Below, one piece after another: positions 1-10,292 of a stretch of 10,292 nt of DNA. The first letter of the stretch is position 1. The number at the start of each line of letters is the position of its first letter. Location of the stretch: the IMG/VR virus record IMGVR_UViG_2681813316_000013, positions 1-10,292 of that record. The stretch is one strand, 5' to 3'. The stretch comes from a virus. Taxonomy: Duplodnaviria > Heunggongvirae > Uroviricota > Caudoviricetes. The position numbers and the translations under genes were made by a program. Under the pieces are notes generated by a model. That model had not been told where the DNA came from, searched no databases, and saw nothing but the letters and a program-made list of their open reading frames with translations.

Positions 1-469
1 TGCTGCTATTGGTGGTGGGGCTGTTGCCATAGCGTCTGTGCTCATCACTGGTCCGAGTGGTGACGATGGCCTGGAAGGTGTCAGCTACATACCATACGAA
101 GATATCGTTGGCGTATGGACTGTATGTCACGGACACACCGGAAAAGACATCATGCCCGGTAAAACGTATACCGAAGCAGAATGCAAAGCCCTCCTGAATA
201 AAGACCTTGCCACGGTCGCCAGACAAATAAACCCGTACATCAACGTCGATATACCGGAAACAACGCGCGGCGCTCTTTACTCGTTCGTTTACAACGTGGG
301 CGCTGGCAATTTCAGAACATCGACGCTTCTTCGCAAAATAAACCAGGGCGATATCAAAGGCGCATGTGATCAGCTACGGCGCTGGACATACGCTGGCGGT
401 AAGCAATGGAAAGGGCTGATGACTCGCCGTGAGATTGAGCGTGAAGTCTGTTTGTGGGGGCAACAATGA
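1..469 (+). CDS. R: SAR endolysin (phage lysozyme, T4-lysozyme-like GH24 family), 5'-partial; reading frame phase starts at position 2
   Basis: Frame is open from the window edge to TGA 467-469. Translation ...[49 protein letters not shown]... has a Gly/Ala-rich signal-anchor-release segment followed by a lysozyme core with E-8aa-D-5aa-T spacing (LEG...YEDIVGVWT) as in T4 lysozyme E11/D20/T26 and phage 21 R. The true start lies upstream of the window. Confidence 0.9.
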
Positions 470-903
470 GCAGAGTAACCGCGATTATCTACGTTCTGGT
501 CATCTGCCTCATCGTCTGCCTTTCATGGGCTGTTAATCATTACCGTGATAACGCCATCGCCTACAAAGAGCAGCGCGATAAAGCCACATCCATCATCGCT
601 GATATGCAGAAGCGGCAACGTGATGTAGCAGAACTTGACGCCAGATACACAAAGGAGCTTGCTGATGCTAATGCGACTATCGAAAGTCTCCGTGCTGATG
701 TTTCTGCTGGGCGTAAGCGCCTGCAAGTCGCCGCCACCTGTGCAAAGTCAACGACCGGAGCCAGCGGCATGGGCAATGGAGAAACCCTAGGACTTACAGC
801 AGATGCTGAACTCAATTATTACCGTCTCCGAAGTGGAATCGACAGGATAACCGCGCAGGTTAACTACTTGCAGGAGTACATTAGGACGCAATGCCTTCGA
901 TGA
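466..903 (+). CDS. Rz: Rz-like inner-membrane spanin (i-spanin)
   Basis: ATG 466-468 overlaps the R stop (ATGA). N-terminal TM segment ([20 protein letters not shown]) followed by a charged, coiled-coil-like periplasmic region, immediately downstream of the endolysin gene. The ORF track's GTG start at 454 is judged less likely. Confidence 0.85.
665..790 (+). CDS. Rz1: Rz1-like outer-membrane lipoprotein spanin (o-spanin), embedded in the +1 frame of Rz
   Basis: AAGGAG at 651-656 lies 8 nt before ATG 665. Translation [41 protein letters not shown] has a signal peptide with a lipobox-like VSAC and a short Pro-rich mature part; stop TAG 788-790. Fully nested inside Rz, the classic Rz/Rz1 arrangement. 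Alternative start ATG 671. Confidence 0.65.
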
Positions 904-975
904 TAGCGATAATTTTCCCATTATCTTTTATATGCGTGATTTTAGTTAGTTTTAGTCGCAACACGAATAAAACAG

Positions 976-1002
976 AGAACCACCCGCTATACGAGTGGTT
1001 CT
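976..1002. terminator. Convergent (bidirectional) terminator-like hairpin between Rz and a minus-strand ORF
   Basis: 8-bp stem AGAACCAC (976-983) / GTGGTTCT (995-1002) with an 11-nt loop. On the minus strand it is followed by CTGTTTTATTCG (good U-tract) and begins 17 nt after the stop of the minus ORF 1020-1250. On the plus strand the downstream tract (GATTTACACTTTT) is weaker. Confidence 0.4.
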
Positions 1003-1019
1003 GATTTACACTTTTGAAA

Positions 1020-1250
1020 CTAAAAGCTAAATACTTGAGCAAGAACAGCTAACGCTGCGCAAAAAGCAGCCCGTTTATTCCATTTACTTTGTATTTCAAT
1101 GGCTTTAAAACAACCCAGTGATGAGAAACTGCCTTGTTCCGTTTTTGGTGGGTGTTCTTTGGAAGATGCAAAACATGAAATAATCCAAAAAATGGCGGAA
1201 AAAATTCCAAAAATTATTGAAGGCAAATGATGCTCTTTCAAAAACTCCAT
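1020..1250 (-). CDS. Hypothetical small membrane protein (76 aa), moron candidate in the position where lambda carries bor but unrelated to Bor
   Basis: 76-codon ORF with a true ATG start (complement of 1248-1250) in roughly 40% GC DNA. Predicted TM helix (PSIIFGIFSAIFWIISCF) and hydrophobic C-terminus (AAFCAALAVLAQVF). Followed on its own strand by the hairpin plus U-tract at 976-1002. Only a weak SD (GAGAG); no family recognised. Confidence 0.35.
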   Translation of the reverse strand: MEFLKEHHLPSIIFGIFSAIFWIISCFASSKEHPPKTEQGSFSSLGCFKAIEIQSKWNKRAAFCAALAVLAQVFSF

Positions 1251-1862
1251 GACTTAACTCTCTTAAAAGTTGCTAAACATCGCTCGCAAACAAGAAAGAA
1301 AAGTTCTGTTGCGAGCACTCCACAATTTAAACGCCACACAAGCAGCTATTAGGTGGACGGTTCCAAGATTGCTATCAACTGCCACCCGAATACCGTCAAA
1401 ACTTGACGTCCAACCAAGAATTATTGAGTTGTAAACTCAACGCAATGATCTGGTTGGTATAAATGTGACATATGTCATGAATCGACTAGTTGAGATAGTC
1501 AAGATGGGCTTGCTTGACATCATCACCACAACCGGAGCCAACAATGGCAGATTGCGTTACCCAGATTTGATAAAGGCATTTTAGCCTGACATAACTATGC
1601 ACTGTATCGTCGCCGTATTCCCGCATCAACAGAGACCACAGCCCGAGAGGGAGACTCCTCTGCGCGAGTGTGCGGGGATAATCAAAAACGATACACACCG
1701 GGGTTTACCGTGTTAACGGAGCGCGGCGTTGTCCCCTCATGGTCGCTGGTCCGGTGCGATGGTGGAAGAAACCGGACGATGTGTTACCTCGCAAACTCTG
1801 TTATGTCATGTGTCTGATTTGTGATTTAAGTCGGATAATTGTCATTGCCATTAAGCAGAGGA

Positions 1863-1904
1863 TTGATGACCGACAGGGCTGCATTGTTAGAATAAGACTT
1901 ATTC
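1863..1904 (+). promoter_or_regulatory. Candidate sigma70 promoter with extended -10 and overlapping palindromic operator upstream of the TonB-C lipoprotein gene
   Basis: -35-like TTGATG (1863-1868), extended -10 TGtTAGAAT (1885-1893), and a perfect 7-1-7 palindrome GAATAAG-A-CTTATTC (1890-1904) overlapping the -10 and predicted start site, about 22 nt upstream of ATG 1926. Confidence 0.3.
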
Positions 1905-1925
1905 TTATCTATGCCGGGAATAAAA

Positions 1926-2252
1926 ATGAAAAGAAATCTTCCGTTAATTATTTTGTTGTCTTCTTTGGTTATGGGCTGTACGCAACATAAAACAGATATG
2001 CCTCGACAGTTGGTTAAGGCATTACCACAATATCCGGCCTATGCCGCGGCAAATTATATAAAGGGACGGGTTGATGTGAAGTTTGATATTGGTGCTGATG
2101 GTACTGTCACCCGAATTGAGTTTATCCGTTCAGAGCCGCACCATCTGTTTGATGAGCAGGTTGTAAAGGCGATGGCAAAATGGCGATTTGAGAAGGACAA
2201 GCCGCGTAAAGGCGTGAAGAAAACATTTATCTTTAGTCCTTCAGCACCCTGA
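1926..2252 (+). CDS. Lipoprotein with TonB C-terminal domain (free TonB-CTD, no TonB N-terminal anchor or Pro-rich spacer)
   Basis: Translation MKRNLPLIILLSSLVMGC/TQHK... has a signal peptide with lipobox-like VMGC and +2 Thr. The mature part ...PQYPAYAAANYIKGRVDVKFDIGADGTVTRIEFIRSEPHHLFDEQVVKAMAKWRFEKDKPRKGVKKTFIFSP matches E. coli TonB C-domain motifs (YPxxA...G.V.VKFD...DG.V...P...F...V..AM..WR.E..KP..G) as I recall them. Alternative start ATG 1911. Confidence 0.8.
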   Translation: MKRNLPLIILLSSLVMGCTQHKTDMPRQLVKALPQYPAYAAANYIKGRVDVKFDIGADGTVTRIEFIRSEPHHLFDEQVVKAMAKWRFEKDKPRKGVKKTFIFSPSAP

Positions 2253-2711
2253 TTATTTTATCAGAAGTTAATTATCACTCTGTTGCTATTCAGTACATCC
2301 CTGCAGGGTAAAGTCTTGTTTCGCCGGATATGAAGATGAAATATTGTTAGAAGACAGTAGCTACCGGTTCCTGTAACCGAACGTTCATTTCTCGTTATTT
2401 TTCATGCTGGCCGGGCGCAGGTGCTTTGCATCTGTTGCCAGCCTTCTCCTGCAGGCTTCAATAACCCATGCCGAAAAATTACCCGATCCCTTACGTTCAA
2501 GGGCAATATGGATTTGATTAATCATCTGGTTTGGGAAGCTTTATTTTTTGATGACATTGTGTTTTTCCGTGTTCAGTGCTGCTGATTTGTATTGTCTTAA
2601 GATGTCTTTACGTTAAGTTGACACAGATCAATTAATGCATGACTTGGACAAAATTGATTATTTGTCGTGGTTTTATGGTGTACGTGGGATGTGTGATGGT
2701 ATTTATATAAA

Positions 2712-2726
2712 TGATAATTATTATCA
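2712..2726. promoter_or_regulatory. Fur-box-like perfect 7-1-7 palindrome TGATAAT-T-ATTATCA
   Basis: TGATAATTATTATCA is a perfect inverted repeat. The enclosing 19-mer ATAAATGATAATTATTATC (2707-2725) matches the classical Fur consensus GATAATGATAATCATTATC at 15/19 positions. It lies 37 bp upstream of cosN in AT-rich DNA; the target gene is unclear. Confidence 0.3.
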
Positions 2727-2762
2727 TTTATTGGGTCCTTTCCGGCGATCCGGCAGGCTACG

Positions 2763-2774
2763 GGGCGGCGACCT
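2763..2774 (+). other. cosN: cosN, cohesive-end nicking site of the phage genome (lambda / phage 21 type 12-nt cohesive end)
   Basis: GGGCGGCGACCT at 2763-2774 followed by CGCGGGTTTTCGCTATTTATGAAAATTTTCCGG, which matches the lambda left end as I recall it. It sits about 195 bp upstream of the small terminase start, the same spacing as lambda cosN to Nu1. Confidence 0.85.
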
Positions 2775-2810
2775 CGCGGGTTTTCGCTATTTATGAAAAT
2801 TTTCCGGGAT

Positions 2811-2915
2811 CCATGTCCGGTTTCTCTTCAAGTTAACTATATGAAAAATATAAAAACAGGTCTTCTGTGAACCGGACATGAACAAAAAACAGACATGTAA
2901 ACCGGACATGACCGG
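2811..2915 (+). repeat. cosB: cosB-like region: three copies of a CCGGACATG element (candidate small-terminase binding sites R3/R2/R1) separated by an AT-rich spacer
   Basis: CATGTCCGG (2812-2820, inverted), AACCGGACATG (2870-2880) and AACCGGACATG (2900-2910, followed by ACCGG), plus a partial GACATG at 2892-2897. The A/T-rich stretch 2821-2860 between first and second copy is where an IHF-type bend site would be expected. All lie between cosN and the small terminase gene. Confidence 0.6.
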
Positions 2916-2957
2916 TTTTGTTGTGATTGTGAGGTGAGAGTTTTTGCGAGGTGAGGA

Positions 2958-3467
2958 GTGGCTACGCAGACTGAAGTTGCCAGGCATTTAAGTCTGACCG
3001 ATCGCCAGCTTCGCAGATTGCAGAAATTGCCGGGTGCCCCGATATCGAATAAGCGAGGGCAACTGGATCTGGATGCCTGGCGCGATTTTTACATATCGTA
3101 TCTGAGGAGAAGTAAAAACGATGTGCCTGATGGCGATAGCGAAGACGACTATGAGGAGAAATTGCTTATTGCCAGATGGGAACTGACAGCAGAACAGGCT
3201 GTTACACAGCAGTTAAAAAATGAGGTGTCAAAAGGAAAACTTATTGACACCGGGTTCTGTATTTTTGCCCTCAGTAAGCTGGCAATGGCGTTATCCAGTA
3301 CGCTTGATTCCATCCCTTTATCCATGCAGCGACAGTTTTCTGATTTAACACCGCGCCATCTTGACCATCTGAAAACCCTTATTGCTAAGGGGGCAAATCA
3401 GTGTGCGCGGGCAGGGGATAAATTACCGGATTTACTCGATGAATATATCAGAGCAACAACTGAATAA
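2958..3467 (+). CDS. nu1: Terminase small subunit (Nu1 family)
   Basis: GTG start at 2958, with GAGG at 2948-2951 six nt upstream. Translation aligns with lambda Nu1, especially the C-terminal two-thirds (…TGFCIFALSKLA…LDSIPLSMQRQFSDL…HLDHLK…LPDLLDEYI…). The N-terminal DNA-binding region is diverged. Stop TAA 3465-3467 overlaps the large terminase start. Confidence 0.9.
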   Translation: MATQTEVARHLSLTDRQLRRLQKLPGAPISNKRGQLDLDAWRDFYISYLRRSKNDVPDGDSEDDYEEKLLIARWELTAEQAVTQQLKNEVSKGKLIDTGFCIFALSKLAMALSSTLDSIPLSMQRQFSDLTPRHLDHLKTLIAKGANQCARAGDKLPDLLDEYIRATTE

Positions 3468-5367
3468 TATGATGGCTGCCGTTTCGGTTGCGCTGCAGCC
3501 TCTGGTCAGGGTTGTACCAATGACGGCAGTTGAATGGGCTGATCAAAATTATTATCTGCCTAAAGAATCTTCATATGGTGAGGGAGAATGGAAAACGCTG
3601 CCATTCCAGATCGCCATTATGAACTGTATGGGTAACGACCAGGTTCGCACGGTTAACCTGATTAAATCTGCCCGTGTTGGCTATACAAAGATGTTGCTGG
3701 GGGTGGTCGGGTATTTTATTGAGCATAAATCCCGAAACAGTCTGCTTTTTCAGCCCACGGATTCTGCCGCTGAAGATTTTATGAAGTCTCACGTGGAGGC
3801 GACGATTCGGAACGTGCCATGCCTGAAAGACCTTTCCCCATGGCTGGGGCGTAAACATCGTGACAATACTCTCACGCTGAAACGCTTTTCATCGGGCGTC
3901 GGTTTCTGGTGCCTGGGCGGCGCTGCCGCCAAAAACTACCGTGAAAAATCCGTGGACGTGGTCTGCTATGACGAACTTTCCTCGTTCGAGCCGGATGTCG
4001 AAAAAGAGGGCTCGCCAACCCTGCTGGGGGATAAGCGTATTGAGGGGTCGGTGTGGCCAAAATCCATTCGCGGCTCGACGCCTAAAATCAAAGGCACCTG
4101 CCAGATCGAAAAAGCCGCTAACGAGTCGGCGCATTTTATGCGTTTTTATGTGCCCTGCCCGCACTGTGGGGAGGAGCAGTATCTGAAATTTGGCGATGAG
4201 TCCACGCCTTTTGGGCTTAAATGGGAGAAGGACAGCCCTGAAAGTGTTTTCTACCTCTGTGAACATCATGGCTGCGTGATCCATCAGTCTGAACTGGACC
4301 AGAGCAACGGGCGGTGGATCTGTGAAAACACGGGCATGTGGACCCGTGACGGTCTGACGTTTTTCAGCGCCCGGGGTGATGAAATTCCGCCGCCGCGCTC
4401 CATCACGTTCCATATCTGGACGGCGTACAGTCCGTTCACCACCTGGGTACAGATTGTCTATGACTGGCTGGATGCACTGAAAGATCCCAACGGCCTGAAA
4501 ACCTTTGTGAACACCACGCTGGGCGAGACCTGGGAAGAGGCCGTGGGCGAAAAACTCGATCACCAGGTACTGATGGATAAGGTGGTGCGTTACACGGCGG
4601 CGGTGCCTGCCCGGGTGGTTTATCTGACGGCGGGCATTGACTCGCAGCGAAACCGTTTTGAGATGTATGTCTGGGGATGGGCTCCGGGAGAGGAAGCCTT
4701 TCTGGTGGATAAAATCATCATTATGGGGCGTCCTGATGAGGAAGAGACGCTGTTACGTGTGGATGCGGCGATCAACAAAAAATACCGCCATGCGGATGGC
4801 ACCGAAATGACTATTTCCCGTGTCTGCTGGGACACCGGGGGGATCGATGGTGAAATTGTTTATCAGAGATCAAAAAAACACGGTGTTTTCCGGGTGCTGC
4901 CGGTAAAAGGCGCATCTGTCTATGGCAAGCCGGTGATCACCATGCCAAAAACCCGCAATCAGCGGGGCGTGTATCTGTGTGAAGTGGGAACGGACACCGC
5001 AAAAGAAATTCTCTATGCCCGTATGAAAGCCGATCCCTCGCCTGCGGATGAAGCCACGTCGTATGCCATCCGTTTTCCTGATGATCCGGAGATTTTTTCG
5101 CAGACAGAGGCGCAGCAACTGGTGGCGGAAGAGCTGGTGGAGAAGTGGGAAAAAGGAAAGATGCGTCTGCTGTGGGATAACAAAAAGCGGCGTAACGAAG
5201 CGCTGGACTGCCTGGTGTATGCCTACGCGGCATTACGTGTGTCCGTGCAACGCTGGCAGCTTGATCTGGCTGTACTGGCAAAATCCCGGGAAGAAGAGAC
5301 GACCCGGCCAACCCTGAAAGAACTGGCAGCGAAGCTGTCCGGAGGAGTGAATGGTTACAGTCGCTGA
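3439..5367 (+). CDS. A: Terminase large subunit (gpA family; ATPase and nuclease)
   Basis: ATG 3439 gives MNISEQQLNN..., colinear with lambda gpA (MNISNSQVNR...) over about 642 aa, including TAVEWAD.NYYLPKES, KSARVGY.KMLLG, GFWCLGG.AAKNYREKSVDV, GDKRIEGSVWPKSIRGSTPK, WTAYSPFTTWVQIV, VNTTLGETWE, KKRRNEALDC. The ORF track's start at 3382 is an upstream in-frame extension with no support. Confidence 0.95.
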   Translation: MNISEQQLNNMMAAVSVALQPLVRVVPMTAVEWADQNYYLPKESSYGEGEWKTLPFQIAIMNCMGNDQVRTVNLIKSARVGYTKMLLGVVGYFIEHKSRNSLLFQPTDSAAEDFMKSHVEATIRNVPCLKDLSPWLGRKHRDNTLTLKRFSSGVGFWCLGGAAAKNYREKSVDVVCYDELSSFEPDVEKEGSPTLLGDKRIEGSVWPKSIRGSTPKIKGTCQIEKAANESAHFMRFYVPCPHCGEEQYLKFGDESTPFGLKWEKDSPESVFYLCEHHGCVIHQSELDQSNGRWICENTGMWTRDGLTFFSARGDEIPPPRSITFHIWTAYSPFTTWVQIVYDWLDALKDPNGLKTFVNTTLGETWEEAVGEKLDHQVLMDKVVRYTAAVPARVVYLTAGIDSQRNRFEMYVWGWAPGEEAFLVDKIIIMGRPDEEETLLRVDAAINKKYRHADGTEMTISRVCWDTGGIDGEIVYQRSKKHGVFRVLPVKGASVYGKPVITMPKTRNQRGVYLCEVGTDTAKEILYARMKADPSPADEATSYAIRFPDDPEIFSQTEAQQLVAEELVEKWEKGKMRLLWDNKKRRNEALDCLVYAYAALRVSVQRWQLDLAVLAKSREEETTRPTLKELAAKLSGGVNGYSR

Positions 5368-5557
5368 ACTGCAGGCGCTGCGTCAGGCGCGCCTTGATTT
5401 ATTAACCGGTAAACGGGTGGTGTCTGTCCAGAAAGATGGTCGCAGAATTGAATATACGGCGGCTTCTCTGGATGAGCTTAACCGGGCGATCAATGATGCG
5501 GAGTCGGTACTGGGGACAACCCGGCGTCGCCGTCGTCCGCTGGGAGTGAGGTTATGA
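5351..5557 (+). CDS. W: Head-tail joining / head completion protein gpW
   Basis: 68 aa; LTGKRVVSVQKDGRRIEYTAASLDEL matches lambda W ([27 protein letters not shown]). Start overlaps the end of the large terminase gene; stop overlaps the portal start (ATGA). Confidence 0.9.
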   Translation: MVTVAELQALRQARLDLLTGKRVVSVQKDGRRIEYTAASLDELNRAINDAESVLGTTRRRRRPLGVRL

Positions 5558-7146
5558 AACGAACGCCTGTCCTGATTGATGTGAACGGCGTTCCGCTTCG
5601 TGAGAGTCTCAGCTACAACGGGGGCGGTGCAGGATTTGGCGGGCAAATGGCGGAGTGGTTGCCACCGGCGCAGAGTGCCGATGCGGCCCTGCTGCCCGCG
5701 TTGCGTCTGGGGAATGCCCGGGCAGATGATCTGGTGCGCAATAACGGAATAGCGGCCAATGCGGTGGCCCTGCATAAGGATCACATTGTCGGGCATATGT
5801 TTCTTATCAGCTACCGTCCGAACTGGCGCTGGCTGGGGATGCGGGAGACCGCAGCAAAAAGCTTTGTCGATGAGGTGGAGGCGGCCTGGTCGGAATACGC
5901 CGAAGGGATGTCTGGCGAGATCGACGTGGAAGGAAAACGCACGTTCACGGAATTTATCCGTGAAGGTGTGGGCGTTCATGCGTTTAACGGCGAAATCTTT
6001 GTGCAGCCGGTCTGGGATACGGAAACCACGCAGTTATTCCGTACGCGTTTTAAAGCCGTGAGTCCGAAACGGGTGGACACGCCAGGACACGGTATGGGGA
6101 ACCGTTTTCTGCGGGCCGGGGTGGAGGTCGATCGATATGGCCGTGCCGTTGCGTACCATATCTGTGAGGATGATTTTCCGTTCTCCGGGAGTGGACGATG
6201 GGAACGGATCCCGCGTGAACTTCCCACCGGGCGTCCGGCCATGCTGCATATTTTCGAGCCGGTGGAGGACGGGCAGACCCGTGGGGCCAACCAGTTTTAC
6301 AGCGTCATGGAACGGCTGAAGATGCTCGATTCCCTGCAGGCAACACAGCTTCAGTCGGCCATTGTGAAAGCCATGTATGCAGCGACGATTGAAAGTGACC
6401 TTGATACCGAAAAGGCCTTTGAATATATCGCCGGTGCGCCGCAGGGGCAGAAGGATAATCCGCTTATTAATATTCTGGAGAAGTTCTCCAGCTGGTATGA
6501 CACGAATAACGTGACGCTGGGTGGTGTCAAAATTCCGCACCTTTTCCCCGGGGATGATCTGAAACTACAGACTGCGCAGGATTCAGACAATGGATTTTCG
6601 GCGCTTGAACAGGCGCTGCTGCGGTATATCGCCGCCGGTCTTGGCGTTTCCTACGAACAGTTGTCCCGTGATTACTCGAAGGTCAGTTATTCAAGTGCCA
6701 GGGCCTCTGCCAATGAGTCGTGGCGCTATTTTATGGGGCGGCGAAAATTTATTGCGGCCCGGCTGGCCACGCAGATGTTTTCCTGCTGGCTGGAAGAGGC
6801 ACTTCTTCGGGGGATTATCCGTCCGCCACGGGCGCGTTTTGATTTTTATCAGGCGCGATCAGCCTGGTCACGGGCAGAGTGGATTGGTGCCGGAAGAATG
6901 GCCATTGACGGGCTCAAGGAGGTTCAGGAATCGGTGATGCGCATTGAGGCCGGACTGAGCACGTATGAGAAAGAGCTGGCGCTGATGGGCGAGGATTATC
7001 AGGACATTTTCCGCCAGCAGGTCAGGGAATCTGCAGAGCGGCAAAAAGCCGGACTCTCACGTCCGGTGTGGATAGCGCAGGCGTATCAGCAGCAGATAGC
7101 GGAGAGTCGCAGGCCGGAAGAGGAGACAACACCCCGTGAGACGTAA
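5554..7146 (+). CDS. B: Portal protein (gpB family)
   Basis: 530 aa, colinear with lambda gpB: GNARADDLVRNNG, EPVEDGQTRGAN.FYSVME..KMLD.LQ.TQLQSAIVKAMYAATIES, LQTAQD.DNG.S..EQ.LLRYIAAGLGVSYEQLSR, ARASANESW.YFMGRRKF, GRMAIDGLKEVQE.VM.IEAGLSTYEKE. Confidence 0.95.
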   Translation: MKRTPVLIDVNGVPLRESLSYNGGGAGFGGQMAEWLPPAQSADAALLPALRLGNARADDLVRNNGIAANAVALHKDHIVGHMFLISYRPNWRWLGMRETAAKSFVDEVEAAWSEYAEGMSGEIDVEGKRTFTEFIREGVGVHAFNGEIFVQPVWDTETTQLFRTRFKAVSPKRVDTPGHGMGNRFLRAGVEVDRYGRAVAYHICEDDFPFSGSGRWERIPRELPTGRPAMLHIFEPVEDGQTRGANQFYSVMERLKMLDSLQATQLQSAIVKAMYAATIESDLDTEKAFEYIAGAPQGQKDNPLINILEKFSSWYDTNNVTLGGVKIPHLFPGDDLKLQTAQDSDNGFSALEQALLRYIAAGLGVSYEQLSRDYSKVSYSSARASANESWRYFMGRRKFIAARLATQMFSCWLEEALLRGIIRPPRARFDFYQARSAWSRAEWIGAGRMAIDGLKEVQESVMRIEAGLSTYEKELALMGEDYQDIFRQQVRESAERQKAGLSRPVWIAQAYQQQIAESRRPEEETTPRET

Positions 7147-8641
7147 TCTTTCACACATTATTGCCGCAGCATTCAATGAACCGCTGCTTCTGGAGCCCGC
7201 CTATGCGCGGGTTTTCTTTTGCGCGCTCGGGCGCGAGATGGGGGCAGCAAGTCTTTCGGTACCACAGCAGCAGGTACAGCTTGATGCTCCCGGAATGCTG
7301 GCTGAAACGGACGAGTACATGGCCGGAGGTAAACGACCGGCCCGTGTTTACCGGGTGGTGAACGGTATTGCTGTACTGCCGGTGATCGGCACGCTGGTGC
7401 ACCGGCTGGGGGGGATGCGGCCATTTTCCGGAATGACAGGCTATGACGGCATTGTCGCCTGTCTTCAGCAGGCAATGGCGGATAGCCAGGTGCGGGGCGT
7501 ACTGCTGGACATTGACAGTCCGGGCGGGCAGGCCGCCGGCGCGTTTGACTGCGCTGACATGATTTACCGCCTCCGTCAGCAGAAGCCGGTCTGGGCACTG
7601 TGCAATGACACGGCCTGTTCTGCAGCCATGCTGCTGGCGTCGGCCTGCTCCCGACGGCTGGTTACCCAGACATCCCGTATCGGCTCCATTGGCGTGATGA
7701 TGAGCCATGTCAGCTATGCCGGTCATCTGGCGCAGGCCGGTGTGGATATCACGCTGATTTACTCAGGGGCGCACAAGGTGGATGGCAATCAGTTTGAAGC
7801 CTTACCGGCAGAGGTTCGCCAGGACATGCAGCAGCGCATTGATGCGGCGCGCCGGATGTTTGCCGAAAAAGTGGCCATGTTTACCGGTCTGTCTGTTGAT
7901 GCCGTCACGGGAACAGAGGCCGCCGTTTTTGAAGGTCAGTCCGGCATTGATGCCGGGCTGGCGGATGAATTAGTCAATGCGTCGGATGCCATCAGTGTGA
8001 TGGCCACGGCGCTGAACAGTAATGTCAGAGGAGGCACTATGCCGCAATTAACTGCAACGGAAGCCGCCGCGCAGGAGAACCAGCGAGTGATGGGGATCCT
8101 GACATGCCAGGAAGCGAAAGGACGTGAACAGCTTGCCACGATGCTGGCAGGACAACAGGGCATGAGCGTTGAACAGGCCCGGGCGATTCTGGCCGCGGCG
8201 GCACCGCAGCAGCCGGTGGCATCCACGCAGAGTGAAGCCGATCGCATTATGGCGTGTGAAGAAGCGAACGGTCGTGAACAACTGGCGGCAACGCTGGCGG
8301 CGATGCCGGAGATGACGGTGGAAAAAGCCCGCCCGATCCTGGCTGCTTCACCGCAGGCGGATGCCGGACCCTCACTCCGTGATCAGATCATGGCACTGGA
8401 TGAGGCAAAAGGGGCTGAGGCGCAGGCTGAACAGCTGGCTGCCTGCCCGGGAATGACTGTGGAGAGCGCCCGGGCTGTGCTGGCTGCGGGATCAGGTAAG
8501 GCAGAACCGGTCTCTGCATCCACAACCGCCCTGTTTGAACGCATCATGGCGAACCATTCACCGGCAGCGGTACAGGGTGGCGTGCCACAGACGTCAGCAG
8601 ACGGTGATGCGGACGTGAAAATGCTCATGGCTATGCCATGA
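7136..8641 (+). CDS. C: Prohead protease / scaffold fusion protein (gpC family, ClpP/S49-like peptidase domain with C-terminal scaffold domain)
   Basis: GTG start 7136 overlapping the portal stop. The N-terminal two-thirds aligns with lambda gpC (AFNEPL.LEPAYARVFFCAL, NGIAVLPV.GTLV, SGMTGY.GI...LQQA, GGQ.AGAFDCAD.I.R.R..KPVWAL, RRLVTQT.R.GSIGVMM.H, GV.ITLIYSG.HKVDGN, DAGLADELVN). The C-terminal third carries scaffold-type motifs. Confidence 0.9.
   Translation: MRRNLSHIIAAAFNEPLLLEPAYARVFFCALGREMGAASLSVPQQQVQLDAPGMLAETDEYMAGGKRPARVYRVVNGIAVLPVIGTLVHRLGGMRPFSGMTGYDGIVACLQQAMADSQVRGVLLDIDSPGGQAAGAFDCADMIYRLRQQKPVWALCNDTACSAAMLLASACSRRLVTQTSRIGSIGVMMSHVSYAGHLAQAGVDITLIYSGAHKVDGNQFEALPAEVRQDMQQRIDAARRMFAEKVAMFTGLSVDAVTGTEAAVFEGQSGIDAGLADELVNASDAISVMATALNSNVRGGTMPQLTATEAAAQENQRVMGILTCQEAKGREQLATMLAGQQGMSVEQARAILAAAAPQQPVASTQSEADRIMACEEANGREQLAATLAAMPEMTVEKARPILAASPQADAGPSLRDQIMALDEAKGAEAQAEQLAACPGMTVESARAVLAAGSGKAEPVSASTTALFERIMANHSPAAVQGGVPQTSADGDADVKMLMAMP
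8039..8641 (+). CDS. nu3: Nu3-like scaffolding protein from an internal in-frame start within C
   Basis: ATG 8039 is in frame with C and preceded by GAGGAGG (8028-8034). The product MPQLTATEAAAQ... (200 aa) corresponds to the Nu3 portion of lambda C/Nu3 and contains the RIMGIL..EEA.GRE-type motif. Confidence 0.55.
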   Translation: MPQLTATEAAAQENQRVMGILTCQEAKGREQLATMLAGQQGMSVEQARAILAAAAPQQPVASTQSEADRIMACEEANGREQLAATLAAMPEMTVEKARPILAASPQADAGPSLRDQIMALDEAKGAEAQAEQLAACPGMTVESARAVLAAGSGKAEPVSASTTALFERIMANHSPAAVQGGVPQTSADGDADVKMLMAMP

Positions 8642-8677
8642 AGTCAGTGCTGACCATCAACAGGAGGTTTTTACAAT

Positions 8678-9025
8678 ATGGTAACGAAAACCATCACTGA
8701 ACAGCGTGCGGAAGTACGTATTTTTGCCGGTAATGATCCGGCTCATACCGCCACAGGCAGCAGCGGGATTTCCTCGGCAACACCGGCACTGACGCCCCTG
8801 ATGCTGGATGAAGCTACCGGGAAACTGGTGGTCTGGGACGGACAGAAAGCCGGTAGTGCGGTTGGCATACTGGTACTGCCGCTTGAAGGCACAGAGACGG
8901 TACTGACGTATTACAAGTCGGGGACCTTTGCGACGGAGGCAATCCGCTGGCCTGACAGTGTGGATGAACACAAAAAGGCAAATGCCTTTGCCGGCAGTGC
9001 CCTGAGTCACGCGGCGCTGCCGTAA
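8678..9025 (+). CDS. D: Head decoration protein (gpD family)
   Basis: AGGAGG at 8663-8668, then ATG 8678. 115 aa with NDPAHTAT, TPLMLD...KLV.WDG...G.AVGIL, YKSGTF, AFAG.A.S shared with lambda gpD. Confidence 0.9.
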   Translation: MVTKTITEQRAEVRIFAGNDPAHTATGSSGISSATPALTPLMLDEATGKLVVWDGQKAGSAVGILVLPLEGTETVLTYYKSGTFATEAIRWPDSVDEHKKANAFAGSALSHAALP

Positions 9026-9082
9026 CACGTTATCAGGCCACCGCGGTGGCCTGACTGATTTCTGAATGAAAGGAACTGATTT

Positions 9083-10111
9083 ATGGGATTGTTTACGACC
9101 CGCCAGTTACTCGGTTATACCGAACAAAAAGTGAAATTTCGTGCGCTGTTTCTGGAGCTGTTTTTCCGCCGTACGGTGAATTTCCATACCGAAGAGGTGA
9201 TGCTGGACAAAATTACCGGAAAAACGCCGGTGGCGGCCTATGTCTCCCCGGTTGTTGAAGGAAAAGTGCTGCGTCATCGCGGTGGTGAAACCCGCGTGTT
9301 ACGTCCGGGCTACGTCAAGCCGAAACACGAATTTAATTACCAGCAGGCGGTTGAGCGTCTTCCCGGTGAAGATCCGGCTCAGCTGAACGACCCGGCCTAC
9401 CGTCGTCTGCGTATCATCACCGATAACCTCAAACAGGAAGAGCATGCCATTGTCCAGGTGGAAGAAATGCAGGCGGTGAATGCCGTGCTGTATGGCAAAT
9501 ACACCATGGAAGGGGATCAGTTTGATACTGTCGAGGTGGATTTTGGACGCTCTGAAGGAAATAACATTGAGCAGGCCGACGGTAAAAAATGGTCTGAGCA
9601 GGACCGTGATACGTTTGATCCGACGCATGATATTGACCTCTACTGCGATCAGGCCAGCGGTCTTGTGAATATTGCCATTATGGACGGTACTGTCTGGCGT
9701 CTGCTGAATGGTTTTAAGCTGTTCCGCGAAAAACTGGATACCCGTCGCGGCTCAAATTCACAACTCGAAACGGCAGTGAAAGACCTGGGAGCGGTGGTGT
9801 CTTTCAAAGGGTATTACGGTGATCTGGCCATTGTGGTGGCGAAAACGTCTTATGTGGCAGACGACGGTACCGAAAAACGTTATCTGCCGGTGGGCACACT
9901 GGTCCTGGGGAATACGGCAGCAGAGGGCATTCGTTGCTATGGTGCCATTCAGGATGCGCAGGCGTTGTCCGAAGGTGTGGTGGCCTCTTCCCGTTATCCG
10001 AAACACTGGCTGACTGTGGGCGATCCGGCCCGTGAATTCACCATGACGCAGTCCGCACCGCTGATGGTGCTGCCGGATCCGGATGAGTTTGTGGTGGTGC
10101 AGGTGAAATAA
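9083..10111 (+). CDS. E: Major capsid protein (gpE family, HK97 fold)
   Basis: AAAGGA upstream of ATG 9083. 342 aa colinear with lambda gpE: FTTEKV.L..I, YVSP.V.G.V.R.RGG, PGYVKPKHE, DPAYRR.RII..N...EE.AI.QVEEMQAV.AVL.GKYTM.G, KLDTRRGSNS.LETAVKDLG, YPK.W.T.GDPAREFTM.QSAPLM.L.DPDEFV.VQ. Confidence 0.95.
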   Translation: MGLFTTRQLLGYTEQKVKFRALFLELFFRRTVNFHTEEVMLDKITGKTPVAAYVSPVVEGKVLRHRGGETRVLRPGYVKPKHEFNYQQAVERLPGEDPAQLNDPAYRRLRIITDNLKQEEHAIVQVEEMQAVNAVLYGKYTMEGDQFDTVEVDFGRSEGNNIEQADGKKWSEQDRDTFDPTHDIDLYCDQASGLVNIAIMDGTVWRLLNGFKLFREKLDTRRGSNSQLETAVKDLGAVVSFKGYYGDLAIVVAKTSYVADDGTEKRYLPVGTLVLGNTAAEGIRCYGAIQDAQALSEGVVASSRYPKHWLTVGDPAREFTMTQSAPLMVLPDPDEFVVVQVK

Positions 10112-10119
10112 TCCGTGAG

Positions 10120-10148
10120 CGGGGGCGAAATGCCCCCGTGTCTTTTTT
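10120..10148 (+). terminator. Rho-independent terminator-like hairpin after the major capsid gene
   Basis: Stem CGGGGGC (10120-10126) / GCCCCCG (10132-10138), 5-nt loop GAAAT, followed by TGTCTTTTTTC. Begins 9 nt after the E stop (TAA 10109-10111) and ends before the FI ribosome-binding site. Confidence 0.6.
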
Positions 10149-10162
10149 CACAGGAGGCTGAG

Positions 10163-10292
10163 ATGGCAACAAAAGAAGAAAATCTGAATCGTCTTCGTCA
10201 ACTGGCTGGCCTGCTGGGGCGCGAGGCGGATATGTCGGGGAGTGCTGCGGATATTGCGCAACGTGTGTCTGAGTGGGAAGAGGAGCTTGCTG
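10163..10292 (+). CDS. FI: DNA-packaging protein gpFI family, 3'-partial (continues beyond window)
   Basis: AGGAGG at 10153-10158, then ATG 10163. Translation MATKEENLNRLRQLAGLLGREADMSGSAADIAQRVSEWEEELA resembles the lambda FI N-terminus (MTKDELIARLRSLGEQLNRDVSLTGTKEELALRVAELKEEL) and is in the correct position after E. Confidence 0.8.
   Translation, partial: MATKEENLNRLRQLAGLLGREADMSGSAADIAQRVSEWEEELA

Follow-up and report, generated by a model that had tools for sequence, protein, structure and literature searches.

Between the lysis genes and the cohesive-end site of this phage lies a stretch of low GC content, which raises the question of whether it is one acquired island encoding a two-part envelope system or an assembly of unrelated pieces. 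The window, meaning the whole 10,292-nt sequence analyzed here, belongs to a phage-21-like E. coli prophage, and a stretch identical to ours was found in EPEC E2348/69 and 10 other complete genomes. The genes flanking the stretch encode lysozyme, Rz, Nu1, and TerL.

Positions 904–2760 had a GC content of 41.7%, compared with 56.0% for the head genes at 3468–10292. The GC-poorest 1857-bp segment of the entire window started at 875 (41.4% GC), so 904–2760 was a good choice of coordinates. The low GC described in the initial annotation was thus confirmed, as was the location between the lysis cassette and cos, with the Rz stop codon at 903 and cosN at 2762–2773 bounding the stretch. The 55–60% GC given there for the flanking head genes holds for the head genes; the left flank with lysozyme and Rz (1–903) has only 51.5% GC. 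Composition was uneven within the stretch as well, with 1597–1780 reaching 58.2%. The two proposed genes differ from the phage core in base composition, at 36.4% GC for the minus-strand gene orf76 and 43.1% for the TonB-domain gene. The low GC comes from accessory genes together with naturally AT-rich cos-proximal DNA. The site is indeed the slot of lysogenic-conversion genes, since bor is found here in lambda, phage 21, Stx2 II, and DLP12.

By sequence comparison, the stretch is a mosaic of at least five modules of different ancestry and not one island. In our preferred explanation, to which we assign a probability of about 0.6, several recombination events would have filled the lambdoid accessory (“moron”) slot that runs from the lysis genes to cos. 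orf76, with its own terminator, would have been brought in jointly with the 5′ part (~98 codons) of a foreign terS of the Terminase_2 type, since dead. Next to these would stand the tail of rha, a ~180-bp block, a self-promoted TonB-domain gene, a truncated ylcI/ynfO, and the AT-rich approach to cosQ and cosN. The features are as follows:

976–1002, minus strand: terminator-like hairpin with a T tail (CTGTTTTATT), 12 pairs of which 6 are G-C (inverted repeat I4)
1020–1250, minus strand: orf76, an accessory gene for a 76-aa protein with two hydrophobic helices
1277–1563, plus strand: 5′ fragment, now dead, of a small-terminase gene (terS) of the Terminase_2 type, residues ~1–98 of 187
1536–1589, plus strand: remnant of rha, an antirepressor-type gene, comprising the last 17 codons and the stop codon, found by tblastn
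1598–1776, plus strand: conserved GC-rich (58%) non-coding block of ~180 bp, a candidate structured RNA on the late-transcript strand
1866–1905, plus strand: promoter-like site of the TonB-domain gene (ATGACC, 16 nt, TAGAAT, with an upstream TG)
1926–2252, plus strand: lipoprotein of 108 aa with a signal peptide, lipobox LVMG-C18, Thr at +2, a short linker, and a complete TonB C-terminal domain
2385–2525, minus strand: N-terminally truncated gene of the YlcI/YnfO family (DUF3950), 46 aa (Pfam DUF3950, E 8e-19, 67.7 bits vs a cut-off of 25)
2440–2761, no strand: AT-rich DNA adjoining cos; conserved, with homology to the right ends of lambda, DLP12, and phage 21
2707–2731, no strand: perfect 12-1-12 palindrome ATAAATGATAAT-t-ATTATCATTTAT, Fur-box-like, adjoining cosQ
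2732–2738, plus strand: cosQ (GGGTCCT), identified by the heptamer and by a distance to the genome end as in the cosQ annotated in phage 21
2762–2773, plus strand: cosN cohesive-end sequence GGGCGGCGACCT, with the genome end mapping to 2761/2762

The two dead fragments, the conserved block, and the lambda-like right end among these modules do not fit the single inserted island that had been proposed.

Gene fragments on the left and cos-proximal DNA on the right

The two reported ORFs, 1020–1250 (minus) and 1926–2252 (plus), do exist, and both have homologues. Those of orf76 comprised 10 cluster representatives with 32–75% identity; the product has conserved SAxFWxxS and QxKWNxRAA motifs and matched phrog_14357 (E 1.3e-6). 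Compared with the Citrobacter homologue, 19 codons carried synonymous-only differences and 20 carried non-synonymous ones, with 13, 12, and 26 differences at the first, second, and third codon positions, respectively. Judging from its sequence, orf76 is a real gene. The hairpin at 976–1002 lies 18 nt 3′ of its stop codon and would be a strong terminator (read from 1002 to 976) by consensus match only; a weaker version is readable on the plus strand. A consensus search upstream of 1250 yielded no promoter for orf76. When the orf76, TonB-domain, and DUF3950 proteins were compared with the PADLOC protein models, there were 0 matches at E up to 0.1.

DNA at 1019–1537, covering orf76 and the 5′ end of terS, was 73.6% identical to a Citrobacter sedlakii prophage locus. 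The arrangement in that prophage is alike: orf76 follows the lysis genes in matching orientation and lies upstream of, and divergent from, a Terminase_2 terS. The terS fragment of the window carries an in-frame stop and a 2-aa gap. It matched residues 17–98 of the Citrobacter prophage TerS by tblastn (55% identity, E 1.6e-20) and was also found by BLASTP (E 8e-7). The same fragment occurs in P22, there as non-coding DNA. The rha remnant aligned with residues 167–183 of Rha from phage Lys8385Vzw (tblastn, 76% identity, E 0.002), and the DNA match to Lys8385Vzw begins at 1546, inside the 3′ end of its rha coding sequence.

The right side of the stretch holds a gene that had been missed, the 46-aa DUF3950 gene on the minus strand. 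It resembles YlcI/YnfO of DLP12 and Qin in family, position, and orientation by cos. It differs from the 64-aa versions in lambda and DLP12 by the loss of the N-terminal ~18 residues. Against NCBIfam YlcI_YnfO_N, which has a cut-off of 30 bits, the window copy scored 20 and the lambda ORF 37.6. An N-terminal remnant (MSSKNKASQT) is found upstream in another frame. A PDB sequence search with the DUF3950 protein gave no match, and a ribbon-helix-helix fold for YlcI would be a guess based on the pattern of its sequence.

The last ~320 bp (2440–2761, cosQ included) had been counted as part of the insert; by alignment, they are conserved cos-proximal sequence and not accessory DNA. Identity was 69% to lambda (up to lambda’s last base), 74% to DLP12, and 84% to phage 21 (last 55 bp). 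The alignments to lambda and phage 21 end at their last base, corresponding to 2761–2762 here, where the 12-mer GGGCGGCGACCT begins, which is identical to lambda’s cohesive end. The palindrome at 2707–2731 matched the Fur box at 15/19 positions on both strands, a score reached by only 5 of 500 shuffles. Its counterparts scored 16/19, 16/19, and 15/19 in lambda, DLP12, and phage 21, respectively.

The description of the stretch as palindrome-rich was borne out modestly. Six short inverted repeats lie within 880–2980, and the region has 6 terminator-like sites compared with 1.9 ± 1.4 expected from shuffles. Several of these palindromes and terminator-like sites belong to cos (the cosB repeats and the cosQ-adjacent palindrome) and not to accessory DNA. 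The supposed ~1 kb without any ORF of at least 60 codons contains mechanical ORFs of 70 aa (1486–1698, minus) and 83 aa (1739–1990, plus), neither of which is a gene.

The whole interval is similar to the Rz-to-cos slot (the bor region) of lambda, phage 21, DLP12, and Stx phages in position, in the block, in the ylcI-type gene, and in the AT-rich approach to cosQ, as well as in carrying prophage-expressed envelope lipoprotein genes. It differs in that bor is absent, with orf76, the dead terS fragment, and the rha tail present instead. The TonB-domain gene is found here and in phage 21, ev017, Perceval, and some Stx1a phages, but not in lambda.

The conserved GC-rich block

The block at 1598–1776 is a fixture of the Rz–cos interval in Escherichia lambdoid phages, lambda included, with accessory genes on either side. 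It was present in more than 119 IMG/VR contigs, in lambda (about 46,873–47,040, between bor and lambdap78), in DLP12, and at 11,120 places in 4140 of 5426 (76%) complete E. coli genomes, with conservation dropping sharply at both borders. At 119 block-carrying loci, the left neighbor was bor, rha, orf76, or none of these, and the right neighbor was the TonB-domain gene, DUF3950, or Nu1 directly. Phage 21 has the order Rz, bor, block, TonB C-terminal domain protein, cosQ. Among the 12 matches listed, none had an annotated feature under the block, and a full-text literature search for two of its 15-mers returned no paper.

The block is non-coding. Its length ranges from 163 to 198, with indels that do not come in multiples of three; no frame is open in more than 16 of 80 copies, and 3-base periodicity is absent. 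Stx2 II has an annotated 82-aa ORF (C87) here, and a 45-aa ORF beginning in the 3′ hairpin is annotated in phage 21 and ev017. Both were rejected because the frames disagree between phages, along with the indel, open-frame, and periodicity results above.

In the proposed structure, 96.6–97.7% of the cells were paired, compared with 32–57% in slid controls. The stems contained 239 G-U cells when read on the plus strand and 8 on the minus strand, and the hairpin C pair was GC in 22, UA in 7, and GU in 6. This pattern makes the block a candidate structured RNA, read from the strand of the late transcript, that could affect the processing or stability of late mRNA, or events near the approach to cos. 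An all-against-all scan for column covariation was swamped by lineage effects and uninformative; lineage effects alone yield many seemingly covarying column pairs, and the strength of the covariation evidence is therefore to be taken with caution.

Alternatively, the block might act at the DNA level, as a homology patch for module exchange or as a cos-associated terminase site just before cosQ. We regard this as quite possible, though at less than even odds. The block always stands between Rz and cos with varied accessory genes on each side, as a recombination linker would, and in the shortest arrangements its 3′ end is only ~30 nt from the cosQ-proximal palindrome. The single-sequence folding z-score of only −1.05 and the many seemingly covarying column pairs that arise from lineage effects alone also suit a DNA role. 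The stem substitutions speak for RNA, as they are nearly all G-U-compatible on the plus strand only, and so do the states of the hairpin C pair. A strictly cos-local role is disfavored because the lambda block stands 1.5 kb from cos.

Several other identities for the block were considered. Rfam 15 gave no match at E up to 1 over 700–3100, and over 1580–1800 the sole match was a chance miRNA (E 0.86). The 3′ hairpin was ruled out as an intrinsic terminator, as a U tract is absent. Inspection by eye for a bor promoter or PhoP box within the block found nothing convincing, and the block persists where bor is absent. The anti-sRNAs AgvB and AsxR and the Pas sRNAs of pathogenic E. coli sit at the PR′ accessory site (PMC4104026; preprint 10.64898/2026.05.13.724894). 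Such prophage sRNAs are short, bind Hfq, and end in a terminator of their own. The block was rejected as one of them, since it lies after Rz and not downstream of PR′ near Q and the holin gene, and no U tract follows its 3′ hairpin.

The TonB-domain lipoprotein gene

The most likely functional payload of the stretch is the TonB-domain lipoprotein. The protein exceeded the cut-offs of Pfam TonB_C PF03544 (E 2.7e-15, 57 bits vs 24.6) and TIGR01352 (57.1 bits vs 27.1). A PDB sequence search matched TonB C-terminal domains (E 1e-16). An AF2 model of moderate confidence (pLDDT 70, pTM 0.54) had its best fold matches in 2gsk_B and 2grx_C, the TonB chains of the BtuB and FhuA complexes, respectively. 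Compared with E. coli TonB (PDB 1u07, 2gsk, 2grx), it has a complete C-terminal domain with 41% identity over residues 153–230 and the same predicted order of secondary structure. Unlike TonB, it begins with a lipoprotein signal peptide followed by a tether of ~15 residues, and lacks the N-terminal membrane anchor and proline-rich spacer; it therefore has no link to ExbB/ExbD. Against the NCBIfam PRK10819 TonB equivalogs, its best score was 74.4 bits (cut-off 315), with only profile positions ~152–240 matched. The protein is not a full TonB energy transducer.

The N-terminus reads MKRNLPLIILLSSLVMG-C18, with the lipobox called by inspection. The lipobox Cys and the preceding Gly were kept in all full-length homologues. 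At +2 after the lipidated Cys, the protein has Thr, and homologues have Ser or Ala; none has Asp. Lipoproteins without Asp at +2 are sorted to the outer membrane, and it is from the +2 residue only that this destination is predicted here. Compared with the phage 21 copy, 36 codons had synonymous-only and 32 had non-synonymous differences, with 23, 18, and 50 at the three codon positions, respectively. Both this gene and orf76 are under purifying selection.

An extended −10 promoter-like site (1866–1893) precedes the gene; it is a consensus match only, and 5 such sites occurred in the region compared with 5.0 expected. The palindrome AGAATAAG-A-CTTATTCT (1889–1905) overlaps the promoter-like site. 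The promoter-like site is partly conserved in phage ev017, which shares TGTYAGAATAAGAC but lacks the second half of the palindrome. A Fur box at AGAATAAG-A-CTTATTCT was considered and dropped: by eye, each half-site matched at only about 4/7, and ev017 does not keep the second half. A consensus search of the region found no clear terminator for this gene. The homologous “TonB fragment” of phage Perceval, LF82_160, is 70.4% identical to the protein here and was expressed in the lysogen in LB at 8-fold over prophage background (PMC9928086 Table 1). With the putative orf76 terminator and the promoter-like site, this expression agrees with the earlier suggestion of independently transcribed genes on opposite strands.

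PHROG labels phrog_1267 and phrog_6954 as “Rz-like spanin”, and the phrog_1267 match here is the TonB_C lipoprotein. Spanins are coiled-coil proteins of the inner membrane or small outer-membrane lipoproteins encoded within Rz. A spanin identity was rejected, as the window has a separate Rz (Pfam Phage_lysis, E 3.9e-33), and the label appears to derive from position only.

The function of this protein is most likely, we infer, that of a decoy on the TonB boxes of outer-membrane transporters. Lysogens would produce and export the lipoprotein, which would then be lipidated and sorted to the periplasm-facing side of the outer membrane. In that position it would occupy the TonB boxes of TonB-dependent transporters (FhuA, BtuB, FepA, Cir, and others), displacing the real TonB. 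With no link to ExbB/ExbD, it could not energize the transporters and would be a dominant-negative decoy: fewer TonB-dependent phages, group B colicins, and microcins would get in, and iron uptake would suffer somewhat. Sorting and TonB-box binding are both predicted steps; the exclusion phenotype, taken as a step alone, is plausible at somewhat under an even chance. One point against the decoy is that its constitutive presence should cost the host iron uptake.

Cor (phi80, N15, HK022) and Llp (T5) are superinfection-exclusion lipoproteins that block FhuA-type receptors, one receptor each. The protein here resembles them as a small phage lipoprotein, probably of the outer membrane, and the proposed effect is the same entry block. 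It differs in its unrelated sequence (TonB_C being the only Pfam match) and in that a decoy would hit all TonB-dependent transporters from the periplasmic side. Periplasmic TonB fragments inhibit transport via TonB-dependent transporters (Howard et al. 2001, as summarized in PMC9841981). Those artificial fragments share with our protein a C-terminal domain without an energy-coupling anchor, whereas the protein here is natural, phage-encoded, lipid-anchored, and much diverged. In the literature we found no experiment on this lipoprotein family, and phage-encoded TonB-like proteins appeared only in the Perceval expression table.

The lipoprotein might instead be functional without being a decoy. 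It might alter envelope properties by binding peptidoglycan or some other partner in the periplasm (giving serum or stress resistance, as with Bor), or it might tune iron or virulence physiology of the lysogen; we consider this rather unlikely. Conversion genes of the bor/iss type occupy the same slot, and the Perceval fragment is expressed alongside other host-benefit accessory genes such as sitABCD (PMC9928086). In E. coli TonB, Q160 makes contact with the TonB box; the equivalent residue is a Leu in this protein and a Tyr in the other clade. Since this position is not conserved, TonB-box specificity may differ or be lost. Against a non-decoy role, the whole TonB C-terminal domain is kept, including the aromatic residues (equivalents of Y163, F180, F202, W213, and F230) and the last beta strand, which in 2gsk and 2grx pairs with the TonB box. 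Similarity to Bor is also absent, with no Pfam match to the Bor family in this protein. A tblastn search with lambda Bor found it at other loci, not at those sharing this arrangement.

Beyond the mosaic itself, we tentatively offer, as possible if doubtful, the block as an unrecognized element under functional constraint in the late operon of Escherichia lambdoid phages, with a structured RNA as its most likely form, and second the lipoprotein as a new superinfection-exclusion or colicin-tolerance decoy for all TonB-dependent receptors.

Independence of the modules

The data show the anatomy, the homologies, the independence of the modules, and purifying selection on both genes. Two further readings were weighed. 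According to one, most of the stretch, both ORFs included, is inert recombination debris in an interval that tolerates extra DNA. The terS and rha fragments are clearly dead, the ylcI homologue is truncated, and RefSeq annotates the orf76 locus differently from genome to genome (the minus-strand 76-aa ORF in one, but a 43-aa ORF on the plus strand in another). Debris is nevertheless improbable as a general account. Both ORFs stay intact across 25–60% protein divergence with third-position changes in excess, the lipobox is conserved, lysogens transcribe a homologue of the TonB-domain gene (PMC9928086), and thousands of genomes keep the block, with sharply defined borders.

The other reading takes the stretch as a single acquired AT-rich island in which the membrane ORF and the TonB-domain lipoprotein form a two-part exclusion system; it would account for the low GC (36% and 43%) and envelope-targeted products of both genes and for their spacing of less than 700 bp in 11 genomes, but it is very improbable, as 404 of the 415 genomes that carry this TonB-domain allele have no orf76, Citrobacter has orf76 without the TonB-domain gene, two dead gene fragments and a block found in phages with neither gene separate the pair, and the left part arrived as a unit with a foreign terS fragment. 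Among 5426 complete E. coli genomes, orf76 was present in 11 and this allele in 415, with bor, rha, or neither to the left of the latter. The two genes co-occur only within this one clone. Because they distribute separately, a two-part envelope system is unsupported, and the initial suggestion that they act jointly is largely refuted by distribution.

That the stretch is a patchwork and not a system spares a false lead and makes it an ordinary cos-adjacent accessory slot. If the decoy proposal is true, the TonB-domain lipoprotein would be a simple prophage means to shut every TonB-dependent entry route at once, whether used by phages (T1 and phi80, for instance), group B colicins, or microcins, and iron uptake in EPEC and STEC would be tied to carriage of the prophage. 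If the block is functional in late gene expression or packaging, it would be an element overlooked in the best-studied phage.

The Rz to cos interval

The low-GC stretch of window 904-2760 had been described in the initial annotation as a single AT-rich island whose two envelope proteins might form a two-part exclusion system. It lies in a lambdoid late region identified by ORF listing and Pfam, and the ORF listing contained no large genes between Rz and Nu1. The interval between Rz and cos is the right kind of place for lambdoid accessory genes, as had been proposed. The features of the region are listed below.

Features of the late region (window coordinates)
38-469, lysozyme gene (ORF listing and Pfam)
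454-903, Rz (Pfam Phage_lysis, E = 3.9e-33)
976-1002, terminator-like hairpin
1020-1250, minus strand, orf76, membrane-protein ORF
1598-1776, GC-rich conserved block
1889-1905, palindrome 8-1-8
1926-2252, plus strand, TonB-domain gene
2385-2525, minus strand, DUF3950 gene
2707-2731, palindrome 12-1-12
2958-3467, Nu1 (ORF listing and Pfam)
from 3382, large terminase subunit gene (ORF listing and Pfam)

The sequence GGGCGGCGACCT at 2762-2773 is the lambda cohesive end. DNA alignments placed the last base of the lambda and phage 21 right ends at window 2761-2762, in agreement with this reading. The annotated cosQ of phage 21 corresponds to GGGTCCT at window 2732-2738, the same heptamer at the same distance to the end. 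Likeness to phage 21 lies in the lysis genes and general layout, and the EPEC E2348/69 prophage and ten further complete E. coli genomes carry the interval at 99.7-100% identity. Between cosN and Nu1, ACCGGACATG repeats occur in both orientations (2812-2822, 2870-2880, and 2899-2918); they probably serve as cosB binding sites for a Nu1 whose specificity differs from that of lambda. The Pfam Phage_Nu1 match is restricted to the C-terminal part of the window Nu1.

The GC content of 904-2760 was 41.7%, compared with 56.0% for the head genes, and among all 1857-bp windows of the sequence, the one lowest in GC begins at 875. The low-GC stretch is real, but the left flank reaches merely 51.5%, and composition within the stretch is not uniform, with a spike of 58.2% at 1597-1780. 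Both ORFs named in the initial annotation are present and are real genes; a real 46-aa gene at 2385-2525 had been overlooked. The 1 kb thought to lack ORFs of 60 codons contains two mechanical ORFs (70 and 83 aa). Palindromes in the region are few: the terminator-like hairpin, the 8-1-8 and 12-1-12 palindromes listed above, and repeats belonging to cosB. Between orf76 and the TonB-domain gene lie dead fragments and the block. The two genes do not form a two-part system, as each occurs alone and, of the 5426 complete E. coli genomes, 11 carry orf76 and 415 the TonB-domain allele. The stretch is neither one island nor a two-part system but a patchwork, in which accessory genes that are independent of one another lie among gene debris, a non-coding element that is conserved, and conserved DNA next to cos.

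orf76, gene debris, and cos-proximal DNA

The orf76 product (76 aa) has two hydrophobic helices and matches phrog_14357 (E = 1.3e-6). Its family is small (ten cluster representatives, 32-75% identity) and keeps the motifs SAxFWxxS and QxKWNxRAA. Compared with the Citrobacter sedlakii homologue, 19 codons differ synonymously only and 20 non-synonymously, with differences by codon position of 13/12/26, a pattern that indicates coding constraint. A hairpin with a 12-bp stem and a T tail follows the orf76 stop. The locus is annotated inconsistently in RefSeq, as a plus-strand 43-aa ORF in one genome and a minus-strand 76-aa ORF in the other (E. coli Z1323PEC0011, extract L002, and E2348/69, extract L003). 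The dog isolate carries a prophage with a degraded downstream part, including a truncated large terminase gene.

The orf76 homologue of the Citrobacter prophage is placed and oriented as in the window, with the lysis genes on one side and a gene for a Terminase_2-type small terminase on the other; the TonB-domain gene is absent from that prophage. DNA identity to this locus is 73.6% over window 1019-1537, and translated window 1324-1563 matches Citrobacter terminase residues 17-98 (E = 1.6e-20), the match being interrupted by an in-frame stop and by a gap of two residues. Hence orf76 and the 5' end of a foreign terS arrived together as one unit, and the terS fragment is now dead. The same fragment is found in P22 as non-coding DNA between orf25 and orf80. 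This P22 DNA, at about 40,744-41,006 of P22-pbi (extract L006, 1988-2250), is a decayed Terminase_2-type terS 5' fragment that covers residues 1-89, is interrupted by a frameshift and by stops, and is 83% identical to the window fragment. Adjacent debris at 1536-1589 is the end of a rha gene, coding for the 17 C-terminal residues of Rha and including the stop (E = 0.002). Colinearity with the DNA of phage Lys8385Vzw begins at window 1546; in that phage, a complete rha is followed by the same downstream sequence.

On the right side, the gene at 2385-2525 carries DUF3950. Lambda contains an unannotated 64-aa ORF of this YlcI/YnfO family (NC_001416 48,109-48,303, minus strand; lambda extract L007, 2210-2404), which passes the NCBIfam YlcI/YnfO cut-off with 37.6 bits vs 30. 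The window copy (region 2385-2600) lost its N-terminal ~18 residues through frame disruption and falls below this cut-off; the lost residues comprise a basic arm and what may be a ribbon-helix-helix strand. The DNA of ~2440-2761 shares homology with the lambda and DLP12 right ends and is conserved, naturally AT-rich cos-proximal sequence. Within it, the 12-1-12 palindrome matches the Fur-box consensus at 15/19 positions on both strands, a score reached by 5 of 500 shuffles (1%). The palindrome is kept in lambda (16/19), DLP12 (16/19), and phage 21 (15/19; extracts L007 2548-2572, L127 5090-5114, and L129 3536-3560, respectively), within ~15 bp upstream of cosQ, and abuts cosQ directly in the window. 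In a Fur titration assay, nohB/nohD of DLP12 was reportedly recovered; this Fur-box-like palindrome could explain that result.

A conserved non-coding block

The GC-rich spike of the stretch corresponds to a block at 1598-1776. Two independent anchor motifs for the block were found in at least 119 and at least 120 IMG/VR contigs, and an alignment of 80 distinct versions showed abrupt conservation edges at ~1598 and ~1776 with unrelated flanks. In lambda, the block (about 46,873-47,040) lies between bor and lambdap78, and in DLP12 between borD and ybcV; phage 21, Stx2 II, and phage-like plasmids also carry it. Blastn located it at 11,120 places, up to 11 per genome; 4140 of the 5426 complete E. 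coli genomes carry it, and none of the 12 matches listed had an annotated feature beneath it. When a single genome of each species was scanned, the exact core was confined to Escherichia, except for a small number of contigs that are probably contaminants.

In all 119 loci examined, the block is in late-operon orientation between Rz and cos, with differing neighbours: bor, rha, orf76, or none of these on the left, and the TonB-domain gene, ylcI, or Nu1 directly on the right. The shortest arrangements leave ~30 nt from the block 3' end to the palindrome adjoining cosQ. On E. coli plasmids, the block occurs at 691 places; in the one examined, the phage-like plasmid NZ_CP126957.1 (29,578-32,756, extract L196), it lies directly 5' of the cosQ palindrome and a lambda-type terminase.

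The block is not a gene. Its length ranges from 163 to 198 nt with differences that are not multiples of three, no frame is open in more than 16 of 80 copies, its variation has no 3-base periodicity, and the ORFs annotated across it in some records disagree in frame. One such ORF is collected by phrog_6954, labelled "Rz-like spanin".

RNAalifold and inspection gave a structure on the plus strand in which three hairpins accompany two long-range helices. Paired cells amounted to 96.6-97.7%, vs 32-57% with slid partners, in two alignments, one of which was selected without using the 3' motif as an anchor; the structure was derived from the same sequences later scored for pairing. Seven pairs showed changes on both sides, for example in the 3' hairpin (hairpin C, GTCCGGT/ACCGGAC; GC 22, UA 7, GU 6) and in helix 2 (CG 27, UG 6, GC 3). 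Independent lineages are few, and in an all-against-all scan, lineage effects alone yielded many apparent covariations. Wobble cells fell nearly all on the plus strand (239 vs 8 on the minus strand), and the single-sequence folding z-score was just -1.05. No Rfam family matched the block, and two of its 15-mers were absent from the full texts of the papers covered. Prophage small RNAs described from EHEC and EPEC sit at PR' (PMC4104026; preprint 10.64898/2026.05.13.724894), which is not the place of the block. As far as could be found, the block has not been described before. On these grounds, we regard the block as a genuine non-coding element under constraint, probably read at the RNA level as part of the late transcript.

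A TonB-domain lipoprotein

The TonB-domain gene encodes 108 residues, and, judged by inspection, its N-terminus, MKRNLPLIILLSSLVMG-C, is a lipoprotein signal peptide. Every full-length homologue keeps the Gly-Cys of the lipobox, followed by Thr, Ser, or Ala. The residue after the Cys sets membrane sorting, and by this usual rule the protein is predicted to go to the outer membrane. A tether of ~15 residues leads to a TonB C-terminal domain that is complete (Pfam E = 2.7e-15; TIGR01352 57 bits vs 27) and 41% identical to E. coli TonB 153-230, with its last beta strand at residues 98-104 of the phage protein. PDB sequence matches were exclusively TonB C-terminal domains, and the AF2 model (pLDDT 70) had the TonB chains of BtuB and FhuA complexes as its top fold matches. 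The protein is not a TonB; unlike E. coli TonB, it has neither the anchor nor the proline-rich spacer, and it scores far under the equivalog cut-offs. TonB_C lipoproteins are collected in phrog_1267, also labelled "Rz-like spanin"; the labels of phrog_1267 and phrog_6954 look like annotation by position.

Two clades, ~70% identical, were distinguished: one with this prophage, several Stx1a phages, and the 415 E. coli genomes, the other with phage 21, ev017, and Perceval. A comparison of the clades gave 36 codons with synonymous changes only and 32 with non-synonymous changes; by codon position, the differences number 23/18/50. A promoter-like extended -10 site, TGTTAGAAT, lies 33 nt 5' of the gene and is kept in part in ev017. 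Like an operator, AGAATAAG-A-CTTATTCT overlaps this -10; it is a perfect 8-1-8 palindrome whose second half is missing from the phage 21/ev017 clade. The Perceval homologue LF82_160 is expressed in the lysogen at 8-fold over background (PMC9928086).

No functional study of phage TonB-domain lipoproteins was found in the literature. Periplasmic TonB C-terminal fragments inhibit transport via TonB-dependent transporters (Howard et al. 2001, as relayed in PMC9841981). Based on this precedent, we propose that the lipid-anchored protein could act as a decoy for TonB boxes, which would reduce TonB-dependent entry of phages, colicins, and microcins. The periplasmic TonB fragments reportedly also reduced sensitivity to phi80 and colicin M. 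Counting against a decoy, the phage lipoproteins have Leu or Tyr at the position equivalent to TonB Q160, which is known to contact the TonB box. Q160L itself, however, is said to have been isolated as a suppressor of TonB-box mutations, suggesting that Leu is compatible with TonB-box binding.

The patchwork stretch belongs to a well-known class. The TonB-domain lipoprotein and the unannotated conserved block are the parts worth pursuing.

Follow-up and report, generated by a model that had tools for sequence, protein, structure and literature searches.

An antisense gene for a predicted membrane protein between the lysis and packaging genes of a lambdoid Escherichia coli prophage

In phage lambda, the small accessory gene bor directly follows Rz, on the opposite strand, and converges on it; Bor, an envelope protein, is an outer-membrane lipoprotein. 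In phage P22, the 86-codon gene pid lies where the lysis region meets the packaging genes, in opposite orientation to the late operon. Its product is a soluble ORFan protein that derepresses the dgo operon of the host, and its site is a moron locus at which related phages carry either no insert or a different one (PMC3573128). The expression of pid has been mapped experimentally. Transcription starts 174 nt upstream of the gene at a weak promoter, Ppid, with an eroded -10 element, AATCCT, that was defined by mutation, and the proximal 244 bp contain no other promoter (PMC8835761). The transcript of 476 nt has a long leader, which is also processed to a shorter mRNA species; its terminator hairpin is required for mRNA stability, and the wild-type promoter is too weak for a phenotype in lysogens (PMC8835761).

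Published features of morons are extra DNA that is absent in related phages, a deviant base composition, and a promoter and a terminator of their own (PMC3594210). Several small inner-membrane proteins that mediate superinfection exclusion, i.e. HK97 gp15, T4 Imm, and P22 SieA, are encoded by morons or prophages (PMC3594210). Here we compare these systems with ORF76, a small minus-strand gene in a stretch of 10,292 nt of viral DNA, referred to as the window, which represents the late region of a lambdoid E. coli prophage with the late genes on the plus strand. The same stretch is present in the enteropathogenic strain EPEC E2348/69 and in ten more complete E. coli genomes.

The antisense gene and its surroundings

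The features of the window that are relevant for the gene and its neighbourhood are as follows.

38-469, plus strand: lysozyme gene RrrD
454/466-903, plus strand: Rz-type lysis gene
929-1289, unstranded: AT-rich cargo segment, GC ~0.36, with patchy presence among genomes
975-966, minus strand: U-rich tract CUGUUUUAUU after the hairpin
1002-976, minus strand: intrinsic terminator hairpin of 12 pairs including 2 G-U, loop of 3, beginning 17 nt after the ORF76 stop
1250-1020, minus strand: ORF76, 76 codons plus stop (ATG at 1250, TAG at 1022-1020); RefSeq WP_157778920.1, PHROG 14357 family
1264-1258, minus strand: Shine-Dalgarno-like AAGAGAG, 7 nt before the ATG
1270-1585, plus strand: fossil Terminase_2-type small-terminase gene (terS), start codon lost, in-frame TAA, truncated
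1911/1926-2252, plus strand: TonB_C lipoprotein-like ORF of 108-113 aa (Pfam TonB_C, E = 2.7e-15)
2958-3467, plus strand: Nu1-type terminase subunit
3382-5367, plus strand: GpA-type terminase subunit

The terminase genes are followed on the plus strand by the genes for gpW head-tail joining, portal, protease, decoration, and major capsid proteins.

The original prediction described a minus-strand ORF of 76 codons with a real ATG that runs antiparallel to the late genes in a bor-like position. This ORF is present at 1250-1020, as are all the other described features at their respective positions; it converges on the Rz-type gene and has already been annotated by RefSeq as a "hypothetical protein" (WP_157778920.1). 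A longer frame is not possible, because an in-frame TAA is located two codons 5′ of the ATG. Judged by its sequence and spacing, AAGAGAG could be used as a Shine-Dalgarno sequence; the orthologues of Citrobacter and Salmonella have GGAG or AGGAG at the same position and spacing.

The orthologues keep the reading frame, with 74% identity in Citrobacter sedlakii and 64% in Salmonella enterica. The dN/dS values (NG86) are 0.19 and 0.15, respectively, and the substitutions at codon positions 1/2/3 amount to 13/12/26 and 20/14/34, i.e. there is an excess at the third position. In Citrobacter, the ORFs of the plus strand (1099-1230 and 1227-1352) are not kept (43 aa here versus 23 aa). These comparisons show that ORF76 is a protein-coding gene under purifying selection, in support of the coding capacity that had been proposed. 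The homologue P0003, from assembly L004 (GCA_900448305.1), contains frameshifts. We attribute these to sequencing error, because the neighbouring genes in that assembly are fragmented too. Nearly every gene of L004 is frameshifted, including those for terminase, TonB_C, Rz, and P0003, which is typical of uncorrected long-read indel errors.

A hairpin of 8 bp and a T-rich tract had been predicted 17 nt past the stop codon, and both were recovered at 1002-976 and 975-966. The stem of eight perfect base pairs is extendable to 12 via G-U pairs that exist on the minus strand only. The folding energy of the hairpin region is -21.5 kcal/mol (z = -4.1) for the minus strand, compared with -13.9 kcal/mol (z = -2.9) for the plus strand. 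Because the minus-strand fold is the stronger one, the terminator is oriented with ORF76, and these calculations show that the gene ends at a strand-specific, predicted intrinsic terminator. Downstream terminators are common in the family, albeit not universal. The terminator hairpin alone (972-1015) has 86% identity over 44 nt to a site within a hypothetical-protein gene of Escherichia phage Chlobot.

ORF76 is the cargo gene of a classical moron, which separates the lysis cassette from the packaging genes and is oriented opposite to the late operon. The full segment was found in 11 of 5426 complete E. coli genomes and in none of 50,697 phage records, while about 1900 of the genomes match the adjacent Rz end only. 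Homology to other prophages breaks off near 928 towards Rz and is regained at 1290 towards the terS fossil. The base composition is deviant, with GC values of 0.355-0.375 over 901-1300 versus 0.50-0.545 in the flanking lysis genes; the comparison value for the segment is 0.52. The gene has the predicted terminator described above, stronger on the minus strand, and, as a candidate promoter for the repressed prophage, a sequence that is homologous to the mapped Ppid of P22 and matches the consensus weakly (6 of 12 positions). Morons are a known kind of element, to which ORF76 adds new cargo from a catalogued but uncharacterised family.

Several additional observations were made in the region between the lysis and capsid genes. 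The TonB_C ORF sits in a second AT-rich patch (GC 0.35-0.39) and probably represents a second moron that separates lysis from packaging genes; its PHROG 1267 label, "Rz-like spanin", looks like a mislabel. The minus strand of 2385-2525 contains a 46-aa ORF, a DUF3950 domain protein according to RefSeq, which is a further small antisense gene upstream of Nu1. An Rfam scan of 800-3000 returned nothing. Within 1546-1900, which has 92-93% identity to Stx1a/Stx2 converting phages and is mostly unannotated there, a GC-rich patch (1601-1800, 0.575) has neither a convincing ORF nor an Rfam match.

Upstream DNA shared with the pid locus of P22

The DNA upstream of ORF76 contains the terS fossil, which was identified by comparison with the intact TerS of Citrobacter (tblastn, E = 4.6e-19); the match to Pfam Terminase_2 (E = 4.5e-4) is below the cut-off. 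This Terminase_2 fossil resides in a phage that packages with Nu1/GpA. Positions 1290-1551 have 86.5% identity over 260 aligned nt to P22, where the counterpart is an unannotated stretch between orf201 and orf80 and the fossil occupies 1188-1465 of the P22 record (L038). Directly beyond the homologous stretch, on the minus strand, P22 carries pid in the place that is taken by ORF76 in the window. The two ORFs themselves have no similarity, and homology starts only at the terS fossil.

The two genes therefore share slot and orientation, both are divergent from the same terS fossil, both are small (86 aa versus 76 aa), and each has its own Rho-independent terminator, which for ORF76 is a predicted one. 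They differ in the distance from the start of the terS fossil to the start of the ORF (~26 nt for ORF76, 46 nt for pid), in the terminator, and in the putative ribosome-binding site, which ORF76 supplies itself. The cargoes are unrelated, i.e. a predicted two-helix membrane protein in contrast to the soluble Pid. Because the promoter and 5′-UTR DNA are homologous and the position is the same, we regard ORF76 as an alternative cargo in the pid slot, which extends this slot of P22 to E. coli lambdoid prophages with different cargo. Terminase is not mentioned in PMC3573128, and neither terminase nor a pseudogene or remnant is mentioned in PMC8835761. The "exceptionally long 5′UTR" of pid can now be explained as the antisense of a dead small-terminase gene.

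The alignment to P22 yielded the following predicted elements.

1445-1440, minus strand: predicted -35 box TTGCGT (TTGCTT in P22), followed by a 17-nt spacer
1422-1417, minus strand: predicted -10 box AATTCT (AATCCT in Ppid of P22)
1410-1251, minus strand: predicted 5′-UTR of ~160 nt, antisense of the terS fossil; the P22 transcription start aligns to 1410, and the P22 leader has 174 nt

In P22, the promoter was recovered at the published distance as TTGCTT-17-AATCCT. The window has TTGCGT-17-AATTCT as its counterpart, and the intact terS of Citrobacter contains TTGCGT-17-AATCCT. The promoter predicted for the window was missed by a consensus scan because only 6 of 12 positions match, a value that would agree with the weakness measured for the promoter in P22. 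By analogy, an ORF76 mRNA of ~440 nt is predicted, extending from ~1410 to ~966 with a leader of ~160 nt. Promoter-like sequences of the form TTGCG(T/C)-17-(A/G)AT(C/T)CT were found inside several of the intact terS genes examined, where they lie over the codons for RIxELKxQRND.

We also considered, and rejected, a proximal promoter, TTGCGT-17-GGTACT, which most homologues carry ~70 nt before the ORF. The window has a degraded version of it (TTGTGT-16-AGTGCT). In P22, a 232-bp proximal fragment that includes the element was inactive as a promoter, and truncated 5′-UTRs that keep it yielded no shorter transcript (PMC8835761).

The linkage to terS is not confined to the window. Among 17 distinct contexts, there are 12 in which the family gene and the initial codons of a Terminase_2 terS point away from each other, their start codons being ~26 nt apart. 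The state of terS beside the family gene differs as follows.

terS intact: Citrobacter, viral contigs L030-L033
terS long fossil: the window, L027, L036
terS remnant of 23-35 codons: Salmonella, Pantoea, L026, L029

For L013, L028, and L037, tblastn gave no terS match, and fragments of the block GGTACTCGCGACAGAACATTTCTTGTTTGTCGGTGAGTGCCAT are still recognisable. This block corresponds to terS codons 1-14 in antisense orientation, ~110 nt upstream of the family gene (L003, L005, L015, L026-L033, L036, and L037). It is recognisable upstream of members with only 30-35% protein identity, and it persists even in non-prophage contexts and where the terS frame is broken. The members with very short terS remnants (24-31 codons) have no P22-like promoter and must use another one.

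RNase E has a cleavage preference for RN|WUU, and the ACAUUU contained in GGTACTCGCGACAGAACATTTCTTGTTTGTCGGTGAGTGCCAT might, speculatively, be an RNase E-type site by its fit to this motif; the conserved ACAGAACAUUUCUUG block is a candidate for RNase E-dependent cleavage. GGTACTCGCGACAGAACATTTCTTGTTTGTCGGTGAGTGCCAT also overlaps the leader segment of P22 that is needed for the second, shorter pid mRNA (PMC8835761). The persistence of the block fits two readings. Either this part of the terS-derived DNA is needed for expression, possibly as a processing site, or the linkage is merely ancient, with terS homology acting as a recombination anchor. In the 89-aa subgroup described below, identity is ~0.94 in the ORF, ~0.88 at -60 to 0, ~0.75 at -110 to -60, and ~0.5 farther upstream. 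This steady fall indicates that the terS fossil is decaying and does not demonstrate a special constraint. A search of the leaders for a conserved anti-Shine-Dalgarno hairpin with RNAalifold gave a weak hairpin of 9 pairs (-3.4 kcal/mol) with little covariation.

A wider interpretation, which we put forward tentatively, is that the 5′ end of terS, alive or dead, is a shared antisense expression platform across enterobacterial temperate phages, into which cargoes including Pid and the ORF76 family plug. The fossil would then be kept for expression linked to the carrier state or to copy number, and the ORF76 family would be a new class of membrane effectors deployed at that time. If true, unrelated cargoes would receive a weak promoter with a long leader from the platform, and possibly a processing site as well.

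Protein family, predicted topology, and distribution

An exhaustive HMMER search of 1.84 billion representatives returned ten homologues, all of 74-90 aa, with 36-71% identity. A profile search yielded 61 clusters from Enterobacterales, Stenotrophomonas, Bradyrhizobium, and metagenomic sources, mostly of 72-113 aa together with a few shorter fragments, none of which has a Pfam domain. Identity goes down to 30-36% at constant length. PHROG 14357 ("unknown function") is matched by nine of 11 members (best E = 1.9e-32), and by the ORF76 protein itself over its full length (E = 1.3e-6). The ORF76 family thus equals this PHROG, which is a catalogue cluster without a characterised member. The homology and structure search, which had been proposed as a check of the original prediction, thus led to a family of unknown function and, on the level of the fold, only to generic helical hairpins.

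The scans of 11 members against Pfam, NCBIfam, and PADLOC returned chance-level values only, i.e. Tmemb_14 (E = 0.018), DUF7368 (0.01), and SLATT_5 (0.058). The last of these, from NCBIfam, concerns the two-TM effector domain SLATT; it was seen in one of 11 members, which is about chance over 11 queries, and Pfam SLATT was not matched. A PDB sequence search found nothing below E = 0.38. The Pfam families of T4 Imm and HK97 gp15/YebO had no match among the 11 members beyond sub-threshold chance values. Searches with four diverse members (tblastn) against 50,697 deposited phage genomes found no family member. The low-complexity filter does not account for this absence, because the same search does find the family in plasmid records.

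A transmembrane helix and a hydrophobic C-terminus had been expected for the protein, and hydrophobic segments are indeed present at residues ~9-29 and 61-76. All members have two such segments, the second of which extends to the C-terminus. The AlphaFold2 model, calculated with the family alignment, is a confidently predicted helical hairpin with helices 2-27 and 45-75 (mean pLDDT 82.6). Among 16 family members, the numbers of lysine and arginine residues are 4-8 in the loop, 0-2 at the N-terminus, and 0 at the C-terminus. According to the positive-inside rule, the loop would be cytoplasmic and both ends periplasmic, and we infer an inner-membrane hairpin. A true second membrane span is not certain, as the second hydrophobic segment is short, with ~16 residues after K59/R60.

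The invariant residues in the family alignment are A19, W22, S25, Q54, N58, A61, A62, A65, and Q72, and the family motif is Q-S-K-W/Y-N-x-x-A-A. The conserved small residues of either helix map to a single face (11/15/18/19/22/25 and 54/58/61/62/65/66/72), which in the model would fit a tightly packed hairpin. A lipobox-like sequence, IISC, is found at residues 23-26, with the Cys present only in the proteins of the window and of Citrobacter. The claim that the protein is unrelated to Bor stands, despite the shared position of the genes: Pfam gave no Bor match, and the lipobox-like sequence is not conserved across the ORF76 family.

The family gene is found in antisense orientation between spanin and terminase genes in six prophage types with quite different packaging modules.

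E. coli: packaging module Nu1/GpA
Citrobacter: packaging module Terminase_2
Salmonella: packaging module DUF2280 / Terminase_6
Yersinia: family gene overlaps the end of Rz by 4 nt
Pantoea: packaging module of Sf6 type
Viral contig L037: Rz and DUF1441

A second subgroup, of 89 aa, has >90% identity across the genera examined. Its members are also found in the neighbourhood of RnlA/RnlB together with tail-fibre and invertase genes, next to a plasmid-borne fragment of a NucC-like nuclease in Pseudomonas, and beside integrase remnants. A related 89-aa member from Pectobacterium (P0010) lies in a decayed prophage remnant that adjoins dusB-fis. Such a distribution is that of a mobile accessory gene. 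Defence genes among the neighbours are suggestive, albeit few in number; Pfam and PADLOC scans of the neighbours revealed no conserved partner gene.

Expression and possible functions

Taking all results together, we consider it probable that ORF76 is the moron cargo at the pid slot. Our best guess for its role, at low certainty, is that of an accessory inner-membrane protein of the lysogen or of the carrier state. Transcription would start at ~1410 from the weak, eroded sigma-70 promoter TTGCGT-17-AATTCT, as it does at Ppid in P22, and would yield the ~440-nt mRNA with its ~160-nt leader, which the terminator hairpin would stabilise. By analogy with pid, a low, leaky expression would be expected in the lysogen and a higher one when phage genome copies accumulate, i.e. 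in the carrier state or early in infection; Q-antiterminated late transcription of the other strand would work against it. Inserted into the inner membrane, the protein would form a tightly packed helical hairpin, its loop in the cytoplasm and both ends facing the periplasm. A benefit to the lysogen could be e.g. interference with genome entry or growth of other phages, as is the case for the small inner-membrane exclusion proteins.

Among the individual roles, we rank phage exclusion or defence first, and on its own we propose it only tentatively. By analogy, HK97 gp15, T4 Imm, and P22 SieA would represent the most likely functional class, although their genomic location differs from that of ORF76 and no sequence relation was found. 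A Pid-like modulation of the host comes next, followed by a membrane toxin and then by an effect on lysis timing. This order is a guess of low certainty, based on analogy and a loose neighbourhood only, and nothing discriminates firmly between the roles, nor between the exclusion, toxin, and serum-resistance factors that the original prediction had listed as possibilities. As a modulator of host physiology, ORF76 would be made mainly from unintegrated genomes in the carrier state and would act on a membrane component of the host, e.g. a transporter, sensor, or protease. Slot, promoter, and 5′-UTR are the same as for pid, carrier cells produce Pid, which retargets an operon of the host (PMC3573128, PMC8835761), and the conserved residues, all of them on the helix-contact faces, would suit a compact hairpin that docks on a partner. 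The lack of any sequence relation to Pid, which is soluble, and the occurrence of family members outside of prophage late regions speak against this possibility, which we regard as rather unlikely.

A membrane-damaging toxin, either an abortive-infection effector or an addiction peptide resembling type I toxins, with an mRNA restrained by its long, structured leader and by a late transcript of full complementarity, is unlikely. The protein is small and hydrophobic, the gene is antisense to a heavily transcribed operon, the long 5′-UTR of P22 is processed to a shorter species (PMC8835761), and some relatives adjoin toxin-antitoxin and nuclease genes; however, with 75-90 aa and two helices, it is larger than the classical type I toxins, PADLOC gave no match, and neither an antitoxin sRNA nor a conserved RNA structure was found (alifold -3.4 kcal/mol with little covariation, no Rfam match). 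That ORF76 is a holin- or antiholin-like factor tied to the adjacent lysis cassette and involved in lysis timing appears very improbable. The gene does adjoin the spanin gene in six prophage types, and in size and two-helix arrangement the product is reminiscent of class II holins, but the gene lies on the strand opposite to the lysis cassette, so that it is not co-expressed with the late genes, holin families were not matched in Pfam or PHROGs, and relatives occur far from lysis genes. We give similarly little credence to the view that ORF76 is unexpressed in the window, as a chance ORF or silent, decaying cargo whose conservation stems from plus-strand or DNA-level features. An eroded promoter, frameshifts in one assembly, and E. 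coli copies that are 99-100% identical and thus uninformative on current selection are compatible with it. Against it stand the dN/dS of ~0.17 in the minus-strand frame, a protein family that is kept to 30-36% identity at constant length, the lack of conservation of the plus-strand ORFs (43 aa here, 23 aa in Citrobacter), and the fragmented neighbouring genes in the assembly with the frameshifted copy.

The preferred reading, moron cargo that encodes an accessory envelope factor, places the PHROG 14357 family in a defined expression context, in which it becomes testable for exclusion, toxicity, and host modulation, e.g. in EPEC E2348/69. In the prophage of this strain (L001), ISEc13 and IS200C are located at 758-2727, between the SASA esterase and holin genes; they are absent in strain DCE7, and late gene expression may be defective in the copy of E2348/69.

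Additional ORFs accompany the family gene in some of its other contexts. In L031 (4630-5091, plus strand), and also in L030 and L032, an ORF of 153 aa with two hydrophobic segments and without a Pfam or PADLOC match follows the family gene and is co-oriented with it; this ORF could be a second cargo gene within that antisense unit. In the Salmonella prophage L005 (4419-4847, plus strand), an ORF of 142 aa without a family match is located upstream of a terS remnant of 31 codons and is co-oriented with the family gene, a layout suggestive of an antisense unit of two genes with another promoter.

What the first reader, a model, noticed from the sequence alone, without database searches (positions are those of the whole stretch)
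1863..1904. Autonomous promoter with a perfect palindromic operator in front of the TonB-C lipoprotein gene
A -35-like TTGATG, an extended -10 TGtTAGAAT, and a perfect 15-bp palindrome GAATAAGACTTATTC overlapping the -10 and start site sit about 22 nt upstream of the lipoprotein ATG. This fits a moron expressed independently of the phage late operon and controlled by a dimeric repressor. The upstream GATAATTGTCATTGCCATT (1834-1852) matches the Fur consensus at only 11/19, so iron control of this promoter is not supported.
Basis: seen in the sequence. Interest (0 to 1): 0.5.

Follow-up and report, generated by a model that had tools for sequence, protein, structure and literature searches.

The report
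Own promoter of a prophage TonB-decoy gene
A small extra gene in an E. coli prophage (a lipoprotein carrying the end domain of TonB) very probably has its own ordinary promoter, but the neat palindrome on that promoter is missing in a sister version that is still expressed, so nothing shows it is a repressor site.

Summary
The palindrome is in fact 17 bp (8-1-8, 1889-1905).

The window is a lambda-like E. coli prophage: R, Rz, cos, Nu1 to E. Bases 1779-2374 are a moron. Related phages lack exactly this segment. It is flanked by AACCGGAC/AACCGAAC and has 41% GC against 55% in the late genes.

The promoter is best read as ATGACC-16 nt-TGtTAGAAT. This is the best + strand sigma-70 match in the window.

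The gene has three diverged lineages. Their upstream regions share only three islands: AGTCrGATAAT, the -10 with the left arm, and SD-ATG. The 17 bases 1882-1898 (the -10 with most of the left arm) are invariant in 85 type A loci.

The right arm of the palindrome is deleted in type B and degenerate in type C. It is as variable as background in type A. Type B in LF82 prophage Perceval is transcribed about 8-fold above prophage background in lysogens, flat across conditions (published RNA-seq).

No second copy of the palindrome exists in a whole carrier phage.

Verdict: an autonomous moron promoter is supported. An operator is possible but unsupported. This is an ordinary kind of feature. Just upstream (1597-1778) lies a conserved structured RNA with no Rfam family.

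The parts
1597..1778 (+). Conserved structured RNA element of lambdoid late transcripts. It is context only. Its 3' edge is the left border of the moron.
   Evidence: About 400 phage records hold it, phage lambda itself among them. A blast of window 1500-2900, which also spans cos, matched 4507 of 5426 E. coli genomes, but the weakest listed rows cover only the cos-proximal part. 98.3% of 1107 cells are paired in 31 diverse copies, with 5 compensatory pairs. There are 117 G.U cells against 6 A.C cells, so the + strand is the folded one. No Rfam family matches.
1770..1777 (.). Left copy of the short direct repeat AACCGGAC that flanks the moron.
   Evidence: The empty site in L008 reads GGAAGAAACCGAACGTTCATTTC, with a single copy.
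1779..2374 (+). Type A TonB-C moron: upstream region, gene and 3' tail.
   Evidence: Phages without the gene join window 1778 to 2375 (L008) or 1776 to 2709 (L006, L007). GC is 40.8% against 55.3% in the late genes. The whole unit is present in 414 of 5426 complete E. coli genomes.
1820..1841 (+). Conserved upstream island TGTGATTTAAGTCGGATAATTG. It contains a CRP-like TGTGA-N6-TCGGA (1820-1835) and GATAAT (1834-1839).
   Evidence: AGTCrGATAAT is kept in all three lineages (79-85% identity against 25-54% around it). It sits 54, 55 or 53 nt from the -10. Its function was not tested.
1866..1871 (+). Weak -35-like hexamer ATGACC, 16 nt from the -10.
   Evidence: The hexamer is variable in type A (1865, 1869, 1870 vary) and not conserved in type B.
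1885..1893 (+). Extended -10, TGtTAGAAT.
   Evidence: Best + strand promoter score in the window. 0 of 9 columns vary in 85 loci. The homologous hexamers are CAGAAT (type B) and TAAAAT (type C).
1889..1905 (.). Perfect 8-1-8 palindrome AGAATAAG-A-CTTATTCT. It overlaps the -10 and the predicted start near 1899-1901.
   Evidence: The right arm is absent in type B, 6 of 8 pairs are kept in type C, and the two type A variants (1899 T>G, 1904 C>T) both break it.
1916..1920 (+). Shine-Dalgarno-like GGGAA, 5 nt before the ATG.
   Evidence: The SD-ATG block is 92% identical between types A and B.
1926..2252 (+). 108-aa lipoprotein: signal peptide with lipobox VMGC (Cys codon 1977-1979), then a complete TonB C-terminal domain.
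   Evidence: Pfam TonB_C, E 2.4e-15. E about 1e-16 to E. coli TonB C-terminal domain structures 1u07, 2gsk_B and 2grx_C over residues 24-104.
2375..2382 (.). Right copy of the flanking direct repeat, AACCGAAC.
2385..2525 (-). DUF3950 / YlcI-YnfO family small gene, convergent with the TonB-C gene. It lies outside the moron but is always linked to type A.
   Evidence: Pfam DUF3950, E 8e-19. Present about 135 nt downstream in 77 of 77 type A loci and 0 of 83 type B/C loci. Also present without the TonB gene in L008.

Best explanation
Bases 1779-2374 are a moron inserted at the 3' edge of a conserved late-transcript RNA element in a lambda-like E. coli prophage.

Its gene encodes an outer-membrane-sorted lipoprotein that consists of a complete TonB C-terminal domain.

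In the lysogen it is transcribed from its own sigma-70 promoter of the extended -10 type (TGtTAGAAT, 1885-1893). The -35 is weak and dispensable. Transcription is predicted to start at about 1899-1901 and gives a leader of about 25 nt. During lytic growth the gene is also read through from the late promoter, because it lies on the same strand with no terminator in front.

The 17-bp palindrome is a lineage-specific feature built on the -10 and start region. Its left arm is conserved because it is the promoter. Its right arm is not needed for expression and shows no sign of constraint. The palindrome is therefore most likely not a conserved operator.

Shown: the insertion polymorphism, the sequence footprints, and lysogenic expression of the type B homologue.

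Inferred: the exact start site, promoter use in type A, and the protein's role. The likely role is a decoy for the TonB boxes of outer-membrane transporters, which would block TonB-dependent phages and colicins.
For: Moron status.
- Empty sites in L006, L007 and L008, and 8-bp flanking repeats.
- GC 41% against 55%.
- The unit is present as a whole in 414 of 5426 genomes.

Promoter.
- Best + strand PWM hit, rank 3 of 20,512. The tool scan gives 9/12 plus TG.
- A/B identity is 88% over 1882-1898, against 25% for 1842-1881 and 6% for 1899-1915.
- The -10 hexamers are homologous in three lineages.
- 1882-1898 is invariant in 85 type A loci: 0 of 17 variable columns against 45 of 130 elsewhere upstream, Fisher p = 0.0016.

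Expression.
- LF82 Perceval 'TonB fragment' LF82_160 is type B, 70% identical, with the same -10 island.
- It is listed among genes at least 5-fold above prophage background (8-fold, Table 1).
- It reads log2 5.0-6.6 in all ten samples, against 2.3-4.3 for the flanking Rz and small terminase genes (PMC9928086).

Palindrome not needed or constrained.
- The right arm is missing in type B.
- Right-arm variability is 2 of 8 against 43 of 123 background, p = 0.71.
- No further copy with up to 3 mismatches in the window, in a 50-kb Stx1a carrier phage, or in Perceval.

Protein.
Against: - No transcription start has been mapped for either type.
- The expression data are for type B only. Its best -10 candidates (TATATT or CAGAAT) are not identical to type A's.
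- The palindrome is better than chance (P about 0.01-0.05). It sits exactly where repressors bind.
- Type C keeps 6 of 8 pairs, two of them through compensatory transitions. My rough estimate for that is p about 0.07-0.3.
- Type B's flat expression is also what a variant that lost its operator would show.
- My PWM uses remembered frequencies. At the 9/12 consensus level, promoter-like sites are not enriched in the window.
- No clear intrinsic terminator ends the type A unit.
Confidence: 0.6

Rival explanations
1. The palindrome is a true operator for a dimeric repressor that occludes the -10 and start site, so type A is expressed only when the repressor leaves. Type B is a natural operator deletion and is therefore constitutive. 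The repressor would be host-encoded, or the always-linked small DUF3950 protein.
For: - Perfect 8-1-8 dyad over -11 to +6 of the predicted promoter. P is 0.011 for a 7-1-7 palindrome in the 147-nt region, and 0.01 copies are expected in the window.
- Type C keeps 6 of 8 symmetric pairs, with two double transitions.
- Type B, which lacks the right arm, is flat across LB, DMEM and macrophage.
- Type A is linked to DUF3950 in 77 of 77 loci and type B/C in 0 of 83.
Against: - The right arm is no more conserved than background, and its only variants break the symmetry without compensation.
- The sequence identity of the dyad between A and C (10 of 17) equals the background.
- There is no second site in a whole carrier phage, so it is not part of a phage regulon.
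- The DUF3950 gene also occurs without the TonB gene. Its linkage is explained by the two moving as one 1-kb block.
- I recognised no known E. coli regulator motif in it (from memory only).
Confidence: 0.2
2. Iron control after all. The palindrome plus the following TTATC is a degenerate Fur box (GATAAG-AATAAG-T-CTTATT, 1891-1909 on the minus strand) over the -10 and start site. It would repress the TonB decoy when iron is plentiful.
For: 13 of 19 matches to the Fur consensus, the best in the upstream region. Only 2.6% of shuffles of the 40-nt core promoter reach 13. The layout is 6-6-1-6, and the gene is TonB-related.
Against: - 7% of shuffles of the whole 147-nt region reach 13 of 19. The window holds 11 positions with 13 or more matches.
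- Only 8 of 14 matches to the 7-1-7 Fur core (my count).
- Not conserved in types B and C.
- Type B shows no change in macrophages (log2 fold change 0.26, p 0.13) where host tonB rises 1.36. Type B lacks the site, however, so this is weak evidence.
Confidence: 0.07
3. The functional promoter signal is the conserved upstream island. Either GATAAT (1834-1839) is the real -10, which would put the palindrome in a 5' leader of about 80 nt. Or TGTGA-N6-TCGGA (1820-1835) is a class I CRP site, about 72 nt upstream of the TAGAAT promoter's start, that activates it.
For: - AGTCrGATAAT is the best conserved upstream block in all three lineages.
- It keeps a 53-55 nt distance to the -10 although the sequence between is 25% identical.
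- 8 of 10 matches to the CRP core in every lineage (my count).
- LF82 expression is lowest after 1 h in glucose-rich DMEM (5.0-5.3 against 6.6 at 6 h).
Against: - As a -10, GATAAT has no usable -35 or TG and ranks 133rd in the PWM scan.
- 8 of 10 CRP-core matches are expected several times per 10 kb by chance (my estimate).
- The expression differences are at most 3-fold and confounded with growth phase.
Confidence: 0.1
4. There is no autonomous promoter. The gene is made only as part of the Q-dependent late transcript, and the promoter-like motifs are chance matches in AT-rich DNA. Alternatively the palindrome acts as an RNA hairpin in that transcript.
For: The gene is on the late strand with no terminator between Rz and it. 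Promoter-like sites are not enriched over shuffles.
Against: - The type B homologue is transcribed in uninduced lysogens 4- to 16-fold above the flanking late genes.
- The -10 is a phylogenetic footprint.
- The hairpin is only -2.8 kcal/mol and 53 of 200 shuffles fold as well. Leader folds have positive z-scores.
Confidence: 0.05

Closest known systems
Phage morons with their own promoter, for example lambda bor and lom and the HK97/HK022 morons (Hendrix and colleagues' definition; from my own knowledge and PMC3594210, seen in title and abstract only)
   Same: An extra gene present or absent at a fixed junction between conserved modules. It has lower GC, its own sigma-70 promoter, expression from the repressed prophage, and encodes an envelope lipoprotein, as bor does.
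   Different: It lies in the same orientation as the late operon, whereas lambda bor is opposite. No clear terminator of its own was found in type A. The insertion point is the 3' edge of a conserved RNA element.
Extended -10 (TGn) sigma-70 promoters
   Same: TG one base upstream of a 5/6 -10 hexamer, with a poor and unconserved -35.
   Different: Known only from sequence here. The start site and the -35 independence are untested.
Repressor operators that overlap the -10 and +1 (LexA, Fur and lambda CI-type 17-bp operators)
   Same: A 17-bp dyad with a central base pair lying over the -10 and the start site.
   Different: Only one half is conserved among homologous promoters. There are no further sites and no known cognate protein. 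The matches are 13 of 19 to the Fur consensus and 8 of 14 to its 7-1-7 core.
Periplasmic TonB C-terminal fragments that dominantly inhibit TonB-dependent transport, phi80 and colicin M (work from the Braun laboratory, recalled from memory). Also the phage lipoproteins Cor (phi80, N15, HK022) and Llp (T5), which block FhuA.
   Same: A TonB C-terminal domain delivered to the periplasm without the energy-coupling N-terminus. It is a prophage-encoded lipoprotein likely to interfere with TonB-dependent receptors.
   Different: Natural, lipid-anchored, and predicted to go to the outer membrane. No phenotype has been reported. It is unrelated in sequence to Cor and Llp.

Membership tests
Phage moron | Present or absent at a defined site between conserved genes in related phages | tested here: met
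   L008 joins window 1778 to 2375. L006 and L007 join 1776 to 2709. The segment is flanked by AACCGGAC and AACCGAAC.
Phage moron | Base composition unlike the surrounding phage genes | tested here: met
   GC 40.8% (1779-2374), against 55.3% in the late genes and 51.3% in the lysis genes.
Phage moron | Own promoter | tested here: inconclusive
   There is a strong sequence match and a conservation footprint. No start site has been mapped.
Phage moron | Own terminator | tested here: inconclusive
   No terminator-like site on the + strand between 2253 and 2800 in the scan. There is only a weak CGGTT/AACCG hairpin at about 2364-2378. Type B has a better hairpin about 100 nt after its stop codon.
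Phage moron | Expressed from the repressed prophage | tested here: inconclusive
   Met for the type B homologue in LF82: 8-fold over background, with flanking late genes near the floor (PMC9928086). No data were found for type A.
Extended -10 sigma-70 promoter | TGn directly upstream of a -10 hexamer that has A at position 2 and T at position 6 | tested here: met
   TGtTAGAAT at 1885-1893. Type B has TGtCAGAAT. Type C has TAAAAT without a correctly placed TG.
Extended -10 sigma-70 promoter | Transcription start 6-8 nt after the -10 | not testable with these tools
   The supplements of the Sakai dRNA-seq paper are not held.
Repressor operator over the core promoter | Dyad symmetry overlapping the -10 and +1 | tested here: met
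   An 8-1-8 perfect palindrome at 1889-1905.
Repressor operator over the core promoter | Both half-sites conserved among homologous promoters | tested here: not met
   The right arm is deleted in type B, 6 of 8 pairs are kept in type C, and the type A variants at 1899 and 1904 break it. Right-arm variability equals background.
Repressor operator over the core promoter | Further sites or a cognate regulator in the same element | tested here: not met
   The moron's own palindrome is the only match with up to 3 mismatches in the 50,000 bases searched of the 50,953-bp phage Lys8385Vzw and in the window; Perceval, which carries type B, has no match at all. A scan of genome contigs gave only scattered AT-rich taxa.
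Repressor operator over the core promoter | Specific protein binding and derepression on mutation | not testable with these tools
   Needs EMSA or pull-down and reporter assays.
Fur box | Good match to GATAATGATAATCATTATC at the promoter | tested here: inconclusive
   11 of 19 at 1834-1852 and 13 of 19 at 1891-1909 on the minus strand. P(13 or more) is 0.07 in the region.
Fur box | Iron-responsive expression | tested here: inconclusive
   Only type B data exist, and type B lacks the site. It shows no change in macrophages while host tonB rises.
TonB (energy transducer) | C-terminal domain PF03544 | tested here: met
   E 2.4e-15, 57 bits against a cut-off of 24.6. E about 1e-16 to the E. coli TonB C-terminal domain, 34 of 79 residues identical, PQYP motif kept.
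TonB (energy transducer) | N-terminal membrane anchor that contacts ExbB/ExbD, and a proline-rich spacer | tested here: not met
   108 aa in all. Residues 1-18 are a lipoprotein signal peptide (VMGC) and only about 15 residues precede the domain. It cannot transduce energy, so it is a TonB-domain protein and not a TonB.

The most novel reading that the evidence does not exclude
The palindrome is a real operator that makes a TonB-decoy lipoprotein conditional. A host regulator (a Fur-like site) or the always-linked small DUF3950 protein would keep type A off until a signal arrives. Type B prophages lost the right arm and express the decoy constitutively. This would be a regulated superinfection-exclusion or colicin-immunity switch that trades iron uptake against protection.
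Probability: 0.15. Interest if true: 0.6.

Novelty: new member of a known kind. Interest (0 to 1): 0.3.

Why it matters
Morons with their own promoters are how prophages change their hosts. This one is present in about 8% of complete E. coli genomes (type A alone), including Stx1 phages of O157, O103 and O111.

It encodes a natural version of the TonB C-terminal fragment that, as I recall, blocks TonB-dependent uptake when over-produced in the periplasm. Knowing that it is expressed in lysogens from a simple promoter makes its function easy to test. The tests would be resistance to T1, phi80 and colicins, and the cost in iron uptake.

The promoter itself is unremarkable, and the operator claim does not yet deserve weight.

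The neighbouring structured RNA (1597-1778) is the more unusual object. It is conserved from lambda to 933W-like Stx2 phages and has no Rfam family.

Tried and rejected
1. RNA hairpin, attenuator or SD-sequestering leader. The palindrome folds at -2.8 kcal/mol and the right arm pairs with the SD at -3.5 kcal/mol. All z-scores are near or above 0. Rejected.

2. Phage CI/Cro-type regulon. No second site with up to 3 mismatches in the window, in the 50-kb Stx1a phage Lys8385Vzw or in LF82 Perceval. Rejected.

3. Host regulon, tested by an exact-pattern scan of 185,579 species genomes. Uninformative.

4. DeoR. TGTTAGAA is, from memory, half of the 16-bp deo operator TGTTAGAATTCTAACA, and a second ATTGTTAGAA lies at 2343-2352. 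Neither copy has the other half. Rejected. ArgR, EvgA, PhoP, RcsB, Lrp and MetJ motifs, also recalled from memory, do not fit in spacing.

5. A copy of the promoter driving another gene. The only partial hit (H95, window 1779-1904) is an IS1 truncation.

6. Start-site data. The Sakai dRNA-seq paper has no supplements held. Literature searches for the protein, its accessions or the sequence strings found only the LF82 paper.

7. Relatives outside E. coli that would widen the footprint. None were found in species-representative genomes. The protein search gave only E. coli-type sequences.

8. Rfam, for anything in 1-3500. Nothing at E up to 1. Only chance hits at E up to 10.

9. PADLOC. No defence-system model matches the lipoprotein or DUF3950. 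PHROGs files the lipoprotein under 'Rz-like spanin' (phrog_1267), which I read as a mis-annotation by neighbourhood.

Full report
**Context.** The window is the late-region start of a lambda-like E. coli prophage.
- Lysozyme R is at 38-469 and Rz at 454-903 (Pfam).
- cosN, read from the sequence as GGGCGGCGACCT, is at 2763-2774.
- Nu1 is at 2958-3467. Downstream come large + strand ORFs at 3382-5367, 5351-5557, 5554-7146, 7136-8641, 8678-9025 and 9083-10111. By collinearity with annotated relatives they are the large terminase subunit, head-tail joining protein, portal, S49 peptidase, decoration protein and major capsid protein.
- A 99.9% identical copy lies in E. coli strain Z1323PEC0011.
- The gene at 1926-2252 encodes 108 aa: a lipoprotein signal peptide (…LVMGC, Cys18), then a complete TonB C-terminal domain. 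Pfam TonB_C gives E 2.4e-15. E. coli TonB C-terminal domain structures give E about 1e-16, with 34 of 79 residues identical and the PQYP motif kept.
- Residue +2 is Thr (Ser or Ala in the other lineages). By the established +2 rule the protein should go to the outer membrane.

**Observation.**
- The palindrome is really 8-1-8: AGAATAAG-A-CTTATTCT, 1889-1905.
- TTGATG lies 19 nt from TAGAAT. The tool scan instead pairs ATGACC (1866-1871) with TAGAAT at 16 nt, 9/12 plus TG.
- In a rough position-weight scan (hexamer frequencies from memory) this site is the best on the + strand and 3rd of 20,512 positions.
- At the plain 9/12 level, promoter-like sites are not enriched over shuffles.
- A perfect 7-1-7 palindrome is expected 0.62 times per window. 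It occurs in 1.1% of shuffles of the 147-nt upstream region, or 5.3% with any loop of 0-6 nt.

**It is a moron.**
- Phages that lack the gene join window 1778 directly to 2375 (L008) or 1776 to 2709 (L006, L007).
- The empty site carries one copy of AACCGAAC. The window has AACCGGAC at 1770-1777 and AACCGAAC at 2375-2382.
- GC is 40.8% against 55.3% in the late genes.
- The 596-bp unit is found whole in 414 of 5426 complete E. coli genomes, always chromosomal. These include O157:H7, O103, O111 and O145 strains. Stx1a-converting phage records also carry it, at 92.7% identity over window 1546-2537.
- No relative was found outside E. coli.

**Three lineages give a footprint.** The lineages are:
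- Type A (the window, and a 90%-identical variant P0003).
- Type B (B771 and LF82 Perceval, 70% amino-acid identity).
- Type C (P0006, 72%).

These were aligned upstream of the ATG. A/B identity by segment:

| Segment | A/B identity |
|---|---|
| 1779-1828 | 44% |
| 1829-1841 | 85% |
| 1842-1881 | 25% |
| 1882-1898 | 88% |
| 1899-1915 | 6% |
| SD-ATG block | 92% |

- Three islands therefore survive: AGTCrGATAAT, ATTGTyAGAATAAGAC (the extended -10 plus the left arm), and GGAATAAAAATG.
- The homologous -10 hexamers are TAGAAT (A), CAGAAT (B) and TAAAAT (C).
- The first island stays 54, 53 or 55 nt from the -10, while the -10 to ATG distance varies from 25 to 39 nt.
- The right arm of the palindrome falls in the unconserved stretch. 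Type B lacks it through a 13-nt gap.
- Type C keeps 6 of 8 symmetric pairs, two of them by double transitions. I estimate that as only marginally unusual (p about 0.07-0.3), because both arms are A- or T-rich and all the changes are transitions.

**Within type A.** In 85 loci from IMG/VR and GenBank:
- 1882-1898 is invariant: 0 of 17 variable columns against 45 of 130 elsewhere upstream, p = 0.0016.
- Both candidate -35 hexamers vary.
- The only two variants inside the palindrome lie in the right arm and break it: 1899 T>G in one locus and 1904 C>T in five. The right arm's 2 of 8 is no different from the background 43 of 123.

**Expression.**
- The LF82 prophage Perceval carries the type B gene at the same place, after Rz and iss/bor and before the terminase.
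- In the supplementary tables it reads log2 5.0-6.6 in all ten samples (LB, DMEM 1 h and 6 h, macrophage 1 h and 6 h). The flanking Rz and small terminase genes read 2.3-4.3, where the floor is 2.32.
- Macrophage against medium gives log2 fold change 0.26 (p 0.13), while host tonB rises 1.36.
- A homologue with the same -10 island and no right arm is therefore transcribed independently of the late operon in lysogens, roughly constitutively.
- I found no data for type A. The Sakai dRNA-seq paper has no supplements held.

**Operator tests.**
- With up to 3 mismatches, the 17-mer occurs only once in the window, once in the 50-kb Stx1a phage Lys8385Vzw (its own copy), and not at all in Perceval. 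It is not part of a phage repressor's site set.
However, 7% of shuffles of the region reach 13, and it is not conserved in types B and C.
- The upstream island contains TGTGA-N6-TCGGA (1820-1835). It is centred about 72 nt before the predicted start, a class I CRP position. This is a lead only.
- As RNA the palindrome is weak (-2.8 kcal/mol; 53 of 200 shuffles fold as well).
- Type A is always followed by the convergent DUF3950 gene (77 of 77 loci; 0 of 83 for B/C). The two travel as one block, and the DUF3950 gene also exists without the TonB gene. A regulatory link is therefore pure speculation.

**Conclusion.**
- The moron and its autonomous extended -10 promoter are well supported by comparative sequence evidence and by expression of a homologue. 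The exact start is inferred.
- The palindrome is real and somewhat better than chance. Its right half behaves like unconstrained sequence and is dispensable for lysogenic expression.
- I rate 'operator' at about 0.2 (0.27 including the Fur version).
- The protein most likely acts as a lipid-anchored decoy for TonB boxes. This is an inference from the domain and from recalled work on periplasmic TonB fragments.

**Seen in passing.** Window 1597-1778 is a sharply bounded element found in about 400 lambdoid phage records, both lambda-like and 933W-like.
- Phage lambda has it at about 46,873-47,034.
- In 31 diverse copies a consensus structure of 36 pairs is 98.3% paired (slid controls 29-61%), with 5 compensatory pairs (reached by 1 of 500 shuffles). 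There are 117 G.U cells against 6 A.C cells, so it folds in the late-transcript sense.
- Single-sequence folding energy is unremarkable (z = -1.15 on both strands).
- No Rfam family matches.
- Different cargoes start right at its 3' edge: TonB type A, TonB type B, the DUF3950 gene, cos, and lambda's own extra genes.

Noticed in passing
window 1597-1778 (+): An element of about 180 nt with sharp borders, conserved in about 400 lambdoid phage records (lambda-like and 933W-like) and in lambda itself (about 46,873-47,034). The consensus structure is 98.3% paired over 31 diverse copies, with 5 compensatory pairs. 117 G.U cells against 6 A.C cells put it on the + (late transcript) strand. No Rfam family matches, and no paper contains its sequence. 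Different morons begin exactly at its 3' edge. It is a candidate undescribed structured RNA.
   Followed up: partly
window 2707-2731: A perfect 12-1-12 palindrome ATAAATGATAAT-T-ATTATCATTTAT, 32 nt upstream of the cohesive-end sequence. It matches the Fur consensus at 15/19, the best in the window. Lambda has TGATAATCATTATCA at the same place, just before GGGTCCTTTCCGGT. I do not know whether this is a packaging (cos) element, a protein site or chance.
   Followed up: partly
window 2053-2080 (-): The best promoter match in the whole window (TTCACA-16-TATAAT, 11/12) lies inside the TonB-C gene and points antisense towards its 5' end. The TATAAT is kept in types B and C, but it overlaps the conserved codons for ANYIKG, and the -35 changes to TTAACC.
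   Followed up: partly
window 976-1250 (-): A possible small leftward unit after Rz. It has a promoter-like TTGAAA-17-AATAAT (1241-1213), ORFs of 53-76 aa (1020-1250 matches phrog_14357 of unknown function, E 1e-6), and the strongest minus-strand terminator-like hairpin, 12 pairs at 1002-976.
   Followed up: no
window 2385-2525 (-): The DUF3950/YlcI-YnfO gene encodes 46 aa (MINQIHIALERKGSGNFSAWVIEACRRRL…). To my eye the N-terminus looks like a strand followed by a helix, as in small ribbon-helix-helix-like DNA binders, but one helix is missing. It is always linked to the type A TonB moron (77 of 77) and never to type B/C (0 of 83).
   Followed up: partly
window 2343-2352: A second exact copy of ATTGTTAGAA (the core of the -10 region) lies 460 nt downstream, in the 3' tail of the moron. 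A weak promoter-like site scores there too.
   Followed up: no
L289 2501-2700 (E. coli 14EC017): One genome keeps only window 1779-1904 of the moron. An annotated IS1 transposase gene begins 58 nt after the end of the palindrome, and the rest of the prophage is gone.
   Followed up: yes
window 1926-2252: PHROGs places this TonB-domain lipoprotein in phrog_1267, annotated 'Rz-like spanin' (E 3e-42). In phage Stx2a_WGPS9 an ORF that overlaps the RNA element is also called 'Rz-like spanin'. Both are probably annotation carried over from the neighbouring genes.
   Followed up: no

Follow-up and report, generated by a model that had tools for sequence, protein, structure and literature searches.

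A Fur-box palindrome beside cosQ in a lambda-type phage corresponds to the known nohA and nohB Fur sites of Escherichia coli K-12

The window, by which we mean the whole stretch of viral DNA analyzed here (10,292 nucleotides of IMG/VR record IMGVR_UViG_2681813316_000013, from a member of the Caudoviricetes), contains a lambda-type cos site with an AT-rich palindrome directly on its left. The features that matter for what follows are these:

2385-2525, minus strand: gene of the DUF3950 (YlcI/YnfO) family, the left neighbor of the palindrome
2707-2731, no strand: perfect 12-1-12 palindrome, ATAAATGATAAT-T-ATTATCATTTAT, the whole Fur-box element
2712-2726, no strand: core Fur 7-1-7 box, TGATAATTATTATCA, matching the motif TGATAATNATTATCA at 14/14 positions
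2733-2739, plus strand: cosQ, GGGTCCT, the packaging-termination signal, 6 bp to the right of the Fur core
2763-2774, plus strand: cosN cohesive-end sequence, GGGCGGCGACCT (12 nt), 23 bp to the right of cosQ
2775-2807, plus strand: conserved segment right of cosN, CGCGGGTTTTCGCTATTTATGAAAATTTTCCGG, the I2 region of lambda cos
2812-2911, plus strand: cosB, three R-like AACCGGACATG repeats around an AT-rich segment
2958-3467, plus strand: gene for the terminase small subunit, Phage_Nu1 family

The arrangement is that of a lambda-type cos site, with cosQ followed 23 bp later by GGGCGGCGACCT, repeated sites for the small terminase subunit, and then Nu1-type and gpA-type terminase genes after cosB. 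It matches the layout in lambda, Qin and DLP12, and the cosQ heptamer and its spacing are the same as at lambda 48473-48479. The role of cosQ as a packaging-termination signal is described in PMC4669245, where the conservation of I2 is also mentioned. Lambda-type homology stops at 2807. Beyond that point, the cosB repeats (2812-2823, inverted; 2866-2881 and 2896-2911, direct) are of a type that is unlike lambda's and common to PhiR12 phages. The terminase gene starts 239 bp to the right of the palindrome's center, with cosQ, cosN and cosB lying in between.

The sequence at 2700-2745 reads tatttatataaatgataattattatcatttattgggtcctttccgg, and a longer read around the palindrome and cos is tatttatataaatgataattattatcatttattGGGTCCTttccggcgatccggcaggctacgGGGCGGCGACCTcgcgggttttcgctatttatgaaaattttccgg. 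A preliminary description of this DNA had recorded a perfect 7-1-7 inverted repeat of the Fur type 37 bp upstream of cosN. Both the repeat (14/14) and the distance (2763 minus 2726) are confirmed, but the symmetry is larger than was described: arms of 12 nt at 2707-2718 and 2720-2731 are 100% complementary around a 1-nt spacer, which makes 2707-2731 the longest palindrome of the whole window. The reported 15/19 agreement with the E. coli Fur box holds as well. It is reached by the 19-mer at 2707-2725 on the plus strand, compared with the consensus GATAATGATAATCATTATC, and likewise by the 19-mer at 2713-2731 on the minus strand, and the element therefore comprises two overlapping 19-bp Fur sites offset by 6 bp. 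It qualifies as a Fur box both by the 19-bp consensus and by the 7-1-7 motif. Among 300 first-order Markov simulations of the window, a perfect 7-1-7 box appeared in none (0/300), a Fur match of at least 15/19 in 0.3% and a palindrome arm of at least 12 nt in 0.7%. The Fur-box palindrome in the window is real and not a product of chance. Elsewhere, a perfect GC-rich palindrome of 22 bp, TCAGGCCACCGCGGTGGCCTGA, lies at 9033-9054 between a decoration-protein-like open reading frame (8678-9025) and the major capsid open reading frame (9083-10111), and may form an RNA stem-loop inside the late operon.

To the left of the palindrome, the comparison with phage PhiR12_1 is instructive. There, a block homologous to window positions 1600-1773 (93% identical) runs straight into the palindrome (locus L482, 1190-1205), and homology to the window resumes at 2709. 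The ∼935 bp at 1775-2708 of the window, carrying the TonB-family and DUF3950 genes, are therefore an insertion directly left of the box relative to PhiR12_1. The palindrome is the left edge of a conserved palindrome-cosQ-cosN block, and it is right at this edge that mosaic junctions and inserted morons, this island among them, are found.

The island itself has several features of note. Shortly before the ribosome-binding site of the TonB family lipoprotein gene (1926-2252, plus strand; Pfam TonB_C, 2.7e-15; RefSeq WP_000828067.1) stands another perfect palindrome, of the 8-1-8 type (AGAATAAGACTTATTCT, 1889-1905), which matches the Fur 7-1-7 motif at only 8/14 positions. It is a matter of speculation that a periplasmic TonB C-terminal domain could hinder TonB-dependent receptors, for example in superinfection exclusion. 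The DUF3950 open reading frame (window 2385-2585) is only 46 aa long and starts MINQ, compared with 64-79 aa in lambda, YnfO and other relatives; a disrupted reading frame upstream of 2525 has cost it the basic N-terminal arm (MSTKNRTRRTTTRNIRFPN). The highly conserved intergenic stretch that separates the start of DUF3950 from the Fur box contains the inverted repeat ATCAATT (2628-2634)/AATTGAT (2652-2658), which has equivalents in lambda, Qin and DLP12 and may be an operator of the ribbon-helix-helix-like DUF3950 protein. We also considered the Fur-like box as the operator of this adjacent protein and rejected that as a general explanation: in a first analysis of 33 clusters, the DUF3950 gene stands beside the box in 5 of 22 box-bearing contexts and is missing from the other 17. 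Many of the other left neighbors are plus-strand genes that end 60-140 bp from the box.

The preliminary description had suggested checking the conservation of the palindrome in related phages. We collected cos sites by cosQ-N23-cosN patterns alone, without ever specifying the palindrome, and clustered them on the sequence from -330 to -36 relative to cosQ, which gave 67 independent upstream contexts. A Fur-like box (at least 11/14 to the 7-1-7 motif) is found 3-10 bp from cosQ, with a mode of 5-6 bp, in 42 of the 67 (63%); 4 of the others have an intrinsic terminator abutting cosQ and 21 have neither. By comparison, matches of at least 11/14 occur in 0.75% of control 36-nt windows from the same loci and in 1% of composition-matched shuffles. 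Within the first 1.15 Mb of phage loci, all 65 perfect box matches are at cos and 0 are elsewhere. Contexts with the box cover at least eight variants of cosN, among them the cos of N15 itself (CGATAACTATTATCG), and several types of cosB. Taking one representative per context, its profile is T G A T A a T [C/T] A T T A T C [A/G], in which G2, A3, T4 and A5 as well as T11, T13 and C14 are near-invariant and the central base is free, which is the Fur pattern. Conservation extends into the flanks to give a 25-bp palindromic consensus, GCAAATGATAATNATTATCATTTGC, that abuts GGGTCCT.

The palindrome thus travels with cos and not with the flanking genes, as a conserved component that is independent of the adjacent genes, though not universal. 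In all likelihood, it is an accessory and dispensable part of the cos module. That the box is not essential follows from the 25 of 67 contexts that do without it and from a genome-wide knockout screen in which fur is unmentioned among the lambda host factors. When lambda, DLP12 and the window are compared, the entire intergenic region is conserved, so selection on the box alone is not separable in that comparison.

Some further observations were made during the survey. A scan of GTDB genomes with the cos pattern contributed few real contexts; most of its hits were cosmid sequence, lambda contamination, or matches that arise by chance in genomes of high GC content. Exact lambda right-end sequence was found at nine loci in GTDB assemblies of Oceanobacillus, Neobacillus, Shewanella, Leeuwenhoekiella, Raphidiopsis and others. 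The contig is frequently of low coverage, or foreign sequence takes over right after cosN, and these right ends in unrelated taxa are evidently lambda spike-in or vector contamination. Some viral contigs (eight loci) have two inverted cosQ-N23-cosN-like sites 555-770 bp apart, the second with a divergent cohesive end, GGGCGGCGGTTA, and no Fur-like box. Box-less contexts at four loci and their relatives carry unrelated intrinsic terminators whose T-run ends 2 nt before GGGTCCT (…TTTTTTGC directly followed by GGGTCCT), and a T-rich tail is found in that register in contexts with the Fur box, too (…ATCATTTTGC directly followed by GGGTCCT). The T-run and the following RC may be an unrecognized extension of cosQ.

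The same site is present in well-studied genomes. The DLP12 prophage of E. coli K-12 (nohD/nohB) has a 15-mer identical to TGATAATTATTATCA (positions 2095-2109 of locus L002), and Qin and lambda (NC_001416, 48452-48466) carry TGATAATCATTATCA, which differs from it only at the free central base. In all three, the box is 6 bp from GGGTCCT. In the site list of Chen et al. (2007; PMC2189734), nohA is preceded by a Fur site of 22.3 bits at 1634624 and nohB by one of 25.3 bits at 579824, which is the third strongest cluster of K-12. When their coordinates are converted through annotated gene positions (offsets 1976 and 777), these sites coincide with the exact central bases of the Qin and DLP12 palindromes. 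An oligonucleotide from nohA (Qin) was gel-shifted with 150 nM Fur (PMC2189734), and that paper cites previous work in which a Qin fragment, cloned in a multicopy vector, was recovered by selecting in vivo for Fur titration (Vassinova & Kozyrev, 2000).

In vivo occupancy is documented in strain CFT073, where Fur ChIP-seq (Banerjee et al., 2020; PMC7157518, Table S5A) lists a ‘nohA’ peak with its summit at 1424721 and a height of 283 and a ‘nohB’ peak with its summit at 3046729 and a height of 20.55. The latter summit is 3 bp from the center of an identical TGATAATTATTATCA (L481) beside GGGTCCT. The former is 13-27 bp from a 12/14 variant, TGATAATTATTCTCG (L480), which also stands beside GGGTCCT, in a different left context. 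In K-12, a ChIP-seq summit at 1634625, credited by its authors to FNR at a Fur-repressed locus (Myers et al., 2013; PMC3688515), coincides with the Qin palindrome site.

Fur binding is therefore established, in vitro and in vivo, for orthologous and sequence-identical copies of the element, and its identity with them makes it very probable that the window's own copy binds Fur. The possibility of a Fur-type site, raised in the preliminary description, is borne out for orthologous sites by titration in vivo, the gel shift of the Qin nohA site and ChIP-seq in CFT073. The element is already catalogued, being the same as the known nohA and nohB (nohD) Fur sites of K-12. The view that a site of this kind is out of the ordinary among lambdoid phages has to be given up: a box stands at this spot in lambda, Qin, DLP12 and N15, and in ∼60% of the independent contexts of lambda-type cos. 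Since lambda and most relatives have the same site in the same spot, the palindrome of the window is a genuine Fur site and not an unusual one.

We then consider what the box does. Regulation of a promoter is the default role of Fur boxes, and the box could be the classical operator of a weak or conditional promoter whose transcript runs leftward into DUF3950 or rightward across cos into the terminase genes. Fur would repress it, or relieve silencing, and iron limitation would then alter phage gene expression. There are -10-like hexamers inside the box (GATAAT and TATCAT), and the TATATA/TATAAA hexamers pointed out previously do exist at 2704-2711, but they have no -35 partner: the promoter scan found no sigma-70-like promoter on either strand of 2300-3050, no -35/-10 hexamer pair reaches 9/12 on either strand there, and manual inspection of the lambda and consensus versions of the box gave a best promoter match of 8/12. 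A Fur model combined with a sigma-70 model led Chen et al. to select nohA as a ‘potential Fur-controlled promoter’ (PMC2189734), and all contexts with a DUF3950 gene also have the box. Against this stand the 17 box-bearing contexts without that gene, the many contexts in which the left gene is on the plus strand and converges on the box, and the distance of ∼235 bp to the terminase start, which is on the far side of cosQ, cosN and cosB. In CFT073, c1568, c3174 and their neighbors are in the Fur ChIP table and absent from all fur-mutant expression tables (PMC7157518), i.e. the Fur peaks come without fur-dependent expression of the flanking genes. In strain NCM3722, nohA, nohD and nohD2 have log2 fold changes of -3.2 to -3.6 for wild type versus fur deletion (∼10-fold higher in the deletion; PMC10219339, Table S2), which at face value favors transcriptional repression. 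However, the whole lambda-like prophage (ren, ninG, ninI, lysis, Nu1 and head genes) is also ∼10-fold up in this deletion, as is the SOS gene dinB, and no ChIP peak is listed at nohA/nohD in these data (PMC10219339). Because the whole prophage is induced and the three Nu1 genes are near-identical, the nohA/nohD signal is uninformative; it is probably due to cross-mapping among the Nu1 genes. The data suggest instead that loss of Fur raises spontaneous prophage induction in NCM3722. Neither the window scan nor the CFT073 expression tables thus place the box over a promoter with fur- or iron-dependent transcription, and the genes on its left vary in identity and orientation. The earlier proposal of iron-responsive transcription from this palindrome is unsupported, and we regard an operator function of the classical kind as rather unlikely.

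Other readings leave transcription aside. The element could be mainly a packaging or architectural one, read by terminase, another phage protein, IHF or HU, or acting through intrinsic bending, with Fur binding only incidentally. Its strict linkage to cosQ across cosN and cosB variants speaks for this, as do the conservation of the flanks (A)TGCAAA and TTT(G)C beyond the Fur core, up to the 25-bp consensus that abuts GGGTCCT, and the occurrence of the T-run and RC before cosQ in box-less contexts as well. Yet conservation picks out precisely the specified positions of the Fur 7-1-7 motif and leaves its center free, the variants stay within Fur-box space (a GATAATGATAATTACTATC form at L235, and variants with TCTC like those of known Fur sites), and Fur occupies orthologous cos-adjacent sites in vivo. 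An IHF site, which had been offered as an alternative, does not fit either, as no match to the IHF core WATCAANNNNTTR with at most one mismatch lies within 2520-3000, the nearest being at 2507-2519. Occurring with several terminase and cosB specificities, the box is not a specificity element. A cosQ-associated element had indeed been anticipated, and its location and conservation are as expected of one; the assumption that it would exclude Fur binding is wrong. A primary role in packaging or architecture to which Fur binding is incidental appears quite unlikely to us. It is also conceivable that the box is a decoy: replicated phage DNA, at hundreds of copies, would titrate Fur and derepress host iron-uptake genes, possibly including TonB-dependent receptors, and this would support phage DNA synthesis or alter the cell surface. 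A single site in each genome would, however, face the thousands of Fur molecules that a cell contains, and the fixed position beside cosQ would be left unexplained. In favor of titration, the site is among the strongest predicted in the K-12 genome (PMC2189734), and the Qin fragment was, according to its citation there, isolated precisely because a multicopy clone titrates Fur in vivo. We judge a decoy to be very unlikely as the main function. Finally, an AT-rich palindrome might have arisen by chance in an AT-rich region or be a weak RNA hairpin or terminator with no protein partner. A transcript could form an 11-bp A-U-rich stem (-9.2 kcal/mol), but this stem has one G-C pair and no U-run, so that it lacks the G+C-rich hairpin and U-run of an intrinsic terminator, and the terminator scan was negative. 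No Rfam family matched the palindrome region. At symmetric positions of the box, compensatory changes are sporadic (AACCGTT, ATTTAAT) among many uncompensated ones, and base pairing is therefore not what is conserved. With the simulations, the excess at cos over controls and the experiments on the orthologues all opposed to it, this last reading can practically be discarded.

The explanation that we favor, tentatively and with somewhat less than even confidence, is that the palindrome is a genuine high-affinity Fur operator, a dispensable part of cos, that acts on DNA and not on a promoter. The component of this that concerns a DNA-level role untied to a promoter is itself a possibility that we hold with reserve. 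One or two Fur dimers would sit within the final ∼50 bp of the phage chromosome, their footprint should extend to cosQ, and the bound Fur would act on DNA transactions. Most plausibly, the terminase motor would run into it as a roadblock shortly before reaching cosQ, which would favor recognition of the termination signal; genetic work from the Feiss laboratory has reportedly suggested that slower translocation improves cosQ recognition. Equally possible, Fur could stop RNA polymerase that is not antiterminated from entering cos and the terminase genes in the lysogen. In either case, the element would be helpful but dispensable. The genetic definition of cosQ is said to require only the 7-bp segment, and the 25 of 67 contexts without a box fit with this. 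The roadblock beside cosQ is pure inference, and the packaging motor, with its large forces, may strip Fur from the DNA without consequence. Adjacency to cosQ would also be expected of any rightward regulatory element, since cos occupies everything from there to the terminase gene. We consider it unlikely, while worth stating, that Fur is a second host accessory factor of lambda-type cos beside IHF, with Fe-Fur, bound 5-6 bp from cosQ, modulating packaging termination or the fate of the first-injected end. If it were, virion production or infection efficiency would be coupled to the iron status of the cell in lambda, N15 and many relatives.

As a single instance, the site is ordinary, and its interest lies in where it stands. 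A site that ranks among the strongest for Fur in E. coli genomes is a conserved neighbor of cosQ, in lambda as in ∼60% of independent cos contexts, and probably not a promoter element, and in CFT073 it is bound in vivo without detectable transcriptional consequence. In the literature that we searched, we found no paper joining the nohA Fur site or a ‘Fur box’ to cos or packaging, which is no proof that none exists, and Fur is unmentioned in the cos literature consulted, including PMC4669245. The question raised is whether a host metalloregulator takes part in lambda DNA packaging or end protection. Lists of the Fur regulon that count nohA and nohD as iron-regulated may misread a cos element, and prophage induction in the NCM3722 fur deletion confounds calling these genes Fur-repressed.

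The closest known counterparts are the sites of K-12 (nohA in Qin; nohB/nohD in DLP12) and CFT073, which are the same element, the 15-mer being identical in DLP12 and in one CFT073 copy. The window shares with the K-12 noh sites the 6-bp spacing to cosQ and the ∼235 bp to a Nu1-type gene. It differs from them in belonging to an apparently intact prophage, in the specificity type of its cosB and Nu1, and in the TonB-family/DUF3950 island on its left. The IHF sites of lambda cos (I1 in cosB, and I2) offer a parallel, as they too place the site of an abundant host protein inside the packaging region, where it is conserved and helpful without being essential. A role in the assembly of terminase at cosB has been demonstrated for IHF and none for Fur; moreover, the Fur site is to the left of cosQ, on the termination side, and would add a dependence on metal status. 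With classical Fur operators such as fepA-fes, entC, iucA and ryhB, the box has in common the array of GATAAT hexamers, the 7-1-7 arrangement, a comparable predicted strength and sites 6 bp apart. Those operators overlap the -35/-10 elements of a mapped promoter and confer strong fur-dependent expression, whereas the window box has no detectable promoter and the cos-adjacent boxes of CFT073 come with no fur-dependent expression. The Fur-repressed stx1 promoter is located in the late region of Stx1-converting lambdoid phages, where it controls the toxin genes. Its box, while likewise in a lambdoid late region, serves the promoter of a cargo gene, whereas that of the window is tied to cos and to no cargo gene.

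What the first reader, a model, noticed from the sequence alone, without database searches (positions are those of the whole stretch)
2763..2960. Lambda-identical cosN and left-end sequence joined to a non-lambda cosB with CCGGACATG repeats
From 2763 to about 2808 the sequence matches the lambda left end as I recall it (GGGCGGCGACCTCGCGGGTTTTCGCTATTTATGAAAATTTTCCGG). It then diverges into three copies of CCGGACATG (one inverted, two direct) instead of lambda's CGTTTCC-type R sites. The N-terminal DNA-binding part of the small terminase is correspondingly unlike lambda Nu1, while its C-terminal half and gpA are lambda-like. This is the pattern expected for a packaging-specificity switch (as between lambda and phage 21) and marks a mosaic recombination joint inside cos.
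Basis: partly seen in the sequence, partly recalled or inferred. Interest (0 to 1): 0.45.

Follow-up and report, generated by a model that had tools for sequence, protein, structure and literature searches.

The report
Third-specificity cos site of lambdoid prophage
This is the DNA-packaging start site (cos) of an E. coli lambda-like prophage, in which the universal cutting site is joined to a distinct set of small-terminase binding repeats and a matching terminase DNA-binding domain. It is an ordinary kind of element, but a packaging specificity I found nowhere in the papers I could search, and the same site also sits unexplained in a well-studied phage satellite.

Summary
Window 2763-2807 equals lambda bp 1-45 exactly, then similarity stops. 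The repeat is the 11-mer AACCGGACATG, exact three times: 2812-2822(-), 2870-2880(+) and 2900-2910(+). These lie at left-end bp 50-60, 108-118 and 138-148, the positions of lambda R3, R2 and roughly R1. An IHF-like site (2834-2846) sits where lambda I1 does.

The small terminase (2958-3467) matches Pfam Nu1 only in its C-terminal part. Its N-terminal 55 residues still model as a Nu1/MerR-type winged helix-turn-helix.

In 11 diverged relatives (60-80% TerS identity) cosQ, cosN, I2, R3, I1 and R2 keep fixed spacing. The variable half of the R sites changes in concert within each phage and tracks TerS residue 20.

One correction: the backbone is phage-21-like, not lambda-like (TerL 94% against 66%). 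The replaced cassette is about 2808-3618, covering cosB, TerS and the first ~60 TerL codons. The 45-mer occurs in most E. coli genomes, so it is a conserved block and not lambda-derived.

The module is common, in 1147 of 5426 complete E. coli genomes. I rate it a new member of a known kind.

Side finding: the second, unexplained cos of satellite EcCICFT073 carries this cosB.

The parts
2733..2739 (+). cosQ (GGGTCCT), the packaging-termination element about 30 bp upstream of cosN
   Evidence: Invariant in all family loci and in lambda and phage 21. It falls within the region annotated 'R4' in the phage 21 record M81255. Feiss et al. describe the 7-bp cosQ as highly conserved (PMC4669245).
2763..2774 (+). 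cosN cohesive-end sequence GGGCGGCGACCT (12-nt 5' overhang; inferred nick sites flank it)
   Evidence: Identical to lambda bp 1-12 and to phage 21. Cleavage is inferred and was not tested.
2792..2806 (+). I2-equivalent (TATGAAAATTTTCCG), the end of the universally conserved block
   Evidence: Position homologous to the I2 IHF site annotated in phage 21 (M81255 196-210). TTATGAAAATTT is near-invariant across the family.
2812..2822 (-). R3-equivalent TerS binding site (AACCGGACATG on the minus strand), left-end bp 50-60
   Evidence: Exact 11-mer. Same position as lambda R3 (bp 50-65) and N15 R3 (bp 48-60) (PMC9026076). Its distance from cosQ is nearly constant (78-80 bp, 79 in 9) in the 11 relatives carrying a complex (R3-I1-R2) cosB.
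2834..2846 (+). I1-equivalent IHF-like site TAACTATATGAAA (7/9 to YAANNNNTTGATW), left-end bp 72-84
   Evidence: The best consensus match lies at the same offset, 11 nt after R3, in 10 of 11 diverse loci, and four of them match 9/9. Lambda I1 TAACTTAATGTTT at bp 74-86 also scores 7/9 (my count on the sequence). The window's own match is not significant on its own (461 of 1000 shuffles).
2870..2880 (+). R2-equivalent TerS binding site AACCGGACATG, inverted relative to R3, left-end bp 108-118
   Evidence: Exact inverted repeat of R3 with 47 nt between the arms. The same R3-R2 distance (59 bp start to start) occurs in all relatives with a complex cosB. Lambda R2 lies at about bp 110-125.
2899..2918 (.). 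R1-equivalent: direct exact copy AAACCGGACATG (2899-2910, +) overlapping an inverted 11/12 copy CATGACCGGTTT (2907-2918)
   Evidence: A direct third copy recurs in Klebsiella (L103/L104), Enterobacter (L105) and satellite cos sites, but is missing in several relatives, so it is probably accessory. Similarity between the window and the satellite cos ends at the last base of this site.
2958..3467 (+). Small terminase (TerS, 169 aa, GTG start): N-terminal winged HTH of a non-Nu1 sequence family (residues 1-55) plus a Nu1-like C-terminal part
3439..5367 (+). Large terminase (TerL, 642 aa); the first ~60 codons (3439-3618) belong to the exchanged cassette and the rest is phage-21-like
   Evidence: 94% amino-acid identity to phage 21 gp2 and 66% to lambda gpA. 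DNA identity to phage 21 is 0.33-0.73 per 30-nt bin up to 3618 and mostly 0.8-1.0 after it, with a dip to 0.50-0.67 at 3799-3858.
2808..3618 (+). Packaging-specificity cassette (cosB, TerS, TerS-binding N-terminus of TerL) set in a phage-21-like head module
   Evidence: blastn of the window against phage 21 finds only 2708-2803 (88.5%) and 3513-10284 (94.9%), with nothing in between.

Best explanation
The region is the functional cos site of an E. coli lambdoid prophage whose head genes are phage-21-like. TerL would nick at the conserved cosN (2763-2774).

TerL would be positioned there by TerS dimers. Their N-terminal winged helix-turn-helix domains would bind the inverted pair R3 (2812-2822) and R2 (2870-2880). 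An IHF-induced bend at I1 (2834-2846) would bring these two sites together. R1 (2899-2918) would be an accessory site.

The architecture is that of lambda and phage 21. The R-site sequence (AACCGGA + CATG) and the TerS DNA-binding domain belong to a different family, here called 'MATQ' after its invariant N-terminus. So this terminase-cos pair should form a packaging specificity separate from lambda, 21 and N15.

cosB, terS and the 5' end of terL travel together as an exchangeable cassette. It is flanked on the left by the near-universal cosQ-cosN-I2 block.

Shown: sequence identity, positions, family-wide conservation, concerted variation, and the predicted fold. Inferred: TerS binding to the repeats, IHF binding, cleavage, and lack of cross-packaging.
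For: 1. Exact 11-mer three times, with no other exact copy in the window.
2. The sites lie at left-end bp 50-60 and 108-118, matching lambda R3 (50-65) and R2 (~110-125). TerS starts at bp 196, against 191 in lambda.
3. Conservation across relatives. In 11 relatives with 60-80% TerS identity (Salmonella, Klebsiella, Citrobacter, Enterobacter, E. coli) only cosQ, cosN, I2, xxxxTCCGGTT, TAACnnnnTGA and AACCGGAxxTG are conserved. The cosQ-R3 distance is 78-80 bp and the R3-R2 distance is 59 bp.
4. Concerted change. Across 213 cos sites, every TerS with helix ..RQLRRLQK has R3 and R2 ending CAT[G/C/T] or [C/T][A/G]TG. Every TerS with ..R[N/D]LQK has AATG, AATC, AGTG or AGTC. Feiss et al. report that recognition-helix residues 20 and 24 set the lambda/21 specificity (PMC4669245).
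5. The N-terminal domain models as beta-alpha1-alpha2-wing-alpha3. It superposes on RppC and on the lambda TerS DNA-binding domain.
6. The IHF consensus sits at a fixed offset, and matches 9/9 in four relatives.
7. Independent delimitation by a satellite. The satellite EcCICFT073 has no terS but keeps this cos from cosQ exactly through R1, after which the sequence is unrelated.
8. The cassette boundaries include the TerL N-terminus.
Against: There is no binding, cleavage or packaging experiment. The co-variation between the TerS helix and the R sites could partly reflect linkage, because the two lie about 100 bp apart, and most of the 213 sites are near-identical E. coli copies, so only about 8 helix variants are independent. 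The window's own IHF match is weak (7/9, not significant on its own). R1 is not universal, and its main copy is direct to R2, unlike lambda and 21. The R core partly resembles phage 21's R box (GACATGA shared), so some cross-recognition by 21 terminase is not excluded.
Confidence: 0.85

Rival explanations
1. This is not a separate specificity but a drifted phage-21 cosB. The CCGGACATG repeats would be 21-type R boxes (CCGACATGAAA) with one extra G, still served by 21-type terminase.
For: The phage 21 R boxes annotated in M81255 have the core CCGACATGAAA. GACATG in R2 lies at left-end bp 113-118 in both phages (my count). The rest of the head operon is 95% phage 21.
Against: The TerS N-terminal domains show no detectable sequence similarity. 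The family-invariant half of the site, AACCGGA, is the half not shared with 21. The shared CATG is the half that varies within the family. The R3 motif is 3 bp out of register with 21's R3, whereas in lambda shifts of more than 1-2 bp in the cosN-R3 distance impair nicking (PMC4669245). There is no DNA similarity to 21 between 2804 and 3512.
Confidence: 0.07
2. The repeats are not terminase sites. They would be operators for another DNA-binding protein (for example a regulator of late or moron genes), or chance or structural repeats in an AT-rich leader.
For: No binding data exist. A second pair of direct repeats (TTGYGAGGTGAG at 2927-2938 and 2944-2955) in the same leader shows that this region is generally repetitive.
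Against: The distances to cosQ and cosN are nearly fixed across genera. The variable half co-varies with TerS. A satellite that lacks the downstream genes retains the sites. The positions coincide with the experimentally mapped lambda and N15 R3 sites. Three exact 11-mers within 99 bp are far beyond chance.
Confidence: 0.04
3. The 45-bp lambda identity reflects a recent recombination with lambda itself, giving a true lambda/non-lambda hybrid joint at 2807/2808.
For: 45/45 identity to lambda against 41/45 to phage 21. Similarity ends abruptly at bp 46.
Against: Matches to the cosN-I2 start of the query are present in most complete E. coli genomes, next to diverse cosB types (4417 of 5426 genomes have a match, and the partial matches shown cover nt 1-45). 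DNA immediately to the left of cosN is only about 69% identical to lambda over 2451-2762. The PICI and PhiR12 copies carry 1-3 substitutions inside the 45-mer while sharing the same cosB. That pattern fits purifying selection on a shared functional block.
Confidence: 0.04

Closest known systems
Bacteriophage lambda cos (cosQ-cosN-I2-R3-I1-R2-R1) with gpNu1/gpA terminase
   Different: The R sequence is AACCGGACATG, not CGTTTCC-type. The DNA-binding domain has no detectable sequence similarity. The TerS C-terminal part is 45% identical and TerL 66%. The main R1 copy is direct to R2 and 30 bp away, not inverted and about 41 bp away.
Bacteriophage 21 cos with gp1/gp2 (M81255)
   Same: Head operon 94.9% identical in DNA from TerL codon ~25 onward, and TerL 94% identical. 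The cos architecture is the same. The R boxes share GACATG(A).
   Different: cosB, terS and the first ~60 codons of terL are unrelated at the DNA level. The gp1 DNA-binding domain is not alignable. The invariant AACCGGA half is absent from 21's R boxes. The right-end DNA resembles lambda's rather than phage 21's.
N15 / Monarch packaging specificity (Feiss et al. 2015, PMC4669245)
   Same: A lambda-like cosN with a non-lambda, non-21 R3 at bp ~48-60. Both complex (Monarch-like) and simple (N15-like) cosB architectures exist within one TerS family. The MATQ family shows the same split: a complex cosB in enterobacterial prophages, and a simple cosB plus an inverted remote copy inside terS in Aeromonas phage phiARM81ld.
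   Different: N15 R3 is GAGGTTGTTGTT and the gp1 N-terminus is MAVLLNKSDMASSLGISVQAFDKW, both unrelated to the window's site and domain.
EcCICFT073 (Gram-negative PICI satellite), second cos site, probably 'cos2' of Fillol-Salom et al. 2018/2019
   Same: From cosQ to the last base of R1 it is nearly identical to the window and to PhiR12_1, including R3, I1, R2 and R1.
   Different: No terS follows it, and the sequence after R1 is unrelated. It lies on the strand opposite to the Rpp-associated cos, about 750 bp away. The published work reported it as non-essential for lambda- and phi80-mediated transfer and could not identify a phage cosB in it (PMC6092414, PMC6739421).
Escherichia phages PhiR12_1, _2, _4, _5 (PV340549 and following)
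   Same: 96% DNA identity over cos and terS. TerS is annotated 'terminase subunit Nu1'. These are the only deposited phage genomes in the collection with this cassette at that level of similarity.
   Different: The flanking lysis and moron genes differ. No cos features are annotated in those records.

Membership tests
lambda-like cos site (complex cosB type) | 12-nt 5' cohesive-end sequence related to lambda GGGCGGCGACCT, flanked by conserved nick-site bases | tested here: met
   12/12 identical, within a 45/45 identical block. Actual nicking was not tested.
lambda-like cos site (complex cosB type) | cosQ heptamer GGGTCCT about 30 bp upstream of cosN | tested here: met
   GGGTCCT at 2733-2739, 24 bp before the cohesive end, invariant in all relatives.
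lambda-like cos site (complex cosB type) | Three R sequences, with R3 at about bp 50-65 and R2 inverted relative to R3 | tested here: met
   R3 at bp 50-60 (-), R2 at bp 108-118 (+), R1 at bp 138-148. Spacing is conserved in relatives.
lambda-like cos site (complex cosB type) | R1 in the same orientation as R3, opposite to R2 (PMC4669245) | tested here: inconclusive
   The exact R1 copy is direct to R2. An overlapping 11/12 copy (2907-2918) has the R3 orientation. Relatives and satellite cos sites keep only the direct copy.
lambda-like cos site (complex cosB type) | IHF site (I1) between R3 and R2 | tested here: met
   The window scores 7/9 to the consensus, equal to lambda I1. The site is at the same offset in 10 of 11 relatives, and four of them score 9/9. 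IHF binding itself was not tested.
Phage_Nu1 small terminase (Pfam PF07471) | Whole-protein score above the Pfam gathering threshold | tested here: met
   64.5 bits against a cutoff of 30.
Phage_Nu1 small terminase (Pfam PF07471) | Nu1-type N-terminal DNA-binding domain (profile positions 1-61) | tested here: not met
lambda packaging specificity | R sites of the CGTTTCC type recognised by the Nu1 helix | tested here: not met
   No such sequence occurs in 2808-2957.
phage 21 packaging specificity | R boxes with core CCGACATGAAA, and the gp1 recognition helix | tested here: not met
   Only GACATG(A) is shared. R3 is 3 bp out of register. The gp1 N-terminus is not alignable. Functional cross-packaging cannot be tested with these tools.
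N15/Monarch packaging specificity | R3 GAGGTTGTTGTT and the N15 gp1 recognition helix | tested here: not met
Rpp-dependent PICI cos | Simple cosB followed at about bp 102 by an rpp gene | tested here: not met
   The window has a complex cosB followed by terS. In EcCICFT073 the rpp-linked cos (L241 32558) has a different cosB.

The most novel reading that the evidence does not exclude
The AACCGGA-type cosB with its 'MATQ' TerS is a fourth, uncharacterised packaging specificity of lambda-like phages. It may itself split into sub-specificities, ..ACATG with Arg20 against ..AAATG or ..AAGTG with Asp/Asn20.

The unexplained second cos site of the model satellite EcCICFT073 would be the cognate site for this class. 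The satellite would then have two routes into capsids. One is Rpp plus cos1, which subverts lambda-, phi80- and 21-type TerS. The other is cos2, packaged directly, without Rpp, by helpers of the class found in this window. That class is present in about a fifth of complete E. coli genomes, including O157:H7.
Probability: 0.5. Interest if true: 0.6.

Novelty: new member of a known kind. Interest (0 to 1): 0.45.

Why it matters
Packaging specificity decides which DNA a lambdoid terminase will cut and encapsidate. It therefore governs interference between co-resident prophages, mobilisation of defective prophages (for example in O157:H7, which carries this cos at 100% identity), and which satellites a helper can spread.

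Only three specificities have been characterised experimentally: lambda, 21 and N15. This class is abundant in E. coli and has relatives in Salmonella, Klebsiella, Citrobacter and Enterobacter.

It offers a natural co-variation series, TerS residue 20 against R-site base 8, for studying wHTH-DNA recognition. It also gives a concrete, testable explanation for EcCICFT073 cos2. In the published work, deleting cos2 increased lambda-mediated transfer, and no phage cosB could be identified in the island.

Tried and rejected
1. N15/Monarch identity was rejected. N15 R3 and gp1 are unrelated.

2. Gifsy-1 identity was not established. A Salmonella relative (L101) has a cohesive end differing from lambda at bp 8, 9 and 11, as published for Gifsy-1. 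However, tblastn of the N-terminal domain found no Salmonella phage in the phage collection.

4. The genome-contig scan returned only 12 loci, mostly distant or partial. The first viral-contig scan returned 80 near-identical copies that were useless for co-variation. Divergent relatives had to be fetched one protein at a time.

5. The half-site cAGACATG at 2890-2897 is not conserved in relatives and was dropped as a site.

6. The 137-aa and 159-aa ORFs next to the satellite cos are not Rpp-like by sequence.

7. Rfam gave no RNA family in the window.

8. A literature search for the PhiR12 phages found nothing usable.

Full report
**What is there**

Reading 2500-3700 and aligning it with lambda (J02459) and phage 21 (M81255) gives the element order cosQ, cosN, I2.
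- cosQ is GGGTCCT at 2733-2739.
- The lambda cohesive-end sequence GGGCGGCGACCT is at 2763-2774.
- The I2 region continues to 2807.

Window 2763-2807 is identical to lambda bp 1-45, and the first mismatch is at bp 46. Phage 21 differs at 4 of these 45 positions.

AACCGGACATG is exact at 2812-2822(-), 2870-2880(+) and 2900-2910(+). An overlapping inverted 11/12 copy lies at 2907-2918. There are no other exact copies in the 10.3-kb window.

**Position relative to known cos anatomy**

| Element | Left-end bp in window | Lambda equivalent |
|---|---|---|
| R3 | 50-60 | 50-65 (N15 R3: 48-60) |
| IHF-like TAACTATATGAAA | 72-84 | I1, 74-86 |
| R2 | 108-118 | about 110-125 |
| R1 | 138-148 | roughly R1 |
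| TerS GTG start | 196 | Nu1 starts at 191 |

The lambda and N15 positions come from PMC9026076. R3 and R2 are inverted with 47 bp between them. This is the geometry that, in lambda, lets an IHF bend present both sites to a TerS dimer (PMC4669245).

**The proteins**

TerS (2958-3467, 169 aa) passes the Pfam Phage_Nu1 threshold, but only over profile positions 62-163. BLASTP aligns only residues ~64-166, at 45% to Nu1 and 39% to phage 21 gp1.

So it works like the Nu1 domain but cannot be recognised as such by sequence.

TerL (3439-5367) is 94% identical to phage 21 gp2 and 66% to lambda gpA. At the DNA level, window 3513-10284 is 94.9% identical to the phage 21 head operon and 2708-2803 is 88.5% identical, with no similarity in between. 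Binned identity shows that the 21-like backbone resumes at about 3619, near TerL codon 60.

The exchanged unit is therefore cosB, terS and the TerS-binding end of terL. This is the segment the Feiss laboratory swaps to change specificity (PMC4669245).

I fetched the DNA upstream of TerS homologs of 60-80% identity from Klebsiella, Salmonella, Citrobacter, Enterobacter, E. coli and metagenomes. In every complex cosB the same blocks are conserved while the intervening DNA is scrambled:
- cosQ, cosN and I2
- an inverted xxxxTCCGGTT 78-80 bp (79 in nine of the eleven) after cosQ
- an IHF consensus 11 nt later, which is 9/9 in four loci
- a direct AACCGGAxxxx, 59 bp after R3

The half AACCGGA never changes. 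The other half changes in concert at R3 and R2 within each phage.

Among 213 cos sites collected from IMG/VR, all TerS with helix ..RQLRRLQK have ..CAT[G/C/T] or ..[C/T][A/G]TG. All TerS with ..R[N/D]LQK have ..AATG, AATC, AGTG or AGTC.

Residue 20 lies in the predicted recognition helix. In lambda and 21, helix residues 20 and 24 set the specificity (PMC4669245). There are two caveats. The helix and the sites are closely linked. And only about eight helix variants are independent.

**Independent delimitation by a satellite**

Some pattern hits lacked a terS gene. They belong to about 10-kb PICI satellites carrying int, primase, SSB, PerC, a capsid-E homolog and a decoration-D homolog.

The prototype EcCICFT073 (NC_004431, 1377930-1388654) has two cos sites.
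- One is followed at bp 102 by a 144-aa ORF that matches RppC at E=5e-31. This is the Rpp-dependent cos1.
- The other, on the opposite strand, is the window-type cos. It is nearly identical from cosQ to the last base of R1 and unrelated afterwards.

I infer that this second site is the published 'cos2'. Deleting cos2 did not reduce lambda- or phi80-mediated transfer; it increased it. The authors also could not identify a phage cosB in the island (PMC6092414, PMC6739421). I found no later paper discussing cos2.

**How common, and how new**

The full 198-nt region occurs in 1147 of 5426 complete E. coli genomes, at 100% identity in O157:H7 strains. In all, 4417 genomes match at least part of the query. 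In the rows shown, the partial matches are the first ~45 nt. Among deposited phages only PhiR12_1, _2, _4 and _5 carry the cassette, at 96% identity.

More distant members of the TerS N-terminal family occur in Aeromonas and Pseudomonas phages. Aeromonas phiARM81ld has a simple cosB, CATTTCCGGTTCCGGTT at bp 52-68. It also has an inverted copy inside terS at bp 251-261. This parallels the N15 'rR2' arrangement.

N15 itself is unrelated. The papers I could search describe the lambda, 21 and N15/Monarch specificities and the Rpp route, but not this class. That library lacks most subscription-journal papers.

**Verdict**

- The backbone is 21-like.
- The cassette extends into terL.
- The TerS C-terminal similarity is only at family level.
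- The lambda-identical 45-mer is a shared conserved block, not a sign of lambda ancestry.

The element is a new member of a well-understood kind. Its main added value is the natural co-variation series and the link to the satellite's second cos site.

Noticed in passing
L241 (NC_004431.1) 33100-33345, minus strand; compare window 2733-2910: The model PICI satellite EcCICFT073 carries the window-type cos, complete from cosQ through R1, on the strand opposite to its Rpp-linked cos (cosN at L241 32558; rppA at 32659-33093). It is probably the published 'cos2', whose role is unexplained. This suggests direct packaging by helpers of the window's TerS class.
   Followed up: partly
L239 (NZ_CP075697.1) 9056-9240 (+) and 9591 down to about 9400 (-): A related PICI between clpS and cspD has the window-type cos plus a second, convergent cos. 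The second cosB (GGTTGTTGTTTAAT ... IHF-like TAATTGATAAG ... inverted AACAACAACC) resembles the N15/Monarch R3. No rpp gene follows it. So this satellite seems to carry two phage-type cos sites of different specificities.
   Followed up: partly
L114 (Aeromonas phage phiARM81ld, KT898133) bp 52-68 and 251-261: A linear-plasmid prophage with a TerS of the same N-terminal family has a simple cosB (CATTTCCGGTTCCGGTT; TerS ATG at bp 79). It also has an inverted exact copy AACCGGAAATG inside terS about 200 bp away. This mirrors the R3 + rR2 layout described for N15 but uses a different recognition sequence.
   Followed up: no
family loci L101, L103, L109, L115, L116, L118 versus window, L099, L105, L107, L111: Within the family there are at least two R-site variants (AACCGGACATG versus AACCGGAAATG or AACCGGAAGTG). 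They track TerS residue 20 (Arg versus Asp or Asn) and not overall TerS similarity. These may be sub-specificities.
   Followed up: partly
window 1911-2252 (+): A 113-aa ORF with a TonB C-terminal domain (Pfam E=2.7e-15) lies between the lysis genes (lysozyme 38-469, Rz 454-903) and cos. This is a moron-like position. The CFT073 prophage has a 'TonB family protein' in the same place.
   Followed up: no
window 2927-2938 and 2944-2955: Direct repeat TTGTGAGGTGAG / TTGCGAGGTGAG immediately upstream of the TerS GTG start, which duplicates the Shine-Dalgarno-like GAGGTGAG. The spacing of the proximal copy to the GTG start is very short.
   Followed up: no
window 2707-2731: A perfect 12-nt inverted repeat, ATAAATGATAAT / ATTATCATTTAT, lies just upstream of cosQ. 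Lambda has a similar GATAATCATTATC palindrome at the equivalent place. Its function is not known to me.
   Followed up: no
window 3799-3858: A local dip in DNA identity to phage 21 (0.50-0.67 in 30-nt bins) inside otherwise ~90% identical terL, suggesting an additional small mosaic patch.
   Followed up: no

Follow-up and report, generated by a model that had tools for sequence, protein, structure and literature searches.

The DNA analysed here, a stretch of 10,292 nucleotides from a virus of the Caudoviricetes that we refer to throughout as the window, carries a lambda-like late region in which lysis genes and a small accessory region precede a head module. The module follows the lambda order of Nu1, A, W, B, C, D and E, and each of its genes matches the expected Pfam family. 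The features that surround the C-type gene are as follows:

38-469, lysozyme gene
454-903, Rz gene
between Rz and Nu1, small accessory region
2958-3467, Nu1 gene
3382-5367, terminase A gene
5351-5557, W gene
5554-7146, portal B gene
8678-9025, decoration protein D gene
9083-10111, major capsid protein E gene

Between positions 3513 and 10284, the window is ~95% identical to phage 21 and to ev017, both members of the genus Jouyvirus; it is a prophage-type copy. The region between the lysis genes and cos/Nu1 holds two further open reading frames. One (1020-1250, minus strand) encodes a hydrophobic protein of 76 residues for which a Pfam search returned no match; the other (1911-2252, plus strand) encodes a protein of 113 residues with a lipoprotein-like signal (…LVMGC) and a TonB C-terminal domain (PF03544, E = 2.7e-15), and lies in the gap between Rz and Nu1, a frequent place for prophage accessory genes.

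The gene that occupies the C position has a layered organization, with a peptidase domain, an internal start site, three tandem repeats of about 40 residues (here termed boxes) and a C-terminal tail all set within a single reading frame:

7136-8641, plus strand, gene for a 501-aa prohead protease-scaffold protein, homologue of lambda C and phage 21 gene 5 (ORF list, Pfam, PHROG)
7571-8014, plus strand, S49 serine peptidase domain, aa 146-293 (PF01343)
8028-8034, plus strand, internal Shine-Dalgarno sequence GAGGAGG, falling on Arg-Gly-Gly codons of the long frame
8039-8641, plus strand, nested in-frame gene for a 200-aa Nu3-like scaffolding protein, homologue of phage 21 gene 6 (as annotated in M81255 and OL657228)
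8075-8212, plus strand, box 1 by HMM match (copy at 8084-8212 in the first-pass annotation; phage 21 'Tri1 box' at 8106-8209)
8234-8356, plus strand, box 2 by HMM match (first-pass copy at 8243-8356; phage 21 'Tri box' at 8246-8356)
8375-8494, plus strand, box 3 by HMM match (first-pass copy at 8387-8494; phage 21 'Tri3 box' at 8387-8500)
8495-8638, plus strand, C-terminal tail from alignments, common to single-copy relatives

The 501-aa frame opens with GTG and overlaps the end of the portal gene. Its product matches the Pfam family Peptidase_S49 (PF01343) with E = 7e-35 and 120.7 bits against a cutoff of 24.9, and is covered end to end by PHROG 53, 'head maturation protease' (E = 9e-228); it is 98% identical to the ev017 homologue and 55% identical to lambda C over aa 3-346. 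Inspection of the alignment with lambda C shows that Ser162 pairs with Ser166 of the lambda protein within an NDxxCSA motif (NDTACSAAMLL in the window, NDMNCSAGQLL in lambda). Ser166 is reportedly the catalytic nucleophile of lambda C, in 2010 work by Medina and colleagues. The protein thus presents an N-terminal S49 (SppA-like) domain with a putative nucleophile serine, as lambda-type C/Nu3 proteins do, and the gene sits where such a gene is expected, between a lambda-family portal gene and the D/E capsid genes. These alignments identify 7136-8641 as a C/Nu3-type protease-scaffold gene.

Within the long frame, GAGGAGG at 8028-8034 is followed, after four nucleotides, by an in-frame ATG at 8039; among the in-frame starts from aa 180 to aa 320 of the 501-aa ORF, it alone has a strong Shine-Dalgarno sequence. 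The AGGAGG-N4-ATG arrangement is kept at the homologous site in lambda (5342), phi80, ev017, E. coli, Shigella, E. albertii and Trabulsiella, where it is encoded by Gly-Gly-X-Met; several loci of alpha-proteobacteria and one of Desulfarculus likewise have a Shine-Dalgarno-ATG pair, 30-38 codons ahead of the box. Elsewhere, gene callers predict products of 199-200 aa from the start homologous to 8039 (in homologues P0002, P0003 and P0007). The gene therefore has, at the level of sequence, the in-frame internal start with its own Shine-Dalgarno sequence that characterizes lambda-type C/Nu3 pairs, and the suggestion of the first-pass annotation that the internal ribosome-binding site would yield the repeat region as a separate product fits the nested-gene start that is conserved in lambda, phi80 and phage 21. 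In the RefSeq record of lambda (NC_001416), nu3 is instead started at 5132 (201 aa). The Shine-Dalgarno context of the ATG at 5132 is poor, and the window has Ile in place of the Met that it encodes, which makes the conserved site (lambda 5342, giving 131 aa) the better candidate for a family-wide scaffold start. The phi80 and phage 21 records place the scaffold start at the site homologous to lambda 5342.

The three copies of the motif occupy aa 317-359, 370-407 and 418-453 of the 501-aa ORF, corresponding to nt 8084-8212, 8243-8356 and 8387-8494. Pairwise Smith-Waterman alignment of the copies gives local scores of 101, 83 and 97, where shuffled sequences score 25 +/- 5 (z = 15.7, 10.7 and 14.8), and none of 1000 composition-preserving shuffles reaches the observed scores. 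PHROG 8399, 'head scaffolding protein', a single-copy profile, likewise matches three separate stretches of the protein. The copies are 48-61% identical as protein and 55-63% identical as DNA; Tandem Repeats Finder reported no tandem array in the DNA, and in a seed-based search only 12-nt seeds are repeated, 150 and 153 nt apart, so that the repeat is detectable at the protein level only. Divergence of this kind, with no array at the DNA level, indicates an old triplication rather than an assembly artefact. The residues EAKGRE, LA, PGMT and A..LAA of the consensus are retained in every box across genera, and box 1 is the positional orthologue of the lone copy in lambda. A triplicated ~40-aa motif at 8084-8494, diverged in its DNA and hence of old origin, had been proposed in the first-pass annotation, and the proposal holds in full: the coordinates are exact, the protein self-alignment is significant, and the lambda string and its single copy are both given correctly, lambda C (439 aa) having one box.

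Downstream of box 3, the tail comprises a conserved helix ALFERIMANHSP (8528-8563; ALDRLMQGAP in lambda), an acidic stretch and a conserved end, KMLMAMP (DLLNTPV in lambda). The helix, of the form (A)LFxR(I/F)M, and the terminal LLxxxP-type end (8612-8638) are common to one-, three- and four-box relatives. Both elements are alternative candidates for the signal that docks the capsid.

Searching phage records by tblastn with the 200-aa product returned phage 21 at 97.5% identity, where the matched region bears, among others, the labels "Tri1 box", "Tri box" and "Tri3 box". The record concerned, M81255.1 ("Bacteriophage 21 head gene operon"), lists the 501-aa ORF as gene 5 and, behind a putative ribosome-binding site, the nested gene 6 product 'gp6' (200 aa), together with repeat_region features at 5542-5645, 5682-5792 and 5823-5936, each noted as "function unknown; putative"; we take the record to belong to Smith and Feiss (1993, Gene 126:1). 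Since the alignment of the window with M81255 is gapless, at ~99% DNA identity and with three substitutions inside 8084-8494, the Tri boxes translate to window positions 8106-8209, 8246-8356 and 8387-8500, and are the same three copies that the first-pass annotation had picked out. The window thus has the phage 21 triplication in its entirety, three tandem boxes at the annotated positions within a nested gene, and the alignment establishes that the triplication was already known, as an entry of the GenBank feature table for phage 21 since the early 1990s. A complete phage 21 genome deposited in 2022 (OL657228) lists the two products as "capsid protease/scaffolding protein" and "scaffolding protein". 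OL657228 also lists 'CII binding sites' at 5314-5327 and 5548-5561, which map to 8044-8057 and 8278-8291 on the minus strand of the window, inside the scaffold gene and, in one case, inside box 2; their sole basis is a match to the pattern ttgynnnnnnttgy, and they are probably chance occurrences.

The three-box nested gene is widespread, being found at a coverage of at least 80% in 1864 of 5426 complete E. coli genomes, about a third, with up to five copies per genome; the nested gene of the window is 100% identical to a copy in E. coli O121 RM8352. A lambda-type single-box segment occurs in 3201 of the same 5426 genomes. Annotated in phage 21 and present in about one complete E. coli genome in three, the triplication is an ordinary one. 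In the RefSeq E. coli records listed, the feature at the match is an 'S49 family peptidase' only and the nested scaffold gene goes unnamed, which means that the scaffold protein is missing from those annotated proteomes. Automatic annotation hides both the nested gene and its repeats.

To place the boxes in a wider family, a profile built from 21 instances was searched against 1.84 billion representative proteins. The profile matches 1077 clusters at E <= 1e-3. Among the best 150 of these, 137 have one box, ten have two and three have three, a set that is itself skewed towards multi-copy proteins because the scores of the copies add up; a single copy is the norm for the family. The box usually lies 80-90 residues from the C terminus of a protease-like protein of 400-550 aa, or in a stand-alone protein of 120-200 aa. 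Copy numbers were counted on complete ORFs at loci, one genome per species, and in the representative library, with partial homologue entries left out. Three boxes are present in Escherichia, Shigella, E. albertii, Trabulsiella and Providencia, two in Buttiauxella, and one in Vibrio, Caulobacter, Rhizobium, Paracoccus, Desulfarculus and the remaining loci. Across the enterobacterial prophages the number runs from one to four. The motif belongs to no Pfam or NCBIfam family, and sequence searches of the PDB with the protein and with the motif profile found no relative; a 24-residue chain with AKGREALAE in entry 9hqv belongs to a Toxoplasma mitoribosome and was set aside as a chance match.

A tree of individual box units bears on how the copies arose. 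Box 1 clusters with the single boxes of lambda and phi80, box 2 of the window pairs with box 2 of a Salmonella homologue, and box 3 falls in a cluster with box 3 of Salmonella P0029, Trabulsiella and P0093. This orthologous grouping indicates that three boxes were already present before the prophage lineages of E. coli and Salmonella diverged. Other boxes group by protein: boxes 2-4 of the four-copy protein cluster together, as do the two boxes within each of the unrelated proteins P0104 and P0137, and such within-protein pairing indicates that duplication has occurred independently several times. Two-box duplications are seen in unrelated, non-enterobacterial scaffold or protease proteins (P0104, P0137, P0105, P0159 and P0204), one of which has a PTPPTPPTPP linker between its boxes. 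Within E. coli, boxes 2-4 of the four-box variant P0027 are near-identical; of the two-copy variants, P0020 carries a hybrid of boxes 1 and 2, while P0021 and P0016 are without box 2, and all three are evident deletion products. Together, these variants point to ongoing unequal recombination or gene conversion.

Structure prediction suggests that the box is a folding unit in its own right. For the whole 200-aa product, AlphaFold2 returned a pLDDT of 65 and a pTM of 0.27, with the boxes at ~70-80 and the linkers below 50; helices at Nu3 residues 160-173 and 191-196 are separated by a segment of low confidence, and the low pTM indicates that no fixed packing of box against box is predicted. A single box (the box 1 unit, with the 21-sequence alignment) gave a pLDDT of 86.9 and a pTM of 0.63, with three short helices. 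Each box is thus confidently predicted to fold independently as a three-helix mini-domain of ~40 residues, joined to the next by a short flexible linker. Among predicted viral structures, a Foldseek search recovers the mini-domain at TM 0.80-0.84 in further S49 proteases of phages, one of them from a Synechococcus virus. Searching the PDB with the 200-aa model was uninformative, the model being a flexible string. Comparison with E. coli, E. albertii and Trabulsiella alleles gives dN/dS values of 0.03-0.2 for box 1, 0-0.24 for box 2 and 0.05-0.32 for box 3, each box lying below the linkers and the tail. These low values indicate that all three boxes are kept by purifying selection.

We regard it as close to certain that the locus is a phage-21-type version of the lambda C/Nu3 gene pair bearing three Tri boxes. 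One frame would give rise to two proteins, a 501-aa S49 prohead protease from 7136 and a 200-aa scaffold from the ATG at 8039, which would share the C-terminal part; boxes 2 and 3 would derive from an old internal duplication and have been retained by selection. A plausible role for the box, one we favor without rating it probable, is that of a protein-protein docking module, with each box tethering scaffold and protease to further scaffold chains or to the inner face of the shell as it assembles. Because protease and scaffold share the boxes, the same modules would recruit both. The phage 21-type scaffold might then be a trivalent form of lambda's monovalent one, with box number shifting through unequal recombination between boxes. 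In a yeast two-hybrid screen, lambda Nu3 interacts with E, with C and with itself, and Nu3 is required for portal incorporation (PMC3224144). Taken as a whole, a phage-21-type C/Nu3 pair with boxes that may serve as docking modules is probably the best explanation for the locus.

Several other roles for the boxes have to be weighed against docking to the shell. They might be self-association modules that form a scaffold core, the C-terminal tail docking the capsid and three boxes giving a stronger association than the weak dimer of lambda. This would accord with the tail motifs FxxxM and LLxxxP-end, which are kept across one-, three- and four-copy forms, and in other phages it is C-terminal tails that direct proteases and scaffolds to the shell. 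The Nu3-Nu3 interaction seen by two-hybrid assay (PMC3224144) points the same way; AlphaFold2, however, shows no packing between boxes within a chain, and we consider self-association unlikely as the main role. The partner could instead be the portal: with Nu3 needed for portal incorporation, more boxes would provide firmer recruitment of the dodecameric portal, and conservation of the motif across distant phages exceeds what one would expect of a module whose partner is the capsid protein (61% identical between lambda and the window). The two-hybrid screen detected no interaction with the portal protein B (PMC3224144), and a portal-binding role appears improbable.

Still less can be said for readings in which the boxes bind no protein partner. 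Were boxes 2 and 3 a tolerated spacer that replaces the 49-aa low-complexity N-terminal segment of lambda, length alone would matter; the lambda Nu3 start does lie 49 aa ahead of its box against 13 aa in the window, so that total length (131 versus 200 aa) differs less than copy number does. Yet the dN/dS of boxes 2 and 3 (0.0-0.32) is below that of the linkers, and the consensus residues are kept in all boxes across genera, which makes a spacer very improbable. A reading of the second half of each box as a helix-hairpin-helix motif, through which scaffold or protease would touch DNA, is scarcely credible: PF00633 scores 13.1-15.3 bits, in box 3 only, against a gathering score of 24, a match to RuvA falls on domain III, the RuvB-binding three-helix bundle, rather than on the helix-hairpin-helix domain, and the boxes are acidic or neutral, not basic. 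The lambda scaffold, moreover, is degraded and gone before DNA enters. As for the repeat being an artefact of chance, low complexity or assembly, the sequence is alanine-rich, but shuffles never match the observed scores and three boxes recur in the 1864 complete genomes and in independently sequenced phages; the artefact reading is refuted.

If the boxes are docking modules, a broader proposal can be framed, which we put forward as doubtful: that the Tri box is a universal partner-docking mini-domain of the S49-protease/scaffold family (~1000 clusters, in Proteobacteria and some cyanophages), and that its copy number, changing between one and four by repeated unequal recombination, tunes scaffold valency and hence scaffold-to-capsid stoichiometry or assembly kinetics. 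Were box number to tune valency in this way, the variants would form a natural allelic series for studying multivalency in procapsid nucleation; the natural forms with one to four copies offer laboratories that work on lambda or phage 21 assembly a cheap starting point and a ready experimental series. The suggestion of the first-pass annotation that an expanded scaffold could alter procapsid assembly or copy number finds no support in the present results. We dropped the idea that capsid size goes with box number: at 43-54 kb, the genomes of three-box carriers resemble that of lambda and give no sign of a different capsid size. The heads of phage 21 are of lambda size, and its head genes form viable hybrids with those of lambda.

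Among known systems, candidates for comparison with the boxes are the helix-turn-helix domain by which the P22 scaffolding protein binds coat, and tandem three-helix-bundle binding modules such as those of staphylococcal protein A, GA, UBA/CUE and RuvA domain III. Closer at hand is lambda C/Nu3 (NC_001416, lambdap05 and lambdap06), which has the same place between portal B and D/E and the same nested in-frame scaffold behind AGGAGG-N4-ATG. The S49 protease part of lambda C is about 55-60% identical to that of the window and the capsid proteins are 61% identical, whereas the scaffold parts are 26% identical overall: lambda has one box, the orthologue of box 1, with the conserved tail, where the window has three, and the segment from start to box is 49 aa long and rich in Ser, Thr, Ala and Gln in lambda but 13 aa in the window. 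In phi80 (FN582354), gene 6 is likewise a nested scaffold gene, read from a homologous GGAGG-N4-ATG and described in the record by the words "internal in-frame translational start within gene 5"; unlike the window, phi80 has a single box in gp5 (447 aa) and a scaffold of 137 aa. The gpC homologues of Gifsy-1 and other Salmonella prophages (NC_010392; P0029 and P0033-P0038) have three boxes in positional orthology with those of the window and share its internal start context, MPELTATEAAAQENQRVMG, but are 53-65% identical and extend to a longer C-terminal end, …IPGTMAAEGEDKS.

The closest counterpart is phage 21 itself. Beyond its annotation, the present analysis adds the survey of the family, the range of copy number, the predicted fold of the box and the purifying selection on it. 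Differences between phage 21 and the window amount to a few substitutions in the tail (ALFERIM in the window, AMFEHFM in phage 21) and to nothing substantial; genes 5 and 6 of phage 21 have the same 501-aa and 200-aa products, the same ribosome-binding site and the same three boxes, in identical positions.
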